Virus genome (UHGV): UHGV-0053376
Strand: one strand, 5' to 3'
Source: a virus
Length of the DNA: 10,524 nt
In this document: positions 1-10,524 of the stretch, piece by piece
Position numbering within the stretch: position 1 is the first letter of the stretch
Layout: every line of letters starts with the position of its first letter
Made by a program: the position numbers and the translations under genes
The notes under the pieces: generated by a model
Database searches by the model: none
Told to the model about the DNA's origin: nothing
What the model saw: the letters and a program-made list of their open reading frames with translations, nothing else

Positions 1-106
1 CCAGTCATCGCTGGCACTACCACTGCTGGTTCAGAGTTAAAAAAAACTATGATTTTTTTCATGATGTTACCGTAGTATGTGAGTATCCATCGAATAGACA
101 CCAAGC

Positions 107-126
107 AAAAAAGCTCCCGAAGGAGC
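107..126 (-). terminator. Putative intrinsic terminator downstream of the csp gene
   Basis: Plus strand has an A-run 107-112, then stem gctcc 113-117 / ggagc 122-126 with loop cgaa. On the minus strand that is a GC hairpin followed by U6. A T-rich stretch also follows on the plus strand, so it may act in both directions. Confidence 0.4.
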
Positions 127-333
127 CTTCATTTTCACTTTTTTAAATCCAACGACAGACGGCTGGCATTTAAGTATTGTGAAATATTATCAAATGTAAT
201 CATCATTGATTTACAAAAGATACATTTTGCCCCGAAAGGATTCATGTCAGAAACATCAAAAGATGATGTTCTATACTGGGAACCATGACAACACGGGCAT
301 CTAAAGTGAATATGGTTTGTAATATTGTCTACC

Positions 334-546
334 TCAAAGCGCCACTACATGAACAGCGGCAGGACCTTTAGGTCCGTTCTCAATACCAAATTCAACTTCC
401 TGATTCTCAGTTAATGTTTTGAAATCGTTGCTCTGAATTGCTGAGAAATGGACAAACACATCTTTGCTGCCATCTTTCGGCGTGATGAAACCAAAACCTT
501 TTTCAGGGTTAAACCATTTCACTAAACCAGTCATTTTGTTAGACAT
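334..546 (-). CDS. cspI: Cold-shock protein, CspA family (CspI-like), 70 aa
   Basis: Translation [38 protein letters not shown]... carries the RNP1 motif KGFGFI and RNP2 motif VFVHF of cold-shock domains. ATG at 546 with AAGG about 9 nt upstream. Sequence matches my recollection of E. coli CspI, and position next to Rz matches the Qin prophage layout. Confidence 0.85.
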
Positions 547-760
547 AATTATTACCTTTTGAAGAAATTAGCCCTTGGGCAGAATGGTCCGAAAAAAATA
601 TCAGAGAGAAAAACCAACAAGGAAATCTCAAGAGGTACAAATAATAAAATTATAACAATGACTGCTTCAGATAAATTTGTAACAAACCAGAACACCATTA
701 ACGCATGATTAACCACCCATAGCAAGGATTACTTTTGTAAAGAAAAACACAGCAATGAAA
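547..760 (-). promoter_or_regulatory. AT-rich leader and promoter region of the csp gene (long 5' UTR expected for CspA-family genes)
   Basis: About 360 bp of AT-rich non-coding sequence lies upstream of the csp start. CspA-family genes typically have leaders of roughly 150 nt. No promoter hexamers could be placed confidently. Confidence 0.25.
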
Positions 761-907
761 GAATAGCTTTATTTATTAATAAAACGTGTCATTCTGATTA
801 AGACCTTTTATCTTACCCTTAAGATTTCAGGAATTTTGGCTCATGGAAGAGTCCTTTTTATTCAAATTTTACATTCCGCGATGTAAATGTTCCGATTTAA
901 TATTACC

Positions 908-1935
<1,028 letters not shown>

Positions 1936-2046
1936 GGATATTTATCAGGATTTATCGGTTCCGAATCCCTGGATATGTTAAGCCTTCACCCCGCCAGTGG
2001 TGGGCACTGGCCAGGGTATGTCAATCTGATAAACACAGAGGTGACT

Positions 2047-2307
2047 ATGGATTATCCAAATCTACCAAAACAAACTTTTGCTGATTTAATCGCACTCAGG
2101 CAAGCAGTCGTAGCTCTAATCAACGTGTTGCCGGATGAGGAAAAGGAATTAGTTAAAGCAATTCTTAACAGAACTGCCGCCGATTTTTCATCATTCCCAC
2201 TGACAGATGACCTTGCGGACCTTCCTGAATTAATTGCAGCGTCCGCCATTAAGCTTACTGAAGAGATTTACTCTCCTCAAAAGCCTTCACAAAATTCCTG
2301 CGAGTAA
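2047..2307 (+). CDS. Hypothetical small acidic protein (86 aa), convergent with and overlapping the 3' end of the 169-aa gene
   Basis: ATG at 2047 is preceded by a strong SD (GAGGTG, about 6 nt spacing). Product MDYPNLPKQTFADLIALRQAVVALINVLPDEEKELVKAIL... looks helical and protein-like. It is the only plus-strand ORF with a good RBS in the window. Its last 53 nt overlap the convergent 2255..2764 gene, so reality is uncertain. Confidence 0.35.
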   Translation: MDYPNLPKQTFADLIALRQAVVALINVLPDEEKELVKAILNRTAADFSSFPLTDDLADLPELIAASAIKLTEEIYSPQKPSQNSCE

Positions 2308-2764
2308 CTTCAATGCAATAATCGTAAAACGCCGCGAACTGCTCATCGCGGCGTTTTTTTGCATCTTCAGAAGGCATCAGCGTCGACAGTTTTTTATTCA
2401 GTTCAACGACGCAATTCTCCAGTTTTTCAATGCGTGATTCGATATCATCTTTTTCTGACAGTATCGTGTTATATGCATTGTTAATTTGTATGGTATACCG
2501 ATCTTCGGAACAAAGGCACTTTTCCTGTGACTGTTCATCCCCTTCACATAACCCGGCAGCAATATCCATGAAAAACTGCTTCGCCTTCTTTTTCGCCTCA
2601 GCTTCGTAAAACTCCAGCGGGGCACCTTCAACACGATCAAGATCAATCACCACATTTGGCAACAACAGTGACGTATACCCACCCGTTTCCAGCGCTACAG
2701 TAACAGTAATCTTATCCGGGTAATTATTTATCCCTTTAACAACCAGTTCGTATTGTTTATTCAT
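2255..2764 (-). CDS. Hypothetical protein (169 aa) inserted between holin and endolysin; possibly analogous to the ydfR-type gene at the same position in Qin
   Basis: ATG at 2764 is 3 nt after the holin stop, with GGGGAGAG upstream, so it is translationally coupled to the holin. No transmembrane segment; C-terminal half predicted coiled coil (IESRIEKLENCVVELNKKLSTL). GC content is visibly lower than the flanking lysis genes. I recognise no family. Confidence 0.7.
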   Translation of the reverse strand: MNKQYELVVKGINNYPDKITVTVALETGGYTSLLLPNVVIDLDRVEGAPLEFYEAEAKKKAKQFFMDIAAGLCEGDEQSQEKCLCSEDRYTIQINNAYNTILSEKDDIESRIEKLENCVVELNKKLSTLMPSEDAKKRRDEQFAAFYDYCIEVTRRNFVKAFEESKSLQ

Positions 2765-2767
2765 CGT

Positions 2768-2983
2768 CTACTCTCCCCGCGCCGCCTTACGCCGGTCTTC
2801 TTTAATTTTGAAATACAGGTTCGTCAGGTACGTCAGCAGACCAAACAGCAGACTCCCCAGCACGCCTATTGCCGCCCACTGAGACGGGGAAACCCTGTCC
2901 AGCAACTGCAGGAACCAGTAGCCCGTTCCCACCGCTGACGTGGTGTATGACACACCTGTTGTGATTTTTTCCATCTGGTACAT
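2768..2983 (-). CDS. Pinholin (class II holin, phage 21 S21 family), 71 aa, with dual-start motif
   Basis: Translation [71 protein letters not shown] closely resembles S21 pinholin as I recall it. Two in-frame ATGs (codons 1 and 4) fit the antiholin/holin dual-start arrangement. SD GGGAGA upstream. Pairs functionally with the SAR endolysin. Confidence 0.85.
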
Positions 2984-3008
2984 ACCCCGTCTCCCGTACT
3001 CGGAAGCT

Positions 3009-3049
3009 CACAACAACAAAAGGGCCACCAGCTCTTTACTGATGGCCCT
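3009..3049 (-). terminator. Putative intrinsic terminator or attenuator just upstream of the lysis cassette
   Basis: Minus strand folds as agggccatcag / ctggtggccct (about 11 bp, one G-U) with a 7-nt loop, followed by TTTGTTGTTGTG. Lies between the 97-aa ORF stop and the holin start. Confidence 0.35.
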
Positions 3050-3058
3050 GCCCCGCCG

Positions 3059-3349
3059 TTACAGCATTGTGCCCGGTTCGGGTTGTGTGTCTGTCATATC
3101 CGTCACCGGTGACTCCGGCTGAATATCACCATTTTCCGTGGTGACATCTTCCGCCTGTGGTTCCGGAAGCAGTTCCGGGGATGGTTCCGGCTGTGCACCA
3201 AGCAATTCATCCAGAATTGAATCCACTTCTGCATCAAGACGCGCCTCAAGGTTCTGCCGAAGTTGCTGTTTCAGTGCGCTCCGGACTTCTTCAGAGCGCA
3301 GGACTTCCTTCACTGCCTCAGCAGTGACCAGCGATTTTATTTCTGACAT
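3059..3349 (-). CDS. Hypothetical acidic protein (97 aa), Glu/Pro-rich C-terminus
   Basis: Internal ATG at 3349 chosen, because the longer six-frame ORF (to 3523) would overlap the neighbouring ORF in another frame. Product MSEIKSLVTAEAVKEVLRSEEVRSALKQQLRQNLEARLDAEVD... is helical then low-complexity acidic. RBS is weak. Confidence 0.4.
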   Translation of the reverse strand: MSEIKSLVTAEAVKEVLRSEEVRSALKQQLRQNLEARLDAEVDSILDELLGAQPEPSPELLPEPQAEDVTTENGDIQPESPVTDMTDTQPEPGTML

Positions 3350-3386
3350 AGGATTTTCTCGTTGAAAGGTGTTGTCAAGAAAGTGA

Positions 3387-3569
3387 CTACGGAATGAGCA
3401 GATCTTCGGGGTTGCTTCCGGCTGACTGACTGGCACTGATTTTCTCTGCGGCCCTTTTATCAATCTGCCTGCGCCAGAAATCGCGCACTGCCCTGTACCC
3501 ACCCGAAAGAAGATACATAACACAGACTGCCGTACAGAAGTACAGCATCACCTGATGAACAAATGTCAT
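3387..3569 (-). CDS. Hypothetical small membrane protein (60 aa)
   Basis: Single predicted transmembrane helix (VMLYFCTAVCVMYLLSGGY) followed by a basic stretch. ATG at 3569 with a weak RBS. Lies downstream of the esterase gene. Confidence 0.3.
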   Translation of the reverse strand: MTFVHQVMLYFCTAVCVMYLLSGGYRAVRDFWRRQIDKRAAEKISASQSAGSNPEDLLIP

Positions 3570-3666
3570 AGTTTCTTACCGTTATGGTTGACAATGAGAA
3601 CTATTTTCATTTAAAAACCGATATACGAAAGCATCTTTTCTTTACATTCTCCATTGGGATTACCTC

Positions 3667-3702
3667 CGCCAGCTTCCGTTCCTGCCGCTGGCGGCTTTTT
3701 TT
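3667..3702 (+). terminator. Plus-strand-oriented intrinsic terminator-like hairpin next to the 3' end of the esterase gene
   Basis: Stem ccgccagc 3667-3674 / gctggcgg 3687-3694 (8 bp), 12-nt loop, then CTTTTTTT on the plus strand. On the minus strand the U-tract would precede the hairpin, so it is not a canonical terminator for the late operon. Confidence 0.35.
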
Positions 3703-3707
3703 GCCGG

Positions 3708-5696
3708 TTATGATGATGCCCGGCTTTCGTTAACTTTGACTGTGACCGTATCAAGCAGTACAGGATACGTCGCTTTTGCCCCCGTGATATCTGTCAGCGT
3801 CAGCGTATCTGCTGTAAAGCCATCATTTGTCCACATCACAAGGTCAAACGCCGTCTGCTCTGTACCATCAATCACCGGAACGACTCTTTCGCTGTTATTT
3901 CCCGCAAAGCGGAAAACAACTGTATGCCAGTTATGGTCAAATGCCCCAAATGTGCCCAGTTGCGCATTCGACTCCCCCTTGTGGTACATCAGATTCAGAT
4001 TTGATGCATCCGTCTGAAGGAAGAATGATGCCAGCATACTGTTTGCTGCCGCGCCTGACGCCCACTGCGACACCGGCCAGTAGAGACCAAAGACAAACTG
4101 TCCGTTCACCAGTTCGCTTCCATCCGGAATTTTGAACCGTACGGCAATTTCACCCCCCTTGCTGAGAAGATTTTTTGCCTCCTCCACCGCAACAGTACGG
4201 AACATCTTCCAGGAGGTCAGTTTACCCGGCTGTTTTTCCAGTCGCAGCGCCTTCCTGCCACTGTCATCCGTCACAGTGCCTTTACCACCGGACGCATTCC
4301 ACTGCTGCTCTGTCCATACACCATTTCCACTGTTCGCATCATATTCAGCCACCGTCCTGGTACTGCTCACGGCCTCATCATGACCAGTACCAGCAACACC
4401 GCCATCCTGCGGTTTCTCAACACCCGGTACCCCCGGACTGACATCATCACCGGGAGTTGTACCACCCGACTGCGGTGCGCTCTGCCCGGTAAGGAACGAT
4501 AATGTCCGCCCGGCGTACTGCAAAATGGCACCTGCCAGGCGGTCTGAAACAATGCCTCTTCGCGCCCAGGAGCTGAAGTGCGTTTTACGATCGGCTGACG
4601 TCCAGTTACTGGCAGTGCGTGACGCAGCGCCATAGTATCCCGCCGGGATAATGTCCGGATCTTCTGACGGCTCGTTTGTCGGCACATTCACACCATGCTC
4701 ATCCGTCATCAACGGCACAAAGTGAATATTCTGCGCCGCCTTGCCTTTATAGCCTCCGTAAACCGCCTCATACTGCACTGCATACTTCGCCTTCCAGTCG
4801 TACGTGGTGTCACCGCAAATCCACGGGACGCCGGACGTTGTCCCGCCAATACACTGGTCTGCAATATCTGCCAGGTCTGCACGGTATTTATTTACCATGG
4901 CAAGAAAAAGTGCATTGTGCTCTGCATGTCTCCCCGAACTGACATCTTTTTCCCCCTGCATCCAGATCACCGACAACAGCACGTTTTTCGGATTTTTCTT
5001 CAGGGCTGCACGCGTTCTGCTGACCAGGTCACGATACAACGGTTTATCCACCCCCCACAGGGAAGAGCCCGCTGTCGCACCCGACGCCTCATTAAACGCG
5101 CCCTCTGCTCCCGCAGTAAATCCCGAATCGCCACGTCCACACGGGACAAGAAGGATCCCCGCACGGGCAGGCATAAACGGCAGCAGTTTTTTGGCCACAT
5201 GCAGGGCATGCCCCACACAGCCATACTGCCCTTTATTGAGGTCTGCTTTCGGGTGATTCAGATTACTCACGTCCTGCACATCATGCAGACAATGGTCTGC
5301 AGGAATAATGTCGTTATATGCACAGGCCGCACCGCCCGGTGTCACCGTGCTGCGACGCGCCAGTTGCTTAATACGCGGGTCAGGACGATCATACGTATCC
5401 GGCAGCGGCAGCCCCTCGCCAAAAGACATCGAGTTGGACTGCCCGGCCAGCGCAATGACAAAGTAATATTCCGGTTCGCTGGTGGTGCTGATAACAGCGC
5501 CACCATCACCCGACGGTTGCACCACCACCGGTGTGGTGACATCACCTTCCGCCGCAATGGCCTGCATCAGGGTATAGGGCGTGATGGCCACCGGACTGCC
5601 AAATGGCTGCCCCCCCTCCTTCAGTTTTTGAGTCAGTCGCTCCGCAAGGTCTGACGGCGACGCCGCCCTGACCACATCGTAGTGTTTAAATGTCAT
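3708..5696 (-). CDS. nanS-p: Prophage sialate O-acetylesterase, NanS-p-like (SGNH/SASA-family esterase with C-terminal lectin-like domain), 662 aa
   Basis: Contains the GQSN(S)M catalytic-serine block (VIALAGQSNSMSFGEG) typical of sialate O-acetylesterase SGNH hydrolases. Strong SD GGGAGGA 5 nt upstream of the ATG at 5696. Position immediately upstream of the lysis cassette mirrors the large esterase ORF found downstream of stx in Stx prophages. Symbol is given on family and context grounds, not sequence identity. Confidence 0.75.
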   Translation of the reverse strand: MTFKHYDVVRAASPSDLAERLTQKLKEGGQPFGSPVAITPYTLMQAIAAEGDVTTPVVVQPSGDGGAVISTTSEPEYYFVIALAGQSNSMSFGEGLPLPDTYDRPDPRIKQLARRSTVTPGGAACAYNDIIPADHCLHDVQDVSNLNHPKADLNKGQYGCVGHALHVAKKLLPFMPARAGILLVPCGRGDSGFTAGAEGAFNEASGATAGSSLWGVDKPLYRDLVSRTRAALKKNPKNVLLSVIWMQGEKDVSSGRHAEHNALFLAMVNKYRADLADIADQCIGGTTSGVPWICGDTTYDWKAKYAVQYEAVYGGYKGKAAQNIHFVPLMTDEHGVNVPTNEPSEDPDIIPAGYYGAASRTASNWTSADRKTHFSSWARRGIVSDRLAGAILQYAGRTLSFLTGQSAPQSGGTTPGDDVSPGVPGVEKPQDGGVAGTGHDEAVSSTRTVAEYDANSGNGVWTEQQWNASGGKGTVTDDSGRKALRLEKQPGKLTSWKMFRTVAVEEAKNLLSKGGEIAVRFKIPDGSELVNGQFVFGLYWPVSQWASGAAANSMLASFFLQTDASNLNLMYHKGESNAQLGTFGAFDHNWHTVVFRFAGNNSERVVPVIDGTEQTAFDLVMWTNDGFTADTLTLTDITGAKATYPVLLDTVTVKVNESRASS

Positions 5697-5889
5697 GAAT
5701 CCTCCCGGTCGGGATAATGTTGTGAGTCAGATGAGGGGCGGGCTGAAGTCCGGAAGTTACAGGACAATGGCAGGAGGAAGACTACAGCCCGCAATACGAA
5801 AAAGGCCGCGCTATTGCGCAGAGTGATTACTGTCGGATATTATTCGCCAGCTGAAATATTACTTCACGTTTTGTTGTTTATTCCTTGCC

Positions 5890-5918
5890 GCCCGCGTCTC
5901 CCAGCGCGGGCTTTTTTT
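5890..5918 (+). terminator. Plus-strand intrinsic terminator
   Basis: Stem gcccgcg 5890-5896 / cgcgggc 5905-5911 (7 bp GC), 8-nt loop, followed by T7 (5912-5918). Confidence 0.45.
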
Positions 5919-5949
5919 GTCCATAAGAAAGCCCCTCCGGAGAGGGGCT
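5919..5949 (-). terminator. Minus-strand intrinsic terminator, back-to-back with the plus-strand one
   Basis: Stem gcccctc 5931-5937 / gaggggc 5942-5948 with tetraloop cgga. On the minus strand it is followed by UUUCUUAUGGAC (complement of 5919-5930). Confidence 0.45.
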
Positions 5950-6209
5950 GGAGAGTGGCGCTATGTGCCATTGCATGGTGCCGGGTGCCTCCCGGTGAGT
6001 TCAGCCCGGTGACACTAAACCCGCATATTCTCGCTTACGATCATCAAAGAGATCATACCGTTCACCAGTCGCCCCTCCGCACAGGGGGATTCACCATGCG
6101 AAATTTTTTTAACAAATGCTCAGCCTGACAGGCAACTGTCAACTTACTGAATTGTGAGGAATTTAACACTTCACAGCACAATATCTTTCCAGCGCCCCAA
6201 AATCATCAG

Positions 6210-6236
6210 GACAGGAGAAAATCTTCTCCCCCTGTC
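6210..6236 (-). terminator. Hairpin overlapping the lipoprotein stop codon (possible weak terminator)
   Basis: ggagaa 6214-6219 / ttctcc 6224-6229 inner stem, plus outer gaca / tgtc pairing. On the minus strand it is followed by CUGAUGAUUUUGGGG, a moderately U-rich tract. Confidence 0.3.
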
Positions 6237-6663
6237 AGAGTTTAAAATCCAGCACGCCATTTCTAAATGCTTTATATACTCCTGAAGACGGTGGTGATGG
6301 TATATCAGCATTCTTTACTGCATTCATCGCTTCACGACATAAATCGGGATCACCGCTTTCTCTTTTAACCTGTAGCAGAAGACCATTCGGGGCCATATAC
6401 ATTCTCAGTGAACACTCTTTTCCTGAATACTTACTCGCATCCTTTAACTGTTCTTCTATGGCTTTCCTGACCTGAATGGCATACTGCCTGATTTCTTCAC
6501 TGGCATCAGGGGTACGTTCCGATGAGCTCAAATTTTGCGACTTTATTAATTTATCTGAGTGATACAGAGAAGCATCATAATTATTTGTCGATACATCTTT
6601 TGTGCAGCCAGTTGTCAGACTGGCTAATATCAAAACAAGAACTGGTACAGCACGGCAATACAT
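6235..6663 (-). CDS. Outer-membrane lipoprotein with a TolA C-terminal (domain III)-like domain, 142 aa
   Basis: Signal peptide MYCRAVPVLVLILASLTTG-C with lipobox-like TTGC and Thr at +2. C-terminal 85 aa (IRQYAIQVRKAIEEQLKDASKYSGKECSLRMYMAPNGLLLQVKRESGDPDLCREAMNAVKNADIPSPPSSGVYKAFRNGVLDFKL) aligns with E. coli TolA domain III as I recall it (…YAGQIKSAIESKFYDASSYAGKTCTLRIKLAPDGMLLDIKPEGGDPALCQAALAAAKLAKIPKPPSQAVYEVFKNAPLDFKP), including both Cys. Good SD (GGAGATGG) and low GC relative to flanks. Confidence 0.8.
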   Translation of the reverse strand: MYCRAVPVLVLILASLTTGCTKDVSTNNYDASLYHSDKLIKSQNLSSSERTPDASEEIRQYAIQVRKAIEEQLKDASKYSGKECSLRMYMAPNGLLLQVKRESGDPDLCREAMNAVKNADIPSPPSSGVYKAFRNGVLDFKL

Positions 6664-6860
6664 TTATCCATCTCCATATTAACAAGAACAATTATCTATA
6701 AAATATAGTAAATATGCGGGATCCGGGAGGACTTGTAACTATCATCTCCGGATCAGCATGTAGTTTTTATTTTTCCGGATGATATATGCCGCAATAATAC
6801 CCCTGCATACAGATGCCTGCAAATATCTACGAAGCATCCGGCGAGAATAAACAAGGAAGT
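6664..6860 (-). promoter_or_regulatory. AT-rich upstream region of the lipoprotein gene containing repeated CCGGAT motifs (candidate promoter/operator)
   Basis: gatccgg 6720-6726 is inverted relative to ccggatc 6748-6754; tccggat repeats at 6774-6780; catccgg at 6835-6841 is inverted relative to ccggatg 6775-6781. The region is AT-rich with several TATA-like hexamers on the minus strand. Exact -35/-10 not assignable by eye. Confidence 0.3.
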
Positions 6861-6863
6861 CTG

Positions 6864-6885
6864 AGGCTATCTTATATGATAGCCT
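6864..6885 (-). terminator. Perfect 8-bp hairpin downstream of the tRNA genes (candidate tRNA-operon terminator)
   Basis: aggctatc 6864-6871 / gatagcct 6878-6885 with loop ttatat. On the minus strand it is followed by CAGACUUCCUUGUUUAUUCUC, moderately U-rich. Confidence 0.3.
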
Positions 6886-6941
6886 GTTGCTCAAAAGACA
6901 ATGATTCACTCATCAGAACCAACAACGCATAATGCAGATAA

Positions 6942-7018
6942 TGGACCGCCATCGAGGACTCGAACCCCGCGCAGCCAGCTTCGAAGGCTGGCGCTCTATC
7001 CCGATGAGCTAATGGCGG
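6942..7018 (-). tRNA. tRNA-Arg, anticodon UCG (would read CGA/CGG)
   Basis: Reverse complement folds as a cloverleaf: acceptor CCGCCAT / ATGGCGG, D-stem GCTC / GAGC with G18-G19 and A20, anticodon stem CCAGC / GCTGG with loop CTTCGAA (U33, anticodon UCG, A37), T-stem CGGGG / CCTCG with T-loop TTCGAGT, 3' CCA encoded. Begins with an unusual C1-G72 pair. Confidence 0.8.
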
Positions 7019-7027
7019 TATGTGATA

Positions 7028-7103
7028 TGGTGGCCCTTGCTGGATTTGAACCAGCGACCTGGCGATTATGAGTCGCTCGCTCTCACCACTGAGCTAAAGG
7101 GCC
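7028..7103 (-). tRNA. ileZ: tRNA-Ile2-like, anticodon CAU (lysidine type), ileZ-like
   Basis: Reverse complement GGCCCTTTAGCTCAGTGGTGAGAGCGAGCGACTCATAATCGCCAGGTCGCTGGTTCAAATCCAGCAAGGGCCACCA is 76 nt with CCA encoded and anticodon loop CUCAUAA. It is nearly identical to E. coli ileX as I recall it. Position between the Q-side genes and the cargo slot matches phage tRNA genes in Stx-like prophages. Confidence 0.85.
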
Positions 7104-7143
7104 GGGCATAGGATAATAACGGTACGTAACTAATTCTGCAATA

Positions 7144-10524: not shown

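What the first reader, a model, noticed from the sequence alone, without database searches (positions are those of the whole stretch)
1936..2767. Cargo inserted between pinholin and SAR endolysin: a holin-coupled 169-aa protein plus a convergent overlapping 86-aa ORF
In phage 21-type lysis cassettes S and R are adjacent. Here about 830 bp sit between them. The 169-aa gene starts 3 nt after the holin stop with a good SD, so it is co-translated with the holin at lysis time; it has no transmembrane segment and a coiled-coil C-terminus. Converging on it from the other side is an 86-aa plus-strand ORF with the strongest SD in the region, overlapping by 53 nt. The endolysin is left with no recognizable SD. 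Low GC suggests horizontal acquisition. This could be a lysis-timing regulator, an abortive-infection or anti-defence cargo, or an antisense-regulated pair.
Basis: partly seen in the sequence, partly recalled or inferred. Interest (0 to 1): 0.6.

Follow-up and report, generated by a model that had tools for sequence, protein, structure and literature searches.

The report
YdfR-family late gene with convergent partner
The DNA between the holin and endolysin genes of this E. coli prophage holds a long form of the common but uncharacterised YdfR (DUF1327) late protein and a small real gene on the opposite strand; the two form a conserved pair also found elsewhere in related prophages, but what they do is unknown.

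Summary
832 bp (1936-2767) separate an S21-type pinholin from a SAR endolysin and hold a 169-aa minus-strand ORF (2255-2764) and a convergent 86-aa plus-strand ORF (2047-2307) overlapping it by 53 nt. The "foreign cargo" reading is only partly right.

- **169-aa protein:** a YdfR/DUF1327 family member (Pfam E 2e-34). Its N-domain DNA occurs in 58% of complete E. coli genomes, always in this slot.
- **86-aa ORF:** a real gene (PHROG 2572) with homologs at 41-53% identity, between-group dN/dS of 0.22-0.28 and a strong SD.

New here: in every context found, the 86-aa gene ("B") converges on and overlaps by 53-59 nt a late-strand ORF ending in the same ~60-aa helical module ("A"). A is fused to DUF1327 here and is a stand-alone 73-aa gene after Rz in Salmonella prophages. 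A hairpin inside A's coding sequence sits where B's terminator should be. The short ydfR genes of K-12 Qin and Stx phages look like deletion derivatives that lost A and B.

Function is unknown: no defence, toxin-antitoxin or structural match. The only experimental lead is the reported binding of K-12 YdfR to RNase E. Moderate interest.

The parts
2768..2983 (-). S21-type class II holin (pinholin), 71 aa, with Met1 and Met4 as a possible dual start
   Evidence: Pfam PF04971 E 7e-33 and PHROG holin families. The sequence begins MYQMEK.
2255..2764 (-). 169-aa long-form YdfR-family protein: DUF1327 N-domain, disordered linker and helical A-module
   Evidence: Pfam DUF1327 over residues 1-80, E 2e-34. 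PHROG 2091 full length, E 1e-84. 265 homologs, all in Enterobacteriaceae and all carrying PF07041, with lengths from 92 to 296 aa. AF2 model has mean pLDDT 63.
2525..2764 (-). DUF1327 N-terminal domain (residues 1-80), predicted beta-beta-beta-alpha
   Evidence: strands 5-14, 18-27, 38-43; helix 50-73; pLDDT 63-89. It is homologous to residues 1-72 of K-12 YdfR, the part reported to bind the RNase E catalytic domain (PMC13232886).
2255..2467 (-). A-module: residues ~100-169, two long helices ending ...KKRRDEQFAAFYDYCIEVTRRNFVKAFEESKSLQ (stop codon included)
   Evidence: It hits PHROGs 36381 and 15975 on its own. It is homologous to stand-alone 73-aa proteins (BLASTP E 3e-5, 31% identity over 62 aa; alignment). 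Helices at 108-129 and 133-168.
2047..2307 (+). Gene B: 86-aa acidic (pI 4.3) predicted three-helix protein, PHROG 2572, convergent with the 169-aa gene
   Evidence: PHROG 2572 full length, E 4e-50. Annotated as WP_001625288.1 in RefSeq. Homologs at 41-53% identity keep the ORF and the SD. dN/dS is 0.40 within E. coli (p 0.014) and 0.22-0.28 between groups. AF2 predicts helices 8-27, 30-48 and 56-74.
2255..2307 (.). 53-nt 3'-3' overlap of the two coding sequences
   Evidence: 53 nt in all but one of the E. coli-group loci in which both genes could be read. It is 59 nt in the other groups.
2038..2044 (+). Shine-Dalgarno sequence GAGGTGA of gene B
   Evidence: The other groups have TAAGGA at the same position.
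2326..2360 (+). Hairpin (12-bp stem, 8-nt loop) followed by a U-run: predicted intrinsic terminator of gene B, embedded in codons KKRRDEQFAAFY of the 169-aa gene. A weaker terminator-like hairpin forms on the late strand.
   Evidence: RNA fold -24.2 kcal/mol, z -2.5 on the + strand and z -3.3 on the - strand. Present in all three groups, with 86.9% of cells paired and 2 compensatory pairs, which is weak (40 of 500 shuffles reach it). The simple scanner missed it.
1938..1956 (+). 19-nt block ATATTTATCAGGATTTATC upstream of gene B, identical (position 13 aside) in all eight sequences compared, one of which (WGPS2) lacks gene B
   Evidence: Alignment. Unique in the window. It is kept in Salmonella-type loci that have no R gene next to it, and it is incomplete upstream of R in the B-less 296-aa context.
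1951..1979 (+). Candidate weak sigma-70 promoter of gene B: TTTATC, 17 nt, TATGTT (inferred only)
   Evidence: Hexamers and spacing are conserved (TATTGT in the Salmonella group) while the spacer diverges. It is below the threshold of the consensus scan. Not tested.
2004..2518 (.). 515-bp block (A-module plus gene B) that is absent from the short 114-aa ydfR locus of Stx phage WGPS2
   Evidence: Pairwise BLASTN breakpoints.
2012..2314 (.). 303-bp gene-B cassette, replaced by an unrelated 777-bp segment in Stx1a phage Stx1_14040
   Evidence: The replacement carries another plus-strand ORF.
1402..1935 (-). SAR-type endolysin R, 177 aa, with no SD-like leader
   Evidence: Pfam PF00959 E 1e-23 and PHROG endolysin. 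N-terminal hydrophobic segment (KD19 maximum 1.78). Leader sequence.

Best explanation
**What it is (shown).** The interval is the full-length form of the ydfR locus of Qin/Stx-type lambdoid lysis cassettes, not a one-off insertion. It contains two genes.

1. A late-strand gene translated just after the pinholin. Its product is a cytoplasmic fusion of a DUF1327 domain, a disordered linker and a ~65-aa two-helix "A-module".
2. Gene B, a convergent gene with its own SD, encoding a small acidic three-helix protein.

B's last 17 codons overlap A's last 17 codons. A hairpin plus U-run inside A's coding sequence sits 19 nt after B's stop.

A-module plus B is a conserved two-gene unit. It also occurs as a stand-alone 73-aa gene with a 93-aa gene after Rz in Salmonella-type prophages. 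It is fused to a K-12-type DUF1327 domain in another E. coli lineage, and to an unrelated N-terminus in a third context.

**How it arose (inferred).** The short ydfR genes of K-12 Qin (103 aa) and of Stx phages (114 aa) arose by deletions that removed A and B.

**How it most likely works (inferred, low confidence).**
- The 169-aa protein is made late from the Q-dependent transcript, together with S and R. It is an accessory factor rather than part of the lysis machinery.
- By homology with K-12 YdfR, its N-domain would bind the catalytic half of RNase E and/or RNA. The A-module would act as an oligomerisation or partner-binding coiled coil.
- B is transcribed on its own like a moron (as lambda bor is), from a weak promoter in the conserved block at 1938-1979, and terminates at the embedded hairpin. 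It would therefore be expressed when late transcription is off, and silenced by convergent late transcription.
- B was never found without A, whereas A occurs without B. So B's protein and/or its ~370-nt antisense transcript most likely acts on A or on the A-R segment of the late mRNA.
For: **Family membership and abundance**
- DUF1327 E 2e-34 and PHROG 2091 E 1e-84.
- N-domain DNA in 3158 of 5426 E. coli genomes.
- essQ-ydfR-rrrQ in K-12, and YdfR-family genes between S and R in Stx phages.

**Functional phages.** The same two genes occur at 99.9% identity in plaque-forming phages PhiR12_1/2/5.

**B is a real gene**
- It falls in PHROG 2572.
- Of 84 loci, 73 have the intact 86-codon ORF, and length variants differ by in-frame indels.
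- dN/dS is 0.40 in frame only (p 0.014) and 0.22-0.28 between groups.
- Homologs at 41-53% identity keep the ORF and the SD.

**The pair is conserved**
- B always lies 105-114 nt (mostly 111-113) from R and overlaps a long YdfR by 53 nt.
- Stand-alone 73-aa A with 93-aa B follows Rz or precedes Nu1/DUF1441 terminase genes.
- Fusions of 243 aa and 144 aa also occur.
- A-module homology: E 3e-5 and the alignment.
- A occurs without B in the 296-aa form.

**Hairpin:**

**Conserved upstream block:**

**Deletion origin of the short forms.** K-12 positions 1-332 and 333-410 match L098 positions 101-432 and 1206-1283. WGPS2 flanks a 486-bp gap in 2H10.

**RNase E lead.** K-12 YdfR residues 1-72 bind the RNase E N-terminal half in two-hybrid and pull-down assays, and RNA co-purifies (PMC13232886).
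Against: **Function is untested**
- Neither protein has a Pfam, NCBIfam or PADLOC match beyond DUF1327.
- Foldseek against the PDB gives nothing with E below 0.1.
- Both AF2 models are of modest confidence (pLDDT 63 and 66).

**The RNase E lead is indirect**
- It comes from a diverged allele. The table does not list K-12 YdfR by name; its entries range from 47% to 99% identity.
- YdfR overexpression barely changed the transcriptome.

**Expression of B is not shown**
- No consensus promoter was found for B. The proposed one scores 3/6 plus 4/6.
- The U-tract after the hairpin is strong only in the E. coli group.
- Covariation in the hairpin is weak (40 of 500 shuffles). The hairpin could partly reflect the conserved KRRDE..AA peptide.
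- Within groups dN/dS is 0.5-0.95. In addition, 7 of 84 loci have ATG changed to ACG and 4 have lost the stop, so constraint on B is not strong.

**Other limits**
- The 19-nt block also precedes R in B-less WGPS2-type loci, so it may serve R rather than B.
- Deletion versus insertion is a parsimony argument.
Confidence: 0.6

Rival explanations
1. One reading: recently acquired foreign cargo (abortive-infection, anti-defence or toxin-antitoxin genes) inserted into a phage-21-type S-R junction.
For: - S and R are adjacent in DLP12.
- GC dips to 0.42.
- The gene-B cassette (2012-2314) is replaced by an unrelated 777-bp segment in Stx1_14040, so the slot does exchange content.
- B is small and acidic (pI 4.3), as many anti-defence proteins are.
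- dN/dS is relaxed within groups.
Against: - The 169-aa protein belongs to the resident YdfR family, found in 58% of E. coli genomes.
- There are no significant PADLOC hits; the best is E 0.003 at 14.9 bits.
- The short forms look like deletions rather than empty sites.
- The arrangement is old enough to have diverged to 41-53% protein identity while keeping its geometry.
- A occurs without B, which argues against a classical toxin/antitoxin dependence.
Confidence: 0.15
2. Lysis-timing regulator: the 169-aa protein and/or B modulate pinholin triggering or SAR-endolysin release, in the manner of an antiholin or a T4 RIII-type factor.
For: - The pair lies inside the lysis cassette, with a 3-nt gap to the holin stop.
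- Helix 1 of B is borderline hydrophobic (KD19 1.64, against 1.70 for the holin).
- According to PMC13232886, an earlier screen linked ydfR to envelope integrity.
Against: - The A/B pair is also found after Rz in cassettes with Phage_holin_8 and holin_3_7 plus a GH19 endolysin, next to terminase genes, and after TerB-like/DUF3927 genes. It is therefore not tied to the pinholin/SAR system.
- DLP12, and by established knowledge phage 21, have S next to R with no ydfR.
- A has no membrane segment.
- Helix 1 of B carries conserved Asp, Arg and Gln residues.
Confidence: 0.15
3. The plus-strand ORF is not a gene. The region is an untranslated spacer or leader of the late mRNA, or an antisense RNA locus, and the open frame is incidental.
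For: - dN/dS is near neutral in some close comparisons (window vs 2H10: 8 nonsynonymous and 3 synonymous changes; 0.8-0.95 within the Salmonella-type group).
- The start codon is lost in 7 of 84 loci and the stop codon in 4.
- No consensus promoter was found.
- Phage 2H10 and PhiR63_1 records do not annotate it.
Against: - The frame stays open, with an SD at the right distance, in lineages only 41-53% identical at protein level and with saturated synonymous sites (pS about 0.6, dN/dS 0.22-0.28).
- Indels are in frame.
- Only this frame and its third-position-sharing antisense frame show a synonymous excess, and the antisense frame has a stop.
- A predicted terminator follows the stop.
Confidence: 0.07

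Closest known systems
YdfR of the E. coli K-12 Qin cryptic prophage (P76160; Pfam DUF1327 / PF07041)
   Same: The N-terminal ~80 residues are homologous (Pfam E 2e-34). The position is the same: directly after an S21-type holin and before an R21-type lysozyme. The function is equally uncharacterised; ydfR is still in the y-ome list (PMC11551758).
   Different: K-12 YdfR is 103 aa and lacks the A-module, and its locus lacks gene B. Its stop overlaps the rrrQ start only because a 773-bp deletion joined codon ~99 to the last 10 nt of the R leader. RNase E and RNA binding were shown only for the K-12 protein (PMC13232886).
Morons of lambdoid phages, e.g. lambda bor / DLP12 borD (opposite-strand gene at the end of the lysis cassette)
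   Same: Gene B is a small gene on the strand opposite to late transcription, inside the lysis region. It has its own SD, a predicted terminator and lower GC, and it is absent from some related phages.
   Different: - B is not a lipoprotein and has no signal peptide.
- Its 3' end overlaps a late gene, and its terminator lies inside that gene's coding sequence.
- It travels with a specific partner module rather than alone.
- No promoter has been demonstrated.
PHROG families 2091/1085/406/2735/34145 (YdfR-like) and 2572 (gene B)
   Same: Both proteins are full-length members (E 1e-84 and 4e-50). The same annotated pair is present in GenBank phage PhiR12_1.
   Different: The PHROGs carry no function and no statement about the pairing. 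The "DUF1823 containing protein" label in PhiR12_1 rests on a non-significant match (E 0.023, below the Pfam threshold).
Convergent-transcription / 3'-overlapping antisense gene pairs (excludon-type arrangements; lambda oop-cII)
   Same: Two convergent transcription units whose 3' ends are complementary, with a bidirectional hairpin between them.
   Different: No transcript data exist here. Any regulatory effect is inferred. This comparison is recalled from general knowledge and was not tested.

Membership tests
YdfR / DUF1327 (PF07041) | Sequence match to the Pfam model above the gathering score | tested here: met
   118 bits against a cut-off of 25, residues 1-80. All 120 listed homologs carry PF07041.
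YdfR / DUF1327 (PF07041) | Location between an S21-type holin and an R21-type lysozyme in lambdoid prophages | tested here: met
   Window, K-12 Qin, Stx phages and L100.
YdfR / DUF1327 (PF07041) | Binding of the N-domain to the RNase E catalytic half, and co-purifying RNA (reported for K-12 YdfR only) | not testable with these tools
   PMC13232886. Foldseek shows only a non-significant dsRBD-like resemblance (E 0.44).
Moron (independently transcribed accessory gene in a phage operon) | Lies between genes that are adjacent in related phages | tested here: met
   ydfR and R are adjacent or nearly so in K-12, WGPS2 and the 296-aa form. Cassette boundaries are 2012-2314.
Moron (independently transcribed accessory gene in a phage operon) | Own terminator | tested here: met
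   A 12-bp hairpin plus U7 lies 19 nt after the stop, at -24.2 kcal/mol. This is a prediction only. The U-tract is weaker in the other groups.
Moron (independently transcribed accessory gene in a phage operon) | Own promoter | tested here: inconclusive
   No consensus hit upstream of gene B. TTTATC-17-TATGTT is conserved in position but weak.
Moron (independently transcribed accessory gene in a phage operon) | Expression from the repressed prophage | not testable with these tools
   No transcript data are available.
Phage-21-type pinholin / SAR-endolysin lysis cassette | Class II S21 holin, lysozyme with an N-terminal weakly hydrophobic signal-anchor-release segment, and Rz with embedded Rz1 | tested here: met
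   PF04971, PF00959 and DUF2514/Rz-like spanin. The R N-terminus has KD19 of 1.78. An Rz1-like ORF at 958-1230 lies inside Rz at 908-1405. SAR behaviour itself is not testable.
Known anti-phage defence or toxin-antitoxin systems | Match to a PADLOC, Pfam or NCBIfam model of a defence, toxin or antitoxin protein | tested here: not met
   Best PADLOC hit E 0.003 at 14.9 bits for A, none for B. No NCBIfam or Pfam hit.
DUF1823 (label given to gene B in GenBank PV340549) | Pfam match above the gathering score | tested here: not met
   15.3 bits against a cut-off of 25, E 0.023, covering 30 residues only.

The most novel reading that the evidence does not exclude
The A-module and gene B form a previously unrecognised, mobile, convergently overlapping two-gene switch in lambdoid late operons. 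B would be made in the lysogen from its own promoter. Its protein, or its antisense RNA ending at the hairpin embedded in A, would hold in check the late protein A or the A-R part of the late transcript. Q-driven late transcription would then silence B by collision and release A. A in turn would redirect RNase E or RNA metabolism at the end of infection. That would give the orphan YdfR family a function and add a new kind of lysogeny/lysis checkpoint.
Probability: 0.12. Interest if true: 0.65.

Novelty: new variant of a known kind. Interest (0 to 1): 0.4.

Why it matters
YdfR/DUF1327 genes sit in the lysis cassettes of most E. coli strains, including Shiga-toxin phages, often in several copies per genome, yet they have no known function. 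This analysis shows three things:

- The textbook K-12 ydfR is probably a truncated remnant.
- The complete locus is a modular fusion plus a conserved opposite-strand partner gene.
- That partner pair moves between different positions in late operons.

This gives concrete constructs to test: full-length A, the A-module alone, B, and hairpin mutants, all in the plaque-forming phage PhiR12_1. It also links them to the one biochemical lead available, RNase E binding. If nothing comes of it, these remain ordinary accessory phage genes.

Tried and rejected
- **Defence, TA and named-family searches.** PADLOC, NCBIfam and Pfam gave nothing beyond DUF1327 for A, B, the 73-aa A, or the 233-aa ORF of Stx1_14040.
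- **Structure.** The AF2 models are only moderately confident (pLDDT 63 and 66). Foldseek against the PDB gave no hit with E below 0.1. The dsRBD-like partial match (E 0.44) is not usable.
- **Rfam.** No family between 1800 and 2900, even at E of 1 or less.
- **Promoter scan.** No consensus sigma-70 site upstream of B. The only hit lies inside B.
- **Terminator scan.** It missed the 2326-2360 hairpin because it extends the stem into the U-run. I folded the hairpin directly instead.
- **Hairpin covariation.** Two compensatory pairs, but 40 of 500 shuffles reach that number, so this is not significant.
- **Spurious hits.** Matches of B to 975-aa and 1305-aa proteins (P0141, P0142) are repeated TPR-like helices in CHAT-domain-type proteins. 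I rejected them as spurious.
- **Genome-contig scan with the B profile.** It returned only one E. coli locus.
- **tblastn of Salmonella B against phage genomes.** Only the E. coli phages were found.
- **The 233-aa plus-strand ORF in Stx1 phages.** Only 8 near-identical copies exist, so coding could not be assessed.
- **Literature.** One paper mentions DUF1327 and none describes the pair. The search for PhiR12 found nothing relevant.
Full report
**Context.** The window is the late region of a lambdoid prophage, read on the minus strand. In order it carries:

- a Q antiterminator (8777-9598)
- a DNA methylase
- tRNA-Met and tRNA-Arg
- a TolA_C-like lipoprotein gene
- the sRNA STnc100
- a NanS-type SASA esterase (3708-5696)
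- DUF1378 and DUF826 genes
- the S21 pinholin (2768-2983)
- the interval in question
- the SAR endolysin (1402-1935)
- Rz/Rz1 (908-1405 and 958-1230)
- a cold-shock gene with its cspA-type leader

The layout is that of Qin and of Stx-converting phages.

**Observation.**
- 832 bp separate the holin stop from the endolysin start.
- A 169-aa ORF (2255-2764, minus) begins 3 nt after the holin stop codon, behind a GGAG.
- An 86-aa ORF (2047-2307, plus) sits behind GAGGTGA and overlaps the 169-aa ORF by 53 nt.
- The endolysin has no SD-like leader.
- GC falls to about 0.42.
- S and R are adjacent in the phage-21-type cassette of DLP12.

The same two genes occur at 99.9% identity in the isolated phages PhiR12_1, _2 and _5. 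The arrangement is therefore compatible with a working lysis cassette.

**The 169-aa protein.** The whole protein matches PHROG 2091 (E 1e-84). A search returned 265 homologs. The 120 listed all carry PF07041, and all that are named come from Escherichia, Shigella or Salmonella. Their lengths run from 92 to 296 aa.

DNA of the N-domain is found in 3158 of 5426 complete E. coli genomes, with up to 8 copies per genome. YdfR-family genes occupy the S-R slot in K-12 Qin and in Stx phages. So this protein is the usual resident of the slot, not exotic cargo.

The family alignment shows a mosaic. It has a conserved N-domain, alternative linkers, a helical segment (SEKDDIESRIEKLE...), optional inserts, and a nearly invariant tail (KKRRDEQFAAFYDYCIEVTRRNFVKxFEExKSLQ). 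The AF2 model (pLDDT 63) gives three strands plus a helix for residues 5-73, a disordered stretch at 73-106, and helices at 108-129 and 133-168. It has no significant PDB neighbour and no membrane segment.

**The 86-aa ORF is a gene.** Several lines of evidence agree.
- It is a full-length member of PHROG 2572 (E 4e-50) and is annotated in RefSeq.
- At least 80% of 1936-2330 is present in 294 of 5426 E. coli genomes.
- Among 84 loci there are 14 nucleotide alleles. 73 loci have the intact 86-codon ORF, 7 have ATG changed to ACG, and 4 have lost the stop.
- Length variants differ by in-frame indels.
- In the part not shared with the other gene, dN/dS is 0.40 (12 synonymous against 15 nonsynonymous changes, p 0.014). 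The other frames give 1-2, apart from the antisense frame that shares third codon positions, and that frame contains a stop.

The decisive evidence came from an exhaustive HMMER search and a profile search. These found relatives at 41-53% identity (P0139, P0140, P0144-P0147). They keep the open frame and a TAAGGA SD. Between groups dN/dS is 0.22-0.28 with pS of about 0.6. Within groups it is 0.5-0.95. The protein is acidic (pI 4.3) and is predicted to form three helices with a disordered tail. It has no structural or family match. The "DUF1823" label in GenBank rests on a sub-threshold hit.

**The pair is a conserved unit.** I call the 86-aa gene B. In every locus that could be read, B converges on a late-strand ORF and overlaps its 3' end.
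- In the E. coli group the partner is a long YdfR of 169, 171, 176, 183 or 211 aa. The overlap is 53 nt in all but one locus, and R lies 105-114 nt (mostly 111-113) away.
- In Salmonella-type lambdoid prophages and some metagenomic contigs the partner is a stand-alone 73-aa gene. It lies right after Rz, or upstream of DUF1441 or Nu1 terminase genes, and overlaps B by 59 nt. Those cassettes have different holins and a GH19 endolysin.
- In another lineage the partner is a 243-aa protein with a K-12-type DUF1327 domain. In one contig it is a 144-aa protein downstream of TerB-like and DUF3927 genes.

The last ~60 residues of all these partners are homologous to residues 108-169 of the window protein (BLASTP E 3e-5; alignment). 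I call this part the A-module.

A occurs without B: the 296-aa YdfR form keeps the module, followed by a further domain, and has only 36 nt before R. B was not seen without A.

**Embedded hairpin and upstream block.** Nineteen nt after B's stop lies a hairpin with a 12-bp stem and an 8-nt loop, followed by a U-run (2326-2360; -24.2 kcal/mol, z -2.5). It is also stable on the late strand (z -3.3), where the 3' U-tract is poorer. It lies inside codons KKRRDEQFAAFY of the 169-aa gene. A hairpin is present at the equivalent place in all three groups. Two pairs change on both sides, but this is not statistically convincing (40 of 500 shuffles). The U-tract is strong only in the E. coli group.

Upstream of B, the 19-nt block ATATTTATCAGGNTTTATC is identical in all eight sequences compared, including the B-less WGPS2 locus, while neighbouring sequence diverges. 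This includes Salmonella-type loci where no R gene follows. TTTATC, 17 nt and TATGTT/TATTGT fit a weak promoter at a conserved spacing. That reading is an inference. The consensus scan found no promoter, and the block also precedes R in B-less WGPS2-type loci.

**Module boundaries and direction of change.** Against WGPS2 (114-aa YdfR), window positions 2004-2518 replace 84 nt. Against Stx1_14040, window positions 2012-2314 (B plus 35 nt) are replaced by 777 unrelated nt that carry another plus-strand ORF. The hairpin is shared in both comparisons.

K-12 Qin aligns with the 243-aa locus on both sides of a clean 773-bp gap. The gap joins ydfR codon ~99 to the last 10 nt of the R leader, which creates the K-12 "KYL-stop/ATGA" junction. 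WGPS2 likewise aligns with phage 2H10 around a 486-bp gap. Each short form matches its own long-form lineage, the breakpoints differ, and K-12 lacks most of the invariant leader. Two independent deletions are therefore more parsimonious than two insertions.

**Mechanism.** The following are shown:
- the architecture of the locus
- family membership of both proteins
- that B is protein-coding
- conservation of the convergent pair and of the hairpin

The following are inferred:
- The 169-aa protein is made late with S and R, given its position, its SD and its place in the Q-dependent operon.
- It acts in the cytoplasm as an accessory factor.
- The one experimental lead is that K-12 YdfR residues 1-72 bind the catalytic half of RNase E in two-hybrid and pull-down assays and co-purify RNA. 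Overexpression, however, changed the transcriptome little (PMC13232886).
- B is probably an independently transcribed, moron-like gene, expressed when late transcription is silent and terminated at the embedded hairpin.
- Its strict association with A suggests that its protein or its antisense RNA acts on A, or on the A-R segment of the late mRNA.

I put about 0.8 on the structural and evolutionary account and about 0.25 on the functional account.

**Rivals.**
- Foreign defence, anti-defence or TA cargo: no model matches, and the locus is common and old. The slot does exchange cassettes, though, and B is small and acidic (about 0.15).
- Lysis-timing factor: the position fits, but the pair also occurs with unrelated lysis systems and outside them (about 0.15).
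- B is not a gene: contradicted by the distant homologs (about 0.07).

**Comparison with what is known, and novelty.** The 169-aa protein is a member of the YdfR/DUF1327 family. Gene B resembles lambdoid morons such as bor in organisation, but its own promoter and its expression in lysogens are untested. Both proteins are already catalogued as hypothetical. I found no description in the papers searched of:
- the A/B pairing
- the modular fusion
- the embedded hairpin
- the deletion origin of K-12 ydfR

I rate this a new variant of a known kind and of moderate interest.

Noticed in passing
L002:4055-4366 (K-12 MG1655 ydfR) compared with L098: The K-12 ydfR gene (103 aa) and its ATGA overlap with rrrQ appear to result from a 773-bp deletion. 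The deletion removed the C-terminal two thirds of a 243-aa long form, together with the convergent gene B and most of the R leader.
   Followed up: yes
L005:2062-2763 (+), Stx1a phage Stx1_14040: A different plus-strand ORF of 233 aa (GTG start) fills the same slot between the R leader and the hairpin. It overlaps about 250 nt of the annotated 263-aa YdfR-family gene, so one of the two readings is probably spurious. It has no Pfam, PHROG, PADLOC or NCBIfam hit, and only 8 near-identical copies exist in phage genomes.
   Followed up: partly
window 1938-1956: The 19-nt block ATATTTATCAGGATTTATC contains TTTATC twice, 10 nt apart. It is identical in the three diverged gene-B groups and in WGPS2, and it is kept in Salmonella-type loci with no R gene beside it. 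It could be a promoter/UP element for gene B, a leader element for R, or a protein-binding site. This is unresolved.
   Followed up: partly
window 1989-2020: A stem-loop (CCAGTG-GTGGG-CACTGG, inside CACCCCGCC...GGCCAGGG) lies at the module boundary, in the putative 5' UTR of gene B and the late A-R spacer. Its sequence differs between groups.
   Followed up: no
L001:6719-6964 (E. coli EC2, NZ_CP058571): PGAP annotates the DUF1327 gene at this locus as a pseudogene ("missing C-terminus") and covers only about 82 codons. The same gene is annotated intact (510 nt) in phage PhiR12_1, and the window ORF is intact. The PGAP call therefore probably reflects a model that covers only the N-domain, or the overlap with gene B. 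I did not check whether the ORF in EC2 itself is intact.
   Followed up: partly
window 5919-6128 (-): Full-length match to the Rfam sRNA STnc100 (177.7 bits, E 3e-41), between the TolA_C-like gene and the NanS-type esterase.
   Followed up: no
window 6235-6663 (-): A 142-aa protein with a lipoprotein-like N-terminus (…LTTGC) and a TolA C-terminal domain (E 6e-23), sitting where stx genes lie in Stx phages. It is a possible moron or superinfection-exclusion candidate.
   Followed up: no
window 6942-7103 (-): Two phage-borne tRNA genes, tRNA-Arg (anticodon TCG) and tRNA-Met (CAT), downstream of the Q-side methylase, as in Stx phages.
   Followed up: no
window 307-691 (-): A cold-shock protein gene (334-546) with a full cspA-type thermoregulator leader (Rfam RF01766, 114 bits) lies directly after Rz, as cspI does in Qin.
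   Followed up: no
window 2974-2983 (-): The holin begins MYQMEK, with Met1 and Met4. This is the dual-start arrangement expected for the S21 antiholin/holin pair. That interpretation comes from general knowledge and was not tested.
   Followed up: no
PMC3141248: An in-vitro run-off transcription array lists the CFT073 probe set c1434 ("ydfR") as preferentially transcribed by sigma-S RNA polymerase (ratio 3.45). The strand and the promoter are not given, so any link to transcription in this locus is unknown.
   Followed up: no

Follow-up and report, generated by a model that had tools for sequence, protein, structure and literature searches.

The closest described counterparts of the locus reported here are the sRNA "dyads" of lambdoid prophages, each consisting of two convergent Hfq-binding sRNA genes between the PR′ cargo and the nanS-p/lysis genes. 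Tree et al. (2014, PMC4104026) described such a dyad in at least eight Sakai prophages, where the late promoter lies on one side of it and the lysis genes on the other, with convergent sRNAs 3′ of stx2B and in Sp3/4/9/10/11/15/17 (PMC4104026), and EcOnc42 'bookends' stx1 (PMC7547250). STnc100 copies are expressed, being Northern-positive in EDL933 and detected there by RNA-seq as well (PMC5331693); their homologues in Sakai have been seen by Hfq-CRAC and on Northern blots, and the effects reported for sRNA103 on fimZ and espA are indirect only. PasD shows structural homology to STnc100, and STnc100 and PasD carry differing seed regions (preprint 10.64898/2026.05.13.724894). The reason for the tail-to-tail retention of both genes is a question that the literature still leaves open (PMC7873438) and for which the present locus provides no new handle.

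The window, that is, the whole 10,524-nucleotide stretch of the virus genome UHGV-0053376 that was analyzed, contains a gap at positions 5697–6234 in the gene order DUF968, RusA, Q, methylase, tRNA-Ile2(CAT), tRNA-Arg, TolA-like cargo, gap, SASA esterase, holin, and lysozyme. We are highly confident that this gap is a dyad of the known lambdoid-prophage type. The STnc100-family sRNA on the minus strand (the sense of the late operon), ~210–225 nt long, would be transcribed from its own promoter and stop at the 5949–5930 terminator, while its EcOnc08/21/42-type counterpart on the plus strand, ~180–195 nt long, would start beside the esterase start codon, run antisense through the leader, and stop at 5890–5918. 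Both sRNAs have already been described in pathogenic E. coli prophages, and the feature is real but known. The features referred to below are as follows.

3588–3702, plus strand: third sRNA-like unit (TTGACA 3588–3593, 18 nt, TAAAAA 3612–3617, hairpin 3666–3694 and T7)
5690–5718, plus strand: promoter-like site ATGTCA-17-GATAAT for the plus-strand sRNA (promoter scan)
5725–5918, plus strand: putative EcOnc08/21/42-type Hfq-binding sRNA gene, equivalent to EPEC 'E2348C_1409.E2348C_1408.IGR' (homology)
5810–5844, plus strand: target of the published EcOnc08/21/42 Northern probe (reverse complement of AATAATATCCGACAGTAATCACTCTGCGCAATAGC, 35/35)
5812–5924, no strand: exchangeable cassette relative to the closest relative, E. 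coli EC2 (alignment)
5814–5843, plus strand: candidate internal promoter TTGCGC-18-TATTAT (position homologous to the AsxR promoter of EC2)
5883–5889, plus strand: seed CCUUGCC, directly 5′ of the terminator stem (EPEC homologue)
5890–5918, plus strand: intrinsic terminator with an 8-pair stem and T7, end of the plus-strand sRNA (scan, folding)
5919–6128, minus strand: STnc100-family sRNA gene (Rfam RF02076; EHEC names EcOnc05/EcOnc27/sRNA103; PasD-related) (cmscan)
5920–5949, minus strand: intrinsic terminator of the STnc100 gene (stem 5949–5930, tail UUUCUUAUGG)
5981–6022, minus strand: conserved structured core of the STnc100 sRNA (helices 6015–6022/5997–6004 and 5991–5995/5981–5985)
6030–6063, minus strand: variable region of the STnc100 sRNA, containing GATCAT-N6-GATCAT (homologue alignment)
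6145–6170, minus strand: conserved promoter block of the STnc100 gene (82 unique upstream sequences)
6210–6236, minus strand: imperfect hairpin over the stop codon of the TolA-like cargo gene, then CUGAUGAUUUU (read from the sequence)

The initial annotation had described back-to-back terminators of opposite polarity in the gap, and two strong intrinsic terminators indeed abut at 5918/5919. The plus-strand stem (GCCCGCGT-CTCCCA-GCGCGGGC, 5890–5911) is composed of 8 pairs, 7 of them G–C, closed by a 6-nt loop and followed by T7 at 5912–5918, and the hairpin folds with −16.9 kcal/mol (z −3.5, 0/200 shuffles as stable). The minus-strand stem (AGCCCCTC-TCCG-GAGGGGCT), also of 8 pairs but with a tetraloop, precedes the U-rich tail UUUCUUAUGG, folds with −17.3 kcal/mol (z −4.0, again 0/200 shuffles as stable), and corresponds to model positions 177–206 of RF02076. 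Over positions 3400–7200, 7 terminator-like sites were observed against 3.6 ± 1.7 expected. Because the two 3′ ends abut without overlap, each terminator would also block transcription into the opposing gene, and Q-modified polymerase presumably reads through them in lytic growth. The exact plus-strand terminator recurs in 114 IMG/VR contigs, and other prophages have different stems plus a T-run at the same place (GCCCGAA.., GCCCGAG.., ACCGCTC..). What follows the STnc100 terminator in IMG/VR was EcOnc42-type in 131 cases, AsxR/AgvB-type in 17, tandem in 15, and other in 106, counts that are biased by the search patterns and are not frequencies; a contig search with a 26-nt core pattern returned four loci only and was of little use. 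The imperfect hairpin at 6210–6236, which the window has in common with EC2 only and which was not called by the terminator scan, is possibly a weak terminator of the TolA-like cargo gene.

An Rfam/Infernal scan, which the initial annotation had proposed, identified the minus-strand unit directly as a member of the STnc100 family: cmscan aligned it to RF02076 over the full model (1–206 of 206) with 177.7 bits (gathering threshold 47) and an E-value of 2.9e-41. The terminator first noted on this strand, the significance of which had been missed, is thus the end of an sRNA gene. Among 55 unique homologues, the 35 consensus pairs of the STnc100 fold are 98–100% canonical; two-sided, compensatory changes occur at three pairs, all in the core (6022/5997, 6020/5999, and 6016/6003), and most other pairs are invariant and thus uninformative. 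The core also holds both CCCGGTGA copies. Of the direct repeats cccggtga reported earlier, the second copy is at 6005–6012 as described, and the first is at 5991–5998, the earlier position of 5983–5990 being off by 8 nt; the GATCAT-N6-GATCAT repeat is present as well, at 6039–6044 and 6051–6056. Both sets of repeats are internal parts of the STnc100 RNA and not separate signals. The variable region at 6030–6063 lacks conserved pairing, aligns poorly over the 55 homologues, and is replaced in the Stx2a phage copy by a segment differing in length by 8 nt, making it a candidate for the target-pairing region of the sRNA. Since the segment in the window differs from those of the Sp4 and Sp5 copies and the EcOnc05 and EcOnc27 probes find no match in the window, the targets of this STnc100 RNA may also differ. 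By analogy with its homologues, the RNA is likely to be expressed and associated with Hfq.

Upstream of the STnc100 gene, conservation among the 82 unique sequences begins abruptly at TTAAAT-N4-CTCACAATTCAG, regardless of the sequence lying further upstream. The best −10 candidate in this block, CACAAT at 6156–6151, would place the start near 6144 and give an RNA of ~223 nt, in agreement with the published Northern size of ~222 nt for EcOnc05, and the EcOnc13 Northern probe extends to a position equivalent to 6143 of the window. Transcription probably begins ~16 nt upstream of 6128, near 6144. The hexamer TTGACA (6142–6137) was considered as the −35 element and discarded, because it has no usable −10 and the EcOnc13 probe shows that the RNA already includes this sequence.

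The plus-strand unit is convergent with the STnc100 gene and antisense to the esterase 5′ leader, as confirmed by an orientation check. It matches no Rfam family, and its assignment to EcOnc08/21/42 therefore rests on sequence identity to the published loci, amounting to a 96% mean column identity with Sakai Sp4, Sakai Sp15, and EPEC PP6 in a 300-nt alignment. The RNA ends determined in EPEC (1444978 and 1444797) map to 5737 and 5918 of the window, the latter being the last T of T7. The Sakai Hfq-CRAC peaks map to 5753–5916. The EcOnc42 peak maps to 5746–5828 after correction of the coordinates of Tree et al., which lie 128 nt below NC_002695.2 beyond ~1.2 Mb, as shown by the EcOnc27 probe position, the statement '282 bp 3′ of stx2AB', and the annotated tR′; this offset rules out a placement of the EcOnc42 peak on the esterase CDS. 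EcOnc15 was also considered as the Sp15 counterpart and rejected, because it is StxS and its locus lies between Q and stx1A. The seed sequence CCTTGCC is identical in all four aligned loci (window, Sp4, Sp15, and EPEC PP6), and the RIL-seq targets of the EPEC homologue, including cfa, dppA, emrA, tir, and others, share the complementary GGCAAGG/GGCAGGG (PMC8550237 supplements). Both RNAs of the window would be expected to be trans-acting and to base-pair with their targets with the aid of Hfq, the STnc100 RNA via its variable middle region and the plus-strand RNA via CCUUGCC with GGCAAGG-type sites, for example, in cfa and dppA.

Judged from its sequence, the plus-strand terminator closes an EcOnc08/21/42-type Hfq-binding sRNA, for which expression, Hfq binding, and targets are presumed from the homologues. 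Of the explanations offered initially for terminators in a region without plus-strand genes, small RNAs is therefore the appropriate one, and antisense RNA applies too, in that the same sRNA lies antisense to the esterase leader; the absence of plus-strand genes holds for protein-coding genes but not for sRNA genes. The 5′ end of this RNA is less certain than its 3′ end. The promoter-like site and the esterase start codon, which is on the opposite strand, overlap, and the GATAAT element of the site is invariant in the four-sequence alignments and >90% conserved over 41 variants; the promoter prediction would place the start at 5725 and the EPEC RNA-seq coverage at 5737, 12 nt apart. The published sizes disagree (~271 nt by Northern blotting in Sakai vs 182 nt by RNA-seq in EPEC); the ~271-nt form would start near 5648, and no promoter-like site was seen there.

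The earlier view that the gap contains no convincing ORF was upheld. Small proteins encoded in it would have to come from two plus-strand ORFs, namely the only long one, which has 104 aa and a TTG start (5814–6128) and runs antisense through the STnc100 sRNA, and one of 43 aa (5695–5826), and three hypothetical proteins are in fact annotated beneath the matching region in phages such as PV189400. Conservation rules out both ORFs as genes, however: a stop-free stretch of at least 60 aa on the strand of the long ORF is found in only 14 of the 55 unique homologues, the alignment with the Stx2a phage copy contains an 8-nt length difference inside it, and the reading frame of 43 aa is interrupted in 10 of 40 variants, with 232 non-synonymous against 75 synonymous codon differences (~3:1). 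The RefSeq records examined carry no annotation at all in the gap, and coding of small proteins has, in our estimation, virtually no chance of being correct. Decay is scarcely more plausible. The suggestion that the gap is a relic of an earlier cargo, stx or another moron, with terminators that have lost their function, gains something from the mosaic nature of the region and from the variation of the cargo among relatives, TolA-like here and stx1 or stx2 in Stx phages. Yet both units are intact, complete from promoter to terminator, and near-invariant over 41–55 unique variants, and their homologues are expressed in published experiments; among 5426 complete E. coli genomes, the gap sequence is matched in 2835 and the plus-strand RNA in 1117, and the dyad persists irrespective of the cargo.

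A mere insulating role of the plus-strand hairpin and T-run, protecting the STnc100 gene from stray antisense transcription and yielding no discrete functional RNA, would fit the abutment of the two terminators, the ordinary folding energy of the whole plus-strand RNA (z −0.98), and the modest promoter match (9/12). We nevertheless regard it as very improbable, given that the 96%-identical homologues appear as discrete bands on Northern blots and as peaks in Hfq-CRAC and, in RIL-seq, form hundreds of chimeras with specific targets, and that the seed is conserved base for base.

The antisense partner of the dyad appears to be exchangeable. When the window is compared with EC2, 60 of the 61 differences are found inside 5812–5924 (~110 nt), and the flanks, 5697–5811 and 5925–6234, differ at one base. 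At the same position, the EC2 prophage (L225 5153–5205) has an Rfam AsxR match of 63 bits abutting STnc100, which begins 6 nt after TAAAAT, with the −35 TTGCGC and the 18-nt spacer as in the window; both hexamers of the candidate internal promoter are conserved among variants. The plus-strand RNA of the window likewise occupies the location of AsxR/AgvB, the antisense partner abutting the STnc100 terminator. Despite the identical slot, it was not assigned to AsxR/AgvB, because RF02703/RF02702 gave no match in the window even at E ≤ 10 and the conserved 3′ ~42 nt of these RNAs (GTATCTCATGC..GCCCGAACCCAYTCGGGC) are absent from it.

Purely as a hypothesis, the internal promoter would yield an RNA of ~70 nt (5849–5918). 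It is conceivable, albeit rather unlikely, that the locus is a plug-in effector slot, in which an AsxR-type module has been swapped for an EcOnc42-type one and which would encode either a GcvB sponge or a GcvB-like mimic, possibly with two nested RNAs in the window. If the internal promoter fires as for AsxR, an undescribed, AsxR-sized ~70-nt RNA would be nested within the ~180–195-nt RNA; the longer form would lie antisense over the esterase leader, with possible cis effects on nanS-p, and the shorter one would carry the CCUUGCC seed together with a GcvB-like UUGUUGU stretch. UUGUUGU is the complement of the CACAACA decoy in AgvB, which occupies the same slot of other prophages. As a separate observation, the RIL-seq contact of the EPEC homologue with the dppA leader is compatible with a GcvB-like mimic and is no demonstration of one.

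A further plus-strand hairpin plus T-run had been noticed next to the esterase 3′ end, and it is present at 3666–3702: after CCGCCAGC...GCTGGCGG (3666–3694) come C and a T7 run that ends at 3702, 6 nt short of the esterase stop codon. With the promoter-like elements preceding it, a ~78-nt RNA (3625–3702) is predicted that converges on the esterase stop codon. Against Esr41 (RF02676), 3625–3702 scored 20.5 bits, below the gathering threshold of 102, with an E-value of 0.05 when 161 nt were searched and of 1.2 when the search covered 3.9 kb. The unit shares with PasA/PasC (EcOnc51/52) the slot between the esterase stop and the holin as well as the orientation antisense to the late operon, and with the PasA/PasC-type units of Sakai Sp12 a TTGACA −35 and a hairpin plus T7 terminator. 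Neither blastn nor alignment revealed homology of 3588–3702 to PasA or EcOnc51/52, and identification as their homologue was rejected for want of significant sequence similarity.

The main value of these results, with the gap read as a known sRNA dyad, is in annotation, as both sRNAs are missing from the RefSeq records examined, the plus-strand RNA is without an Rfam family, and phage pipelines sometimes call spurious "hypothetical proteins" over the STnc100 gene. As the locus also shows, the dyad of Shiga-toxin phages occurs next to non-toxin cargo as well, a TolA-like protein in this case, and its antisense partner is exchangeable, as a cassette of ~110 nt, among near-identical prophages. 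On a small scale, this concretely illustrates the re-wiring of host post-transcriptional networks by prophages.

It is worth comparing the window with the described systems in this respect. The AsxR/EcOnc27 dyad of the Stx2 phage Sp5 and the Sakai dyads occupy the same slot, after the PR′ cargo and before the nanS-p/lysis genes, and likewise consist of two convergent Hfq-binding sRNA genes with abutting terminators and STnc100 as the minus-strand partner. They diverge in the cargo, which is a TolA C-terminal-domain protein in the window and Shiga toxin in the Sp5 dyad, and in the antisense partner, which is of the longer EcOnc08/21/42 type in the window and of the 51–60-nt AsxR/AgvB type in the Sp5 dyad. 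Relative to the EcOnc08/21/42 loci of Sakai and the EPEC E2348/69 locus 'E2348C_1409.E2348C_1408.IGR' (PMC8550237), the window has the exact probe match, the seed, the terminator stem, and the orientation with respect to the esterase in common, differing by a few substitutions in the 5′ third (5719–5769) and one in the terminator loop. The RF02076 STnc100 family, with 11 copies in EDL933, shows the same helices, terminator, and prophage location as the window copy. Finally, PasD1/PasD2 of EPEC (EcOnc13 homologues) share with the STnc100 gene of the window both the slot upstream of the esterase and the strand sense of the late operon, but are shorter (172–173 nt) with a different 5′ and seed region, whereas the window copy scores as STnc100 proper.

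The 538-nt gap at 5697–6234, between the start of the sialate esterase gene and the stop codon of the TolA-like gene, very probably corresponds to a known prophage sRNA dyad, that is, a pair of convergent sRNA genes, formed here by STnc100 and an EcOnc08/21/42-type RNA beside a non-toxin cargo gene. The back-to-back terminators of opposite polarity noted in the initial annotation are both real and strong on comparison with shuffled sequences; the plus-strand terminator (5890–5918; −16.9 kcal/mol) has an 8-pair stem with 7 G–C pairs and a T7 run, the minus-strand terminator (5949–5920; −17.3 kcal/mol) an 8-pair stem, a tetraloop, and a U-rich tail, and none of 200 shuffles equaled either. The absence of a convincing ORF likewise holds, the 104-aa and 43-aa ORFs both being poorly conserved among homologues: a stop-free stretch of at least 60 aa survives on the strand carrying the 104-aa TTG ORF in only 14 of 55 unique homologues, and the 43-aa ORF is disrupted in one quarter of the variants, its non-synonymous changes outnumbering the synonymous ones about 3:1. 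Of the two origins offered for the plus-strand terminators, small RNAs or relics of cargo, the finding of the dyad bears out the former.

The window is a lambdoid prophage late-gene region, in which every protein-coding gene lies on the minus strand.

Gene order around the gap
9982–10506, minus, DUF968 protein
9595–9969, minus, RusA
8777–9598, minus, antiterminator Q
7144–8202, minus, N6/N4 DNA methylase
7028–7103, minus, tRNA(CAT), tRNA-Ile (ileZ type) in the annotation of relatives
6942–7018, tRNA-Arg(TCG)
6235–6663, minus, 142-aa protein with a TolA C-terminal domain
5697–6234, gap
3708–5696, minus, 662-aa DUF1737-SASA-DUF6645 sialate esterase, nanS-p type
Downstream of the sialate esterase, minus, DUF826 protein, holin, DUF1327 protein, and lysozyme

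The same order is found in a prophage of E. coli EC2, whose gap carries no RefSeq annotation. The TolA-like gene (Pfam PF06519, E = 5.7e-23), preceded by a promoter-like TTTGCA-18-TATTAT at 6823–6794 (minus), occupies the place of the Shiga toxin genes in Stx phages; its EC2 homologue bears the RefSeq name "cell envelope integrity protein TolA", and, speculatively, Tol-dependent entry of colicins or phages could be hindered by a TolA domain III decoy carried on the phage. ARAGORN calls the tRNA at 7028–7103 tRNA-Met (CAT), and its homologues in EC2 and Sakai are annotated as tRNA-Ile; an ileZ-type tRNA(CAT) decodes Ile once lysidine-modified. With tRNA-Arg(TCG), it makes up the usual rare-codon set of such phages, and the third tRNA of Sakai prophage Sp4 (argO) is missing from the window. 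About 85 nt 3′ of the Q stop codon lies a strong minus-strand terminator (8694–8679; CCCGCCGCCTGGCGGG then T6), and 8672–8777 is the expected place of tR′ and of a short PR′-tR′ RNA resembling StxS/EcOnc15; another minus-strand terminator lies at 8366–8349. Downstream of the lysis genes, a 70-aa cold-shock-type ORF (334–546, minus) follows an Rfam cspA thermoregulator 5′ UTR (114.2 bits; gathering score, 78), and 307–691 appears to hold a csp gene of the prophage together with its regulatory leader.

On the minus strand, 5919–6128 matches the Rfam model STnc100 (RF02076) over its whole length (177.7 bits; gathering score, 47; E = 2.9e-41), and the minus-strand terminator of the gap is the terminator part of this model. 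In an alignment of 55 unique homologues from IMG/VR contigs and reference loci, 35 pairs of the consensus fold are 98–100% canonical, and three pairs of the helix 6015–6022/5997–6004 show two-sided compensatory changes. Both direct repeats of the initial annotation are present, the first CCCGGTGA copy lying at 5991–5998 rather than 5983–5990. Both CCCGGTGA copies fall within the conserved core, one inside the loop of this helix and the other forming the 5′ side of the hairpin that follows, whereas GATCAT-N6-GATCAT (6039–6056) lies in a poorly conserved middle segment (~6030–6063), likely the target-pairing region. Among 82 unique copies, conservation 5′ of the Rfam start sets in abruptly at TTAAAT-N4-CTCACAATTCAG, whatever the upstream sequence, and in tandem arrays this block directly follows the terminator of the preceding copy. 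Taking CACAAT (6156–6151) as the −10 hexamer, we infer a start near 6144 and an RNA of ~223 nt, consistent with the ~222 nt reported for EcOnc05 and with the EcOnc13 probe, which extends to the equivalent of 6143. STnc100 corresponds to the Hfq-binding RNA EcOnc27 (Sakai) or sRNA103 (EDL933) immediately 3′ of stx2B, where its sequence variants are predictive of HUS outcome (PMC12711010); 11 copies are listed in EDL933, transcribed, one of them Northern-confirmed (PMC5331693). STnc100 RNA is also contained in STEC outer-membrane vesicles (PMC12370729) and, according to a preprint, is related to EPEC PasD (10.64898/2026.05.13.724894).

On the plus strand, the terminator is, by sequence correspondence, the 3′ end of a predicted EcOnc08/21/42-type sRNA. 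The reverse complement of the published EcOnc08/21/42 Northern probe, AATAATATCCGACAGTAATCACTCTGCGCAATAGC (Tree et al. 2014), matches the plus strand exactly (35/35) at 5810–5844, and the RNA detected by the probe is therefore plus-strand in the window. The Hfq-CRAC peaks of Sakai Sp4 fall on 5844–5916 (EcOnc08) and 5753–5838 (EcOnc21), with the Sp4 terminator aligning exactly onto 5890–5918, and the Sp15 peak (EcOnc42) falls on 5746–5828 after correction of a 128-nt offset between the paper and NC_002695.2, verified in three independent ways. Coordinates in Table S2 of Tree et al. (2014) are ~128 nt below NC_002695.2 at Sp5 (1.27 Mb) and Sp15 (2.92 Mb), with no such shift at Sp4 (1.18 Mb), and placing the EcOnc sRNAs from that table requires this correction. 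The homologue in EPEC E2348/69 is "E2348C_1409.E2348C_1408.IGR" (1444978 to 1444797, 182 nt), an sRNA that the EPEC list explicitly identifies with EcOnc08/21/42. Among its partners in RIL-seq are the leaders of cfa (767 chimeras) and dppA (197), as well as emrA, tir, and espC; their common target motif, GGCAAGG/GGCAGGG, is complementary to CCUUGCC of the sRNA (PMC8550237 supplements). Identity of the window to the EPEC, Sp4, and Sp15 loci is 96%, and the seed CCTTGCC (5883–5889) and the terminator stem are the same in all four. The EPEC 5′ and 3′ ends correspond to 5737 and 5918, and from a promoter-like ATGTCA-17-GATAAT (5690–5718) transcription would begin at 5725, a difference of 12 nt from the EPEC 5′ end; the ~271 nt of the Sakai Northern exceeds the lengths implied by both. 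This sRNA matches no Rfam family, is present in 1117 of 5426 complete E. coli genomes, and is unannotated in all matches listed. Within the esterase leader, a short terminator-like hairpin with U5 (CTGCGCAATAGCGCGG CCTTTTT) occurs on the minus strand at 5806–5821, a stretch that on the plus strand simply belongs to the EcOnc42-type RNA. In the lysogen, this hairpin and the STnc100 terminator could jointly prevent transcription from the sRNA promoter from entering nanS-p.

Compared with EC2, the closest full-length relative, the gap differs at 61 positions, 60 of which lie inside 5812–5924, the left 115 nt being identical and the right 310 nt having one difference. Here EC2 matches Rfam AsxR (63 bits), abutting STnc100, whereas the window has an EcOnc42-type 3′ module like that of VT1-Sakai. 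The left junction lies at a TTGCGC common to both; in EC2, it stands 18 nt upstream of TAAAAT, with the AsxR start 6 nt further, and the window shows TTGCGC-18-TATTAT at the equivalent positions. From this site, a nested RNA of ~70 nt (5849–5918) would arise; it is a hypothesis only, and we consider it improbable, and the published EcOnc08/21/42 probe would be unable to detect it. At >90.8% identity, the whole gap occurs in no complete RefSeq E. coli genome, and its separate pieces occur elsewhere at 99–100%. As judged from these alignments, the gap is a recombinant mosaic unrepresented among the 5426 genomes.

The third plus-strand hairpin with a T-run noted near the esterase 3′ end is also real (3666–3702). 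Upstream lie a perfect TTGACA (3588–3593), 18 nt, and TAAAAA, predicting a plus-strand RNA of ~78 nt with its 3′ end 6 nt short of the esterase stop codon. The slot and orientation are those of EPEC PasA, equated by its authors with EcOnc51/52 (PMC8550237 supplements), and the TTGACA-plus-terminator build is that of Sakai Sp12 units, but no sequence homology to any of these is detectable. Since such homology is lacking and the likeness to Esr41 is below threshold (20.5 bits against 102), 3588–3702 is named only a predicted sRNA-like unit of no assigned family.

The tail-to-tail arrangement recurs in other prophages. Among prophage contigs of IMG/VR, an A-run and a G+C hairpin very often lie ~10 nt beyond the STnc100 terminator, and on the opposite strand they read as a hairpin then a T-run; since the search patterns bias the neighbor counts, no frequencies are given. 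At least four unrelated stems (GCCCGCG.., GCCCGAA.., GCCCGAG.., and ACCGCTC..) fill this slot, those with GCCCGAA/GCCCGAG being AgvB, AsxR, and EcOnc03 themselves, so that the occupant varies within a conserved structure and polarity. Some STnc100 copies instead precede further tandem sRNA units or unrelated sequence. At one locus (6954–7560 of IMG/VR contig 649989948_000011) and 48 similar ones, the cargo–esterase interval holds three tandem sRNA-like units on the late-operon strand, two STnc100 copies flanking a different terminator-ended unit (GGCCCATCCGCTCCGGTGGGCC then T5), with only the last copy abutted by a plus-strand terminator. Because the 3′ ends of the two sRNA genes do not overlap, it is reasonable to infer from this geometry that the abutting terminators insulate them mutually. 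The region downstream of PR′ is known to have "carried convergent sRNA genes", the pair EcOnc02 (AsxR) and EcOnc27 lying 3′ of stx2B with the same layout in Sp3, 4, 9, 10, 11, 15, and 17 (Tree et al. 2014, PMC4104026). The dyad is already in the literature, and the feature is therefore not new; its remaining value lies in annotation and in a clean example of cassette exchange.

Follow-up and report, generated by a model that had tools for sequence, protein, structure and literature searches.

The prophage late region and its cargo gene

The window (the whole 10,524-nucleotide stretch analyzed here, from UHGV virus genome UHGV-0053376) corresponds to the late region of a lambdoid prophage, with its genes on the minus strand. 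The gene order is DUF968, RusA, the antiterminator Q, an N6/N4 DNA methylase, tRNA-Met/Ile2, tRNA-Arg, the open reading frame (ORF) that is the subject of this study, and an esterase of the NanS-p type. Beyond the esterase lie a P21-type holin, a DUF1327 protein, a lysozyme, Rz and a cold-shock gene. Q drives the late operon that contains the ORF. The features are as follows.

8777–9598, minus strand: antiterminator Q (Pfam Antiterm, 5e-51)
7144–8202, minus strand: N6/N4 DNA methylase, from the gene order of the late region
6942–7103, minus strand: tRNA-Arg(TCG) and tRNA-Met/Ile2(CAT), the upstream boundary of the cargo slot
6158–6920, no strand: whole cargo cassette, 763 bp, delimited by blastn breakpoints
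6664–6920, minus strand: AT-rich, cassette-specific upstream region with the ribosome binding site, four CCGGAT copies in hairpins and a weak sigma-70-like site
6235–6663, minus strand: coding sequence of the TolA-III lipoprotein, 142 amino acids, ATG start, stop codon at 6235–6237
6604–6663, minus strand: signal peptide and lipobox, residues 1–20, by sequence inspection
6508–6603, minus strand: disordered linker, residues 21–52 (about 32 residues), AF2 pLDDT below 50 for residues 1–50
6238–6507, minus strand: TolA domain III, residues 53–142, with the C84–C109 disulfide, the ColA-box equivalent LLQVKR and beta3 VLDFKL
6210–6236, minus strand: 12-bp hairpin that overlaps and follows the stop codon (z = −3.7)
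5919–6128, minus strand: STnc100 sRNA and terminator (Rfam RF02076, 177.7 bits), directly downstream of the slot
3708–5696, minus strand: SASA esterase of the NanS-p type, the downstream neighbor, as in Stx phages

A predicted lipoprotein carrying domain III of TolA

The ORF is preceded by a ribosome binding site, GGAG, 8 nt 5' of the ATG (6672–6675). Its product was originally predicted to have a lipoprotein signal, and inspection of the sequence bears this out. The n-region is M-Y-C-R (with R4), followed by the hydrophobic stretch AVPVLVLILASL at residues 5–16 and the lipobox L-T-T-G-C20, which we take to fit the PROSITE PS51257 lipoprotein rule. The lipobox cysteine is conserved in at least 90% of 32 diverse relatives of the ORF, and none of the 32 has aspartate at the +2 position. 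The prophage protein has threonine at +2, which predicts Lol sorting to the outer membrane specifically.

The remainder of the protein, beyond the linker, is a TolA domain III. Pfam PF06519 (TolA_C) matches residues 52–140 over profile positions 7–96 of 96 with a score of 81.4 bits (cut-off 25; E = 5.7e-23), and a phmmer search of the PDB matches the E. coli TolA-III entries 1s62, 3qdp, 2x9a and 1tol to residues 54–141 (E about 1e-25). The identity to E. coli TolA-III is 51%. C84 and C109 align with C363 and C388 of TolA, and both cysteines are invariant in the 32 relatives. VLDFKL of the ORF aligns with PLDFKP of TolA, with L-D-F-K kept at the C-terminus. Thus an identity of roughly 50%, both disulfide cysteines and the terminal LDFK, all proposed earlier from the sequence, are confirmed.

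A structural comparison with TolA-III had been suggested as a check. The AF2 model has pLDDT values of 80–92 for residues 52–141, with the helix and strand order of TolA-III, and residues 1–50 are disordered. The best Foldseek match of this model in the PDB is 2x9a_B (E = 1.8e-10, TM(target) 0.87, rmsd 1.9 Å), and the top seven matches are TolA-III chains without exception.

The protein has 142 amino acids compared to 421 in TolA, and lacks TolA domains I and II. NF007065, the model for full-length TolA, scores 103, below its cut-off of 213, and the match covers positions 297–386 of 387. TIGR02794 scores 75.9 and so exceeds its cut-off of 59.45, but over the last 96 model positions only. We therefore rejected the ORF as a functional TolA. 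It also lies outside a tolQ-tolR-tolA-tolB-pal operon, its neighbors being Q, the DNA methylase, the tRNAs, nanS-p and the lysis genes. As domains I and II are absent, the prophage protein cannot be energized by TolQR. PGAP names it 'cell envelope integrity protein TolA' (WP_000271631.1), and in PHROGs it falls in phrog_5772, labeled 'unknown function'.

The gene occupies the stxAB slot

The original prediction placed the gene in the position where Stx phages carry stxAB. We compared positions 3708–8202 with phage genomes by megablast. The matches are mostly Stx-converting phages, in which the flanks are matched and the middle is not. STnc100, with a terminator-like site at 5949–5930 of the window, is common to Stx phages. 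In the Stx2a phage Stx2_95 homology runs through nanS-p to position 6157 of the window, and begins again at 6921 within tRNA-Arg. Between these points the window has its 763-bp cassette, against 1445 bp in Stx2_95 comprising a third tRNA-Arg, stx2A and stx2B. Phage PhiR12_1 shares the downstream block up to position 6166, and its slot is empty, with no cargo before Q. These breakpoints, together with the empty slot, indicate that the TolA-III gene is an alternative to the toxin as cargo of this very locus, replacing tRNA-Arg, stx2A and stx2B between identical flanks, as had been supposed. A relative is encoded in just one of 50,697 phage records, that of mEp460; the Stx phages of that collection are therefore without the TolA-III gene.

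The cassette differs in composition from its surroundings. The GC fraction is 0.39–0.42 across 6150–6900 and 0.50–0.60 in the flanks, in agreement with the earlier observation that the gene has lower GC than its neighbors. Repeated CCGGAT motifs had been noticed upstream, and we find four copies in 6721–6841. There are 13 in the whole window where 4.3 are expected, a number reached by none of 200 shuffled sequences. The CCGGAT-bearing upstream region is not conserved in the allele typical of mEp460-type prophages, where the motif cluster is absent, so the cluster looks allele-specific, forming hairpins in a possible 5' leader rather than a family-wide regulatory site. The flanking hairpins described before are also present, one at the stop codon and two upstream at 6753–6721 (z = −3.8) and 6885–6864 (z = −4.1), giving z values from −3.7 to −4.1. 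The hairpin after the stop codon lacks a clear T-run. The observed composition and hairpins support a horizontally acquired cassette.

The proposal that this is an independently expressed moron stands in part. Deviant composition, hairpins, and presence or absence between the same flanks (with stx2AB or nothing elsewhere) are all found, but a promoter of its own is not demonstrated for this allele. The only sigma-70-like site detected upstream in the window's allele (6823–6794) matches at 9 of 12 positions, no better than shuffled sequence. The commoner, mEp460-type allele has TTGAGC-18-TATAAT, a 10/12 sigma-70 match 30 nt 5' of the ATG, and in that allele group a terminator follows the two-gene cassette.

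Distribution and selection

Using blastn the coding sequence was found in 897 of 5426 complete E. coli genomes, about 16%. The window's allele group (at least 95% identity) accounts for 122 of the 897, and 764 have an allele about 80% identical. The gene is therefore neither rare nor unnoticed, as it is annotated 'TolA' by PGAP. Relatives occur on 125 IMG/VR contigs. We examined 80 of these viral loci, and in every one the ORF is intact with 142 codons, points the same way as the late genes and lies between Q or the methylase on one side and nanS-p or the holin on the other. Prophages of the mEp460 type make up 55 of the 80.

Comparison of the allele groups gives dN/dS values of 0.28–0.45 overall and 0.23–0.36 in the domain. 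In some allele pairs the linker has the highest dN/dS of the three parts of the protein, and one allele is an intragenic recombinant. The gene is under purifying selection.

A search of 1.8 billion cluster representatives returned 303 matches. Among the best 150 of these, 71 are 100–170 amino acids long. A regular expression and inspection were used to count lipoboxes in these 71 short relatives; about 50 have one, and +2 is never aspartate. The source names of ten relatives include Serratia, Kosakonia, Scandinavium, Klebsiella and Pseudescherichia. Judged by sequence, proteins built of a predicted lipobox, a linker and TolA-III form a broad family that spans the Enterobacterales.

Relatives on plasmids and in other prophages

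Relatives were found by tblastn in 1328 plasmid records. They occur in four settings in all, being three plasmid types and a Salmonella prophage. In Klebsiella IncF plasmids the gene encodes a 144-amino-acid TolA-III lipoprotein, and directly follows a gene for a periplasmic protein with a thioredoxin fold. On pO157 and other IncF plasmids of E. coli and Shigella, the leading region contains a divergent member, situated downstream of psiB, psiA and hok. The roughly 10-kb ColRNAI plasmids of Klebsiella have genes for a cloacin-like bacteriocin, its immunity and lysis beside a gene for a 123-amino-acid TolA-III lipoprotein. The latter overlaps by 4 nt a gene for a secreted (periplasmic) 121-amino-acid TonB C-terminal domain (TonB-CTD), and on these bacteriocin plasmids the two genes apparently form an operon. 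A cloacin-like plasmid has been remarked to carry 'TolA', with nothing further said (PMC10269471). In the Salmonella lambdoid prophage a 41%-identical member lies between Q and the holin, in the orientation of the late operon.

A TonB-CTD can also be found in a prophage. In E. coli G1/2 a prophage of the same type encodes a 108-amino-acid TonB-CTD lipoprotein near the terminase; no such lipoprotein gene was found within the 6-kb flanks of the viral loci. In the mEp460-type prophages the first TolA-III lipoprotein gene is followed, some 150 nt further downstream, by another whose divergent TolA-III lipoprotein is nearly the same protein as the pO157 member. The tandem arrangement of divergent copies suggests diversification against different ligands.

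Conservation of the ligand-binding surfaces

TolA-III had been described as a hub bound by colicins, filamentous phages and the host Tol-Pal proteins, and most of this is documented. The g3p-N1 domain, ColN and the TolB N-terminus all bind TolA-III by adding a beta-strand to beta3, and the site of ColA is beta2, on the opposite side (PMC4339652). The inclusion of Pal is less secure, as contact between TolA-III and Pal is disputed (PMC7391070). In TolA, binding of ColN and g3p is lost with the substitutions D418P and K420P, which also produce a tol phenotype. Killing is weakened by Y340A, F412A and F419A and abolished by I344D and I348D, the last two through disruption of the structure (PMC4339652). 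Mutation of LLDIKP, the ColA box, leads to ColA resistance (PMC4339652). TolA residues Y340, I344, I348, F412, D418, F419 and K420 correspond to Y61, V65, I69, F133, D139, F140 and K141 of the prophage protein, and are thus identical or conservatively replaced. The ColA box is LLQVKR in place of LLDIKP. The g3p-contacting helix alpha1 shares only about 40% identity with that of TolA, and binding of the E. coli-specific ligands is therefore not assured. TolA-III binds ColN and g3p with affinities of about 1 μM, and TolB with 40–200 μM (PMC4339652; PMC7391070). Given this difference, invaders could be trapped preferentially by a copy of the domain acting as a decoy.

A possible decoy for Tol-dependent import

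[quoted passage not shown] The flexible linker of about 32 residues would place a folded, disulfide-bonded TolA-III domain just beneath the outer membrane, and would let it range through the region in which the translocation domains of colicins emerge and TolB-Pal is located. The tethered domain could then capture the TolA-binding epitopes of group A colicins such as ColN and ColA, whose strands would join its beta3 and beta2, along with N1 of g3p from filamentous phages and, probably, the TolB N-terminus. A copy without domains I and II would be uncoupled from TolQR and the proton motive force, so that captured ligands would not be imported. A cell carrying the prophage would in this way become tolerant to Tol-dependent bacteriocins and exclude Ff-type phages, at the cost of some weakening of Tol-Pal. 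We infer the localization, the binding, the phenotype and the timing of expression. The conserved interface, the fold, the missing motor domains and the purifying selection support such a role. There are precedents in periplasmic TolAIII, which makes E. coli leak periplasmic protein and reportedly renders it colicin-tolerant (Levengood-Freyermuth 1993). Besides the divergence of alpha1, other points weigh on the opposite side. The gene belongs to a late operon controlled by Q, shortly before the lysis genes, and the window's allele has no convincing promoter of its own, so that its product may be made mainly in the lytic phase, when colicin tolerance would be of little use. Furthermore, titration of TolB would destabilize the envelope of the lysogen. 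PADLOC gave no match to a defense model for the TolA-III lipoprotein.

The main alternative reads the same late position differently. Made from the late transcript along with holin, endolysin and spanin, and tethered at the outer membrane, the domain might compete with TolA for the TolB N-terminus, leaving TolB on Pal. The outer membrane would loosen and vesiculate, and phage together with periplasmic or outer-membrane cargo would be released faster or more completely. That the gene lies beside the lysis genes in each of the 80 viral loci, and in the Salmonella prophage too, is consistent with such a function. It is also where stx sits, the release of which relies on late transcription and lysis, and the weakness of any promoter in the window's allele points the same way. 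Moreover, E. coli in which TolAIII is overproduced and targeted to the periplasm leaks periplasmic protein (Wan & Baneyx, as used in PMC6195910). Yet homologues are found on IncF and other plasmids that are not lytic, and some are paired with TonB C-terminal-domain genes, when TonB domains do not loosen the outer membrane. The commoner allele has the architecture of a moron, with its promoter match and terminator, the phage already has a full lysis set in its holin, lysozyme and Rz-type spanin, and the affinity of TolA for TolB is weak (PMC7391070). We regard a lysis function as rather unlikely. The decoy is favored over it because of the non-lytic plasmids, the pairing with TonB-CTD and the tandem diversification in the commoner prophage type; copies of the heads of both energy transducers make sense as import blockers rather than as lysis aids. 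The two functions are not mutually exclusive, and titration of TolB would also block the TolB-dependent colicins E2–E9.

Two further explanations fit less well. The protein might be a lysogenic-conversion factor acting on the animal host, a virulence or host-interaction lipoprotein like lambda Bor or Lom that gives resistance to serum or antimicrobial peptides, with the TolA fold as a mere scaffold. Occupation of the Stx cargo slot, frequent presence in human and animal isolates of E. coli, and a predicted outer-membrane lipoprotein like Bor would all suit this. We consider it improbable nevertheless, as even very diverse members keep the functional positions of TolA, the disulfide and the C-terminal beta3, relatives occur in plant or soil genera (Kosakonia, Serratia) and on bacteriocin plasmids, and nothing about the protein predicts exposure at the surface. 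That the ORF is left over from a captured host tolA, as a remnant without function or a mis-annotated fragment, is hardly credible. The PGAP name, and the truncated or frameshifted (157-amino-acid) forms of some database members, might suggest it, but a lipoprotein signal has been acquired and the same architecture recurs across a broad Enterobacterales family. At only 51% identity to E. coli TolA it is not a recent tolA fragment, and the intact ORFs (80 of 80 viral loci) and dN/dS of about 0.3 (0.23–0.36 in the domain) led us to reject a decaying one.

Novelty and significance

The domain family is already known, and the ORF is already annotated, under a misleading name. The database name 'cell envelope integrity protein TolA' misleads for lipoproteins of 120–150 amino acids such as these. 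The original prediction knew of no characterized function, and our full-text literature searches likewise found no functional study of the standalone TolA-III lipoprotein family. In the literature searched we found no description of the lipobox, linker and TolA-III architecture, its spread on mobile elements or its allelism with stxAB. The ciprofloxacin-induced 'TolA-type' gene EDL933_2012 was considered as a family member and dropped, since the supplement lists it as a tail fiber protein (PMC11125564).

The distribution of these genes leads us to a wider suggestion. The mobile elements of the Enterobacterales may widely deploy standalone TolA-III and TonB-CTD heads as an unrecognized 'import-decoy' class of immunity, present in about one-sixth of E. 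coli genomes and interchangeable with Shiga toxin at a phage locus. We offer this tentatively, and with rather more doubt than conviction. If the decoy function is correct, a prophage gene in about 16% of sequenced E. coli alters sensitivity to Tol-dependent colicins and filamentous phages, with a bearing on bacteriocin therapeutics, phage-display hosts and competition in the gut. It would also give a natural parallel to a laboratory finding made with periplasmic TolAIII 30 years ago, namely the colicin tolerance reportedly obtained by Levengood-Freyermuth in 1993. Taken with the TonB-CTD genes, it would point to host defense by mobile elements as a general strategy. The cassette shows what the non-toxigenic relatives of Stx phages carry as cargo at the toxin locus.

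Comparison with known systems

The closest known structure is domain III of E. coli TolA (1S62, 3QDP, 1TOL, 2X9A), with which the prophage protein shares the fold, the disulfide and the LDFK of beta3, and has a similar ColA box in beta2. It differs in having a lipoprotein signal and a short disordered linker that replace domains I and II, and its gene is part of a prophage late operon instead of tol-pal. The TolAIII domain engineered for the periplasm (Levengood-Freyermuth et al. 1993; Wan & Baneyx 1998) is likewise a standalone domain uncoupled from the motor. However, the engineered domain is made in the laboratory, soluble and identical to that of the host, whereas the prophage protein is natural, predicted to be lipid-anchored, diverged, and carried on a mobile element.

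Llp of phage T5 and Cor of phi80, N15 and mEp167 are small phage lipoproteins of the outer membrane that face the periplasm and block a route by which phages and colicins enter. They bind and plug the receptor FhuA. By contrast the prophage protein copies a periplasmic co-receptor, and would titrate the invader or TolB; no sequence relationship was seen. A prophage-encoded, diverged copy of a host entry component used for defense is described for phage FimU (PMC12952977). That case concerns the type IV pilus and not Tol-Pal, in another organism, and the mechanism demonstrated there is inferred here.

The stxAB cargo has the same insertion point and the same flanks (methyltransferase, tRNAs, cargo, STnc100, nanS-p and lysis genes), within the late operon downstream of Q. 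The products of the two cargoes are unrelated.

RNA elements and motifs around the TolA-III gene

A small RNA lies beside the cargo slot of the window:

5919-6128, minus strand: STnc100 sRNA (full-length Rfam match, 177.7 bits)

The match terminates with a hairpin and a T-run, and begins 106 nt downstream of the stop codon of the TolA-III gene. It is part of the block common to the window and the Stx2a phages, and STnc100 therefore comes after stx2B too in those phages. In mEp460 the STnc100 block is found upstream of the TolA-III gene (L001 5662-5837).

Upstream of the TolA-III gene the window has four copies of the motif CCGGAT/ATCCGG (6721-6841, at spacings of 27, 27 and 61 nt), which give one strong hairpin (6753-6721). 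The mEp460-type allele has no copy of the motif upstream. The cluster may be a 5' leader structure or a protein-binding site.

The cold-shock and Rz region

Three features lie towards the low-coordinate end of the window:

307-691, minus strand: thermoregulator leader of the cspA type (RF01766 in Rfam, 114 bits) with a cold-shock protein gene
334-546, minus strand: that gene, 70 aa
958-1230, minus strand: 90-aa ORF nested in the Rz gene in another frame, with a lipobox-like LTSC

The leader and cold-shock gene follow the Rz spanin gene, an arrangement shared with mEp460. The nested ORF is presumably the Rz1 o-spanin.

Alleles and paralogues of TolA-III

In the compared locus L026 the TolA-III allele (6001-6426) has an N-terminal half identical to that of the window, and a C-terminal part that fits the group with 72% identity. 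Such a mosaic indicates intragenic recombination between the allele groups.

The commoner prophage allele group carries a tandem second gene downstream of the first in 55 of the 80 IMG/VR loci, and pO157, like other IncF plasmids, has a near-copy in its leading region:

mEp460, L001 6580-6975, and e.g. viral locus L031 6598-6969: second TolA-III lipoprotein (VAGC lipobox; Pfam TolA_C, 1.3e-14)
pO157, L008 5947-6378: TolA-III lipoprotein, almost the same protein as the second mEp460-type paralogue

The second paralogue is a divergent protein of 131 aa, ~25% identical to the first. The two-gene cassette has a 10/12 promoter match ahead and a terminator behind. On pO157 and the other IncF plasmids the gene is located downstream of psiB, psiA and hok.

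Companions of TolA-III on other mobile elements

Further genes accompany TolA-III elsewhere:

L005 6406-7435, Klebsiella IncFIB plasmid: thioredoxin-fold (Dsb-like) and TolA-III lipoprotein genes
L002 2251-2577, E. coli G1/2 prophage: TonB C-terminal domain (TonB-CTD) lipoprotein, 108 aa (LVMGC lipobox; Pfam TonB_C, 1.3e-14)
L007 3783-4516, Klebsiella 10-kb ColRNAI plasmid: TolA-III lipoprotein (123 aa) and secreted TonB-CTD (121 aa) genes

The periplasmic Dsb-like protein, encoded immediately 5' of the 144-aa TolA-III lipoprotein, is possibly an oxidoreductase dedicated to the TolA-III disulfide. In the G1/2 prophage, which is of the TolA-III-carrying type, the TonB-CTD gene is near the terminase genes, beyond the range of the window. 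On the ColRNAI plasmid the two genes overlap, and the pair adjoins the gene for a cloacin-like bacteriocin and the immunity and lysis genes that belong to it.

Follow-up and report, generated by a model that had tools for sequence, protein, structure and literature searches.

The two tRNA genes on the minus strand of UHGV-0053376 (the whole 10,524-nt stretch of viral DNA, referred to below as the window) are identified by sequence comparison as the already known ileZ and argN of Stx-type lambdoid prophages of E. coli, a widely annotated module. They very probably correspond to the first two genes in the tRNA array located in the late region of such phages and supply decoding of rare codons. 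The observation made in the preliminary description was accurate and at the same time ordinary, as it concerns a known prophage tRNA module. The modest new details are a conserved acceptor end (U73 with C1-G72) that marks the argN scaffold, a private promoter-like element kept across arrays, the relatives of argN with shifted anticodons, and a probable remnant of a third gene, argO, with argO and stx exactly replaced by a gene for a TolA-like lipoprotein.

ARAGORN run on the 10.5-kb window called exactly two tRNA genes, both on the minus strand, and Rfam recognized the same two loci. The ileZ gene, of the tRNA-Ile2 type with a CAU anticodon, occupies positions 7103-7028, and the 77-nt argN gene, encoding tRNA-Arg(UCG) with C1-G72, U73, A20, C35 and G36, occupies positions 7018-6942; in both the CCA end is encoded. 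The 9-nt spacer UAUCACAUA (7019-7027, minus strand), extending from the CCA of ileZ to C1 of argN, is kept in Ile-Arg-Arg arrays. The layout given in the preliminary description, two tRNAs 9 nt apart downstream of a methylase, was borne out, since both genes were called and the PF01555 gene ends 40 nt upstream of ileZ; the tRNA-finder check that it had proposed for the region returned an Arg tRNA with anticodon tcg and a second tRNA with cat. Scores against RF00005 were 72.5 bits (E 1e-14) for ileZ, with one A.C mismatch at 27-43, and 55.1 bits (E 6.6e-10) for argN, with no non-canonical pair in the alignment, the gathering score of the family being 29. Both loci are real tRNA genes.

A BLAST search of phage genomes showed that the fragment 6921-7200 is approximately 98 % identical to 230 Stx-converting phages. 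In one of them, Stx2a_F765 (AP012534), the matching genes are annotated as ileZ, argN and argO and are followed by stx2A and stx2B; ARAGORN assigned to the three tRNAs the anticodons CAU, UCG and UCU, respectively. The names used here were taken from the GenBank annotation of AP012534. The comparison with these three Stx-phage genes, suggested beforehand, proved exactly apt: ileZ of the window is identical to that of Stx2a_F765 at 76/76 positions and argN at 76/77. Among the RefSeq matches listed for E. coli, 16 genomes were 100 % identical to the window over 6850-7200, and PGAP annotates the two genes there as 'tRNA-Ile' and 'tRNA-Arg'.

The gene order around the pair was established from Pfam, Rfam and the PGAP annotation of an identical locus. 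It runs from RusA through the Q antiterminator, a small ORF, the methylase, the tRNAs, the TolA-like gene and an STnc100-like RNA element to a SASA/NanS-p esterase, DUF1378, DUF826, holin, DUF1327, lysozyme, an Rz-like gene and Csp. The late antiterminator Q gene (8777-9598, minus strand; PF03589 Antiterm, E 5e-51) is considered to define the late operon that holds the tRNAs. The DNA methyltransferase gene (7144-8202, minus strand; PF01555, E 1.5e-43, and PGAP at the identical locus) stands directly upstream of the tRNA array. On its other side there is a cargo (moron) gene of 142 aa with a TolA C-terminal domain (6235-6663, minus strand; PF06519 TolA, E 5.7e-23), whose translation contains a lipoprotein-like signal (…LASLTTGC) and which is preceded by a promoter-like site found in the promoter scan (6823-6794, minus strand). 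By its gene content the window is the late part of a lambdoid prophage that resembles Stx phages but lacks the toxin, a placement of small practical weight. As in Stx/lambdoid phages, the array follows Q/PR' in the late operon and precedes the moron slot with the lysis genes behind it, and this would be its usual site in Stx-type lambdoid prophages of both E. coli and Shigella. The succession of Q, the PR'/tR'-like sites, methylase, tRNAs, moron, STnc100 element, NanS-p esterase, holin and lysozyme agrees with that of Stx phages.

The window shares with the Stx2 array of the 933W/Sakai type, represented by Stx2a_F765, the 9-nt spacer, the 13-nt spacer following argN, the promoter-like element and the late-operon position of the array; the STnc100 element and the NanS-p esterase also follow the array in both. 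It differs from Stx2a_F765 in that only the first 8 nt of argO are kept, along with what is probably a decayed anticodon arm, the TolA-like lipoprotein gene stands in place of stx2AB, the Q gene belongs to a different type (273 aa, PF03589) and Q is separated from the tRNAs by a complete DNA methylase gene.

The promoter-like element of the array was located at 7141-7113 (minus strand) and is composed of the −35 motif TTGCAG (7141-7136), a 17-nt spacer and the −10 motif TATTAT (7118-7113), the latter ending 9 nt ahead of G1 of ileZ. It agrees with the consensus at 8 of 12 positions, which is below the scanner threshold, so it was not listed by the promoter scan, and the case for an ileZ-proximal promoter rests on conservation and not on the scan. 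When 10 arrays were aligned, TTGCA and TTATTAT at fixed spacing were invariant in all ten, and the sequences upstream of the −35 motif fell into two unrelated families, corresponding to the 3' end of the methylase or to the Q-proximal region. Conservation that starts exactly at the −35 motif speaks for a promoter belonging to the array itself, from which the tRNAs could be expressed in the lysogen, and the ileZ-argN module appears to travel with this element.

Transcription of the array may thus proceed from its own sigma-70-type promoter directly upstream of ileZ and, upon induction, also by readthrough of Q-modified polymerase from PR'. The sequence TTGATT-16-TAAATT that follows Q (8771-8744, minus strand) is PR'-like, and we take it to be a putative PR' on the basis of its resemblance to the lambda PR' sequence and its position after Q. 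It is followed by a tR'-like terminator with a strong hairpin and a T-run (8694-8679, minus strand), approximately 85 nt downstream of the Q gene, and by a second terminator-like site (8366-8349, minus strand), both found in the terminator scan. Because of these sites the transcription of the tRNAs from PR' would need Q antitermination. The transcript would then be cut into two mature tRNAs with genome-encoded CCA ends; the encoded CCA and the conservation of the promoter-like element speak indirectly for such expression and processing.

The CAU tRNA had been called ileX/ileZ-like, and this was correct: it is identical to K-12 ileY at 70/76 positions, shares its acceptor stem and anticodon loop, and is a tRNA-Ile for PGAP. 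When both ileX and ileY of K-12 are considered, the identity is 68-70/76, and ileZ has the T stem, the anticodon loop and the encoded CCA in common with them, while the acceptor stem is that of ileY, including C4-G69 and C5-G68; ileZ therefore has the CAU anticodon in an ileX/ileY-like body and not in that of a tRNA-Met, as judged against ileY. The six differences between ileZ and ileY include a double change in the uppermost pair of the anticodon stem, where A27.C43 replaces G27.U43, so that the G27.U43 pair of ileX/ileY is absent from ileZ. A27.C43 was found without exception in the full-length (76-nt) ileZ copies, and 101/118 collected copies were identical to that of the window. The G27.U43 pair in ileX/ileY contributes to recognition by TilS, and a protonated A.C pair can mimic the G.U geometry. 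It is expected that ileZ reads AUA after modification of C34, the lysidine being added by the host TilS.

The second tRNA of the pair was compared with the tRNA-Arg genes of E. coli K-12 (argQ/Z/Y/V, argX, argU and argW), the loci being picked by gene name and read from the MG1655 record. Their annotated anticodons are ACG in four, CCG, UCU and CCU, in agreement with the earlier remark that UCG is missing from the K-12 set. The sequence likewise confirmed the C1-G72 acceptor end ascribed to this tRNA: argN begins with 5'-CCGCCAU and ends with AUGGCGG-U-CCA, which gives C1-G72 together with a U73 discriminator. The U73 residue is a detail absent from the preliminary description. All K-12 tRNA-Arg genes compared have G1-C72 with A73 or G73, and among ten K-12 tRNAs compared C1-G72 was found only in proM. 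The identity of argN to the Arg tRNAs of K-12 is just 57-73 %. It resembles argQ/V/Y/Z (ICG), argX (CCG), argU (UCU) and argW (CCU) in its length of 77 nt, its class (I), its D-loop size and its possession of A20, C35 and a purine at position 37; apart from the UCG anticodon and the C1-G72/U73 end, it differs from them in having U15/G48 in place of G15/C48.

The identity set of E. coli tRNA-Arg comprises A20, C35, U/G36 and A/G73, of which A20 and C35 are the main ArgRS determinants (PMC9976931). The D loop of argN contains A20, as do those of all the phage and K-12 Arg tRNAs compared and of 11/11 argN-family members, and the anticodon UCG provides both C35 and a G at position 36. The purine discriminator found in all four K-12 Arg species is replaced by U73 in argN. 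This departure from the arginine identity set could make the charging of argN less efficient, and it lowers the confidence in efficient charging; the assignment to arginine, based on the anticodon, is unchanged. The ArgRS that serves the K-12 Arg isoacceptors presumably accepts argN as well. This host enzyme would charge argN via A20, C35 and G36, and the U34 of argN would allow CGA and CGG to be read. A K-12-type host, which has no UCG tRNA-Arg, would depend on the ICG tRNA alone for CGA and on the single-copy CCG tRNA alone for CGG, so the pair would add decoding capacity.

Members of the argN family were found in 2185 of 5426 complete E. coli genomes (~40 %), in 1-8 places per genome and with identity ranging from 100 % to ~77 %. 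Conservation of the cloverleaf and of the acceptor end was evaluated in eleven BLAST-derived members spanning this identity range; in the pattern scans of GTDB and IMG/VR the 3' end was preset (GGCGGTCCA), which makes these scans unusable for the conservation of U73 and G72. The argN cloverleaf with stems of 7/4/5/5 bp was paired in 96.5 % of cells over the 11 members, compared to 29-52 % for slid controls, and compensatory changes on both sides were seen at four pairs (7-66, 27-43, 30-40 and 51-63). C1-G72 occurred in 10/11 members, the remaining one having U.G, and U73 in 11/11, which indicates that the odd acceptor end is a conserved signature of the argN scaffold family and not damage to this copy.

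These data bear on the possibility that argN is a decaying pseudogene or a poorly functional tRNA, in which U73 blocks efficient arginylation and which is a passive rider with ileZ. Such a view could draw on the violation of the A/G73 identity element (PMC9976931), on the decay of the neighbouring argO in the same lineage and on the stem mismatches of some family members, e.g. those in 118UI and B1172, but it is made very improbable by the persistence of U73 and C1-G72 throughout the family down to 77 % identity, by the compensatory stem changes with A20 and C35 invariant, and by the occurrence of argN in ~40 % of complete E. coli genomes, often in multiple copies.

The argN scaffold carries various anticodons. 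Besides UCG, it was found with UCU in Nissle 1917 and M15 and with UUU in SMS-3-5, UMNF18 and TW11681; the UUU members resemble argN, not the host lysT, and have C33 in place of U33. One could also imagine that argN is a counter-defence or insulated tRNA, whose C1-G72/U73 end escapes a tRNA-targeting nuclease or toxin of the host or a competitor (colicin D-type, CDI or other tRNases) or which replaces host tRNA-Arg depleted in the course of infection. The family-wide conservation of this end in spite of the varying anticodon would fit, as would its difference from all four K-12 tRNA-Arg species and the low identity of argN to host tRNAs (57-73 %). However, this analysis identified no nuclease that tells tRNA-Arg species apart by positions 1-72 or 73, the anticodon loop CUUCGAA is host-like with no sign of the escape mutations found in other phage tRNAs, and for a temperate phage whose ileZ is a near copy of a host gene supplementation fits better than evasion, so that this explanation is considered highly unlikely.

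Two narrower proposals concerning argN were rejected. A tRNA-His-like acceptor stem of 8 bp with A(-1) paired to U73 does not agree with the relatives, in which the base at −1 is A, U or G while U73 is invariant. Escape of the anticodon loop from tRNA-Arg-specific nucleases was dismissed, as the CUUCGAA loop resembles the host loops and positions 32-33 and 37-38 are as in argU.

It is also conceivable, though quite unlikely, that the argN body (C1-G72, U73, A20 and U15/G48) constitutes a phage-specific chassis that has repeatedly been given new anticodons (UCG, UCU, UUU) and whose acceptor end has been selected for something beyond decoding. If this were true, the end might insulate the tRNA from tRNases or toxins specific for acceptor ends, or alter the kinetics of charging or processing. 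The one thing that speaks for this reading is the conservation of the scaffold, which occurs beside a near-invariant ileZ and a shared private promoter. The conserved C1-G72/U73 end and the relatives with shifted anticodons are of modest interest, mainly to tRNA specialists.

The composition of the arrays was surveyed in 128 scaffold matches from IMG/VR, GTDB and the window. The combination Ile-Arg(UCG)-Arg(UCU) was present in 70 arrays, Ile-Lys(UUU)-Thr(UGU)-Gly(UCC) in 32/128 and Ile-Arg(UCG) alone in 9-10/128; a further mosaic composition was Ile-Arg-Thr-Gly. Three tRNAs have been described in Stx2 phages (PMC7946995) and two in phiP27 (PMC4631060). The third member, argO encoding tRNA-Arg(UCU), is missing as an intact gene from the window, which places it in the minority of two-tRNA variants. 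The Ile-Lys-Thr-Gly arrays, as in E. coli SMS-3-5 and Shigella flexneri, have the same ileZ, promoter-like element and position after Q as the window, and the tRNA in their second slot is built on the argN scaffold (~80 % identity, C1-G72, U73, A20); they differ from the window by the UUU anticodon with C33 for U33 in this slot and by two further tRNAs in place of argO. Among GTDB species representatives the argN scaffold was restricted to E. coli, Shigella, another Escherichia, Salmonella diarizonae, Citrobacter, Edwardsiella and one MAG.

The statement that no third tRNA is visible held for an intact gene, as none was detected by ARAGORN in the window or by Rfam at E<=10 in 6650-7150. It did not hold for a truncated and probably decayed argO, which an alignment with the Stx2a phage placed at ~6928-6885 (minus strand). 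The two sequences stay homologous for 21 nt beyond argN, a stretch made up of the 13-nt spacer and 8 nt of argO, and their homology breaks at ~6920. The first 8 nt of argO, GCGTTGTT (6928-6921), are kept identical and are followed by a diverged D-arm region; 6902-6887 matches the argO anticodon arm at 14/16 positions, one nt out of register and with UUU for UCU, and the remnant has no T arm or 3' acceptor strand. In a shuffle test the score of this local alignment was reached 8 times in 1000 for Stx2a argO and 109-138 times in 1000 for four other argO alleles. The near-correct register and the shuffle score make it probable rather than proven that 6902-6887 is a decayed argO anticodon arm. Directly after the remnant there is a perfect 7-bp inverted repeat, GGCTATC-N6-GATAGCC (6865-6884), without a T-run.

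Homology to the Stx2a phage returns at ~6156, just ahead of the STnc100-like element, which in the Stx2a phage is directly downstream of stx2B. From the break at ~6920 and the return at ~6156 it is deduced that the segment ~6157-6920, containing the argO remnant and the TolA-like gene, replaces argO and stx2AB. In this lineage argO has been truncated just after the anticodon arm, with its 5' part probably decayed, by a recombination that put the TolA-like lipoprotein gene into the slot of argO and stxAB. The argO-remnant junction was found at an identity of at least 98 % in ~120 of 5426 complete E. coli genomes (125 with some match), always in the chromosome, and an identical remnant is also present in five viral contigs. 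Among deposited phage genomes no argO-remnant/TolA junction was detected, save a partial 80 % match to the TolA-like gene in mEp460_ev081. Since in a second, independent two-tRNA type (L060, L072 and L132) argO is cut just past the anticodon loop, the argO anticodon arm looks like a recurrent exchange boundary. This argO-internal boundary would be a point of cargo exchange, with Shiga toxin in some phages and the TolA-like lipoprotein here.

Alternatively, the tRNAs might be mainly landmarks of recombination and module exchange, acting as homology anchors or being former attachment sites where lambdoid phages trade the moron that follows (stx, TolA-like and others), with decoding secondary or dispensable. 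The end of Stx2a homology inside argO after 8 nt and its return at the STnc100 element, the two independent two-tRNA types that both stop just past the argO anticodon loop, the joining of two unrelated upstream contexts exactly at the −35 motif of the promoter and the mosaic arrays (Ile-Arg-Arg, Ile-Lys-Thr-Gly, Ile-Arg-Thr-Gly) would all be in line with this proposal. Nothing in a simple landmark, however, would require that cloverleaves stay intact, that stem changes be compensatory, that CCA be encoded or that a promoter be conserved, nor is the identity of ileZ in 101/118 copies in favour of this proposal. A predominantly landmark function is therefore regarded as unlikely, although the landmark and decoding roles are not exclusive.

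The preliminary description had also proposed that tRNAs of this kind boost the translation of low-GC cargo genes. Codon usage was compared between 13 window genes (2426 codons) and 33 K-12 genes (9211 codons). ATA was used 11.5 times per 1000 codons in the window vs 3.4 in K-12 (3.4x, p = 5e-6) and CGG 9.9 vs 4.0 times (2.5x, p = 0.001). No enrichment of CGA was detected in the window genes (2.9 vs 3.8 per 1000 in K-12, not significant). AGA (6.2 vs 1.1 per 1000, p = 2e-5) and AGG (6.6 vs 0.7 per 1000, p = 2e-7) were enriched as well.

A whole prophage with the same module, that of the well-assembled 2012C-4502 (44 genes, 9208 codons), was also analyzed; strain G1/2 was left out of the codon counts because its assembly is full of frameshifted genes. 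Relative to K-12 the enrichment in the 2012C-4502 prophage was 2.8x for ATA, 1.75x for CGA, 3.25x for CGG, 6.7x for AGA and 10x for AGG, and it concerned early and late genes alike. As AGA and AGG are enriched the most even though argO has been lost, and early and late genes do not differ, the enrichment of rare codons is a general property of the prophage that is unmatched to the tRNA set and is not concentrated in cargo genes. This prophage-wide, generic enrichment agrees with the finding that lambdoid phages with these tRNAs are neither better nor worse codon-adapted than those without them (PMC4631060). The pair would add decoding capacity for host-rare codons that are 2-3 times more frequent throughout the prophage.

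The proposal of a cargo boost stood only in part: ATA and CGG are enriched in the window, but CGA is not, the TolA-like gene has no CGA or CGG codon and the enrichment extends over the whole phage. Supplementation of rare codons on the scale of the whole phage is plausible and is the preferred explanation; its cargo-specific version fails for argN. The usual claim that such tRNAs serve the cargo gene is tempered by the occurrence of rare codons all over the prophage. The three cargo genes named in the preliminary description contain together 7 ATA, 3 CGA and 4 CGG in ~970 codons. In the TolA-like gene ATA accounts for 4 of 6 Ile codons, compared to 15 of 20 in stx2A, and AGA or AGG for 5 of its 8 Arg codons.

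The moron slot, the cargo position between the tRNA array and the lysis genes, was occupied in the window by a minus-strand gene (6235-6663) encoding a 142-aa protein that combines a TolA C-terminal domain (PF06519, E 5.7e-23) with a lipoprotein-like signal (…LASLTTGC). In Stx phages exactly this position is held by stx2AB. The TolA-domain gene is preceded by its own promoter-like site at 6823-6794. The module was present in approximately 125 of 5426 complete E. coli genomes; the only deposited phage with a related gene was mEp460_ev081 (80 % identity, partial). It is tempting to speculate that the prophage supplies the periplasm with a TolA-domain decoy, by which Tol-dependent colicins or filamentous phages could plausibly be blocked.

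On its right-hand side the exchangeable moron slot is bounded by an STnc100 element (5919-6128, minus strand), identified by a strong Rfam match of 177.7 bits. It separates the cargo gene from the NanS-p esterase gene, and its 3' end forms a terminator-like hairpin (5949-5930). In the Stx2a phage Stx2a_F765 (AP012534), STnc100 lies directly 3' of stx2B and adjoins AsxR on the opposite strand. Among the collected comparison sequences, L001 carries the element at 2321-2526, and L145 has it in five tandem copies (16328-19279), the fivefold repeat of the 2012C-4502 prophage.

A second, independent two-tRNA variant was found 3' of argN in the comparison sequences L060, L072 and L132. The 5' half of argO is otherwise intact in these sequences and stops immediately beyond the anticodon loop (…CCTTCTAAGCAG/CTGTGG…, the slash marking the break). 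The similarity of the window remnant to argO is lost at the same point, and this coincidence suggests that the argO anticodon arm is a recurrent breakpoint. Directly after the remnant, at the recombination junction, there is a perfect 7-bp inverted repeat (GGCTATC-N6-GATAGCC, 6865-6884). Because it lacks a T-run, this repeat does not stand out as a terminator.

In ileZ (7028-7103) an A27.C43 mismatch occupies the site of G27.U43 in the host ileX and ileY. This double change is fixed in all full-length (76-nt) ileZ copies collected, and a wobble-like geometry may be preserved. In argN (6942-7018) U15 and G48 are present, whereas the Arg tRNAs of K-12 have the G15-C48 Levitt pair. Since the M15 variant shows a coordinated change to C15 and A48, the results suggest that the unusual tertiary 15/48 pair is maintained.

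The C1-G72/U73/A20 scaffold of argN was also found with a UUU or UCU anticodon in two sets of relatives, L013, L014 (for example at 701-777), L016, L018 and L020 on the one hand and L012 and L015 on the other. The UUU forms are annotated as tRNA-Lys, lie in Ile-Lys-Thr-Gly arrays 3' of the late antiterminator gene Q, and carry C33 in place of U33, which is near-universal in tRNAs. One copy, that of TW11681, lacks a PGAP annotation. These relatives look as if the anticodon had shifted on a phage tRNA chassis.

At the end of the lysis cassette, a minus-strand Rfam match to the cspA thermoregulator (307-691, 114 bits) overlaps a gene for a 70-aa cold-shock-domain protein (334-546), an arrangement shared with other lambdoid prophages carrying csp genes.
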